Part shown: positions 1 to 64,000 of the stretch, piece by piece
Layout of the letters: each line of letters starts with the position of its first letter
Numbering within the stretch: the stretch's first letter is position 1
Assembly (NCBI GenBank): GCA_965235115.1
Contig: OZ249438.1
Span: 9,052,001-9,116,000 of the forward strand
Reading direction: 5' to 3'
From: Laetmonice hystrix
Taxonomy: Eukaryota
DNA: 64,000 nucleotides
Translations under genes and position numbers: made by a program
The notes under the pieces: generated by a model
Told to the model about the DNA's origin: nothing
Databases searched by the model: none
The model's input: the letters and a program-made list of their open reading frames with translations, nothing else

Positions 1-2545
1 TCGAAGGAATAGTAGTAAAAGGAGTTTATTTAGATTTTAGTGTTCATTTTAAACTGTTAAAGGTGTCATACAAGTATAACATTGTCAGTGAATAGTGAAG
101 CTGCATTGTCGGTGAATAGTGAAGTGTATGTTCAGTGAGTCACTGAAGAGGCCTTTGGGAGCTAAGTAATTATGGAATATAATTAATGTTGAGGCACTGA
201 AGAAATTAAAGTTGGGTGAAGTAGTTGGGAAGTACCCGTTATAGCGTTTTGTTGCCTTTCATGATGGAGAGTCTACCCTCAGTTTAATATATTGTTTGAG
301 ATTATCAGTCCGTAAATACTCCATGGATTTATTTGAAGCCTTCCGTTTGTGCACACACTCACTTATAATTCTATTGGTCTCGATAGTGATTGACGGGTTC
401 ATACCATCAGCTGTGTCACAAACATACTACATATCTGTTTTAGTACAGGTGGAATCTATTGATAAAAATAATGGTAAATTCTGTTAAAAGGGAGAATTTT
501 AGGCCAGTAAGTATGGCCACCAGAGAATTCGAAGGGCGAACAGGTTGGGGAAACTTTTAATTATCATATTTCAGTGTTATACATTTCTTAAGGATAACCA
601 TTAAATCAACGCGGATATCCAGCGATGGTTTTTTAAAGGTAGCCCTGGATAGCCGATTCCTGTCATCCAGCACCCGGGTTGAGTTGATTAAATTTTTGGG
701 CAGGTCGAGTATTCCACAGACGAAGAAACGAAAAAGAAACGAAAAAGGCCCAAGGTCTCCCTTTTGGAAAAAAAATACATAAAAAGACAAAGAAAGTGTG
801 GTTAGAGAAACCATTTGCATTGGATTTATTGCTACTGTTCATATTATTCGATGGCTGGATGTAGCCCCCCCCCCCCCCCAGTTGCAAAATTCTGGATCGG
901 CCCCTGTATGGTGACACTGGTCATGGTAGCACTCTAACCAGGCGTCTGTTTCTAGAATGACCGGACCAGGACACACAGACATTACGCATCGACAAAGCTG
1001 GTGGAAATGGTTAAAAAATAGATCAAGGTTAGATCCAAGTTTCTGTTATTCTTGTACTGCAACATGAACAATTCGTATATTTCTGGAATTAGGCTGCTTT
1101 GTATGTGAAAGTTGTGGTAAAAATAGAATCGGCGACAAGCCGGGTTAGGTGAGCTAGATGTAGATATGTAGGGATATAGAGAAAAAAAGCAGTTTAATCG
1201 GTGTACATAGGTATAGAATAAAATAGCAAAAGACAAGGTGCAAGACGGACATTGACAGGTCATGTGATGTATTGATTGATATACATCATGATATATATCC
1301 ATGTACCTTGAGGTGAGATCATCTTCAGCCGTGAAATCTCATGACGTAGTTGGTCTGACGTAGGATAAGTAACACATACCAGTCAGTAGCGTATATAGTA
1401 AGTACAGCAGAGGTAAATCACCAGCTAATGTTGAATTTTGAGCATTACACAAACATAGAACGTATGAAGATAGTCAGGTGTCAGTACGATAGTATAGGTC
1501 ATGCTTTGTAAGCCAGTCAGTTTTTGGGTTTTCTTCATTCTTGTGAAGGTAATTGGATGAGCTTGATCGAGTACTTTTAGAACTTTGATTTCTGCTAGAT
1601 TCTTGCACTGTAAGGACATAGAAGCTGAATGAAATGGTGTTAAAGGTTTTCTGATTGTAGTTTGTGGATTTATGCATTTCCTTTTTCTTTGTGTTTTTGT
1701 TGTTCATCGTTATTAGTCACCTTCTTTTCCCTCCTTGCCATGTTTGTAAACCTCTTGCTGACGTCTTAAAACTAATAATCTACACAACTTCACACAATTA
1801 AAAAAAAATACGACTTGAATTAAACAGTGGCACTATTTCACAAAATTATTATGTACATGCAACCCAGACAGCACAATGAATTTTTCAGTTATGGTCGAAT
1901 TTCTGTTGTCCTACTGGTGGCTCTGTGATTGAAGACCAAACGTCTGAAAACGTTCTACGGAAAGTTGAGCCAGTGAGGGTGTGCTATGTGGGAACATGCT
2001 TTTATATAGAAATGGCAGCTCAGAGCGACCTGGAGTATGCTTCGGTGTACCACAGTAACATTTAGACTGGTTTTCCCCACTGGGCCTTCTTTAGCATAAA
2101 CCTAACAGCACAGAAATTCAGAATTATAATATATTATTAAAACTACATGTAGGCTTTTTGCTGTCTCTGAGGACCTGGAAGGCAATACTAGATCCTTTTT
2201 TACTTTATCACATTCTAACCTTATTTACTCTGTGAAGTTGGCTTTAGTTGCCTACATGGTGTAAAACACCAACGCTCAACTCAGCTCCTTAAAAAACCAG
2301 AGTAACTTCCAAGTTTGGTTCCCAAGACGATATAATATACCCTTATCAAAAGTTGAATAATTTGGAGAGCATTTGATGTTTTTTGTAAATAAAAAGTACT
2401 GGGGTACAAAATGATGAATAACTAAAAAGCTCAAAATAAATAAAATCTAGTAGCAGTGGAATACAGATTAAGATTCAGCTGATTTTTAAGGAAATTCCCT
2501 TTTGTGTTTTTCACCTAATTACCTCAATTAATTGTCCGTTTGAAG

Positions 2546-2627
2546 GGTTGATAAAAAACGGGACAAGTTGGAACGAAAGGTTTTGGACAGTCAGGAGCGG
2601 GCATTCTGGGACGTCCACCGACCAGCT
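2546..2627 (+). CDS. RGS7: RGS7-like exon (DHEX): [27 protein letters not shown]
   Basis: Acceptor ttgaag|G, donor GCT|gtgagt. [18 protein letters not shown] is the R7-family hallmark. Confidence 0.95.
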
Positions 2628-2907
2628 GTGAGTATTCATACCTCAGTCTGGCTGTGCGTATTCATACCCAGGCCAGAAAATATAAATACCACAACCAGCT
2701 TTGAGCATTCATACCACCGACTTTGTATTAAGTATTCATATGAGTATTCCTAGCCTAGACTGTAGAGGAAAATGTAAAAATTTGGCTCCCCACAAGTTTC
2801 GAATGTTGGAACTACTTGAGTTGACCATTTGACTGAAGATTTGAAGTGCCTTACCTTCATGAACTTTTAATTTTTATTTCTTAATTTTTTTTCTCCTTTC
2901 CGTTTAG

Positions 2908-2982
2908 CCGGGATGTGTAAACACAACAGAGGTGGACATCAAAAAGGCGTGCAGGATGAGCAAGCCTGCCAAGTCACTCAAA
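2908..2982 (+). CDS. RGS7: RGS7-like exon: PGCVNTTEVDIKKACRMSKPAKSLK
   Basis: Pyrimidine tract + tttag|, donor AAA|gtaagt; PGCVNTTEVDIKK matches RGS6/7; phase 0-0. Confidence 0.95.
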
Positions 2983-3364
2983 GTAAGTGAGAGCTGGAAT
3001 GGCTGGCTGTTTTCTAACTTCACCTGCTACTACGTACAGTGCAGTTATGAATACTTGCAAACAAGGAAAGGGTGAACTGAGTCGTCGCTTTTAGAAAATG
3101 GGTCAAAACTGAGACATATTGCTTATATTACTAAAAAAAATATTGAGAATGAGTATTTTCTTTCTCGTTCCTATCGGGATTGCAAGTGTACGTACATGTA
3201 CTGGTGTAGGTTTAAGAAAGTGTTTACGGGTACCATTTGAAAACAATCGTTATGCGTGAAGTGGAAAATTTGAAACATTATTTGTGAACCTCACCTTAAT
3301 GAAGTTTCTTTGATCGTTATTTATTCTACCAGTATCCATGTGAAGAATATTGTGATCAACATAT

Positions 3365-3840
3365 TACCATAGAAACCATTATTGTTGTTACCGTTGTCAC
3401 CATGGAGACCATTAGTTTAATTGGAGACCTTTTTTTGTTACCAATGTTGCCATGGAGACAGTTATTTCTGTTTACAGTGTCACACTGAAGACCCTTAATT
3501 TTTTATTACAGACAATCTTTTGTGTTACAAGTATCACCATGGAGACCATTACTTTGATTACAAATGTCACCATGAAGACCATTTTTTGTGTTACCGTTAT
3601 CACCTTAGAGACCATTACTTTGATTACAAATGTCACCATGAAGACCATTTTTTGTGTTGCCATTATTACCATGGAGACCATTACTTTGATTACAAATGTC
3701 ACAATTGAGACCTTTATTTTTGCTACCAGTACCAACGTGGAGACGATTACTTTTGTTACCAGTGTCACAATGAAGACAAATATTTTTATTATCAATACCG
3801 CCACGGAGACTATTATTTTTGTTACCAATTTCACCAAGGA
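3365..3840. repeat. Degenerate 33-bp minisatellite with a 66-bp dimer pattern (RGS7 intron)
   Basis: Repeats such as ACCATGGAGACCATTACTTTGATTACAAATGTC; conceptual translation shows 11-aa periodicity; explains overlapping ORFs at 3452-3886 on both strands. Confidence 0.85.
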
Positions 3841-5843
3841 CAGTCATTATTTCAATAAAAAAGAACCACAATGAATTCTCAGGCACTCAAACCAACCAAG
3901 AATCTTACCGAAGAAATCTTTGTCTTTTTGATAATCCTTTCAAACGTTGTCAGAAAATGGACTTGTATCATGTTTACTTTCCCTTTCTGTGATGGCTTAA
4001 TGTCGCCTTTGTTACGGTTTGTACTGTCAACATAACTACTTTATGTCGATAGTAACTTGGTTCTTTTCATGTCTGGTATATATAACTGGTATATTGATGA
4101 CTAATTGTTGTGTTTTCTTTCAGTATAATTTTGTTCATGTTATTTGGGGGAAATGGATTGATACTTCGTATGAAAGCGGTGCAAATTTGACCTTTGCATT
4201 TTAAAGAAAATTTCCCTCTTTCCCAATCACTATCATTTCCCTAGAAATATTTTTCTGTCATTTTTTTAATGCGTTTTACGTGTTTTAAACTTTTTATACG
4301 TATATAAGTTTTTGTTAAGTTGACTTTTTCGTGCTTTGGAATAATGTTTCTCAAGGAAGATATGATAATTTAACTTTTAAAAAGTTATTCAACTCAATTT
4401 AAATTGTAATTACTTTTGGATTATGATGTTGCTAATTCTTGAGTTTCTCTTATAGTATATTCTTTACTTTTTTGGTGCTTCAAAATAAGATTCTCTGTAT
4501 TTTGTTAAAGATAAAATCCACTATTGAACTCTACACAATCAAATCCCTATTATTACGTAGGGTAATAAGGGATACCTGATGTGTTATTAATTTAAAATTA
4601 CCTATACCGAGACTTGATCAATGAAAACAGAACAGACAACAGGGAAACATGCTATGCAATAAAACAGAATTGTTTCGAATTTCTGTAAAGTCTCGACACT
4701 TTATATAATTCACTCTTTACATCCAATACATGTCTCATATTCCAGGCCTTTTTTCTTGATTTGTCCAATTCATCCCATTTGGTAGACTACATTCTTTTCT
4801 TTCTTTCTTTCTTTCTTTCGATCTTTCTTTTCATCTTTCTTTCAGTTAAAATATTTGCATAATACATTAATGTCTGAAGCCAGAAACAATTTCTTCAACG
4901 TCTTTAGCAAAAAGGAAAAAAAAGTTCGACGAGCGCCAAAATGCACTTTACTATACTCGGTATCCTTCAAACAAGTCTTCCAAATATATTTACTTCTCTC
5001 TATTACTAATCAGTTCTGAATTCCTGATTACGCGATACTAAACCTGACTTTATTTTCTGTTTACTTGTAGGAGTTGGATAAGGTTTGTGGATTTCTGTTA
5101 ATTTTCTTTGCAAGGAGATGCAAATAAAAGTATAGTGATTAAGTGATGGTAGCTGGGGAGATGTAGGTAGGGACTAGGCGGGGGGTATTTCTAATGCTTG
5201 ACATAAATATAAGCAATATGTCTTTAACGTTATCTTGTATACAGCGTTATGTTGAAGCTTTCACATAACAGAAAAATAAATGTGAGAGAATCTGCAACTG
5301 AAGACGTTAATGTTACAAATCTTGTTGGCAAATAAATATCGGTACCTTAGAAAATGAACGGGTATACATAGGTTAGTGAAAATGGACATTTCTAACCTCA
5401 AGGGATATCCTCAAAGCAGTTTTTTTTTTTCATTTCAAGCAAGTAATAGAAAGACTGGGAAGTTATAATAAGGATGACTCTATAGTTAGCACTTTATCGA
5501 TTGGCAAGAACTTGCTTATTCTTAGAACAGTCTTCTCTCCTTTTTTCCTATTCATTTGGCGTTTGGCCCTGAACCGTTCGGAAAAAAATAATTTGTAAAC
5601 ACATTCCGTACTTTTTAACTGGGATATTTTGTGTTTACATACATGACTAAATAAGAGAGAACGGTTAGCCATTGTTTGGGGTAAACAGGAGAGTTTGTTT
5701 GTTTTTACAATCAGTGTAGAGATGTTGTTAATGCCTAGACGTGTTTTCAGTCTGTATGTTGCCCCCACTTCTCCCTTTGGCTCTTGGTGTCTGTTTTGTT
5801 TTCTTTGTTGCCCTGTTTGGTTGTCACCATTCACCCAGCACTT

Positions 5844-5894
5844 TCTCGCTCTCTCTCTCTCTCGCTCTTTCTTTTTCTCTCTCTCTCTCTCTCT
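5844..5894. repeat. (CT)n microsatellite
   Basis: Interrupted CT run. Confidence 0.9.
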
Positions 5895-6941
5895 ACCTTG
5901 GAAGCACCAATCTTGTAATGTCGTGAAGCACTCACGTCCAACGCGAAAATGCAGGCACCTAATGACGTAGATGACGTGTTGCACAAAAGTAGTTTCAAAA
6001 ATCCAACTATGTATATCATAAATTGTGGCAAGGCCATTGTAACTCTGCCACAACCAATAAATCCAAATACATTGTATGGTTGCAGTCAGAATTCTGTCTT
6101 TTATTGTCTTGATGAAGAAATGGGAGGCAGAATTTAGAGAGTACATTCACAGTAGGATTGACCTGAAAGTGTGGCACCTGTTATTTGTTTGTACTTGTTG
6201 TCATGTCGCACTTGTAAGGCATGATATTGTCATGAAAACCATTCGTGTTGTCAGTCGTGGTACACTGTATGCTACCGGGATCGCGGTGAAAAGAAAGGGT
6301 AATTCTTTTCCCTTGCGTAAAATCTCGGGCACAAAGTGACATGTGATTGGGGACCTACCTCCGGTTTAAACTGATGACTGAAAAGGTGTATCCAACAAGG
6401 ACAGGAGGAGAAAAGGGGTGTAGCAGCCTAGCAGGGGTCAAGTCAGGAGCCTTAAAAATATAAGAAAATAATTAGACTGGCGTTAAAAGGGGTGTAGAAC
6501 TCCCTGATCCTCCCCATCACCGTGTGCCGCTCATAATCAAATGGAGGCCTTTTCAAAGCTTGGAAGTTATACAAAATTGGAGGGTGGATTTTTATAAAGG
6601 CCCATTTACTTCCTCGATTATCTGGGTGATTTAATGAATATAGACGTCAAAGTAAAGAGCGTGCCACGTAGCCAGGGTCATACCAAGACGGTCAGTTATA
6701 CTGGTTGAGAAAACAGGAGTATCCAGTGAAAATAACGGCCTGCAGCAAGTAACTAATGCATTATTTTAAAAAATTAGTAAAATAAAAAAAACAAGGTGAC
6801 ATTGACGAAATAATAGCCACAGACAAGCAGTACTAATAAAGGACCAGAGATGGCAGCATGGATGAATTTCACGCTAGAGTTTTCGTATACATTATTATTA
6901 TTGATATATCATCTTATATCTGGCTGTGTCTGTGTCTGCAG

Positions 6942-7043
6942 GCTAGTTACAATGTGCCTGGAGGTCGTATCAGTCCGAGCGTGTCCGAGGCGGACTTACG
7001 CAATCCCAACAACGAGGCCGTCAAACTCGAAGTATGGAAACAG
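6942..7043 (+). CDS. RGS7: RGS7-like linker exon: ASYNVPGGRISPSVSEADLRNPNNEAVKLEVWKQ
   Basis: tctgcag| acceptor, CAG|gtgagc donor, 102 nt, phase 0-0, open frame, positioned as the pre-GGL linker exon. Confidence 0.8.
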
Positions 7044-7500
7044 GTGAGCATATAGCCATCAGGTTGTGACTGTTACTTTTGTGTTAGTTTAAACAATGGT
7101 AAAACTGAAGTCTGACTGGTATGGAGCCACTAAGGGGATACAATTGGAAAAAAAGTTAGGTAATATTTTGTTGCCTCAACATATTTCGTCAAAACGAAAT
7201 TATTTCATTTACTTACCTGGAATGATTTCATGGGAAAGAAATGCATCATTTTAAAAATGACAAAATGACATAATTCGCTGGAACGAAATGAGATATAGTT
7301 CAAGTTTGTTTTTGTGTTATTGGGGGGGGGGGCAGGTTCGAGGGGGAACAATTATAAACTCCAATGAAATCTCAAAGCAACTCCCTGAACAAAAGATATC
7401 TTTGCTAGTCACTTAGTCACTAAACTTCCCACATCCAATCCTCACCAACGCAATGTCAACCATGAAAATTAAATTATTTTCCTTCTTTCAATGACCACAG

Positions 7501-7562
7501 GTTGAGGACCTCAGGAAAAAATTGGAAAGAAGACGAGTAAAAATATCTAAGGTAGCAGAAAG
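7501..7562 (+). CDS. RGS7: RGS7-like exon (GGL start): VEDLRKKLERRRVKISKVAE(S)
   Basis: ccacag| acceptor, AG|gtgagt donor; RxKxSKVAE is the GGL motif. Confidence 0.93.
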
Positions 7563-7780
7563 GTGAGTTATGCAAAGATGACGTTCCACTTGAAATTTGT
7601 GATAAATAAAGTTTGTATGAATAGTTATTCAGTTATATCTGAACATTCAGTAAATGAATAATCAAGTTTGTGTAATACACATTGCGTATTACAATCACAC
7701 GACCCTCATAGAAGCTCTCCAAGTAAGGGGTGAACTGATATATTACAATGTGTACGGTGATGTACTTGTGTTTGTTACAG

Positions 7781-7894
7781 TTACCTGTTGTACTTCGAGC
7801 AATATGCCGAGTTTGACCCGTTCATCACCAATGCTGAACCCTCCAATCCATGGATGTCTGACAACACAGAATTCTGGGAACAGGAAACCACAAT
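7781..7894 (+). CDS. RGS7: RGS7-like exon (GGL): [37 protein letters not shown](M)
   Basis: ttacag| acceptor, AT|gtcagt donor; EQYxExDPF and PSNPWxSD motifs; phase 2-2. Confidence 0.95.
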
Positions 7895-8176
7895 GTCAGT
7901 GCGATTTTTTACTACCAAAAAATATTAAAGCACCTAGATTTTCTTTCTGAATCTGCCTTAAATGGATATCTTGTGACAAGCTGACATCGAGTGAGTCAGC
8001 ATTACAAGTAGATTAATGTCATGCTGAAGAGTGACGTACGGTATGTGGACAAAAACTGGCATGCACAAGTAAAAGACAAAAAGAACCGTGAGTGTAAATG
8101 TACAACAAGAAAAAAATGGTGCCACCAAAAAGGTTCTTCATATGCTGGCAAATTCTTTGCTTCAAATTAACCTTAA

Positions 8177-8697
8177 AGGGAGCCGTAAAATTCATTTTTT
8201 CGATTTATGGCAGTCTTAGAAACATATGATTCGCATACCTTGGACTCCCAGTAACATCATGTGAGACTGTTATCAGCGATCAGTATTTAGTTAGGAAAAT
8301 ATGCCAAATCTCTCGCAAATACATAGCTCAGAATTAGCGAGCGGCCCACAGGATATTTGAGTTGGCCGCGGTGGGGCGATGATGACGCGTGATCACGTGA
8401 CTTCCGGGTGTGGAAGGGAATCTCCCTCTAGTCTAGCGTTGACCTAAATACCGCATGTACACCCGGAAGTCACGTGATCACGCGTCATCATCGCCCGACC
8501 GCGGCCAACTCAAATATCCTGTGGGCCGCTCGCTAATTCTGAGCTACGTATTTGCGAGAGATTTGGCATATTTTCCTTACTAAATACTGGTCGCTGGGCC
8601 ATAACAGTCTCACATGATGTTACTGGGAGTCCAAGGTATGCGAATCATATGTTTCTGAGACTGCCATAAATCGAAAAAATGAATTTTACGGCTCCCT
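8177..8697. mobile_element. Foldback MITE, Kolobok/T2-type (TTAA TSD), 521 bp, in an RGS7 intron
   Basis: TTAA at 8173-8176 and 8698-8701; ends AGGGAGCC...GGCTCCCT; arms 8177-8411 and 8459-8697 are inverted copies with 5 substitutions and one 4-bp indel; 47-bp spacer. Confidence 0.9.
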
Positions 8698-8958
8698 TTA
8701 ACTTAGGTCGACTGTATTACATCCTATTTTGTAATGAATCTGGGCCTTGCCGGTGATGGGATCTCTGCAGGATGTTAACAACTCAGAGGGTGTTGTCGAA
8801 TCATGTTGCTTGCGAATTCAGATTGGAAAAGGCAATCTAATGCCAAATGTTTAAAGAATGATTCCATATATAGGGAGACATTAGTTAAAATAATACGGCT
8901 GAACTTCTTTCTGACTCCCTGATGTTGTCTGACCAATGTGTGCACTGTGACCTTGCAG

Positions 8959-9084
8959 GAAGGACATCCCACAACGAAGGGTCAAGAGGTGGGGCTTCTC
9001 GATTCACGAACTCTTACGGGACGTCGCTGGCAGGGATCACTTTGCCAAATTCCTAGAAAAAGAGTTCAGTGCAGAAAATCTGAA
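8959..9084 (+). CDS. RGS7: RGS7-like exon (RGS domain start): [41 protein letters not shown](K)
   Basis: ttgcag| acceptor, AA|gtaagt donor; RVKRWGF and FLExEFSxENL motifs. Confidence 0.96.
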
Positions 9085-9357
9085 GTAAGTAAAGAAACAT
9101 GTAATTAAAAGTGTTTGTTCTCGGGTTTCTGGGCGGTTTGGGGGATGAAATAACGAGCCCAAGATGATTCCTCATACTGTATATTTTACCTTCGTGCCCT
9201 GCGGTTTATCTCACTCTGCAGTATCTTGTGATTTGTTAGCTATCAGTCACTGACCAAATGAATGCACCTATAGTGCCGTAAACAAAGTAAAAAGCAAAGA
9301 GTTCATTGTAGTCTTGCAAGGTTTCCGATACAAAAGTTCTTTTTATCTGATATTTAG

Positions 9358-9432
9358 GTTCTGGGCAGCTTGTCAAGAACTCAAATGTATTGCTGCCAAA
9401 GATGTCAATGCCAAAGTACAAGATATATATAG
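9358..9432 (+). CDS. RGS7: RGS7-like exon (RGS domain): FWAACQELKCIAAKDVNAKVQDIY(S)
   Basis: atttag| acceptor, AG|gtaagt donor; FWxAxxxLK motif. Confidence 0.95.
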   Translation, partial: VLGSLSRTQMYCCQRCQCQSTRYI

Positions 9433-9723
9433 GTAAGTTTATTGTTCATAGAGAAGACAAATGTTGATAACGTAATTGTATCGCTCGGAAACCTCTTCAA
9501 GAGGGAAGAAAAGAACGTTGACATCGTTCACACACTTAAACTTTCACAGAATCTGCACTTTAACTTGTTTCACAAGTGTTTCTACTCATATTTCAAGATC
9601 TGACTTTGACACAAGTTTTATTCTAGACAGGCGAGTCATGTGTCAGGTCGTGATTGTCAAGTAGAGGCAAGGAATGATTAATTGTCACTGTTACATCTAA
9701 GCGGAATGACTTGACACTTTCAG

Positions 9724-9838
9724 TGAGTTCCTAGCACCAGGGGCTCACGACCCAGTCAATGTAGATGCTCGTGTGTCCGAGATAGTACGCCGAAGAATGC
9801 ACGAATCCTTAGATAGATACTGCTTCGAGGAAGCAGAG
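9724..9838 (+). CDS. RGS7: RGS7-like exon (RGS domain): EFLAPGAHDPVNVDARVSEIVRRRMHESLDRYCFEEAE
   Basis: tttcag| acceptor, GAG|gtaagt donor; EFLAPGA..xNxD and RYxFExA motifs. Confidence 0.96.
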
Positions 9839-10011
9839 GTAAGTAACGAGTTTGCAAAAAGACCAATCAAATAGACATAGGTTCTAAACGTTTTTATCGT
9901 TTTCTAATATAACACGTTCGTTGTGTTTGGCGATTTGGTTGAAATGGTTGTTGAATTGTCAAATTATGGAAGTGATGAACGACTTTGAAATATTGTGTTT
10001 GTATGTTGCAG

Positions 10012-10104
10012 GATCATATATTTAACTTGATGAAGAGTGACAGCTACAGTCGGTACCTGCGATCGGACATGTACAAAGAATTTGTTGGCGGAGCAAAGAA
10101 AAAG
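10012..10104 (+). CDS. RGS7: RGS7-like exon (RGS domain end): DHIFNLMKSDSYSRYLRSDMYKEFVGGAKKK
   Basis: ttgcag| acceptor; LMKSDSYxR motif. The 3' boundary is uncertain: weak gtgcca donor at 10105, alternative donor at 10145, or read-through to TGA at 10153-10155. Confidence 0.9.
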
Positions 10105-13100
10105 GTGCCACTTTTTCCCTTTCACTTCCCGTCTAAAGCAAAGGGTGAGGGATGAAGTTGGGCCCCACGGTGTGAGAGCAGATATAGACATGACACAGCA
10201 GTGAAAGCATCTGCAGTCACACTCCAAGACAGAGCTTGTGGGTTTCGGCGCAGCATGGTCGTTGTTGTTCTGGAAGAGTTGCTTGGTTGAGAGATTACTC
10301 AAGGGAACACGGGTACCGAGAAATTTTGTGAAAGATGAACGTTTCCATAGGAAATGGTTTTCTTTTCATTTTCCAGTAGGGACTGTAGTTTGAACAGTTC
10401 CCACTTTAAGAGATGCGTTCAGGCGTTGCATAGATGGTTTAAGAGTCTAATGTAGTATTTTGTCTGGTTTGTTGAGAGAGCTGTTTGAACCTTTGATAGT
10501 CAATCTTGGATTAGAGTGATATGTACATATGACTTCCGGTTTATAATTGGTATAATTCTTACCTCAAGTCTGATGGAGATTTAAGGGGATCATAAGATGT
10601 GTATATGTTTAACTCTACTGAGTGCGAATTGATACTGTGACATTGGTCTGTCTTTCAGCTGTCAAAGACGATGCCCTTATCCTGTGTTTGTTTTGTTCCC
10701 TGTGTCCAAAGAGGAGTCAACGACCAGTTCGGTTGCTCCCTTCACTTTGGGATGATGTATTTGTCTGGAAGCTGTTCTCAAACTAAATCACCAGTATCCC
10801 TGGCACTTCTGATCGTGACACAAGCACCAAGTGTATGTGTCTGGCACAGTTTCTGTATCCCCGTGCTGTCGATCACTTGGGGAGGCATTTGGCTTTTGGT
10901 TGTCGCTGTCCTGTGGAACGATCTCCATGCAGGTTCTTGAGGTCAGTAGGACCACCAACTCGCCCAACCAGCAGACAAGAGTAAGCAACCTCTCCGTGTT
11001 GCCTCTTCGCCGTTCATTCCCAACGGAACCACACTTGTTTTCACTCAGATATCGTTACAACTGGCATTCCCTGCACGGCACACGTAAATGTGACAGCGCA
11101 CTTTAGTTTGTTACGTTCAGTTTACCGGTCACGTGACACTCTTTTAGTAACAAAACCCACGTCTAACGCATTACTTGTCAATTTCAGAGACGGTACATAA
11201 TATCCTCCACTAAGAGTCTGACAAAGATGGTGGTGATATCCCGGAGGATGGAGTTTATAAAACGGAGTCCAACATGACATGCTCGTAGCAGTAGACCTAG
11301 GTCTGTTAGATGTAGGTAGCCTACACGCATACAAACATCAGATGCTAACTGTTTTATATGAGATCCACCTATGTTTTTTTTACCGTTGCAGCAGACTCGC
11401 TCCATCATACCCAAGTTGCCAAGTTTAAGTATTGGCGGGCCATGAGGACACATGAATGTGCCCATGGCAGGGGCCGTAGTGAGCCATCTAGCCTCCGCTG
11501 AGCTGGGTCTCGCACCACTTCCACCACCACCACCACCACACACCACCACCACCCGGTTGCCCCATGCACCATCACCAACCATCACCACCTACTACTACTC
11601 AGCGGCGCATTCTAGCTCGTGATTGGTCTACTACTATCTACTGCCACCGCACGCCCCCACACAGAGTCGTGACTAGTTGACTGACTGTTCTACCACTTGC
11701 CATGGAGACATGGGTTGACTGGCGCTTTGCTTGCATAATAGAAAATCTGCCGCCGCCCTGCCCACCACCTGCCATGTTGCCTCACTCGCACTGGTGCCAA
11801 TGCACGCGCTCACAAGTTCACTCTGATGCACCCGATTCCCCTCATGCACTTTCCCACACTCGCTCACTTGCTCGGCTCCTGCACGAGTCACCACCAGGTT
11901 ATAAGCCTCACCTTTGCGCAGCGTCGAGACGACAAAGTATAACGTCGATGCGCAGCGATGTGACCACCATTTTCTCCCTGTATTTTGCAAACCGTTGACA
12001 GAGTCTTCAGCCACGGCCACTGACACCTCCACTGACCACTTGTTTTGCTGTTTCCAGAGCAAAAAGCGCTTTGCGAGTGAAGTGAGAAGGCTACGTGAGC
12101 TCAGCAGCACAACCAGCTGAGCCGGCAGACAGGGCCTTATGACCTTTTGCCCCCCTGGCTCGGTGTGAATGAAGTTTGACCACTTCTGCACCACTTCAGC
12201 ACCACCCTCTGATGAGAACCTGGAAAAAAACGATACCCTGGTTGTTGCCATGACAATAGAGGATGGATCCCCCCTTTTGTCTAGCGACAAATATTATAGT
12301 GACAGCCATTATCTGACCTTGACCCTAAGGCTGATGTTCAAATGTGCTTTTGCTTCTGCGTTCCCATTGGCTAGTCTGTTCTCCGCTAGAGGTAGCAGCG
12401 GTCGCGCCATGTCCCTGCAGAGTCTTCACGCTGACACTCTTTTTAGAGAGCTGTACTTCCAAACGTACGCACGCTACCACTCAACTTCACTGGCTATTCT
12501 GCGAGTCCCACTCACCACTCTGGAAACTGAACACTACCGGGCGGGGAGTCTTGCAAATTAAGGAAGCAAAACAAGGAGAAAGAGAGCCAGGGCATTGCAG
12601 CAAGCTCTTTAAATAATAAGTGGGAAAAGAGTTGTTGCTGCACCTGGTATGGAGACTGTGGTTTCCATGCTAAAGACCCGTACAGCAGGCATTATACTTG
12701 CCTAGAATGGATGTGTGCGTGTGTGTTCGGTGTGTGTGCGTTTGTACATTTGTGGCAGCATGTGTTGAACCCCAAAAATTACTTATTTTATTGTTGGCGT
12801 ATCGCCATCTCCTGCCCTGCTAACCCGGTTGGTGAACACCTCCTTGTTTTCCTTCCCAAACCCCCTGACAAACTAACTGACCCCAGACCGTCCGCCCTTC
12901 ACGTAGACAGGCTGCAAGGAATAATTCTCATCAAGGATGGAGACCCAAGAAATGAGAGAGACAAATCTTGAACACAGCAAAATGCTATCTCTCCACAGTT
13001 GGGCACCTCAACAACGCAGGCCCCATTATACCTTGCATGTAGCACAAACTTATCTTGAATTAACCCATCAAGAACGCTTCTATAGGCCTAAAGCACACTT

Positions 13101-14492
13101 ACTGCAACTTGCTTTGTCACAAAATTCACATCATCTCACGGTAGACATAACTAACATCAAAGTGTGTCATGTTTTTGCAGGATTGACCGTTATTTCAAAC
13201 TAAAATTCAGTGCAGTATTTTGTGGAAATGTTTCGCATATATAAAATGACCATAACATTTTCGCGATATGGAAACAAATTTCTGTCTGAAGAGCTTGTGC
13301 AGAGGATGCCATACCTTGGGTTTTTAGTCCGCAGCCGTCTGACTACAGGCAAGGTCGATGGTACTGGGGTCGACGTGTCCTTTTGATTTTATTTGTCGGT
13401 TTTTATTTGCTTTTCTCCCCCAGAACGTTATAGGAAGTGGTAGGGTGTGGTATACCTATGAGTGTAATTTTTTTGATTGGTCCATCTATGTTTATATTGA
13501 GTTATTTGCTGATGTGAACATTGAAGCGTTGGGCGGTGCTTCGGATGCATGTGCGTGGCCGCTAGTACGTCGTTACGTTGGGTCTCTGGCTGTGGAATCC
13601 TGTCGTCTGCCTGCCGCCCGGCCGCGGCAGCCACCATCCAAAAATACCACTCCACCTTCGCCCGGCTCTGTTGTCTATTGTCTGCAACCAATGTTAGCAG
13701 TGTCTAGGTTAGGCTGCTGGACCTCCATACACCCCATGCAGCATCAGCAGCAGCAGCCGCCAGCATAAAGCAACATTAACTTGCAACCCCAGCGCATATT
13801 GATCATACTAGGCTACCGTATGCTGCTGTAAGCCAGTACATTAGACCTGCTCTCGCTCACCCAGTGCCCTAGTAGGCTAGCCAGTAGTGTGTGCTTTGAA
13901 CAACCTTCGAACCCCCATCTTGCCCATCCTGTCGGACCACGCGGCTTGCTGAGGGTGGATATCAGTGCATAGACCATTGGAAGTAGCTCATGATGAACAA
14001 ACTGTGTGGGACCCATGGCTTCACCTAGCACAGTGTGACACTGTGGGGGGTTTCTTTCTCCACGTCAAGGGTTCGTCAAGTAGGAGACATTCACAGCAGC
14101 GCCACCTGCAGGATACTGGAGAAAACAATTGGCGCCATCAATGACCACGGACGCTGGTTTACTCGGGGCGTTCCTTGGTGTATACTGTCTATACCAACTG
14201 GTGCCATCTGGTGTGGAACAAGTGGGGGACAACTCTGGAGAGAAGACAGAAGTGGTGCATTTCGGGATCCCGAGTGCGGAGAATGACCTAGGATCGGAGA
14301 TAGCAGATCCCAACCTAGTTGGACTGGGAGATTTTATTTCCAGGCAACTTTCCCTTCAGCGTCAGAGGTTAGGAAAATACTTCGAACTTTTTTTTTCTTT
14401 TTTTTTTTAAATTAAAGACATTGGTGTGTTACGGCGGGTAGAATACACCGTACGAGAACTAGGCCTACTTGAGATCCGAGTGACCATGATTC

Positions 14493-14574
14493 ACTGTAAA
14501 CAAAGACTGCACAGTGTTTACCGGTCCAAATGTACTGTAAACAAAGACTGCACAGTGTTTACCGGTCCAAATGT
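14493..14574. repeat. Perfect 41-bp tandem duplication
   Basis: ACTGTAAACAAAGACTGCACAGTGTTTACCGGTCCAAATGT x2. Confidence 0.95.
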
Positions 14575-14986
14575 ATTTTAATGCATTGTGAACTCACTCT
14601 GACTCGCGGACACATATTGTAGATACGTGTGCCCGGGAAGAAACAGCTTGGTTGTGAATTTCAATGCTATCATGTACATAAAGCATTTCTATTATTATAC
14701 AGAGGTAGAACATACGAAGCGCTGTCTTAATTAATTTTAAGTGTGAAGGTTGGTGGGCAACAGCTGTTGTACTTTTTGCGTGGTTTACATTTGTCTGCGG
14801 ACAAAGGGCACCATGACACTTATAAAAGACAGCAGATTCGCCAATTCCTTGGAGGTCTGACCTGGAACGAGGAGCGTGGGTTTCACATACAAGTTATAAA
14901 TGTAGTCAAAGAATTTGAGTGTTGCGACAAGCAGACATGATTGAGCAGTGTATGATGAATTACTATCTTCATGACCTTTATAAGTC

Positions 14987-15071
14987 TGTATATGTATATG
15001 TATATGTATGTGTGTATATACATATATGGGTGTATATATATGAATATATATACATATACATATACATATAC
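14987..15071. repeat. (TA)/(TATG)/(TACA) compound microsatellite
   Basis: Direct reading. Confidence 0.85.
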
Positions 15072-18000
15072 AGCCTGTGATGTTGGGGCCAGATTTCTAG
15101 TCTCTAAGATACTAAAAATGTGATGATTGTTTTATTAACTAGCCGCACACTGACAAAAATAAGACACAGAATGCTGTGAGTATAAAAAAAATCAGTAGGA
15201 ACTGTTATGTCGTGGTTACATCTTTGAGTCCTTTACGGCACGGAGAGAAAGGGAGAAGGCCACAGTCCGAAAGTTGCAGTGTTTGGAAGACAGTCCCTCA
15301 AACTGTCTTATTCCATGGAAAATTATTTTATTCACCTATCTGTTTGATAGCTACATAAATCCAACTTCTTCAGGAATTCTTCATGTACCAGTATGCTGCA
15401 CTAAGTGGATTTCATCGATGCCAGATGGCCACCACTTCGGAGAATCCAAAATAGATTTTAAACTTTTGGAAACAGCAACCACAACCAAATAACCCTGGAT
15501 TGCGTTGAGTGTCGGCAAGCCGGGGTTTGTTTTTAAAAGGAGAAAGGCCGAATTCCTGGGGGACGGTTGAGAGATTTTCTGGCGGCAACTGAAGTGGAAT
15601 CGTACTGTTTTGATGCCACCAAACCTATTAGAGTTGTTTGACTTGTGGTAGGGATGGAGAGGAGGAGGCACCAAGTTGTACGGTCGGCAAACGTTCCACG
15701 TCTGCTGACTGTTACTAGTCCCTGTGTTGTCTTGGCGACGGGTGAACCTCGACAGGCCTATAATACTGGTTGTCATGGCGTGGGGCGACTGGCCAGGGGG
15801 ACGGGGGGTTACTGCTGGTGGGAACGCGTATATCAAGATGTCATCCAAGTACCCCTGACAGGGTACCAGAGATGTTTTAACAGTTATACCATCTAGATTA
15901 TAAGTGAAGATCGGCACGATATATTATATTATGTAATCACAAGTTGTATTTTATAGCTGCAAGCAGAGCTCTGTCACAAACTCCCCTCCCCGCCTGAAAA
16001 AGGAATCCAGACTTGAGGTGCTTAAATTGAACCAAAATCTTTGACGTGCCAGTACAGATCACTCATTACCCTCGATATTGCGCTAACTTCCCGCTCGTTA
16101 TAAAGGGAGGGGAGCTCTAAGCTTACCTATTATCTATTGATGCTGGCCATTCTGTCTCTGCGAAATGTTAAACCCTACGTTCTGTGTGAACCCCTGACTA
16201 CCACCAACCCCACCAGTAGTTACTCCCCTAGTCAAGGCAGCCAGAGTGTGCTTTTTGGGACATGTTATATCTGTCCAGACATTTGTTTGCGTATATGACA
16301 CATAATATATTTAAAAAGACTTTGAACCAAACTCATACTATTTATACTCATTGCTGATACAAGCTCATATTCATATTGTTTAGGTACAGATTTTTTTCTT
16401 ATTTATTTTTTGCCGTGTTTATTGAATTTGGTCGTTATATTTTAAGAGTGATATCATCATTGGGTGCCCCCGTTTATTGTAGAGGAGGGCACAGTTCGAA
16501 ATTCTAGTCATTGCTTATTTGCCATGTATTTTGGTTTGCACTTAAGTTTAAAGTGTAATATTGAGACTGCCCATTACGACAACACATGGTAAGGCCTAGA
16601 GAAGTGCTCCTTCCAAGTCATATTGAAGTGTAACATTTGTTCCATATGTCCGATTGTGATTTGTGCCAGAAGGAGAATTCGTGTATGTTCAGTGTCTTCT
16701 TTGTTTATTATTTCAAGCAATTTTATTAGCATGTAAAATAATTTGACTAGAACATGTACAGGGAGAGTGGCGCCGGAATTGCCTGCGACTTTGGTGAGAT
16801 CCTTTTTAGTGGGTGCATTCTGATATATTACCTTAGATACGATATCTCATCCAATTCAACAGTGGCTCCAGGAAACAGTGTTATCTCATTAAACATACAT
16901 TTTAACTCGTTAATTATCACATATAATTTGAGTTTTCTCTTTCGTTGAAGAAGCTCAAAATGAGCTTCCATTGTCACTTTCCTAATTGACTAATTGGTAA
17001 TTAGAAAAGGAGTAATCTTTCAATTTAATGAGAATGCATTCTCCCCTCCTCCGCCACAAGCCGCATAACATTTCCAGCAGGGGGAGCTACCGGTACCAGG
17101 CCAGTTGTTCGATGACCTTGAAGCACCAGAGCAACTTAAAACAGTGTTTGATCGGACTTTAATGCATTCACTTAGTTTGAGTAATAGAGTTATAAATCTT
17201 CAAACCCACATAAGCGGTCGTTTCAAGGGATCGAAACATTTATTTATTAAGACTTATTCCGTATCTACAAATAGTATTTAAAGTATTCATTATTCTAAGA
17301 ATCAGAAATTTGTTATTATACTGACGTCGGATATCTATTTGTTTCAACCAATTCTCATAAAAATCAAAGAATATAAAAATAGTTCACTTCCCTGTTGGCC
17401 TTTTGTCCCCGCAAAGTATTTTAAATTGTCACAAGCCCCCACTCCTCCTCCTGTTTGTTGTTAAGAATAACCTGGTGTAAGTATGTTTAGTCATAATCTT
17501 TAAAAACAGTAAAGATCAAAACACGAATACACACGTCCCAAAAAGAAGGCTGAAAAAATACCAAAGTGGCTCTTGTACAAATGTAAAAGAACAGTGGCAT
17601 TTTGCTTTTACAGTTACATGCTTATAAATTACGGTAAAAAAATTGCGGTATGTGAAACCATCTTGAGAAAAGACAACTTTTACTGGTGCTGTTGAAGTAA
17701 TCTCAGTGCGGACTCAGAATCACAAGTGATAGTGTCTGTCTCATAGAGAAACTGAGTAAAGACCAACCCCCTCACACCCCCAATAGGTCAAGTTTAGGGG
17801 GACTATTTTTACGTAACTTCAGATTTGCATGGTTTTAGTCCTAGGCGACTGACTGCTGGTCGTTTAAAGTGGTAATAGATGCTCGACAGCTGTGGGAAAC
17901 ACTCAATGAGGTATGTATATTTGCCTCACGATATTAAAATTATTTTAAAATATTTTCAGTAAGTAAAGCTTTTGAATTAGCAATGCGATGCAATCAAAGC

Positions 18001-19039
18001 TGTGTGTACATTCTAACGGTTCCTTTCTTTGTCGCCAAGGAGATATAATGCTATTATTTTGGTACAGAGAGAGAGAGAGTTTGTTAATTAAACGAGGTGA
18101 TGTCATACGTATATTTAAATGTCGATTGGTCGTTTTCAGGGTATTTGGTTTCTGTTAACTGACCAAGTCAGAGGTGTATGTACAGTTTAAGGATTGTTCA
18201 CTGGCTGGAACCGTAGGTGTATGGAACTTGAGAAATTTGTTATTTCACGGATTTTTGCTGTTCCTGTGCCACGAAGAGAAGTGCTGGTATTGCGCTTATT
18301 AGCTTTAAAGGTAGTACACTCAATGTACACTTAAGGTAGAATAACAATTATGCTGCAAGCATTTAAAGTTCCACTGAAATCTTGAATCGGAAGTACCAGA
18401 AAAAAATTCCATGCTATACTATACGCCGACCCTCTCTTGTGGAATGACGTTTAGTTAGGGCCCCGTGTTATTACACTAGACACGCCGCCTCTATTGGTTA
18501 GGTGGTATGCTCATTCGGGCCTGTTTTTTTTCAGTTGAATATTTGTAGCAGGTTGTAAAGTTTTTTGGGGGTGAAATGGGGCACAGTTTGGCGATAAGGT
18601 GTAGGCCTATGTTTTCCCAACTCTACGCCCCTCAAACTGGTGCACGATAATACTAGAGGCCTACCGAGCGGTCAGTGTATATACATACTTTTTTTATTTA
18701 AAGATTATCACGTTTGCGCTGTGACATGACAGCAGGGGGCGCTGAAGTTACGATGTCTCCAATTTCTTTGCAATTTCCTCCCCTCAACGGCTTCAACGTG
18801 TGTCTTGTGCTGTACAAAATGTATGTGTGTAAGGTGTCAACCTCCTTGAAGGCCATCTCTCCTATGTTTCATTGTTTAAAAAATTCATTGGGAACAAGAA
18901 AGAACTGAGCGACAATTTGAACTGAAATGTTACTGAATAATGGACGTTAATACCAGAAGGATATAAATATAGCCTATCACTGTGGTAACCGCAACAGGAC
19001 ACCGAAAAAAATCACATATGTTCTGTTAAAATAAAAAAT

Positions 19040-19860
19040 AGAGGGCGCCACTGATTGACGTCCATGTACAAACCATAACGACGGGCTGCACAACCAACCG
19101 GCCTCGCTTTGATCAGGGTTCCGGTTCCGGTTTTACTTGGTGGTATATATACGGGAAACTGAGCTTATATGTTGACGTCTAGATTTGTTCTTCGACAGTG
19201 GAACAGCTAGCGGTCAGGTCTCCGAGCGGTTGACCGTTTAATCATCGATTGACTTGAAAGTCAGCAAAAAAAAGGCGCTCTACAATTGGTAAAACATTCT
19301 GGGATGTGGAGCAACAAAACTCCTACACATCACCACAGCGAGATTTACAGTAATGCGAAAAATATTTCGTCCTACGACCTTTAGTTTGCACAAAAGGCCG
19401 CCAAGAGAAATTATTGATGGTAATATGCTGCTCTTGCTGGTGACGTCACACACAATATAGATAAATCATATTACAAGGAGACGTATGGAACTTTGGAACT
19501 CAGTTTACTGCTTTTAACTGTCATGCTATTAATAGATATTTAAAAGAGAGAAAATTGATATGTGAATGAATTTTACGTCACCTGTTATCCTTTAGATGCA
19601 ATATTGGTGCATCCAACCAATCTAATATTGATCGTAAAACAAAATTGACTGATGTGGCAAAACTTAGGCTTAGGCCTGCAAAGAGTAACTGGAATGACGT
19701 AATTCCCTGTGTGTGACGTCACCGGTATGGTTTGTACATTAGTGACGTTACGTCTTCTAACGGAAGACGAGTTGACCACGACATCCACCTGTCGACCCTA
19801 ACCAATCACAGAGGGACAGTGCGACGCTTAGAACTACGCCTCATTGGGCGGTGTAACCAG
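19040..19860. promoter_or_regulatory. CRE-rich promoter/enhancer-like cluster
   Basis: TGACGTCA at 19441 and 19714; variants at 19573, 19695, 19743; CCAAT at 19802 and reverse at 19842; GGGCGG at 19845; TTCCGG repeats and TATATA near 19120-19150. Confidence 0.45.
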
Positions 19861-21237
19861 GTTACCCATTTGTTGACAGAATGATGAATAAAATCATTCA
19901 TTTGTTGTACAGCCGTGTTGTTGTCCTTATAACGCCTACACATGGTTAGAGGCACAAAAAGAATTTTGAGACTCCAGGATTAGCCCTGGCTTAGTACTTT
20001 GGCAAACATCTTTGGACCGTCAGTGAGAGGAATAGTTTTATAAACTTGGGAATGTAAACACGTGTATTACTATTATTAAGCGGAACTGAATATTCAGGAA
20101 TTTGTACCCAAAATGTTGAAGCCATTACCAGAAAATGTACTTCCGCCAATGTAATCGTAAATCTAATGGCAACAGTATTGAAATCCTATTTATTTTTGGA
20201 GCTGGATGAATACTTATGTCTCCTATACAACTTAGTGTTCTTAGACAAGAGTATTCGAGAGTATTCGTAATTGTACAGTGATATAAATTTAGATCTTTTC
20301 CTACAACGATTATTACTAATAATAGACAGACGGACAGACAGACACTGGTATAAATACAAGTACAGCTTTATTAATGAAATGACTTTCAGTTTATTTATCA
20401 CATGTCTGAGCATTTCACAGCCGATTGTAGATTCGCCCCTTCGATCCTTGTGACATCTTATTGACAGACAATATGTTATATAAACGACAACCTTTGACCG
20501 CGCGACATTCGTAGATCCGTACGAAGAGCACCATTTTGACCATAAAGCCCTGTCATTATCAGATAATTATCCTATATATAATAATGCCACCACCTAGATA
20601 CTAGGTAAACAGATGTAGGTGGCATCTAAATCTAAGGACCTCCTTACAGGAGCCAGGTTAAGCCGTATTAATTGCGAGATTCTGCGTATTTCGACCTTTA
20701 TTAAGGTAGGTCTAGGGGTCTGAATAAATCAGAGATAGAGGGACAGATTCAAGTGATTCATTATGAGCCTTATGCCTATAGAATTAACATTTTCAACTTT
20801 GGACACCTAACCTGATCCAGAACGTTTTAGAACTCTTAAATCAAAGTGTTCGGGGCGGATCCTATAGCTGAGGTGAAGGGTAGGCTACAGGGGTCAAGTC
20901 CTCCTAGGACACTAACTCTTTGGCACTAATGTATCTCTCTTTGATTTTTTTTTTTATCAGAGAGCTTACTTCTGAACTTACCCCCTTGCCTGCTTCCCCT
21001 CTTTGGACACCACTCCATCTTTCCAGAACTTTGGACCCTCTCTTGTATGCATGTGTAGAGCTATCACAAGTGAAACCGTTTTCCTTCCCAGTATAGGCCG
21101 ATATGTCACCAATTTAACCTCGATCCTTGAGATGGTGTTCTATTGATCTAACCCGTCGTCGTATACTGTCTTTGGCACTAAGCATGCACGACGCTATAAT
21201 TCTTAATTCATGAATTTTTGACTTCCCAGCACAGACA

Positions 21238-21342
21238 TCATTGTTTCGTGGCAGCTGTCGCCTCAAACTCCGTTCTGTCAGACTCCGAATCTTCACCAAC
21301 CACTGACAACAAATGTTCTTTATCTTCCGACCCGGGATCTTC
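21238..21342 (-). CDS. fusl: Fuseless-like terminal exon: EDPGSEDKEHLLSVVGEDSESDRTEFEATAATKQ*
   Basis: Strong acceptor tttctttggtttgcag|, phase 0, acidic tail, TGA stop. Confidence 0.8.
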   Translation of the reverse strand, partial: EDPGSEDKEHLLSVVGEDSESDRTEFEATAATKQ

Positions 21343-21695
21343 CTGCAAACCAAAGAAACAATAAATGACTACCGAGATCAGCTCCCGTAATTTCCATCCC
21401 CTCTAGGATTTGGTACACGCCCTCTCACGGTTGTTACTGGAACTATGATAAAACAGTTAGCCGGTGTTTGGGCCTACTTTTACGTAGGCCAAAAATTATG
21501 GACTTGGAGGTCAAACGCATCACCTTCCAGGCCTCACTCCTCTGTAGGAGGCCTACGACTGACCAAGGCTAGGTAGGTGCTATTACTTAGGACTACTATG
21601 TAAGCAAACATCAGGTTACTGCTAATTCATAGGACTTTAATATAACATGAATGCGGTACTGAAAGGTCTAGAGGTCTAAGAAAGCATTGCCTTAC

Positions 21696-22226
21696 CTCTT
21701 CATCAAACTTCTCCCGTTTGCCGCCGAATATGATCCGTAAGAAGTTGGTCTGGAAGATTCCCTGACCCTGTGTATACGAGCCGTCCACGTCGATCCCATT
21801 GGTCCCTACGTTACCGTATCCCTGCAAGACAAACAGCCCCACTGCCCCTATCCCATGGCTAACCCAGCCCCCGACCAACTCGTCCGGGAAGAAGTAGGAA
21901 TGAAGAAGGTCCCAGGCCCCGCGCCACAACAACAGAACAGCCCACGTGGCACACAACATGATGACGTCCTCGAATAGGATCTTAGCGATGACGTGACGGC
22001 GTTCGAGGGCGGAGGATAGGAGGGCGGCCGGGTACTGGAGGAGGAAGAGGAGGAGAAGGAGGAGGTAGCCAAGGAGAAGGGAAGCCACATCAGAGAGAAG
22101 GTGATTGTCCGGGAGGAAGGTGCCGTCCAGGACGTTCCAGATACCTCGCCAGACGAACACGGTTAGAGTGACCAGCACAAACTGACTGAAGCAGACGTCC
22201 AGCATGTACCAGCCAAAGTCGGTCGG
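21696..22226 (-). CDS. fusl: Fuseless-like coding exon 3 (VWRGIWNVLD and LWRGAWDLLH repeats)
   Basis: ORF 21627-22205 extended to acceptor atttcag|CCG (PTDFGWYMLD...); donor GAG|gtaagg after ...KFDEE; phase 0-0. Confidence 0.92.
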
Positions 22227-22868
22227 CTGAAATAAGACGGTTCCCGAAGTCAGAAAATGATGCTTGGATGAAAGAACTTGTTTATCTTTTTGTTATGTTG
22301 GAGCATTTGTCATTATTAACTCTGCATACGAATTTCTAGAAATAGACCGAATTCATCTTTACATTGCATGGTATTCTCTGCAGTGTTTTACCACGGAAAA
22401 ATTGGCATCTTTAACAAAGAGTCCTCGCTGATATATACACACATGTAATTCTATACTCATATAAAAAATTTACTTTGCTAAATTATCCGTCATTACTGTG
22501 ATGGTTACAAGTCTCAATAATTATAATTAATGTGGCCTAATTGTGGGTGCTTTTCTACCCGCATACTGTTTATAATGAATTGATATTGGCGCCTATGTAT
22601 GTGTGCATGACCTATGCCATGGGTAGGCGATACATATACATGTAGTGAAATTTATACGTGTGTTGCCTATGTGTAGGCCCATATTATGTCATTTTAAGGT
22701 TATGCCCATGTGTGTATTTCTAATAAGGCATACAAGTGAAGGAAATTAAAATTGATATGCCACTTATTCAGGCATATTCATTACCCTGTTAAACCCATAT
22801 TACTAGTATTCTAATTGCATATAGCCAGGCCATTTTTTAAAATTTTCTTTTTGCTAGTTCGTTCTTAC

Positions 22869-23391
22869 CTCGAATTTGAACCTGGTATCTGGCTCACAGA
22901 TCATGGTCGGGTCAGTGTCGATTTGGATCTGCACAGGCAACCCAGCGTTTGTACGTAATGTCCTGAACAGGCCAGACAGACCCACGCCCAGTATGTACCA
23001 CGTGACTGCATTGGGTATGCCCTCACCCATGTAGAGATCCATCAGGTTCCACACGCCCCTCCAGTAACACAGCAATGCCCAGGAGAAAGCATACAAATAC
23101 AGCCTTGACACCAACACGTAACGGACGGTGGACCCTTGCAATGCCCACTGTCCCAGCGGCCTCTGGATGAGGTAGCCAAGGAAGCACCCTGACGAGCCAA
23201 TGATGAGGGTCGCCCAGCTACTGTAGAGGAGGTCCGTCGGGATGACGTATACGTCAAGGAGGTCCCACGTCCCACGCCAGTGGAGCACGGCCAGGGGGAA
23301 GAAGACGAATAGGCACAGAGCCGTGTCCGCCACGGCCAGGAGGACATCCTGAAGCCGGCACATTGAATGGCCAACAGAGGCGGCCCGCCTG
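22869..23391 (-). CDS. fusl: Fuseless-like coding exon 2 (HWRGTWDLLD and YWRGVWNLMD repeats)
   Basis: ORF 22854-23432; tandem TAG/CAG acceptor (23391 or 23388); donor GAG|gtaaga after ...TRFKFE. Confidence 0.92.
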
Positions 23392-24177
23392 CTAGAGACA
23401 CCGTTCACAAATAATACCTTCCTAATCCTCAACGATGTAATATGTATTATGCCTATATATACGCAGAATTTATAGACCTAGCGCTAATTAACTGTAGGCC
23501 TAATCAGTAAATCACAGTCCGGAATAGTCTAACGTTAGAGGCCTAATTACTGTCCCACTATAACAGTATAAGTGTAACTAACTTCACAACCGCGCCCTGC
23601 GTCAATTAGGTCAGGGGTGTGGACTGAATTTTGTACACACGGTGTATAGGCCTATTCCTGGTACGATATATCCGCCCGTGCACACAAACGATATACGTTT
23701 ACCCCATGGTGTATATGCCAGGTAATCCACCACATAAAGTCACACCACATAAAGTCACAACCGCCGGGGTTTACTATCTGTCTATCATTGTCAGCTGGCA
23801 AGACGATTCGATACACGTGTGACTACTACTCCCTTATCATCTGGACTCTCCTGGCGTCAGATTCCAACGTATACCGTGCACCGTCAGCGGTCTGAGCATA
23901 AATATCTCCTGATAACCCGAGCCACGTTGGCACATTGTATCCGTCATAGCTCAAACTAGTAGGCCTTATGACAGTGTCCTGGCGTTCCAGAACGCTGCAT
24001 ATTTATGTCGATGTAGGCCTATAATCTTATTCCATGCCTTAATGCCTACAGTTGGCCTGCTAATCAAGGAGTTGTCAGTTCCAGTTGATGCAGTTATTCC
24101 TGGACCGTCTGGTGGCGCACTCCTGTTGATGTAGGCACTATCATTCTCACCGCATCACTGCAGACTCGCCTACTCAC

Positions 24178-24212
24178 TGCAGACGTTTATCTGCTGTCTC
24201 TGAATCCAGCAT
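24178..24212 (-). CDS. fusl: Fuseless-like coding exon 1: MLDSETADKRL(H/Q)
   Basis: First in-frame ATG after an upstream TAA; CA|gtgagt donor in phase 2, matching the phase-2 acceptor of the next exon. Confidence 0.6.
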
Positions 24213-24299
24213 CCTTCCATACGGAAATGTTTTCCTGGATCCGACACAACAGAACAGTGACCAACAACGGTTCAATATTGTGCCCAGCACTGACCTACT

Positions 24300-26820
24300 T
24301 TAGTATAATGGTGCAGTATTTGGCTCACTGCCTGACGAGCCCGCGTCGGCCCCCGACCAAAACACTTTGATGCTTGCTGACTTCTGCTGGCAGTATCAGC
24401 CACTGGCCGGATTTGGTTGCCGGTTGTCACAGCGCATGCGCTGACAGGAGGTGTTCAGTTCCGGGCCACCACGTGGGAGGTCACCATCTGTTCTATATTC
24501 TGTTCCTATAAATTATGTTGATGTTATCCATACTACACGTGGGCCTACATGTCGAGCAGTCGGGTGCGCCTTCAATTGTGCCGCGTAGTCGGGAGGAGTG
24601 GCAATCGTTATGCACGCCCGGGGGAGGCATAGTCTCACGAAGGCTTCCTAGGCCCTTGTCGATGTAGGCCTATAGGCCACCCCAAGCACCCCCCCCCCCG
24701 TACGCTACTTAAAGGAGAAGTCCAGTCAAAAATCACATTTGGACAGCTGCAAGGCATCTATATATACTCACCTTTCAGAGTATTATGGTTGGAAATAAAT
24801 GTCCCCCTATTCCAAGAAGTCATATATTGAACATGACAACCGTGTCAAAATCACTGGCTTTAGCAGCGCAGCCATTTGTTGCTATTGGGCTGACCGGAAG
24901 TGACGTTCCAGGGCTAATCTTTTGCATGCCAGGGCTAGGCTACTAGGCTAAAGGCAGCCGAGGCGGGTGGCAAATTAAGACTTAATTAAGACTAGCTGCC
25001 ATTGCTCGCGGTCGTAGTCAGAGTGGCGCCGGGCCTCAGGGGCCATGAGCTCCCGTCAACATCACACGCATGCACGAATTCAAGTGAGACGAATGCAGGC
25101 GGCCGAAACCCACGGCTGCCCAGATCCGTGTCCACCCTGATATGTCCCCTGACATCGGTAGGCTTTTCCTAGCTATTCCTCATCACTATCGATTGTTTTC
25201 GTCTTGTTTTTATTTTGCTTATAAGCTGTCAACGTTCGCTGCCTTCCAAATCGATCAACGCAACAGGTGCGTCAGCTTTTAGTTCCTCCCAAACTGGGAA
25301 GCAGTCGTGCTGCGCATGCTCGCCTAGGGCGATCATGCGCACTTTGAGATTAGCCCAAGGAACAGACGCTATGGCGGTCACCAGCAGCGGAGTAGGTTCT
25401 AAGCAGGCTCCGGCACTAAAGTGCTTATATCTTAACTATTTGAGCACCAATTGTGTTCAAAATTTTTCTTTGAATGTAGTCTGATACCCACAGAAATGGA
25501 GAAATTCCACATTCCAGTTGCCTGTTGTCTCTATGAAGCGATCGTCTTATGGCTGGTTGATGACAACAGTGGAATCTCCAGTCTGGATTGAAGAGACCTG
25601 AGCGATAATCCAAGTAGAATAAGTTCCTAGGGATTAATGGGGCGCTGATGCTTCTATCCTAATTAATAAAATCGGATTTGACACCAGATGGTGCCACCAT
25701 AGACCGGGCTCACACCTAGGGCCAAGTTGATTCAGGAGTTGCAAATGACATGAGCGTGGCAACGGCGTTGCATGACATCAAGCTGTCCGCCATTAGTATT
25801 TAGTGAGTGTAGCGAGGGGTGTTTGCTCTAGTGTTGAATAACTTGAACGTGTAAACTCTTATCCTTTGAGTTACGGTACATGTAAATATATAATTATTGT
25901 TCCTTTCACGTAATGTACCCATATGAGAACGTTTCCTAAACGTTTACTATACGTTTTGGCGAAAGACACGCCTCAGAGAGGAGCACAGTTGCCTCAAATG
26001 ACCTCAGTTGTCAGCAGGTTTCCGAAAACATCTACCTGTGGCGAAAATATTAATTCCCTTCTCCGCTTACAAGTGTAACTCTTTCAAAGAAATCGAAACA
26101 CAGGTGTTGTCAATTTTTCAGGCCATTTCCTTGAACAAACCCTGCATGATGGTGTCACCTAACGTTTCGGTCACGCTCTTTGATCCGAGTTCCATCCGTC
26201 ACTATTTGTCCTCACCAACCTGTTCACAGAGGTGAGTGCGTGTTCTTGGCAAGATCAAAATCTTCATTAAAGGTGAAACAAAATCCCCACTAGTTAACCA
26301 ATTTTTTGATTGGCCATGGTAAGTCATATTTTAAAAGATCCTAGCTTTTAAGAGTTGCATATGTTCGGGATTATGTGAAGACCCTCACACATATGTTTGC
26401 CTGTCCTAAGGTATGTCTGTCTATGTGCAATGGTGCGGGTCGAGGTCGAGGCGGAACTGTCGGTGTGGGCTCTGACAGGCAGTCAGTCCATTGGGAGAAC
26501 CCCACAGAGACCAGGCTGATTCACGCGGGAACGGAGGCGCGGTCAGCCCCCAACCGACCCCCTCCATTCGTACAGGGGACATTCGTACAGTGTGTGATTA
26601 TGTTCAGGATCAAGTATTTCTCTTTTCGCCCCTGAAACGGTCATCCTGAACACAGGGCCATACCGACGGCCGAATGGATCGCCCCAGGTGAAGTGATCGC
26701 ATAACTGGAATTCCCTTTTGTTTCAACATGCATGCTGGCGCGATTTTGGCAAAGTACGTCATAGAGTCGCTGAGCGGCGCCGAGGTCTAAACAACCTCCA
26801 GCGTGGCGAGGATAGTTCAG
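24300..26820. promoter_or_regulatory. Divergent promoter region between the fuseless-like gene (-) and the AKAP6/klar-like gene (+)
   Basis: CpG-rich patches; NRF1-type GCGCATGCGC at 24432-24441; E-box CACGTG at 24470; ETS-CRE CCGGAAGTGACGT at 24894-24906; candidate + strand non-coding first-exon donor CAG|gtatgg at 26821. Confidence 0.5.
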
Positions 26821-28042
26821 GTATGGTGGTACATTTATTGTTTATAATTAGAAGAGGAGAGTAGTTATTTAATAGATATATCCATGTCGTCATGATATAC
26901 CTGAGATAAACGGGGCGGAATGGGTTCAAGCCTTGAAACCAGGTCAGAGACTTCAGACACCAACACGTGGTGTACGTTGTCGTGGTATACCGCAGGAGAC
27001 GTGAGTAGGCTTATCAAATAGTATATTTACCTTCCCAACCAACTGTAATTATGTTAAAAAAGCAGCACTCGTAGATCCAGGGGTTGGGGAGAGGGAGGGG
27101 TATGCCTTCTCCAAGACTTTATAAGCCGGTAAGGATGAAATGCTCGCGTTTCTGACTGCCATTAATTGTTTTTGATGGTTTGTTTAATTTTGTTCTGCCC
27201 ACATAAGGTATGTAGTGTGAGTAATAAATGTCATAAAAAACAGGGACACATACGTACTTGAATCGGTTATCTTTATGGCTGAACCCCCTCCCCCTTAAAA
27301 AAGGACCCACCCGCTAAAACTGTAGCCTATCGGTATAGCAGACTGTCATAAAAGCTAATCTTATAGTTATTTTTTTGAAATATAAACTTATCAGAATTAG
27401 GTACACCAAACTCTGTGACTTATCTTTTGATTGCCACTCCAATTGTCCATTATTTCGGACTGTACCAAGTATGCCTATATCAGAATCACCATCAGACGAC
27501 GGGCGTGTCTACATGTACACTCTCTGTGTGTCGGTTATTATTGCATGCTGAACACGATGCTGTCCATTGATGGATCCCTAGTATGAGAATGGATTCCATA
27601 CAGTATGACTCAATAATATGCTAACTAGGATACAATGGCATGGAAACGTTTAAAACAAGTGTGTATGTTTTTTAACTGACCTGTACATATAAATAGTGGC
27701 ACATCCCCATTCAAGTAGTTCGTGAGCGACTCTTCTCAACTGGAATGTTGAATTTCATTAGATTTCTTCATTTCTGTGGGTATACATTTATTGATTTATG
27801 CCATCTAATCTAACAGCCCACGTCTTATTTTGGGGTCTTTGAAATAAGAGATAATCGTGATGAGCTTTAAGATTTAAACCTGTTTTGAACCATTCGGCCT
27901 GTTTTACCCCCTAAAATTTGTCCAATCCCTTGGAATAAATTAGCTGTGAAACATGTAAGCAGATCGAATGACCTAATATAATATACATTATAAGATCCTT
28001 ACATCTGTGCTGCGCTGCGTTTCAGCTTTCGTATTGGTCGGA

Positions 28043-28220
28043 ATGATCCCCACCGGAAGTGACGTCATCGATCCAGGTCCGACCCGGCGTCGCCGTCGGA
28101 CGCCTACAGCGGGTAGGGACAACGAGACGAGAAAACGGAGACGGTGTGGAGAGGAAGACAATGAGGAGAGAGTTCTCCTTGCTTCTCTCACCCGACTCTC
28201 AAATCGGGGAGTTCTCAAAG
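28043..28220 (+). CDS. Putative first coding exon: MIPTGSDVIDPGPTRRRRRTPTAGRDNETRKRRRCGEEDNEERVLLASLTRLSNRGVLK(E)
   Basis: Part of ORF 28007-28288; acceptor tttcag| at 28025/28026; donor AAAG|gtcagt at 28221 in phase 1, matching the phase-1 acceptor at 30169. Confidence 0.55.
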
Positions 28221-30168
28221 GTCAGTTCCTGGGCGGACTAACTGTTTGGGTGACGGAATGGGAAAATAACAAAATGTGGTCGGGCTAACCAGGCGCGTGT
28301 CCGGGGGGGGGGGGCACATAGTAAAATCCTGCACACGCGCCTGCTAACCCTGCTACAGAACGATGCAAGAAGAAAAGTGCCGCCTTGCAATCAGTGTGGG
28401 TTTTGCCGACAAGTACATGTATATTGGAAGTGATATGTTTCTCTCTTCCTCCCCCCCCCCCCACCCCCACCCTTACCTTTGTCCCGTTACCCTGATATTT
28501 CGGCCCTGCGTCGTCTTAGCTGTTTACTTGATCGAGTTCAGTTTTACATTCATTTTTCATTTTCTTCACAGTTACGTTAGGTAATGCCTATCAGATGGTA
28601 CGCGAAACTAGTTTATTTAAATGTCTTAAACACAGTACGAAAGATTCCGACATATATTCTTTGAAATGAAAATATCAGAAGTAAATATTATGTTTGCGTC
28701 ATATTAATAACTCTGGGGGTTAAAGAAGGCAAATAGAGGAGCATGTCTGGGATGGGGTTGGAGTAAGAGTTGTCTCTGACATGAGTCCTCGATTGTTTAT
28801 GTCCCACAGGTTGGCAAACTGGTAGGCCAATGCGTGTGTAATACATGCAACTGAGTTGCAGGTCGAGGAGTTTGGGGAGGTGGGGGTATAGTGTTCTGAG
28901 CGTGCAAGGCACACAGAGACCATGGAATATGTATCTTTGTCAACGCTTTTGTACAAGTATATCTAAAAGGAGGGGGCATTGCCCCCTTGGATCTGCCACT
29001 GTAGACCTATTTAAAGTTGTGTGTATCTGAAAACATTCCACAGCCCAGGTGTTTGATGTATAAGGAGGACTTTTTTGTGAGGTGGAGATATTGCTGGAAC
29101 TATTCCCTTCTTCCCTTTGAGATATATGTGGGTCCCAAACTGTTAATGATTGTCAGTTATTCCGAACAGCTAGAGGCCTACCGATATATTATATTTACCA
29201 CTGCTGTTTTTCTTTCATCTGGGCTTGAGGGGTCATACAGTACTATTACATGTCAGCAAACTTAGAAGCGATTAGTTTTAAATCGTTCTTTCTCAGCACG
29301 ATCCTCTGCAAAAAAGTGACGTTTGCAAAAAGTGGTCACTGTTTATGGCTGAGCATTCACCTCGGAGTCAGTAAAAGAGCGAAAATCCGCGGCCAGTGTT
29401 AGTTTTGGCGGGAGTTCAAGGACGCAGAGCAAAACGAGTAGAGTGCAAACAAGGATGGCCCAACGCAAACCCCTCTCGACAACCCCAAGTGAAAAATGCA
29501 AACATTTTGTTAAGACATCTGGAACGCCATTGGCAACAGGCTAGTGCCATCTACGGTAGGATATGGGTCGTTGGACGGGAGTCAAGGGACGCGGGTACAA
29601 TGTAGCTTTGTTGAACGAAATGTAAGGGTTGCTTGGCTGAGGTGACTGGAGAAGGTAGGGGGTGTAGGGAGGGGTAGACACACTCCCTTGGGTTGGTTTA
29701 TTGTTGATGTTTTTGATTCTGTTGGCATGCATCTTTAATCTGGCAATGAACACATAATATGAAGAACAAATAGATTTGGATAGACCTGCACTAAATGTGT
29801 TTGTATACATTCAGAAGTTCGGTCCGAATTTTCTCAAGTTTGGTGTCATTAGGAAAACTGATCTACTAGTCTACCAGTAGACCATTAAACGAGGCAGACA
29901 AACATCTTGTAGATATAGCTAATCTGATACACAGCACAATTCCCCGTGGCAGGTTTTCCAAATCCAAAAAAAAAGGACTTCAGATCAAAGTATCAAAGAA
30001 AATGGGAATGGGTGGGGGTCCGTCTTGGGCTGCCCTGGCTATCCTTCCACCCCTCCCCCACCAACCCCAAACCCCCACCCCCACCCCCACCCCCACCCCC
30101 ATGATCTGTTGTGTCACCATGCACAAATGTCAACGTCTAACTCTGTCCTCCACCTCCGACCTGCACAG

Positions 30169-30344
30169 AGTACGGGCGGTCGGTCCGGGACGGCTGTGTG
30201 TACGGGGCGGTAGTACGGGAGCTCCACGACACAGGCTGCTGGCTGAGAGAAACTATGGCCAGGTGTGACAGACTGGGGGGACAGGGTAGGATGCCCTGTC
30301 TACTGTGGAGGGAACACAACGGAAAATACCTCCACCTACTCAAG
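30169..30344 (+). CDS. Spectrin-like repeat helix A exon: YGRSVRDGCVYGAVVRELHDTGCWLRETMARCDRLGGQGRMPCLLWREHNGKYLHLLK
   Basis: CTAAC branch point (30137) + pyrimidine tract + cag|; donor AAG|gtgagt; WLRxTxxR and a terminal LK resemble the AKAP6 N-terminal region as recalled. Confidence 0.75.
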
Positions 30345-33300
30345 GTGAGTGAGTTTGGATTGCCAGGGGTGGGTCCGGGATTTTGGAGAAAATAGAGAAA
30401 AATCGACAAAAGGGGAGGTGTCATGCCACCTGAATCCTCATGTGATCTGCTTAAATAAATAGAGGAAATGATACACATGAATAGGGGTTTTTAAAGTAAT
30501 TTATGACAATTTGTAACTAATTCGTTGCAGGATCGTCTGATTATTGCGAATAACCCCGTGAAGTTAATCCTATTGATAAAACCACCTCTGAATGTTTGGA
30601 TTAACCCAATCCTTTGATCCATTAACATGGTACTCAGATATCTACTGACACATAGAATCACGCTTATTGTTTTAGTTTCGAACTACTGTACATAAACTTT
30701 CCGATCTCGTTAGATACTGTCCACGAGGCCACATGTCAATGTAAATGAATAGAGCGCTGGAACCGGGTGTTTATAAACAACACAGAGCCTTGGGTCAGTC
30801 AATAAACTCTGCCTTATTACAACATTGAACATGCTGAGATTCAAGGACGTCATTTCCCTTGGGTAAAGACCGACATCCTCGAGAATCTGCTCTTGCTTGT
30901 TTCCAAGCCTTCGCCACAGACCTGTTTTCAAATTTAGTCAAAGATGACTTTTCCAAGTAAGCCTACATGACTGTGTAGGTTTACTTGGTGGTATATATAG
31001 GCTAAAACATACGCCATGTCAAACGAGTGACACCCTGGCCATTACGGCACACTTATAGACGTCCAGGTGTGGTCTGCTGTTATTTTTTTTAAAGAATCTC
31101 GCCATATAATGGCATTATCAACCCCCCCCCACACACACACACAGGGGGAGAGCCTGGGGGAGAGAAAACGAGAGGGGGGCTATTTATAAAAACACACCCT
31201 CAAGATTTACCCAACCCGGTAAACAAATTCGGTCAGTGTCACAGGACCCAGCACCTTATGGACGGTGCATATTTCCTGAGACACAGTCCATACCGACTCG
31301 TGTTTTTACTGAGACACCGACCAAGTGGAAAGGTGACCTTCCTGGGACAGAAAAAAATGTAATCACTCATAAGATGGCGTCTGTGTGGAAATAGGAGAAA
31401 CCCAGGAGTTGTAACAAAAAGCCCACTGCTGTTTAGGGCCTCCTCTGTGTTGACCTAACCTTCTGCCAAAGTTGCATATACTCAGAGAAAAATGTTTTGC
31501 TTAAGTGAGGGATTAGGTTTTTTTCCCTCGTGGTTGAGATTCCTAGAGATTTGTAGATGCCATGTCTGTCGACGTATCAATGAAGGCCCCTGTATCAGGT
31601 ATGGTTTATAGGAAGGTCTCCACTCTTCTACCATTTCCATCAGTATCAGTTCTCCGATGACTTCATGGTCTTTACATAGCAAGGCATTTTGGTCTAGGCT
31701 TACCCAGTACTTTAATTGCCACTGACAAACCCCTTTGAGAAGATTGTGGGTTCCCATAAACCTGAATATTGGGAATGGCAGCAAGTCACACTGGCATCAG
31801 GCTACTGTATTTAGTTTTTTGTTATTTATTGGTCAGCATAGTTTTATGCTTTTCGCCCCAATGTTCCTCAAGTTTCAGTGGGGATCCACTCCCTTTGTTC
31901 AACCATGCACATACATCTGTGGTTGAACATGATAAACCAGAAAAATATCCCTGGTTTCCATTCACCATATCCATTGAGGAACTACAACCAGTATGTCGTA
32001 GGCCTACATCGTTCCCTGAAGGGGAAGGGGTCATTAAGAGGCGGTAGCCCCCACCCCTCAAGAATTCAAATAAAATGTCTGGCTTACCCCCTCGCCCAAA
32101 AATAACTATAGACATAGATCTAATATAGGCCAAGGCTCCGTGTCGAGGCCAGAGATGGTGAGGCCGACCGAGGATTTGACTAGGGTTGTTTTCTGTGTAA
32201 AACACCAGGGGGCACTGCAGATGGCCGTTCGATGGGCTTAGCAATACGTTTAGGCCTATGTCAGTTTCACGAATTACCTATAATAGACCCCTACATGTAC
32301 TACATTGTAGGTCTATAGGTTAAAAGGCGAACAGTGGCCGCAGTAAGGCAACCATTACAGTCCCGATACTCATGTCAGCGCGAAGATTCGGGACCCCAGG
32401 GCAAATGTCGGAAAAGCTTTCATTATAGATAACGTCAGGCCATCCTTGTAACTCTTCGCATTCTTTAGTCGGTAATTTGATACGACTTACACACAAACGA
32501 CATTAAAATTACTAAAATTCTTTGAATACGATTATTTTACTCCTTTTTAAAAAGATCTTAATCAGTTCGTATAACAACATTGTCATTTAACGCAAGAATT
32601 TCCTTTTCCACAAAGTATAGGCTGAGTTGTCAAAAATAAATAAACACAAAGACAGAAAACACATCAGTGAGCCCATTAATACCGGTGGCATCTACAAACA
32701 GGTACCACATGCTGTGAACGAGGGGAAAAGTCAATCCTTGACTTTTGTTTGATTTTCGGATTGTCCCTTTGAGTGCACTCGTAGTATACGACAAAACAGG
32801 TTTTATATAATGTCCTTTAGCACGTGATGTTGGAGAATCATTAAGGTAGGCCTATACTATTTTAAGTCATGTCATCTATTTAAAAACTATGTAATCCAAC
32901 ACCCCCCCCCCCTTCGATAGTCAAGAAATGTGACAGGCATAATTGAAACCAGCAGCTCCGCATAAGCGAGGATGTAATTATCCCATCCCCATGGATTCCC
33001 AGTCACGGTGGGGCTGGATGATTAAGCCTATGTGTATTCAAAGTGACATAACTGAATTAGCTGTAGTTTTGAACTGTAGGTGTACCTGTCTAATACATAT
33101 GTTTTTTTTTAATCTTACATAGGAGTAGAGTTGAATAAAACAATACCTTGATTGTTGGCTGTGGAGTTCAAGTGAGGCAAACTTTTGGTCAGCTGCACAA
33201 GGCTTCAGCCTGAGCCAACAACGTGGTGTGGATGACAGTCGCACTTATTGTTCTTGCGTAAAACTGCCCTGCCAGAGTGCTTTATGATATCTGTAATATT

Positions 33301-34009
33301 TTTCATGATGCCCGTAACGGGTATCTATCTGCATAAGGACTATAATATTTCATAATGTCAAAGGGATGCTATGTAACATCCATGTTACAATATAGGCAAT
33401 GATAGAAAACCATTGGAGAAACGGGACCTACCTGTATTGCTTAGCAATCAGAGTTTCTAGATAGAATTAAGATTATAACGTTTCCTTCCACAATGATTAA
33501 TATATCAAAATAGGTAGGTATACCATGCGGTAGACCTCTATGATCCCTTTCGATATGTCAGGGGCGGATCTTCACTTCTTTTTGAAGAATTGACAAAAAT
33601 TATTGTTAGGCTACGTCCTAATACAGCCACGTGTCTAGGATTTTGAGCAGGGTGGTCTCGGAAATGCATTATATTTTGTGTATTCATTACTCAACCAGTT
33701 TAGAATATGCGGAATGCTTTGCACCTGTTCGTTCGATGTCGTTCCGTTGAATCTAAGGGGAAAAAATCTATGCTCTAGGGGAGCAGGGAAGGAGGGGGCC
33801 GGCGACATGCGCCTGAAATACTTTGAGAAACTTCACATCTAGCTCCAGAAATAACGTTCTTTGACCTTCTAAATTCAAGTCCCCCCCCCCATGTTCGCCT
33901 TGCACCTTTGGTGTCCGCCTTTCTTGCAGTACTGGATCTGAGCCTGCATGAAAGCAGGAGCATGACGTATGAGATTATAATGATGTTAACAGCCTACAAC
34001 TCGTCAACT

Positions 34010-37000
34010 GGGAAAGGTGGAGCCATGGTTACTGTTGAACAGGAATAGGAAGTGTCTTTTAAGGCTTCTAGTTACTCATGTAGTTAGACAAGGCGAATAT
34101 CAGTTGCTATTGGAAATATATTGATGAAACTTAGGCCATAGGTTGACCATGGTCTAAGGACCTCAAATCTCAAAGGACGATGTCATGTGACCTAAGGTCA
34201 CGAGGTTATGACCTAAAACCACGTTTTTAAGGGCTAGAAAGGTGTCTCATTGTCCAGGGCCAGGAGCAGTTAAAGAAAATACATTCATACTAGAGACCTT
34301 GGCTCTTAGACGTCAATATTTTTTTTCATCAGTTTGACCTCTGACCTTTGACATTGCTGAGATCTAGGTCAGAGGGCATAATTGCTTAAATCACTACTCC
34401 TCCCTTAATTTTAATGGAAACTTGTCCATATTTGACAAGAGGGTTCTCTATGGACAGTTTAACTAAGGTTCTCTAACGTTGTTTCGATTTGACCTATATT
34501 AAGTGAGTCACGTGACCATGAATTTATCAACTTGATCCGTTTGCATAAAAGGGCCTGTCATTTGAAAACGGTGAGAGATAGGGCCATAGTTACTATTGAA
34601 CTCTAATAGAAAGTCATAGATGGTCTTTCATGTGCCGCCATTTTTGTTTCGCTAGAGTGACCTTGAAAGGTCAAATCAATGACCTGCGATATTCAGAGCT
34701 CTGTATCTTTAAAACTTTGCAAGATAGAGCCATAGTTACTATTAATCATGGATAGGAAGTCATATATGGCCATGTGCCGCCATTGTTTGTTTCCCTGGAG
34801 TGACCTGGAAAGGTCAAATCAATGTCCTGCAATAGTCAGACCACTGTATCATGGAAACCGTGCAAGATAGACCCATAGTTTCTATTAATCATAGATAGGA
34901 AGTCGCATATGGCCTTCCATATCCTGCCATTTTATTTCCCTTCAGTGACCTTCAAAGGTCAAAACAATGTCCTGCAATATTCAGAGCTCTGTATCTTGGA
35001 AACCCTGCAAGATAGACCCATAGTTTCTATTAATCATGGATAGGAAGTCGTATATGGCCTTCTATGTCCCACCATTTGTATTTCCCTGGAGTGACCATTA
35101 CTCATGTAGTTAGACAAGGTGAATATATCAGTTTCTATTAGAAATATATTAATGAAACTTAGGCCATATGTTGATCATGGTATAAGGACCTCACATCTCA
35201 AAGGACGATGTCATGTGACCTAAGGTCACGAGGTTATGACCTATAAACCACCTTTTTTTAGGGTTACAAAGGTGTCTCATTGTCGAGGGCCAGAAGCAGC
35301 TAAAGAAAATCCATTCATACTAGAGACCTTGGCTCTTAGGCGTCAATATTTTTTTTCATCAGTTTGACCTCTGACCTTTGACATTCCCGAGATCTAGGTC
35401 AGAGGGCATAATTGCTTAAATCACTACTCCTCCCTTAATTTTAATGGAAACTTGTCCATATTTGACAAGAGGGTTCTCTATGGACAGTTTAACTAAGGTG
35501 CTTCAACGTTGTTTCGATTTGACCTATATTAAGTGAGTCACGTGACCATGTATTTATCAACTTGATCCGTTTGCATAAAAGTGCCTGTCATTTGAAAACG
35601 GTGAGAGATAGGGCCATAGTTACTATTGAACTATAATAGAAAGTCATAGATGGTCTTTCATGTGCCGCCATTTTTGTTTCTCTAGAGTGACCTTGAAAGG
35701 TCAAATCAATGACCTGCGATATTCAGAGCTCTGTATCTTTAAAACTTTGCAAGATAGAGCCATAGTTACTATTAATCATGGATAGGAAGTCATATATGGC
35801 CATGTGCCGCCATTGTTTGTTTCCCTGGAGTGACCTGGAAAGGTCAAATCAATGTCCTGCAATAGTCAGACCTCTGTATCATGGAAACCGTGCAAGATAG
35901 ACCCATAGTTTCTATTAATCATAGATATGAAGTCACATATGGCCTTCCATATCCCGCCATTTTATTTTCCTTCAGTGACCTTGAAAGGTCAAATCAATGT
36001 CGTGCAATATTCAGAGCTCTGTATCTTGGAAACCCTGCAAGATAGACCCATAGTTTCTATTAATCATGGATAGGAAGTCGTATGGCCTTCTATGTCCCAC
36101 CATTTGTATTTCCGTGGAGTGACCATTACTCATGTAGTTAGACAAGGTGAATATATCAGTTTCTATTAGAAATATATTAATGAAACTTAGCCCATATGTT
36201 GATCATGGTATAAGGACCTCACATCTCAAAGGACGATGTCATGTGACCTAAGGTCACGAGGTTATGACCTATAAACCACCTTTTTTTAGGGTTACAAAGG
36301 TGTCTCATTGTCGAGGGCCAGAAGCAGCTAAAGAAAATCCATTCATACTAGAGACCTTGGCTCTTAGGCGTCAATATTTTTTTTCATCAGTTTGACCTCT
36401 GACCTTTGACATTCCCGAGATCTAGGTCAGAGGGCATAATTGCTTAAATCACTACTCCTCCCTTAATTTTAATGGAAACTTGTCCATATTTGTCAAGAGG
36501 GTTCTCTATGGACAGTTTAACTAAGGTTCTCCAATGTTGTTTCGATTTGACCTATATTAAGTCAGTCACGTGACCATGAATTCATCAACTTGATCCGTTT
36601 GTATAAAAGGGCCTGTCATTTGAAAACGGTGAGAGATAGGGCCATAGTTACTATTGAACTCTAATAGAAAGTCATAGATAGTCTTTCATGTGCCGCCATT
36701 TTTGTTTCTCTAGAGTGACCTTGAAAGGTCAAATCAATGACCTGCGATATTCAGAGCTCTGTATCTTTAAAACTTTGCAAGATATAGCCATAGTTTTTAA
36801 TAATCATGGATACGAAGTCATATATGGCCATGTGCCGCCATTGTTTGTTTCCCTGGAGTGACCTGGAAAGGTCAAATCAATGTCCTGCAATAGTCAGACC
36901 TCTGTATCGTGGAAACCGTGCAAGATAGACCCATAGTTTCTATTAATCATAGATAGGAAGTCGTTTATGGCCTTCTATGTCCCACCATTTGTATTTTCCT

Positions 37001-38975
37001 GGAGTGACCATTACTCATGTAGTTAGACAAGGTGAATATATCAGTTTCTTTTAGAAATATATTAATGAAACTTAGCCCATATGTTGATCATGGTATAAGG
37101 ACCTCACATCTGAAAGGACGATGTCATGTGACCTAAGGTCACGAGGTTATGACCTATAAACCACCTTTTTTTAGGGTTACAAAGGTGTCTCATTGTCGAG
37201 GACCAGAAGCAGCTAAAGAAAATCCATTCATACTAGAGACCTTGGCTCTTAGGCGTCAATATTTTTTTTCATCAGTTTGACCTCTGACCTTTGACATTCC
37301 TGAGATCTAGGTCAGAGGGCATAATTGCTTAAATCACTACTCCTCCCTTAATTTTAATGGAAACTTGTCCATATTTGACAAGAGGGTTCTCTATGGACAG
37401 TTTAACTAAGGTGCTTCAACGTTGTTTCGATTTGACCTATATTAAGTGAGTCACGTGACCATGTATTTATCAACTTGATCCGTTTGCATAAAAGTGCCTG
37501 TCATTTGAAAACGGTGAGAGATAGGGCCATAGTTACTATTGAACTATAATAGAAAGTCATAGATGGTCTTTCATGTACCGCCATTTTTGTTTCTCTAGAG
37601 TGACCTTGAAAGGTCAAATCAATGACCTGCCATATTCAGAGCTCTGTATCTTGAAACATTGCAAGATAGAGCCATAGTTACTATTAATCATGGATAGGAA
37701 GTCATATATGGCCATGTGCCGCCATTGTTTGTTTCCCTGGAGTGACCTGGAAAGGTCAAAGCAATATCCTGCAATAGTCAGACCTCTGTATCATGGAAAC
37801 CGTCCAAGATAGACCCATAGTTTCTATTAATCATAGATAGGAAGTCACATGTGGCCTTCCATATCCCGCCATTTTATTTCCCTTCAGTGACCTTGAAAGG
37901 TCAAATCAATGTCTTGCAATATTCAGAGCTCTGTATCTTTGAAACCCTCTAAGGTGACCCATAGTTTCTATTAATCATGGATAGGAAGTCGTATATGGCC
38001 TTCTATGTCCCGCCATTTGTATTTCCGTGGAGTGACCATTACTCATGTAGTTAGACAAGGTGAATATATCAGTTTCTATTCGAAATATATTAAAGGGGCA
38101 TATTATGAGGAAACGTGAAAAATCGGTATTTCAAAGAACTTTTGCTGTTTTCATCAAGAGATCCTTCATTAATATTGCTTGGTAAACAAAGACAGACTTA
38201 TCAGTTTCATTTTGTGTGCGAAATCGAAGTTTATGAAGCTCCCTTGCCCACTTTTCTGCCGATTTCGTAAAATATTTTTTGGGTGGCATTCTGATGCCGG
38301 ACGATCGAGTGCAACTGCTGAATTGTTTACAACTAAGCGAAGCACGTGACTAATCACATGCAGAGAGTGCACACGCAGAATGTGACACAGTATGCAATTA
38401 CACGGGTTGATGGGAGGTTGTCTATAGCAAATTATGGCGGGAGATGTGCTATCGGGAGAAATCTATAGGTTTGGTCGTATAGAATCTACTTGTGCTGCAG
38501 ACGCAGCGAAAACACGTCGGAGGACAAAATGCTGTGGTAGGATTATTTACTTGGATCCCTAGTACACGATCATGTTGGATAATTGCCGGAAATCTAAAAA
38601 AAAACGTGTTTCATAGCATGCCCCTTTAATGAAACTTAGGCCATATGTTGATCATGGTCTAAGGACCTCAAATCTCAAAGGACGATGTCGTGTGACCTAA
38701 GGTCACGAGGTTATGACCTATAAACCACGTTTATCATTGAAACCGTGCAAGATAGACCCATAGTTTCTATTAATCATAGATAGGAAGTCGCATATGGCCT
38801 TCCATATCCCGCCATTTTATTTCCCTTCAGTGACCTTGAAAGGTCAACTCAGTGTCCTGCAATATTCAGAGCTCTGTATCTTGGAAACCCTGCAAGATAC
38901 ACCCATAGTTTCTATTAATCATGGATAGGAAGTCGTATATGGCCTTCTATGTCCCGCCATTTGTATTTCCTGGTT
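34010..38975. repeat. Higher-order tandem array: about 1027-bp units containing about 145-bp subrepeats
   Basis: Anchor TTACTCATGTAGTTAG at 34072, 35098, 36126, 37011 and 38039 (periods 1026, 1028, 885, 1028); GTGACC-anchored subrepeats of 143-146 bp; last unit MITE-interrupted and internally deleted. Confidence 0.95.
38094..38625. mobile_element. MITE, Kolobok/T2-type (TTAA TSD), 532 bp, inserted in the tandem array
   Basis: TTAA at 38090-38093 and 38626-38629; imperfect TIRs AGGGGCATATTATGA / AGGGGCATGCTATGA; sister units have a single TTAA at the same position. Confidence 0.9.
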
Positions 38976-41900
38976 GTGCTGGTTGAGGTAGTGGCTAAGA
39001 GGGCAAAACCTGTAGCCTATTCAAAGTATTAAAAAAAATATCACAATGACAATAGTATACACATATACATGTACATAATGTACGTCACGTCTATATAGAG
39101 GCGATGACTCACCATGTGGGCTCCTGTGTCTGTAGATGAGTATCTTTCCTCCCGCTAGATGGCGTATGGGGTGACTGCGGTAGAGTGTGTGCTCTGTGAC
39201 AAAGTGATGAGTCTGGATTTAACGTTCAGTCCAGTAGTACGTGTATACGTATACATACAGTTTGAGTAAACCACTGTAAAATTCGTGAGCCTGCCTTCAC
39301 AGTCTGTGACGGAAGGAATCAGGAAGGGTGCAGGTCTGTTATATTTATATGGTATTATGTGTGGTATATGGTATGCATGTACTCCAAAACCGTACACTAC
39401 ATCCCTAGATATGCATGATGTGTAATCATAGAATTGTCTCAGTACAGTTCTATGTATTTAATGCATCATGCATTTGTATGTCTATAGTAGTGCATGTATA
39501 GATTTATTGCATATAATATAATATGTGACATAATTAATTCAAGTTTGTATGCATATGTATGTATAGTATGTTGGTATAGTATGCACGGGCACGGGTGTAC
39601 GCATTGGGTATAACCCGGTGTATGCATGTATGACAGGGATTGTGCATGACAAGTGCACCCATACAAATGGGTTGCACGTCAGAATAGCCATCTTTATTAA
39701 ACGATGGCAAAGCTATCATTTTTATGATATAACAAAAGTGCCTATAGCCTATACACAGGACAGCTCACAGCACCCCATTCACAGTCTGACGTGAGGGGTG
39801 ATTTAACGTTCCCTGTGTGCCCGTTACCCCAGCCACACCCATTGTTACCCCCACCCCTCTCTCCCGGGCTTGGCCTCAGGATCCAACCCCAGTGAATTAT
39901 ATCAACACTGTAACCGTTTTATGACCAGGTAGTTTGATACTTTAACAACTGCACTGCATTCACTGATCACTACATGTGCGGGATGGAAATTACGATTTCC
40001 ATATATAGCCGACAGGGAACGATCACTTAGTGGCGCACTGATAACAATCTTTGTAACCGACTAAATGTAGATCTCTCTGAAACTTATAAATCAAGGTGGA
40101 ATTACTCAATTATATGATTAGGAAGTTTGGAGTGGCGGTGCCGCGACAATTAAATCAGCAGGGCAACTCGAAATATAAGAATCGCCAATACACGGTTGAG
40201 TGGTGGAGTATTGATTGATCCAAGATAGACATCTGGGCCTGATTAATGAACCAACTCCAGGTGGGTGACAGTAGATGTTATATGGGTTCTCATTGTTTGA
40301 CATTACACCTGAACATGGCGGCCGTGGCATGCAGGATAGATGTGACTGTACCTGAGACTGAGGGACTTAGTGGTGGGGGGGGGGGGAGGGGGCAAAGTGG
40401 CCATGAAGGCCTATATAACCTTTCCACAAAATATTAGCGTCAAATACGGTGACACAGTGGCCTATGTCTCTGCATGGCTAGTGGTCACTGGGCCTTTAAC
40501 CTGCGGGGTTGTATACCCTTCACGCCAAATGTGATATTTGTCGCTAGAACGAGAGAGTGGAATCTACATGCTGTACGGTCGCTAGTTTTCACCGCGTACT
40601 CCGGTTCCATCCACTGGTAAACCCGTCGCCTGTGTAAAGATCTTGCTTGGTGATAAAGTATAAACCCTCAATTCAAATCGCAATCGGCTGCAGTGGGCGG
40701 GGTTAGCCACGTGGTTTCTGCAGGACGCAGCCCCTGTCGAGCATCCCGGTTTGTTGTGGCGCCAGACTGTCTGGTACAGACGGCATCCCCATGGAATACC
40801 CCCCCCCCCGTCCCCACCTCACTGCATGCCCAGCACGTGTTGTCTGCCAACCCCCGATCCCCCCCTCCCCCTCCGTCCCAGTCTACCCTGCCCCGAAGGT
40901 TCTCAATAAAATTACGGAGGGATTCCTTTCAACCGACATGTTGAAGGTATGTTAATTTAATCCATTCGTTTTAATATGACAAATCCGTAAACCTGCGAGT
41001 AGGGGTTGAACTTGCGGCTGCGCCGAGGATTGCTATGATGGATTTGTCGGATATGTACACATGTAGGCACATACATCCCTTGCAGTTGATGAAGTAAGCC
41101 TAGTACACAATTAAATAATAGGATTTTATTCGCACCGGGGAAAATATCATTTTAAAAAGGAGCAAATAGCATCTCATTCTCATGAGCTATGCCTAATTAA
41201 GCAATGGAAGTGAAAAAAAAATGAAAAAAACAAAATCCCCCCCTGTCGAGCGAGTTGAGATCTAGGCCTACTCGGCTAATCTGAAATCAGGACAAAATGC
41301 ACAGCTCTATCCCCCTATGTACCCCCACACAATGCCATTGTGACTGAAGAGTGAAGTTGTGGCCAGATCCCTGAGAGCCAATAATGAGATGCTGCCTGAT
41401 GGGCGTGGCCTGCGGGCCCGTGAGTGAATGACTGACCGTCTGAATGAACGGTGAGTCAGAGCAGACGATGCTGCAACAAGAGGTTCCCTCCACTGCCGGG
41501 AGAGGGCGCATACTGCCGCATGATCCCTTACGCAGCGTCTGCTGCAGTCTCCACCATCCAACATCATGGATGTAGAGAGGTGTGCGGCCTTGCTGCCATC
41601 ACCACTCGCCGTGTCTGCTGGTGTTTAGGCCTACGGCCAGAGTCTGACCTGAAGGTGGTGTGGATGCACACCGTGATGTGATATGGTCATCACATCGTCT
41701 GGTAGCGTGAATTAACTCCCGGACCTACGGCCTGACATGTAGCAGAAGAGATAAATGTATGGAGCCGTAAACGTAGGCCTACACACCAAGGCTCTGGACA
41801 CCAGGCAACCGGCTTGTAGAGAGTAGCTGTAGGTGACTCCACATTGGTGAGCTGTCCCTATAGGCCTACTAGTCCAAGCTAGTCTGAAGGTGAGCCCGTT

Positions 41901-44900
41901 CTAATTACTGCAAGAAAGCCGACGATATATAGCCTACGTGGAAGATAACCCTTGGATTTAGAACTGTACCTGCTGAGAGGATTTCTTCACCATTGTCTCC
42001 GGGGCAGTGTCATTGTGCATGGGAGACCTTGATGTGATCCCAGGTAAGTCAGTGACACAGTGTATTAATCGGTGAAACACCAACCCATGTGGTCTACTAT
42101 GGGAGGGATGTAGCAGGGAAACAAGGCGGCGATGGAAGGTTGTTTAGTAATGCTAGCATGCTCGAGTATATATGTTTATCGTGGTATACGAGGGGCTCTG
42201 GCATACATATAGGTAACAGGACCAGAAGCGCAAAGCTAACGGTAACTGATGCTATGCTGGTAACGGTAGATCTATATATCCTAGGTATGTAGGAAGCATT
42301 CAGCATACTCTGTTATATCTATATACAGTGCCCACAGTTTGCACGTGTAGGCGTGCACGTGTGGAATGCGGGTAACCTGTGGGCCGGGTCAGATATGTAG
42401 ATATTGGTAGTTGTCACAGGATGGCGAACATATCTATTATATAGGGCCTATACATATAATCCTATGATCTACATGGCAGAAATATATTCTGTCAGTGTGG
42501 CTTGTAAGGTTCACACGCAAGAGCTGGGTTGTAATTTGAAAAGAATGCCTTTTTTAAAAATGGTCCTTTCAATGGTAGGCCTATATATAGTTCGCTAATG
42601 AGTACGACCTTTGCATACAGATATATACTTGAAAACAAATATAGAATGTAAATCTGAGTTACTGTAGAGACACTTGGGGTTTCTTCAAAGTTATCAGAAG
42701 GAATTTCTCCCGTCTGGAGTCCTTAGTATTTAAGTTACACAGTAGTTGGGTGAGGGATATTTTAAAAAATATTATATTAGTAGGCATATGGTTCAAAATC
42801 AGTACGATAGGAAGTATGAAAACATAATTAGGTCAGCTGGTCCCCGAGGCGTCCTCAGCCTAAAATTGCTAGGGGGCAGCTCTGAGGGGCACTTGGCTGA
42901 GTATATTTCCATCAGTTTAAAAGGGCCGAGGTTGCAAAAAGAAATTACTTGATCAATTGGGCCATGATTATTTGTAACATGTATCGAGTCATTGTTCAAC
43001 AGAATAGCATCGAACCTACACTTTAGTGTCATTCCATAAAAAAAGGAAAGTTAATTTGAATAATTTGAATGAAACCCAGTGTAAATTGTGTGATGATTGT
43101 ATAATTATAATATAGCTTTAGAGAGTTGATAATCAGTTATTGTGAGCAAGTATGAATGATAATATAGAAAAGGTCACCATGTAGTTGTTTGCCGGATTGG
43201 GTGAGTATACCCTTACACTTGTTGGCTGTGAGGGGGGGGGGGGATGTATAACTATTGTCAGAGGTTGCTAGGATACAAGGGAGTTGGTTGAGACTTGCAT
43301 GACGGACTTTGCATGATAGACTCGGATGTCGCTCTATACCTCAATCTCATTCGGATTTTTCTTGACATGGAAGTAAACATAGCTGATTAGCATCACGAGG
43401 GCTCAGTTTCAAAGTAATAGAAATCATGAAGTGCATGTATAAGATATTTTTGCTTACCGTTAGATGTTAACGAGACATAATGGAATATATGCGTAAACCA
43501 ACGTAAAAAAAATAACCAACATCTCAATTACTGTACTCATGTCATACAGAATTTTATAATGTAGTAAATAGGATGAAACCGATGTCTTTTAAAGTTTGCG
43601 ACTTCAGCCTCAGTAGGATTCACTTTTTTCTTAAGTTATGCGCCTACGCTTCTATTTTGTTCTTGTTTGGGGGGGGGGGGGGGGTTACGGATATATTTTA
43701 GTTTCTTTAAGTCCAAGCGTTTGCCACGATCCTAATCCAAGCGGTGCTGTTCAGTCTCTGTGAGAAAACACGTCATGACATGACATTGTGTTTTGATGAA
43801 GAGGTGAACCAAAGGCCGTATAAAAAATTCATCATGACAGGATTATGTCCAATCGAGTTTGGTTTGTCCAGTGATTATTGGGACAAAGGAGGCAGGGACA
43901 AACATACTTCTAGGAGAAACTTTCTAACGGTTATTTAATTGTATTGATGGGGTGATGTTGAGTTGAGCTCATGCTACCACTCTAATAATGTAATTGGAGA
44001 GCTATGGTGTGGTATATGGTGGGGGAGACTCTAACATACCACTCATACCTAATCCCGCCATGATGATGGGCGAATCAATCCGTCTTGGTTCAGATTTTTT
44101 TTTACAGTTTTAATGTCCAGGGTCTTTTTAAAACGAGAGCTACTGTGTCGTTACCAAGGTGATGTCATCATTAGCCATTTTTAATGTTGTACAGAATCTG
44201 GGCACCATATCATGTATGCTGTATCATTATCTCCCCAGGACAGACACCCTCCTCCTTCCCGCTATTATTTTGTGTTTTTTTTATATTCTTGTAATAGTTT
44301 TTCTAGACACTTCGACACGCAATTAACTCTAACGAGCATAAAGAACAACAACCCATGAATTCGAACAATTCTTTTCTCTAACTTTTTGAATGTTACACGT
44401 GATTTTCCAAGTTCTTTTCCACATCGGCGGCCTAATACGAAGTAAGGGTTTTCAATACTGATTTTGGAGAGACCTTGTAACTGATGCTGATTTTCCTGGT
44501 CATCGAGTAACTTACAACTTGCCCTTTGACCCCTAGGAACACATACGTATACATCCAATAATGGCAGTACCAGATATCGATGAAACATGTACGTGACCCA
44601 CAAATTTTAGGGTGAAAATAAACAGGGAAGAGTGTGGTTAAAAAGTCAGCCAGTGCAGCCAGAGGGGGCGATCGAGTGAACTCTAGTTGAACTTATCGAC
44701 AGGCTGCAAAATCAACTTTACACACCTGTGCGCGTGGAGCTACAATAGCCACACCTGAATCACCTATAGGGTCTACACCCCACTCCCTTTACTATAACCC
44801 ATCACTGCATGCACCCCACCCCAGCCTCCGCGTCCAAACGCCCCGTACACACACCTATTCAGTACAGATTGTTTAAGATCAAAAGATCTCAGGTGAAAGA

Positions 44901-45864
44901 AATTGAACGATTGGCACTACCTCATTAGGAGTGTTTTCATTAATAATACACCCCCCAATATTAACTGGGGCCGGGTGAAATCTGGTGATTTAGGGTACAA
45001 TTCAGGTTCACACGCCGCCATCAACCAACGTAAATATTGAATCAAACGAAAATAATGCTGACAGCGACATGTGTGAAGGGAACGTGGTGACACAACCGGG
45101 TGTGATTTTTTCCCGGCCTTGAATGAAAGTCAAATATTAGGATTCTGCCATAGACGTCTATTCTGCACACCTATTCTCACAGAGGACCGGGCCAATCAGC
45201 CTTGTCCAAACTGCGATTTTTTTCACCTGCTCAATATTTATTTGCTCTAGATTTTTTATATGAAAGAATGTGTTGTTGGAGCCGCCTTCTTTTTTACTTG
45301 ATCGGATGAATTGTGGTAGAAATCTCAAATATTCTATGCATTAGTATCGGAAGACGAGATTCCCATTCGGGGGTAAAGCCAAACTGACCAGTTTGATCAC
45401 AAAGTCAAAGATTTGCCCATCCCACCGCCTCCCACCCTCTCAGACTGTGTTCTTAAACCCAGCTCTGTTAGTTGGGTTGCTGGTAGACTAAGTGGTCAGT
45501 GGTGGTTTATGAGAAACTGGTTGACAAGTAATGGTCACATTGATAGGTAATGTCTAGGTAAAGTAGTCACTTCCAATGAGTGCCTCCCCCCACCGCGCCG
45601 ACCAGTTTATATGTACACCAGGTACCGGGTCCCATGAACCGTTGTCATTGACCGGTCGGGGAGGGTTATTGCGCCAATAAAGAAATCCGATCCGACACGA
45701 CCAGGGGAAGGATCTGTGACTTGGCCTGAGCGTTGCTGTAATTGAATATAGTGGTTTTGTTTTATGCCCGCTGGGTGGAAAGAGTGGCGGCAATTATTAA
45801 TGAGACGCGACCAACTCTTTATATCTCAGACTACAGCGTGAACCTGGAAATTACAGTTCGTTCC

Positions 45865-46065
45865 AAGGGCACTTGGCACGTGGCACGTGATCATGATCGT
45901 TCACGTCTGTGGTTGGAATCCCCGTCGGTCCTCATGTGAGAAGGTTTCCCAGTTACTTGCTGCAGGATCAGTGGTTTTTCCGGGCACTCTGGTTTCCTAC
46001 ATTGACCACTGCGATTTGACCCTGCCTAGCTGGTGCCGAAGTGTTAAACTCGAATCAAACCAATT
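45865..46065 (+). mobile_element. Degenerate tRNA-derived SINE (MetaSINE-like core)
   Basis: A-box-like TGGCACGTGG, B-box-like GGTTGGAATCCC (45911), then TGTGAGAAGGTTT...GTGGTTTTTCCGGGCACTCTGGTTTCCT, which resembles the conserved invertebrate SINE core as recalled. Confidence 0.6.
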
Positions 46066-49000
46066 GATAAAAACACCTACGGGAACATAATAAGGAAAAA
46101 CACCCGGATAAGGGTTAAAGCGGGGTAAAAAAGAAGAAACACAATGGGTTATGGTGACCCATGCCGTATACCTGTGTGTGGGATGTGAACCCACTGACCA
46201 TTGTCCAGCCAAGGACTGACCATTATTATCATCATGTGCTCACCTCTCGGCTCAGGTGGCGTCCCCTCCGACACTGGGTTTCAGGTGAGATGATTACAAT
46301 ACTTCACAGCTGGAACTGTGTGGGTGAGATGATTACAACAGCTGGAACTGTGTGGGTGAGAGCCAGCTAGGGATGAACTCGGCAAGTGAGGGAGGTCAAA
46401 CTTCTCTATAACATCTGGTTTGGTCATGAAAACAGGGGGCAGGGGGGCGCCATCCCCCCAGGTTTGAACATGGGGGGGGGGGGCGGGAATGTCCCTTAGC
46501 CCCCACCCCAGGTATCAAAAATAGGCACCCCAAAACGGCTATATATGTCCCCAGAAGACATCTCAGATGCTCCCAAAAGAGACCAAACCCCAAATTTCTC
46601 TGTGGATAATGCCCACCCGAACCGTCCTCTAAAATACCATCAAAAATTCAATTCAGCCCCCCCCCCACCCCAAGTAAAATTCAATTCAGCCCACTCCCAC
46701 CCCACCCCAAGTAAAATTTCCTGCCGCCGCCTATATGCACATTTGTCGGTGAGCTGGACAGCTATATAAACTATATAATTCTTACCTTCATTAACCACCT
46801 TGTGTTTAAAAAAGCAAAGCTATATGGAATGACGCCGGACCGCAGACCTCGCTACCGAGGGGGACATGATTGTGTAATGTATAGTGTGATGTGACTGGGT
46901 GTGGTATGGTGATTAGGCGGTGAAACATAATCAATTGGGAGGGCCCACTTTGTGAGGGTAATAGAACATGGTCTATAGTAATGGTCCTAAATGATATCTG
47001 ATAGAAAACCTAACAAATCCTTGTAGACACACTAAGAGGAATATTGGGGATATATAGGCCCCTACAATGTAATTATTGATCCTCCATCACTCACTCCCTT
47101 CCCTCATCTAACCATCATCCTCCTCCTCTACCTACTGGCTGGTATGTCTGGGCAGTCACAGCCAGCCTTACTCAGCAAGCACTGTAACCCTTGCCGAACA
47201 ACCGATCGCTATTTACCCAAGGACCAAATAATAATATTTATCAGTATCTGAGATTATTGTAGTCTTCACAATTCTCCTCCGTTGACTGGCAATATCTGGC
47301 CAGTATATCGACTTACTTATGTTCCGTAATGAGTGGTTTCGACGTTTTGATTAATGTTGTACTTCAGGAAAATTAGCTAGTGATCTTCCCAGGTGTCACC
47401 TCATATGGAAACAAAATGATTAGGTATATGATGGGGTCATCGCTCAGGGTGCTTGGATAATTGGTGCTGTTGATTAACCAAGGCTGACCGTATAGGAAGT
47501 GTTGAGTTGAAAAGTTTTGAAAATGCAAATTATTTTACATAAGGGCGTAAAGAGCTAATTGCAAGCGCGCGGAAGGGTGGGTGTTATAGCCAAACCCCTG
47601 CCCCCTCCCCCCAAAGAATGCTATGAGTATATAGAGCCCATGTGAATGCTGTGACATGGTTGCACTGTTTACTTAACGATTTCCTTCCACATGTATGAAT
47701 AAAAATGAAGTAAGGGTTTCTGAAACTGGAGAAATAGGGCGCATTTCCTCTAGCTTGAAATAATTGCTTCCTGGAAATACATTGTATATATAAAATACGA
47801 CTTATATCCAAGTTAAACTGCATAATTTCTTGAATATTTTTATATAAATTACACGCATCATGCAGTAAGGTAGACAGAATGAATGATCCTCCATTTCATG
47901 TGATGTTGAGATAGAGAATAGCCTCAAAGTTGGCAAGTTTTAAACGGATACCAGAAAAAGATAGTTTTCATTTTTAAAATAGGAGGGGGCATGAGGTGTA
48001 TCCCGAACGATATTTCCAGCAGCTGCGCGGCTCAGACCGTATAGAGACTTGCTGATCAAGACTGGGGCCGTATAGGCCCGGTCGTGATGATTAAGACTGT
48101 ATTTCCAGGAGTTACAATTGATGTCTGGTTTTTATGCGTTAAAGAGTAAAATATTCGGCAGTATACAAATTGTGATGCTGACACTGTTACGGTATATCCG
48201 TGGGCGATGTGCAGCTATACGGGAGTGACAGAATAGGGTAAGCTGACTCAATGTTTACCGAGTATTATTCTGTGTACATAGAACTGCTGAACCTGTCCTA
48301 CATACGCAGCATTGTAAAAGAAAATATGAATGACACTATTGTACAGTTTCCTGTGTTTGGTTGTCTTTACATTTTCTTGTCTGTCTTATATTTTAGGTGT
48401 TTATCCGTTTCTCAGAACTATAGGCCTACATGTAGAAACATAATCCTTAGAGCATGCATAGCAAAGAGTTCCAAAACTTCTTACTTAGTTAGAATCCTAA
48501 ATTAAGGATTAGAACCGTCCAACTAGGAACTGGTGTTTTTGCCCATTTAACAATTACAGTGAAAGAAAAAAGTAAAGAAACGGTCATGAAGAGATAGACA
48601 CTTGAATTGCACTTATTTTGTGACTTGATCAATGGAATGCATAAAAGACCGTCTCCTTCAGCCCCCTAGCGTCATAGACGTCAACTAACATTGCCACAGC
48701 CCATGCTCGACATCTGAAGCTATAATGTTATAGCCTCGGTCTATTTGGGAGGCAAGGGACCCAGATAACTCTTTATAAGATGCAATATTCAGCTCAACTG
48801 ACTTTGAATTCAGTGTTGACACCACTGTCCCTCAGAACATGCTTCTATCTTCAAAAACCCTCGAAAGGCCTACTGATACTTGGATGTAGGGCAGAGCTAT
48901 ATCGGCCTGTAGGATAAGCCTGTTACTAAAGGATTAATGGTTTTAAAAGGCAGCAAGAAATACTTCTTAGAGAGCAAGAGATGATTAGGGATAGCATTTT

Positions 49001-52000
49001 ATAAGGTTATTTATAGCACAAATGTCCAATTTCTTTCTTAGCAGAAAATATAAAGAAATTTGAAGCCTTATCTATAGGCCTATGTTTAGGCCTAATTTAT
49101 GTGGGCATATTTGCAAATTGGTGAAATTTATCATAACATTTTTGAGCTTTGACTTAAGAAACTATATACCCTCCAAGATTTAGATTTAATCCCAAAGACA
49201 ATAAAACATAATCATTCAATAAACAATTTAAAGATTTACTCACTAAGCCTTATCTGAGCTGTAAGGGGTCTAGTATAGTGCTAAAAATTAATTTAAAAAA
49301 AATTCAATGCCTGATTATGATGGCACCCACAGAAAGTAATGGTGACGCTCCCTCATTGATAGTGGCCCATCCTCCTTCATGTATAGTAGACCCCTAAGTA
49401 CTAATTTACTACAACTGTCACATGGGGAGCAGCTGTAGATTTGAACGTGACCGGGGGGTCACACGTCCACGGCGCCCAGCCAATCAGAATCTAGGTCAGC
49501 GCCATCTCACAAACTCTGTAGCGGGAAGCAAAGCTGAGTGTGCTTTCCCATGGCGGACTTACCACTCGGTGTGGTCCGAAATTTGTTGTCTACAAGCGGC
49601 CACCAGTGGACTACACTGGATTAATGTGGCCTAGTGGATAGCTCTTTGTTCGATCTGGGCAACGGTGTGAGTATTGACGTCATTTTTAGTCAGTATAGTA
49701 GGGGTTCGGAACTATTTCGGGTGTGTAGTAAAGGAGAGGCATGGTTTGGCTATGTGTGACTAGTTTCCGCATGACTGCCTCGTGTTGGAGAGTGGAACGC
49801 TCAACTTGACACACACATGTGCATTCTGCCTGCAAGTTATTCTTAGCCACGATCCCCCCAGTACAAATCTTGTTCAGAATGTTTATAAACTTAAAATGAA
49901 TCAAGGCATGTCTCAGCGATTTCCATGAGAATATAGAGACAAAGGTGGAAGAGTTAGGCATGATATGTCCGTTTTCAAACATGAGAGGACTGTTGTCCTG
50001 AACATCATGACTGAGTCGCCGGTTGGGGACCTGTGTTAGCTCAACTGTCCACGCCATACAACCCGGCTGGTTTCTGTTTGTGGATCTGTAGCTAGTTACA
50101 GCCTAGACCATTGTCTCTTGTTGAGGGCTATTGTTTCCTGACAGAGTATGTATAGTTACATGTATACATAGGTCGTCATTTTATTACCTCCAGAATATAT
50201 GTACAGTCATTGTGTGGCATCTAGGGCGGATACATTCTGGGAATGGGTGGTAGTGGCCAACTTAGGCTAAGCCAAGAGGCAAACGTACAGCTCTGAATGG
50301 AAGGAGGAGGCTGCAGGCAGGGGAGTAAAGGCCCCCAACACTATGAACCCATAGTCTGAGCTGATGTGACACTGAATTACTGGATCTCCTCATAGCTAAC
50401 AAATTAGGCCTATCTTGTATAGTTTTCCGTTCACCTTAGACTTATAGTCATTCCCTGCCACCAATACATTCCTGGTTACAATGTCATATATAATTGGTAT
50501 GATTGAAGACGTGAATCCACATATGTGGCAAATTTATATTTTCTGAGAAATAGACTTTATGAGAATTTCATTAGAGTATTTCATGTGGGGTTGCTCGTTC
50601 TCATGAATCATATTACTAGTGTTTGTTTTGAATTAAGCTGCACTGCGAGGACAATTAATTGCCCAAGAGAGTCATGACTTAATGCCCTAGATTTGTCGCA
50701 TTACCAAGAGACTAAAAGGATTCTTCAAATCTTCCTTTTTGGTGAAAGGAATGTGTATTGTAATGTTTATGTCGAGGAAGTGATGCCAGGCTGCCAACTC
50801 TGACCAACTGTCAGACATGTGTTCTTTAGAAGTCCACGGAGCATCACTTGTCACAGTCAACCTGGTCTCTTTTAGCGAATGAAGAACCATGATCCACCTC
50901 TGGCCTTAAGATATTCATTTATCCAGAATGAAACTAGGTCATTTTGGCTTGTCTTTTTTTGTTTGCAAGTCTTTGTTGGCAGTGACAGCAAGCAAACGTA
51001 GCTGTGACTTGTGACAGCATGTCCCTTAACATGCTTATCGTGTGAATCATGTTTGCTTTTTCTAAAGATTATTAGTAAGAAGACAAGCATGTCGGGAGAG
51101 AATCACCGTTAAATTTCTCCTACCCCTACCCAGCCACTGGGGTGAGTAATGTCTCTCATGTCCCGTAAAACCCTTTAGTTCCCCGTTTTTCCCCTTGACC
51201 TGAAATCTAAGGTTGAACTCCTAACATGACTTCCATGGTTCTCAGGACAACCGCAGGGTCACTCACCCCATAAATATATGTTGTGAACGGACATATATAA
51301 AGCAATCATAGATAGTGAAAAGATTTAACTTACGGTACCTACATGAAATGAGCTGTCATAAGTGTAAAATATGAGCACTGAATTCTTGGCCGTTTTTGAT
51401 TTATCTGATTTACCTTTGTATTATATCAAACATATCTGTAAGATGTAATTGAGGGTAGTTGTGTTTTCCAATAGAAAGTGTTTGTATCTGCAGTTGCAGT
51501 TCTGAAATCAGAATAATGGCTGACGTTTGAAAACCAGTAAGATTGTCCTTGCTGATATTGGAACCTTTGAATCATAGAGGAAACCATTTGCCAAGATATT
51601 TATTGATCCAGTTTTAGTTAATCAGTGACTGTCCAAAAAATAATGCCTTACTGAACTGTTAGTTCTGCCTCTTACATATATCTGTCCAGATCATAAATCT
51701 TGCAGGATCTGATAAAGTACTAAATGATATGGTATTGATTAACTAACAGGTAGTCACATGGATAAGTAATATCCACAGATACCATGGACACAGCTGACAC
51801 AATCCTGGATTAACCTTTGGATAGCACTCTGAGTAGGGTTTGCTGTGTCAACCGTAACTTCCTTCACTGGGCCGGGTTAAAAGGGTTAACAACCAAGCTA
51901 TTTATGCGCTATAACGGTCATGGGGCTATTTCTGACTGCAGGGGGAACAGGTTCTGGGTCAATTACTGGTCCAGAGATTCCTTTCCTGTCAATGTGGTTA

Positions 52001-52600
52001 GGAATTCCTTTCCCTAAATTATCAGCAATTACTGTCTGTGATACTAAGTTGAAATATACTTGACTCCCTTAATTGCTCGGTTGGCTAGAAGGTTTAATTG
52101 CAAATGGTGGAAATTGGACTGGTAATTTAAGCTGAAACGCCCGTGCCCATATGTTGCTAAGTGCGACTGGCTGCATGGACACACATTTATCAGATAGGAT
52201 GGTCTAATAAAAAGTTTGAACAGCCTGACCAATTTCTTGCATATAGAAGCCTGGGCTGTATCTGTGGATGTGAGTTATCAGGGCTGTTATACCGGTTACA
52301 ATAGATAGGGCCATGATAAGCGGGCCCTGGGTTGCACATGTGTGAGGAGACTGCGATATACATGTACATAAATGTATATGATATAGAGGTTATATACTGG
52401 AGAGAATCCAGAGTGGGGTAAGCCAGGATGTGGCATATATCTGCTGGCACCACCAGCACCGGCCAAGCCCCCCCCCCCCACCCTTCTCTCCTGGTCCTAT
52501 GTGAGCAGGGGAGTCAGGGTATGAATTATGCCCTCATTGTCATTCTGTCTGGGTATATGAACGCTGGCGGGGGTGGGCAGCCATGGGGATAGGGCTCCAG

Positions 52601-52760
52601 ACACACACTGGTTGAACGATCTGAGCCGTGGAGTCAATACCAGTGTCAGCTCCCCTGGTCCCCTCCTCAGACCCGGCAGATTACACACACTGGTTGAACG
52701 ATCTGAGCCGTGGAGTCAATACCAGTGTCAGCTCCCCTGGTCCCCTCCTCAGACCCGGCA
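52601..52760. repeat. Tandem duplication, 82-bp period (78 bp identical)
   Basis: ACACACACTGGTTGAACGATCTGAGCC...CAGACCCGGCA at 52601 and 52683. Confidence 0.95.
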
Positions 52761-53355
52761 CTGAGCCCTGCTATCTCCACAATGTGCTCGCTTTTCAGGA
52801 AAATATTCCTACTCTTATCACCACATTCGGATCAGTGTTCTTCCTGGGGATGCTTCTCCCATTCCGGGTAGGATTACTGAAAAGAAAGGGGCACTAGCCC
52901 CCCCCCCCTCCACATACACGCACACCTATCAAATGAAAAAAAAACTACAAAAAAGAAACCCCCGCTGTCCCCACTCTCAACTCAAACCGAACACGTGCGG
53001 GGAATCGTTTGTGGAGCCGTTACTCACCCCGCCACTCCCTACCCCTGTCATGTACCCCCTGTAACTCTCCACCCCCACTCCCCAGCCTCTCTCTGACTTG
53101 ACCCCGTAGAGGGATCCTCTTACGTCACCACCACCGCCTGTCACACACCACAACCGTTACCCGTGTCACGGTGTTGGCGCCTTCTGTAACCGTTCACCAG
53201 GATCCAACCAGCACTCACAATGTAACTGTGCCGGTCTCTGACCCCTGTACCGATTGTCACACTGAGGAGGACAGGATCAAACACACACTGAGTGAACACA
53301 GTCAGGTAGGGACAGGTGGGAAACGAGACATTAATACGGTCAGACATGGACTTGG

Positions 53356-53400
53356 CACTGACTCTGAGCCCACTGACTCTGAGCCCACTGACTCTGAGCC
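53356..53400. repeat. 15-bp x3 tandem repeat
   Basis: CACTGACTCTGAGCC x3 (reads TDSEP x3 in one frame). Confidence 0.95.
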
Positions 53401-53977
53401 GGAGGTAAGGTGACCAGGAGCAGTTCACCACTGCTCCAGTCTTTGCTTACTGCGTGACAGTTATTTCAAAATGTATGTCAGGCGATAACTATAAGTATTG
53501 TCTTGTTGAGGAGTGGGATCGTTATATTTCTCAGGGTCAAATTTGAAAACGGTTTGACCTGAGAGATGGGTGGTGACTGACAGTTTGGAAAGAATGATGT
53601 TATGGTAGATTAAGACATGTTTTAGGAACTTTTTATTGGTAGATACCCGGAGGACTTTTCATAATGTTCATTGTTCTGTGGATTGGAAAGGTTTTCGTAG
53701 CGGTCATTCTGCAGTATTATCTCATAGTTTGTGCACAGGCTTATTACACATCTCTTGTTATTTACTTCAAACTCTTCAAAATCAGAGTGGTAAAAACGGA
53801 TGTTACTCCATGGCAGATAATATTAGTGTGGTGACAGTTTGCCAAACATAATATGAACATTGCAAGTGTAACCTGTGGTATATACCTAAGATGGCCCCAG
53901 TTTAGATTATATTATGATACAGTGGGATTAATTATCAAGAACTGCTACTATAATTTTTTTTCTGCTGTCTGTTTCAG

Positions 53978-55192
53978 GAACTTTTAGATGAAGTAGTTGA
54001 TCAGAAGTCTACCGTTGACAGTCTGATACAACAGAGCTGGGAGTTCCTGGACCAGGAAACAGACCCCTTACTCTACTATGACGTAACTGACCTTGAAAAC
54101 TCATGGCTTCAACTGAAGGAAAAACTCCGACAACTTGGATTACGCCCATGGACTTCGAAACCTCAGCTCTGTGAACTTGACCAGTATTTCGCAAAGAGGA
54201 AAACATATACACGTAAGCTAGGACAAGACGCTGTTGGTTCAGCGACGTCATTTCATTGTCTCGATTCGTCCTTTAGTTTATCTTCTTCGTCTGAAGAGGA
54301 AAGATCCTGTCAAACTTCACAGAGTATTTCGTCGGATTTAGAAATTGATAAAGATCAAAAGTTTTTGGAGGTATTCATTCCAAAGTTTACCCAGAAGCAT
54401 AGCCTGGAGAGTATTTCGATTGATATTTCACAAGTACAAAAAGACAAACAATTACATGACCCAAAGTTCTTTCTCAAGAAGAGAAGTTCGTTGCCCAGTT
54501 TTTTTCACTTTTCTCCATTGACCACCAAACCTCAGCCAAAGCCTGAGAGGTCTGAGAGGATTCAGTACATTAAGGATTACAGTGGTTCAGAGGAAAGTAC
54601 CAGTTCGTTTAATGTGAATGGATGCAGTTTGGAGTACCTAGAAGATGAAAGTAGCAATTTTGACGACAGCTTCAGCGATGAAGCATCAACACAGCTCAAG
54701 GATTTATACTTCGCTGCAAGCGAAGACAACCTTGTTCTTATGAAAGCTGCTTTTCCTTCGTCTTTGGGAAACGTCTGCATGGCTGAAGCAGCGCAAAGCT
54801 CCGAAGAAAATCGGAGCGGCCGAAATTCCCCCCTGGGGATCCGAGCCAGTAGCTTCGGCGACGATTCGCCCGTCAAATTCAAACGTCGCAGGATGAACGA
54901 GGAAATGCCCGGTGCCGAGTCCAGTGGGGGAACGAGTCCTCGTGACTCGCCAGCAAGTCTACATCTCATGCTGAACCCTGGACTGACACTGCCACTGGGC
55001 AGTACCTCTTTCGATGATACTTTCGATGATTTCTCCGACAGCCAACTCAGTAGCCCAGGTGATTCTCCATCGGTTTTCCGCAGCAAGAACAGGGAAGCTC
55101 TGCGTGGAAAGTACCGGAAGGATGAGCTGTGGGCAGCCATCAAGTCTGACTACCATTACCTGATGGACGGAGAAATCATAGAGACATGCAGG
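53978..55192 (+). CDS. 1215-nt exon: spectrin-like helices B-C (ELLDEVVDQKSTVDSLIQQSW...DLENSWLQLKEKL), Ser/Asp/Glu-rich disordered region, klarsicht-like motif DELWAAIKSDYHYLMDGEIIETCR
   Basis: Stop-free for 405 codons (extends track ORF 54365-55207 upstream); acceptor ctgtttcag|, donor AGG|gtaaga; phase 0-0. Confidence 0.9.
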
Positions 55193-55918
55193 GTAAGACC
55201 CTTTTGATATTTAGCAAAAAGACTTGTTGCACCTTACAGAAGTTTTTTTCCAGTTCAGCTTTAAGTCTCCTCTAATTTGAAGATAGTGTTTGAGCCCTCT
55301 ATCAGGTTTCTGTGATAAAAAACACATCTAAAATAATTTTATAAATTATTTTTTATTCGGTGTTGAAGCAAATTTTATCTAGGTAAATTTGTGATGAATA
55401 AGGTCAGAGAGGTATAAAAACAGAAAAAGTGGAAAACCCACATTTTTAAGGTTGTCCAGGACTAGCTACCAAGATTGAATATTTTTCTACCATGGTATTT
55501 TATTACGTACACACCAACAAACCCATCGCGAGAATGTTTTCCTAGACATATTCCGACAATCCCTGCATCTGTTGTCTGGTGTAAAAAGATGTAAGCTATA
55601 CTAACCAGGTTAATACGACCTGGGTGTACTGGTAAAAGCAGCCAGGATGTTGTGTTGACTTTCCCTGAATGGTTGTGTTGGCTTAGTTCTTCTGATCTGT
55701 TAACGGTATCCTAAGTATGTCAGGTCAGTAAACTGAGTGTTCTGTCCCGTTATCCTTGTCAAACAAAGATACATTACCAGCTGTGGGATCCTATGAATGG
55801 CTACGACTCCCAGCGTGGGACGGTCGTACTACAATCTACAGAGAATAGTAAATCCTCGCGATCGCAGGGCACTTTGAATAGCAGGTTGAAATTGGTATTT
55901 GTATTCGTTCATACTAAT

Positions 55919-57961
55919 CACTGGCTACACACTGATCATCGTAACGCGCGTTACGCTGATCCAAGATGGACGATCCCGATGCTCGCTTCGCGTGTTTTTG
56001 TTCAAGTTACAAGGGCTACGGTGCATCAACAACATAAAACAACATCTGAATATCATGATAACAATGTGTGCCTGCCGTTTGTCTCAGTTTGGGGTCCTAG
56101 ACGGGCGTAGATTAAGAGAAAATGGACGCAGAAGATTTGGCGATGATACCCGTAACGCGCAGCGCTGATCCCCGTAACGCAAGTTTAATTTGGTGACAGG
56201 ATAGGCGTAACGCGGCACCTAAACCTTTCAAAGGTTTTTACGTAGACGAGTAGACGACTTTCAACATCGGCTCGTGATCTGATAATGAATCTCAACTTTG
56301 TAATGAGCATTATCTACTTCAGTATGAAGGTAAAACCATGAGGTACACGTATATAATAGGGCGCGGATTGACAGCGTGTGTGATACTAGGCCTATACTAT
56401 AGGTGTTAGGCCCATACAGAGTGTGTGTGGACCCCAGGGCGGGGTCACGAATCTAAGACATGCCTGGCAGGCACCATGAGAGATCGAGATGCTTTGTCCT
56501 TCCCAAGTACCCCGGGGTAGAGCACCCTGACTCCTCCGACAGGGAGTACGCTAGTGAATTTTGGGTATTAGCCACAGTGGCTAACAACTGAGGAAAAGAA
56601 CTAGCCACAGGGAAAAAGTTCTAGCCACAGTTGTTTTAATGTTTTTTATTTAGGTAACCAGAGTTCATTATACATGTATTTTAATATCTTTGTATAATAT
56701 AAAGTACATGTACTTTCATTTGCCAGCTGTGTGTAGGCCTAGTGAACGTTTTTGGGGGGGATAAGCTGTCCTATATCTCGAGGATAACTCTACACAAGTG
56801 GCCCTCTTGAGCAGCAAGAATATTGGGATCCAGTACAGTACACCTACACCTCAGAGGAGGCCTGGCCCAAATTGACGGGTACCTAGGCTATAATAACCTC
56901 TCATCACAGCGATCCCCCCTGACAGCCCCCACCCCTCACACCCCCGACCCCCGTACTGAGCGGCCGAGCTGCCTCCCCACCTTCATGCCATGTGACCTCA
57001 GCCATGCTATATGTCGCCTGTCCTCTCCTGGCACACTCAGCATGCCAGGTAATCGGGATATCATTTAAACTAGGCCTATATTACTCCTACAGGCTGACTG
57101 GCATCTGTCATAAACTCATCCCAGATGGACTGGACCCAGGCCGGGGAGACGGGCCAGTACTGAGGGCCGGCCTGACCTGGGGTAGTCCGTAGTAGACTAG
57201 GGGGAACAGACGCATACGGGCGGCTGGCCTTGCCTGGCGGAGAGACCGGGTCGGGTGGGTCGGTCACCCTGGTCTCTGACCACCCACATGTCACACCGAC
57301 ACACGTGCTCCAACCACAGTCAGTGGTGGATCAGGCGTGCATGGGGGGGGGGGAGGAGGACCTGGGCTATAAACTGGAGACAGCTGGAATTTGCAGGCGT
57401 GGCGAATTTGGTGGTTTATTTTGGCAGTGGAACTCGCCACAGGCTGGAAGTATTCGCGTTTGCGAGCGTGGCTACTGCTAACGTACTCCGTTCTACATGA
57501 AGTTAAACTGTCAAAACTCTGCCACAACCTGCACAAGATTTCAAATAACACAAACAATTAAATTCCCTTCAAACGAAAACTGGTGAGAATGGTTTTTCTA
57601 CTTGAAAGACGAAGAATAAAGGCAGTACAGCTTACGAGTGAATGGCAGGCTAACCAGCAATGAGTCGCGTTACGGGTATCAATAATTCGCGTTACGGGTA
57701 TCATTTGTCAACATGCTTGTCCGCGTTACGGGTATCACAGCGAAAATTTCCGGAGCGATTTTTGAGATTTCTAGGCAATCTCAGGCGCCGAGGTTCACCA
57801 AACATGATGCCACCATTACAATAAACAACTCTGACGTCTTACAGATGAATCAGAGACACGGAACTGCTTGAAATACGCCTCGTTTTAGTTGAAGCGAGAC
57901 CTGCCTTCCTCCATCTTGGATCAGCGTAACGCGCGTTACGATGATCAGTGTGTAGCCAGTG
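55919..57961. mobile_element. Non-autonomous DNA transposon, 2043 bp, CACTG termini, 5-bp TSD (Transib/RAG-like end signature), with subterminal repeats
   Basis: Perfect 52-bp TIRs (55919-55970; 57910-57961); CTAAT on both flanks (55914-55918; 57962-57966); repeated GATACCCGTAACGCG-type motifs inside both ends; no transposase ORF seen. Confidence 0.88.
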
Positions 57962-60900
57962 CTAATGGTATGCAGTGTTGGGTGCCGTATGATATCATTA
58001 TTGTGAGATGGAGGCGGGTTGGGAGTTCGTGATCATATGACCGAATGGGAACTTGTATGGTTTGTATGTCCATGGCCAAATCTTGTGTGATTCCACATGA
58101 TCAGAGCGCATTGTGTGCTCTCAGCTAGAAAAGGAAAATAAGCCGAAATATTAATTTTGAAGGCCGTCCTCTTGGCTCTTTTGAGTTTGAGTTCTATCTG
58201 TTATAAACCATGAGATCAACCATGACCAAGATTCGAGTCTTAGCGTCGTAGTTGACGTCAAATATTGGTTTCATGCGAATTCCGGAGGTTTACTAACAAT
58301 CACGTTGGGGCAGGAAAGTCAGGTTCAGGGTCAGATGTATGTCAGGTTGAACTGTAAGGTAGATCTGTCACGTAGTAAGGGAGGGGGTGGCTGGGGTTGG
58401 AAAGAAGGTGGTGAGGGGGGCGGGTTAGTGGACCGTTAGGACTCAACACGCAACATACATTGGAGGGCAGGATCGCACAATTTACGTGTCAATGTCAGGC
58501 TAACCGTGAAATTTTAACTCTCGTTCTGGAGGGGGCAAAATGGTTTCTCTTTACACAATATTGGATCTCGCTCCGACAGAAATAGTGGCGTGATCATGGA
58601 CGGTACCTTCAACCATTTGCGAACAGTAATACACCGTCTTCCTTTGCAATTAGGCGTGGAAAGCTCAAACGGCCGTCTACCCCTTCACCTTTTATGTAAG
58701 AGATATATGTAAGACATGCTATCAGGACCAGAGCTACAACATATAGCAAAACAAGTGTGACCTCAGGAATGCTAGCGTGTGTCTGAAATTGGCAGTGATA
58801 TAGGGGACAAAAACCACAGCTTTTAAAGGCATGCTGTAAGATGGTCTGTCATGAATGTTTGTGTATTATGTTGCCTGTTACCAGACTGTGACAGTTGTTG
58901 GATTCAGCAGCGTAGAATGTGTACTTCACTAGACTCAAGAAAGAAGGTAGAGCTGCGAGGCAACGTTCTTCAGTCTTCTTATCTTCCCAACACACTTGCT
59001 TGGTATCAGTGATATTATGATGGGGGTCAGTGGATATAATATGACCATTAAGTATGTAATTGGGGTCCATTTTAGGATGGAACTATTAATTCTGAGGATT
59101 CTAATTCGAAATGGAGACGGAGAAGAAATCATAAGGTTGTCTTGAACAAACTCTAGCCTGACCAGTTGAGATTTGGATGACCTGCGGTGGCAGTTGAACG
59201 GCTGCTTGTAAAATTGGCAGACAATACAAGGTGCTGATGAAAACTGCACAGGTTTTTGGCCAGGTGACAGGGAAACCTTGGCAGGGGGAGGGTGTAGGTG
59301 GGGGTGGGTGAGGCTGACGGAGTACAATACAGGACAAAGTGTGCGATCCCCGGGGTATGGTTAACAAAGTGTTCCACTGCCTGGGCAGTTGGCCAGATGT
59401 ACGTGAAGTTAGGGCCTCAAGGCGTCCCTCAAGACAGACTTTAGGTTGCTGGGAATACGGCAGCGCCGCTGTCAGGTCCGTACTGTTCTGTAAATATTGG
59501 CATGGCGGGTGAATATTGCACAGTGGGGGAGGGGGTGGGGTGGTCACTCTGGTGCTGAGGGCTGGACCAGCCGGCAGTGGTCTGTGGTACCTTACAGCTA
59601 ATCGATTCTTCTTGGTTCTCAGTGCTGGCCATTCTTTGGGCTACCACAATAAAACATGTAGGAATGGACAAAGTGAACAATGGCCAGTGTTCTTCTGACT
59701 TCAATAGAGCAAGGTTAGAGACTAGGGGAACTTACAGAGGAATTGACACCTGGGTCAGTCATGTTCTCCAAAACAATGGGAGTGGAAGAATATTTTATAG
59801 CGGAGAGGTGAGGAATACATCCAGCAAAAAACTCCAATAGAACAACTAATGTCGATGTCGTAGGTCTGAGGTTGATGAATAACGTGCCGTGGCATATATG
59901 TGATCTGGCAATAACTGCAGCTTCCAGAAAATTGGTTCAATATTCGGAACGGAAACAAATCCACAATATTACTGTAACAGCACCCATAGAACTAGTTGCA
60001 TTTGTAAACATTCAATACTTTGAACGGAATAAGAAGAGGTAAGATTGTGCCTTTCTCACGGTTTGGGCCAGTAACAGACAAAACAGTAAATTCCACGATG
60101 TTCTTCAATGTAATAACCACGATTTAGATGGTTGTTGTTATTTTGGGTTGGCTGATCATGGGTATACATCTGTATTTCCTTTTAATTGTAATATATTACG
60201 TGTCAGTTGTAATCTTACACAATCGACAACAGTGTAATATTCCAGCAATGCCAATTTCTCTGTGCAGCCTTCCTTGGCTGAATAATGTTGTATAAACAGA
60301 CCAAATTCCAATATATCCTCTTCTTTTTCCTTTTGTGTTTTCTGTCAAGAGACAAAGGCATTACATCGCTAGATTATCCATTTATGACATATAAGAATTG
60401 TTTGCGACAGCATCTTTGGAACTTTGCCAAACAAGACCATGAAAATTGCTGCTACTTATAGTAAGCCAAAAGCCAGAATAGTGTGACAAATTTGTGGCCT
60501 TCCATACCTTCCTGGCTATGATTAAGGGGATAGTTATGAACACGGTCCCCTGTCCGACCAGGCGGGGGGGGGGGGGTTTCGGCCCCAGGAGTTAAAGGTG
60601 AGGCCAGGGTGATAGAAACGCAGGTACCATATATCCTTTTAGATGTTACGTCACCTCAATAATGACACGTAATATGTTTTGTGCGTGCAGTTTAAAATTA
60701 TAGCCAAGTCCCTTTTTATGTCGGTAAACATTTTCAATGCTCCTGGTCCTAAAGGTTGGAACATTTGAGGAAGGGTCCTTACGCTTTGGGGCGTTTCTTA
60801 GCAGGTTTAACAACTTAATGAATGTAAAAATATAACCCAGTTATATAAATAAATCTTTTAAATGTTCCGAAATTCCCCTTGAAAACAATGCCATTGTATT

Positions 60901-61006
60901 CACTGATCTAGAAGTGATGAAGAGACACCGATTCCAGGTAAAGTTTGTACGGTTGACGTGGGGTCAGTGCCGGTGGGTGTTTATATTCCCCCCCCCGGGC
61001 CCTAGT

Positions 61007-61070
61007 GGTCAGTGATTGGTAGCCCTGGCGGTCAGTGATTGGTAGCCCTGGCGGTCAGTGATTGGTAGCC
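61007..61070. repeat. 23-bp x2.8 tandem repeat, each copy with a reverse CCAAT box
   Basis: GGTCAGTGATTGGTAGCCCTGGC at 61007 and 61030, partial copy at 61053. Confidence 0.9.
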
Positions 61071-64000
61071 AGCCGGCCGGCCGACATGTGGTCAGCACGC
61101 ACGTGGCCTGCTAGGGGCGCTCTGTGTGACGGTGGCTGGAGGGGGTGATAGTCCCTGTCACCAAGGTGGGGGAGGTACACCCACGGGCTGGACACTGTCA
61201 CTCACACCGTCACGGTCAGGGTGGGCAGCACCTGTCAGCCGGACACAGGTGAGATGTGACGTCCACGATCAGGGACCCATTGGTAACCACGGGTAGTAAA
61301 CACAGCGATATCCCAGACCCAGGGACAATAACGCGGACCCAGGAGAAATGGCTTGTGGATGATACTATATGTACCTTAGTGGTTGGCCAAAGATATATTA
61401 AGGAGACGTGTAAAGAGACATCCACAAACTTCATCAGGTTGCCCAGTCTGCCGGAGATGATTTCATTTGGGTCCTGCTCGAAGTATCGATATCGGTATCC
61501 GTATCGGATGTCTGTGTGCTGAAAGAGTGAAACCAGTGGGTGATCATGAGGGCTTTAATTGTCACTGTCACCATGACAACGGGACGGGTCCCTTTGTCTT
61601 GTGGGGGGGGGGGGGGCGGCATCAATTGGTGCTGCAATTACCGTAGCAACGGCACCTCTGATCTTTGGCATGCGCCGCCAGCCTTGACCCCAACAACCAC
61701 GGGGTCAGTCCTGAATTTTGGGGCATTGCCATTTTTGTTGTATTAAAACCGATTTATATACTGTTTATCTAATTAAATTAAATTAAATTAAAATTAAAAT
61801 TAAAAAAATAGAGGTTTGGATCTATCTTATGGTGAACGGTAATAACCTATACATTGAGAATACGGTTTTATGTATGTTTTTTGTATTCGGGATATATATA
61901 TAGTAGAGGGACTCTATCCATGTCGGTGTAGTATGCATGTTGTGTGTCAGTGATGACACGGTTGATTCCCACGGTAAAGAGCCAGGTTATGGACACCGAA
62001 GTCTCCACATGTTTTTCTAAGTGAATCCATTCAACATGTCAACAACGTGTCAGCCACCCCTCTCCCTTAACATGTTAAAACATGTTTAGCATGCAAACCC
62101 GCCGACGAAAAAAATAAGGTAAACGTTTAGCATGTCACGCATAACCCACAAAACATGTGATGATGGCATGGCCATCACGGGGACTTCCACATGGAAACTT
62201 ATATGAATGGACTAAGTTGAAACCTTACCCGTATTTTGAAGTTTGGTTAGGTGTGGGTGTGGAGTTTGGTGGCATAAATAGAGGCTCATGACTCATGGAT
62301 AGCCCTGTCAAATTATAATGCAGGTTATGCATTTTGGACGTCATTATCCTTTGATATTCATAGAAAGCTTTGTGTAGAGAGATCTGTTCAATTTATACAG
62401 TAATTTGATAGAAAATCGGGTCGTATCTTGGCTCTTTTTGACAGTGTTGAATCAGCTGATCGCGTGTGAAAACGGAATCAGGAACATTTAACGTGGCAGT
62501 TCTGTTATAGCAAATTTACAATGTTGATAAACGAGGGTAAAATCGTGTCGAAAACCTCAAAACCAGCATCCATTGATCCGATTTAAAGATTCGGCCCAAA
62601 TTACATAATATCGGACAAATGGGTCGGGAATAGTTGCTGTGGTGAAGGGTGGGTGGGTGGGTGGTTGGGGAGTCCGTTCTACTGGTGTTCATATTGATCG
62701 CTGACATATTTCAAACATGCTGTCATTGACCTTCTATTACTGGTTGGGGTTTTATGGCTGAGATCGAAGTTGATCCAAGCCATCGATATTCTAGGTATAA
62801 TCCATGGAGAGTTGTGACAAGCCAGTCACTGAGTGAAGGCCGGTCTGCAGCGCTATGGGGTCTGGGGGAAAGTAAATACTGGCACAAGGTACTCGTGAAT
62901 GAACTACTCTTGTGAATGGATAGGATGAGAAAATACTCAAGTGATAAAAAGGGAATAAAAAAGGCTAAAGTAGTGCAAATTACAGTTCAGGTCCTTAATT
63001 TTTTGATAAAAAGGGTGCCGTATGGAACTTTATTATGTGGTGTGAGATCAGTAGCAATGGATTCTACTTTGTACATTTGGGATCTTTATTGGGACAATAG
63101 AATTGGAGGAAAGGCGATCGTTCTCTGGGACTGCGTCCATCAGAATTAGGCGTGGTGAGTGACATGGAGGTTATAAGGTAATGGTCGCTGTCCTGCCATC
63201 TGTTACTGGATTATCCCATTGTCATCTGCCCTTGATTAAATTGTCTACTTGAGGGCCATTTGTCACTAGTGGACCGACCTTGGAAACGGAGCACCTTGTT
63301 GTCATGGCAACTCACAGCGGTCTCAGTTCATTTTCTTCCTTGTGAATTTGATATATATTGCTGAATTACGTGCTGATTGTTATGGAATGTTGCCTTTCAA
63401 CCTTTAATTGTAAACCTCTATTCAGAGCTCTGCAAAATTGTTAGTTTTCTGTTTATGGTTCTGTGAATTCTCCAGCACATCACATTCCACAGAATACGAG
63501 GGCTGCGTTAATTTAGGACACACAGGATGTTTACATATTACAGCAACCACTTTTTCGAACCAAGAAGACATAATGACTGCTGGGCAGTTAAAAGTTATAA
63601 ATGATGTCGATGACGTTAATTTTTGATGAATTTTCAGGCCAGGTCAGCTTGCCTTCCCACCGCCCGGAGGATGGATGTGGGGTGTCGGGTTTCATTACGG
63701 TTAGGCCTAGGATCAGGATCAGTTAATCTTTAGTGCACGGAATCTGTGACAATTACCCCACCTGGAAAGAGACCGGGTGCACTTACCAGGAATTAGTACG
63801 ACTGACTTTTAACTATCATTTGAACATTTGTCAGTAAGGACAAAGTTCTATGGTGTACATGTTGTACATCCAGTTGCACTGCAGGAAGGAATACAACTTT
63901 ATAGTGTGATGTACGCTCACTTGTTGTAGAAGTGGGTTTAACGAAGTTTGGAAGTTTAGCGGAAATCTATTAAGCGTGTATCGGAATATTACGTAGCCTA

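What the first reader, a model, noticed from the sequence alone, without database searches (positions are those of the whole stretch)
55914..57966. Intact CACTG-ended transposon combining a Transib/RAG-type 5-bp TSD with CACTA-type subterminal repeats
Seen: 52/52 identical TIRs (CACTGGCTACACACTGATCATCGTAACGCGCGTTACGCTGATCCAAGATGGA) and an exact 5-bp TSD CTAAT; 2-, 3- and 4-bp TSDs do not fit. Each TIR holds a perfect 16-bp palindrome CGTAACGCGCGTTACG. The core CGTAACGC recurs three times inside the left end (56144, 56166, 56206), and three perfect inverted copies of CGCGTTACGGGTATCA lie inside the right end (57666, 57688, 57722). Known: CAC termini with 5-bp TSDs define Transib and the RAG-like (ProtoRAG) transposons ancestral to V(D)J recombinase, while arrays of subterminal binding sites are typical of CACTA/EnSpm elements, which have 2-3-bp TSDs. 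As I recall, ProtoRAG TIRs carry a distal GCCATCTTG; here CCAAGATGG lies 35 bp after the first heptamer, in the opposite orientation. Inference: a recently mobilised non-autonomous member of a possibly undescribed Transib/RAG-related family, implying an active transposase elsewhere in the genome. This is the best candidate for a novel system in the window.
Basis: partly seen in the sequence, partly recalled or inferred. Interest (0 to 1): 0.72.

Follow-up and report, generated by a model that had tools for sequence, protein, structure and literature searches.

The report
Young gene-less jumping-DNA family, 5-bp duplications
This is one copy of a recently mobile, protein-less DNA transposon present about 90 times in an invertebrate genome; it has RAG/Transib-like ends and 5-bp duplications, but the enzyme that moves it was not found, so any link to RAG ancestry is unproven.

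Summary
Window 55919-57961 is a 2043-bp element with 52/52 perfect terminal inverted repeats (TIRs), an exact CTAAT target-site duplication (TSD), a 16-bp palindrome in each TIR and three subterminal half-sites per end.

- **Copy number:** the 627-Mb genome holds 195 TIR ends (148 perfect), so about 90 copies.
- **TSD:** 25 of 26 independent insertions have an exact 5-bp TSD and one has 6 bp.
- **Age:** full copies are 98.2% identical on average.
- **Coding:** the element encodes nothing recognisable.
- **Longer copies:** every longer copy I could read is the 2-kb element with an unrelated nested insertion.
- **Relatives:** there is a 58-bp mini-derivative and a roughly 0.85-kb sister family with the same tip and palindrome.

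No autonomous partner was found. Pfam RAG1, P-element, YqaJ and CACTA-transposase hits in the genome all lie outside the TIR-bounded intervals.

The TIR does not fit the Transib heptamer-spacer-nonamer or the RAG-like (RAGL) consensus. Targets are AT-rich (c|AYNRT|g). The ProtoRAG-like CCAAGATGG box is a generic YY1-type motif and is not conserved in the sister family.

Verdict: a new member of a known kind, superfamily unresolved, modest interest. The scan noted another copy of this family before (s1-319995).

The parts
55914..55918 (.). Left copy of the 5-bp target-site duplication, CTAAT
   Evidence: It is identical to 57962-57966.
55919..55970 (+). Left terminal inverted repeat, 52 bp and perfect. 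The tip is CACTGGC.
   Evidence: The genome holds 195 matches to its first 37 nt at up to 3 mismatches, and the control pattern gives 0.
55940..55955 (.). 16-bp perfect palindrome made of two inverted half-sites. It lies inside the 28-bp near-palindrome 55934-55961 and is the proposed docking site for a transposase dimer.
   Evidence: It is invariant between family A and sister family B.
55961..55969 (+). CCAAGATGG, a YY1-type box that contains an ATG and reads inward
   Evidence: It matches the L1 YY1 motif in 12 of 13 positions and is only 6/9 conserved in family B.
55982..55989 (+). CTCGCTTC block, conserved in both ends and in family B. Its mirror copy lies at 57891-57898.
   Evidence: (inverted repeat I1)
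56144..56214 (+). Left subterminal array of three half-sites of the form TGATnCCCGTAACGCG, at 56144-56159, 56166-56180 and 56200-56214
   Evidence: Conserved in 10 of 11 aligned copies.
56215..57665 (.). Non-coding interior. The longest ORF lying wholly inside the element is 88 aa and has no Pfam domain (a 105-aa frame that starts in the left flank overlaps the left end; it was not scanned). No Rfam match. This is the most variable part of the element.
57666..57737 (-). Right subterminal array of three perfect CGCGTTACGGGTATCA sites, at 57666, 57688 and 57722. They mirror the left array.
57910..57961 (-). Right terminal inverted repeat, 52 bp, containing the palindrome at 57925-57940
57962..57966 (.). 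Right copy of the 5-bp target-site duplication, CTAAT

Best explanation
The element is one copy of a young, non-autonomous cut-and-paste DNA transposon family of about 90 copies.

**Shown**
- The ends, the TSD, the copy number, the youth of the family and the absence of coding capacity.

**Inferred mechanism**
- A DDE transposase supplied in trans binds as a dimer to the 16-bp palindrome inside each TIR.
- It also binds the three same-sense half-sites 230-290 bp from each tip, and pairs the two ends.
- It cuts at the CAC/GTG tips and integrates with a 5-bp stagger at weakly palindromic, AT-rich c|AYNRT|g sites.

**Most likely enzyme**
- My best guess, at about 45%, is a Transib-type (RAG1-core-like) transposase from an uncharacterised lineage.
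- Current Pfam/InterPro models probably would not detect such an enzyme: they fail on one Transib lineage.
- The general class, a trans-mobilised non-autonomous TIR transposon, is about 95% certain.
For: - **Ends:** perfect 52-bp TIRs and an exact TSD.
- **Copy number:** 195 TIR ends, 148 of them perfect, and 177 exact 14-nt tips.
- **TSD:** 25 of 26 insertions have an exact 5-bp TSD.
- **Target:** the consensus is c|AYNRT|g. The base just outside 148 perfect ends is T 97, G 33, A 16, C 2.
- **Age:** mean identity of 11 full copies is 98.2%, and the ends are better conserved than the centre.
- **Ends across copies:** 38 of the 40 scored ends match the left 312 bp full-length at about 100% (rounded).
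- **Binding sites:** 10 core motifs against 0.06 expected, mirror-symmetric and conserved across copies.
- **Sister family B** keeps the tip, the palindrome and the CTCGCTTC block but differs elsewhere.
- **Mini-element:** a 58-bp derivative with its own 5-bp TSD, TCTAG, shows that about 29 bp of each tip can suffice to be inserted.
- **No coding capacity:** no Pfam domain and no Rfam match.
- **Literature:** 5-bp TSDs with CAC termini are the published Transib hallmark (PMC1131882). InterProScan gave no domain match for one Transib lineage (Nozomi and its homologues; bioRxiv 10.64898/2026.08.26.747230). The silent RAG1 Pfam search therefore does not exclude Transib.
Against: - No transposase gene was linked to these ends.
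- The TIR does not show the Transib heptamer CACAATG, 23-bp spacer and A-rich nonamer.
- Targets are AT-rich (TSD GC 33%), whereas Transib and RAG prefer GC-rich sites (PMC1131882).
- Subterminal binding-site arrays are typical of CACTA, hAT and P elements, not of described Transib elements.
Confidence: 0.45

Rival explanations
1. The family is mobilised by a CACTA/Mirage/Chapaev (CMC)-type transposase whose clade makes 5-bp rather than 2-4-bp duplications.
For: - The termini are CACTG and there are arrays of subterminal repeats, which is the classic CACTA layout.
- The genome encodes intact Transposase_21-type frames of 847-1074 aa.
- TSD length varies between related lineages within the Transib lineage (one studied alongside CMC), where 5-bp, 3-bp and TA duplications occur.
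Against: - None of the 12 PF02992 hits lies inside or within 70 kb of any TIR-bounded interval or exact 14-nt tip.
- No described CMC family makes 5-bp TSDs.
Confidence: 0.25
2. The Transib-like ends would then be convergent.
For: - Lead s1-344650, which is unchecked.
- P-type domains (94 hits) and YqaJ domains (103 hits) are abundant in the genome.
- Subterminal binding sites are also a P-element feature.
- The AT-rich target and the palindromic TIR fit no described Transib.
Against: - No PF12017 or PF09588 hit lies inside any TIR-bounded interval. The nearest are 3.4-6.7 kb outside copies that sit in transposon-rich regions.
- P elements make 7-8-bp TSDs (from my own knowledge).
Confidence: 0.2
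3. The element is a non-autonomous derivative of a RAG-like (ProtoRAG-type) transposon carrying RAG1L and RAG2L genes. The CCAAGATGG box would be homologous to ProtoRAG TR5.
For: - 5-bp TSD and a CAC tip.
- 8 of 9 nt of TR5 (GCCATCTTG) are present in inverted orientation 35 bp from the heptamer.
Against: - The Pfam RAG1 model finds no candidate anywhere in the genome.
- Only CACT is shared with the RAGL TIR consensus, and the AAA at positions 8-10 is absent.
- The box is the generic YY1 motif and is one of the least conserved parts of the TIR between families A and B.
Confidence: 0.03

Closest known systems
Transib superfamily, non-autonomous Transib-N elements (Kapitonov & Jurka 2005, PMC1131882)
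   Same: - 5-bp TSD.
- 5'-CAC...GTG-3' termini.
- A weakly palindromic target with CA..TG character (compare cCASTGg and CARTG).
- Abundant short, protein-less derivatives.
   Different: - The heptamer is CACTGGC, not CACAATG-like, and there is no A-rich nonamer after a 23-bp spacer.
- The TIR is 52 bp and carries an internal 16-bp palindrome.
- There are three subterminal half-sites per end.
- TSDs are AT-rich rather than GC-rich, and the duplicated 5 bp are the inner AYNRT of cAYNRTg.
- The transposase is unknown.
ProtoRAG / RAGL transposons (PMC8289069, PMC7204232)
   Same: - 5-bp TSD and a CACT tip.
- A YY1-type box about 30-35 bp inside the TIR.
   Different: - The box is inverted relative to TR5 and is not conserved in the sister family.
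- There is no AAA at positions 8-10.
- No RAG1-like sequence is detectable in the genome with Pfam RAG1.
- No RAG1L/RAG2L cargo was found.
CACTA/En-Spm, Mirage and Chapaev (CMC) elements
   Same: - CACTG termini.
- Multiple subterminal repeats in inverted orientation at the two ends.
- Abundant deletion derivatives.
   Different: - The TSD is 5 bp, not 2-4 bp.
- No Transposase_21-type gene is linked to these ends.
Human L1 5'UTR YY1 box (AGCCAAGATGGCCGAATAG, PMC8887483)
   Same: CCAAGATGGnCGA is present in 12 of 13 positions. It points into the element from its end, as in L1, where the box lies at the element's 5' end (L1 position and role are from my own knowledge).
   Different: - L1 is a different class of element, a retrotransposon.
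- Here the G of GCCAT is a T.
- Function is untested.

Membership tests
Transib superfamily | 5-bp target-site duplication | tested here: met
   25 of 26 independent insertions have an exact 5-bp TSD and one has 6 bp.
Transib superfamily | Termini beginning 5'-CAC | tested here: met
   The termini are CACTGG...CCAGTG in all 148 perfect ends.
Transib superfamily | RSS-like TIR: CACAATG-like heptamer, about 23-bp spacer, A-rich nonamer (PMC1131882) | tested here: not met
   The heptamer is CACTGGC. Positions 31-39 read CGTTACGCT, part of a GC-rich palindrome.
Transib superfamily | Preference for GC-rich targets (PMC1131882) | tested here: not met
   TSD GC is 33% and flank GC is 49%. The consensus is c|AYNRT|g.
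Transib superfamily | Transib/RAG1-core-type DDE transposase in the autonomous copy. This is the decisive criterion. | tested here: inconclusive
   No autonomous copy was recovered. Pfam RAG1 gave 0 candidates. InterPro models fail on the one Transib lineage for which this was reported, and the control genomes were silent.
RAGL / ProtoRAG | TIR consensus: TR1 CACTATG plus TR5 GCCATCTTG, or CACTWMCAAACKTYKBB | tested here: not met
   Only CACT is shared. The TR5-like box is inverted and 6/9 conserved in family B.
RAGL / ProtoRAG | Convergent RAG1L-RAG2L gene pair between the TIRs | tested here: inconclusive
   PF12940 has no hit in the genome. No long copy with cargo was readable.
CACTA/Mirage/Chapaev (CMC) | CACTA/CACTG termini with subterminal repeat arrays | tested here: met
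CACTA/Mirage/Chapaev (CMC) | 2-4-bp TSD | tested here: not met
   The TSD is 5 bp in 25 of 26 insertions.
CACTA/Mirage/Chapaev (CMC) | Transposase_21-type transposase linked to the ends | tested here: inconclusive
   There are 12 PF02992 hits, none inside or near a TIR-bounded interval. The TIRs of those elements could not be read.
Non-autonomous TIR transposon (MITE-like) | TIRs plus TSD, many near-identical copies at unrelated sites, no transposase gene | tested here: met

The most novel reading that the evidence does not exclude
Family A, sister family B and the unread 3.2-7.8-kb TIR-bounded elements may be the non-autonomous and autonomous arms of an undescribed DDE lineage. That lineage could be a deep Transib/RAG1 relative or a new superfamily. 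Its transposase would read a 16-bp palindrome inside the TIR plus subterminal half-site arrays, and would make 5-bp duplications at AT-rich cAYNRTg sites. That is a mode of end recognition not described for RAG/Transib enzymes.
Probability: 0.25. Interest if true: 0.6.

Novelty: new member of a known kind. Interest (0 to 1): 0.3.

Why it matters
As it stands, this is a well-documented young, non-autonomous DNA transposon family, useful for annotating this invertebrate genome and as a marker of recent transposition.

It would matter more if the partner enzyme proves to be Transib- or RAG1-related. The family would then show a RAG-clade transposase using a palindromic dimer site and CACTA-style subterminal arrays instead of a heptamer-nonamer signal, with AT-rich targets. 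That bears on how end recognition evolved before V(D)J recombination.

It also illustrates that 5-bp TSDs plus CAC ends are not sufficient to call RAG ancestry.

Tried and rejected
1. **Longer TIR-bounded copies as autonomous elements.** All of the roughly 25 I could read are the 2-kb element plus unrelated nested insertions. These include a Ty1/copia-like element in L032. The inserted segments share no similarity with each other.
2. **Solo ends.** L029/L036 and L030/L037 are truncated left ends of 252 and 288 bp at 100% identity, followed by unrelated DNA.
3. **Pfam searches of the whole genome.** RAG1 gave 0 candidates. P-element, YqaJ and Transposase_21 gave hits, but none coincides with a TIR-bounded interval.
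4. **Large ORFs in fetched loci.** They are retroelement, GPCR or low-complexity sequences, with no transposase and no PDB match.
5. **Element ORFs.** There is no Pfam domain, and none is present in the protein collection, so the look-up of encoding contigs could not be used.
6. **Metagenome scan for the TIR.** 0 hits.
7. **Literature search for the TIR sequence.** It returned only primer-like coincidences.
8. **Rfam on the element.** Nothing.
9. **Hairpin in the TIR.** The z-score is -1.47, which is not remarkable. The palindrome is more likely a protein-binding site than a structure.
10. **A conserved first exon starting at the TIR ATG.** Rejected, because families A and B differ by three non-synonymous changes and a 1-nt indel.
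12. **Genome-letter allowance.** It was exhausted. I used later pattern searches only for coordinates and did not use them to read sequence.
Full report
**Observation**

The sequence is as described.
- The element spans window 55919-57961 (2043 bp).
- Its first and last 52 nt are perfect inverted repeats, and the arms are 89% complementary over 71 nt.
- CTAAT flanks both sides.
- Each TIR holds the perfect 16-bp palindrome CGTAACGCGCGTTACG inside a 28-bp near-palindrome.
- No shuffle of the window reproduces the TIR or the palindrome.
- The 8-nt core CGTAACGC occurs 10 times against 0.06 expected. Each TIR holds an inverted pair. Three same-sense copies lie 233/255/288 nt from the left tip and 232/266/288 nt from the right tip, within the longer motif TGATnCCCGTAACGCG.
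The core itself starts at 56151, 56173 and 56206.

**Genome census**

The window is C3:9052001-9116000 of a 627-Mb, 35-contig invertebrate assembly.
- The first 37 nt of the TIR match 195 places at up to 3 mismatches, and the control pattern matches none.
- 148 ends are perfect.
- A complete census of exact 14-nt tips gives 177 ends. That means about 90 copies, mostly as inverted pairs 2.0-2.1 kb apart.
- Of 26 independent insertions for which I hold both flanks, 25 have an exact 5-bp TSD and one (C1:11040048) has 6 bp.
- The target is weakly palindromic and AT-rich: c|A-Y-N-R-T|g, with TSD GC 33% against 49% in the flanks.
- The base just outside the 148 perfect ends is T 97, G 33, A 16 and C 2.

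**Age and derivatives**

- Eleven full-length copies are 96.5-99.9% identical pairwise, with a mean of 98.2%. The outer 400-500 bp are better conserved than the centre.
- The left 312 bp match full-length at about 100% (rounded) in 38 of the 40 ends that were scored.
- Three copies on C18 share identical flanks, so they are a segmental duplication rather than separate insertions.
- Copies of 2.3-9 kb are all the 2-kb element interrupted at different positions by unrelated sequences. One of these is a Ty1/copia-like element with RVT_2 and rve domains.
- L057 holds a 58-bp mini-element. It consists of the two tips fused at the palindrome and has its own TSD, TCTAG. About 29 bp of each end can therefore be enough to be inserted, or a deletion between the palindromes occurred in place.
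- Truncated left ends break at 202-312 nt, within or next to the subterminal array.

**Coding capacity**

ORFs lying wholly inside the element are at most 88 aa, the ten longest have no Pfam match even at E 0.1, and there is no Rfam match. A 105-aa frame starts in the left flank and was not scanned. The element is non-autonomous.

**Sister family**

I searched for the palindrome in a different sequence context and found 34 sites with a C prefix. They belong to a second family, B.
- Its elements are about 0.8-0.9 kb and it has about 24 ends.
- Its TIR is CACTGGTTAGACACTGATCACCGTAACGCGCGTTACGCTGATCA.
- One end lies in L033:5585-5901.
- Aligning the family A left end, the family A right end and the family B end shows what is constrained: the tip CACTGG, ACACTGATCA, the whole palindrome, CGCTGATC, ATGGA and CTCGCTTC.
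- The CCAAGATGG box is only 6/9 conserved.
- A putative ATG-initiated frame is broken by a 1-nt indel and carries only non-synonymous differences, so it is not a conserved exon.

**Search for the transposase**

- Pfam RAG1 (PF12940) found no candidate in the genome. The control genomes were also silent. A 2026 preprint reports that InterProScan finds no domain in the Transib transposases it studied (the Nozomi lineage). This result therefore argues against a ProtoRAG-type RAG1L but says little about Transib.
- P-element (PF12017, 94 hits), YqaJ (PF09588, 103 hits) and CACTA Transposase_21 (PF02992, 12 hits, with frames up to 1074 aa) domains exist in the genome. None lies inside any TIR-bounded interval. 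The closest are 3.4-6.7 kb outside copies that sit in transposon-rich regions.
- A central 35-nt marker of the 2-kb element is present in 64 places. It is absent from four long family A pairs.
- One of these four, C20:10705287-10709091, has a family-B-like variant of the conserved left block. It is the best candidate for a different, possibly coding, relative.
- Two long family B pairs, C2:40800782-40805565 and C29:989760-997584, are also candidates.
I did not try to read sequence by other means.
A metagenome scan for the TIR found nothing. The element's ORFs are not in the protein collection.

**Comparison with known families**

- *Transib.* It is defined by 5-bp TSDs, CAC termini, a CACAATG/23-bp spacer/A-rich nonamer TIR, GC-rich targets and a RAG1-core-like transposase (PMC1131882). 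The first two features are met, the next two are not, and the last is untested.
- *RAGL/ProtoRAG.* The TIRs are CACTATG plus TR5 GCCATCTTG in lancelets, or CACTWMCAAACKTYKBB in protostomes. Only CACT is shared.
- *The TR5-like box.* TR5 is a YY1 site (PMC7481187). The box here is inverted relative to TR5. It matches the YY1 box of the human L1 5'UTR in 12 of 13 positions and in the same inward orientation (PMC8887483). This is best read as independent use of a common promoter element, not homology with ProtoRAG.
- *CMC elements.* They share the CACTG ends and the subterminal arrays but make 2-4-bp TSDs.
- *General caution.* The 2026 preprint also shows that TSD length and TIR sequence vary within the Transib lineage and should not override transposase-based classification.

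**Mechanism**

The steps shown are the ends, the 5-bp stagger, the target bias, the copy number, the youth of the family and the lack of genes. The following steps are inferred.
- A DDE transposase supplied in trans binds the palindrome as a dimer and binds the subterminal half-sites.
- It synapses the two ends, cuts at the CAC tips and integrates with a 5-bp stagger.
- The YY1-type box may once have driven inward transcription in the parent element.
- I put a Transib-type enzyme at about 45%, a CMC-type enzyme at 25%, another or new superfamily (including P-like) at 20%, and a RAGL-type partner at about 3%.

**Verdict**

- This is a new member of a known kind, a non-autonomous TIR transposon, with its superfamily unresolved. 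Interest is modest.
- The same family was noted earlier by this scan on another piece of the genome (s1-319995, the 6-bp-TSD copy). That note is first-reader only and has no follow-up.

Noticed in passing
L057:30-87 (G000:C6:36975729-36975786): A 58-bp mini-element made only of the two family A tips fused at the 16-bp palindrome, flanked by its own 5-bp TSD, TCTAG.
   Followed up: partly
L033:5585-5901 (G000:C2:36745184 onward) and 34 genome sites: Sister family B, about 0.85 kb, with the same tip and palindrome but non-identical TIRs. Its interior holds a 22-bp tandem repeat, GACATAATTATGTGGCGGCCGC. A similar satellite lies about 120 bp from the mini-element in L057.
   Followed up: partly
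L046-L048 (G000:C18:9260737, 9271203, 9275319): Three copies within 15 kb share identical 12-bp flanks and the TSD CAGAT. This is a local segmental duplication carrying the element, not three separate insertions.
   Followed up: partly
L032:3960-8404, minus strand: A Ty1/copia-like retroelement (RVT_2 and rve domains) with open frames of 988 and 505 aa, nested at position 842 of a family A copy.
   Followed up: partly
G000:C1:28828464-28918873 and G000:C13:27885339-27915197: Long tandem arrays of short open frames matching the P-element transposase domain PF12017. The periods are about 2.2 kb and 1.62 kb. Most C1 units carry one in-frame TGA.
   Followed up: no
G000:C1:26033744-26083104: Eight YqaJ (lambda-exonuclease-like) open frames of 335 aa, repeated every 6.99 kb or so. 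YqaJ domains are unusually abundant in this genome, with 103 hits.
   Followed up: no
L036:90-341 and L037:95-382; also L031:526-726: Solo left-end fragments 99-100% identical to family A. They stop at element positions 252, 288 and 202, the first two within the subterminal half-site array and the third about 30 nt before it. In L031 the flank plus the first 202 bp are duplicated 1150 bp upstream of a full copy.
   Followed up: partly
window:53954-55204, plus strand: A 417-codon open frame (Ser/Glu-rich, no Pfam or PDB match) ends 710 bp upstream of the element. It is probably a large exon of the host gene in whose intron or flank the element sits.
   Followed up: partly
G000:C4:13110523 and G000:C13:15873127: The central marker of the 2-kb element occurs at two places with no recognisable TIR tip nearby. 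One copy has 3 mismatches. These suggest older or truncated relatives.
   Followed up: no
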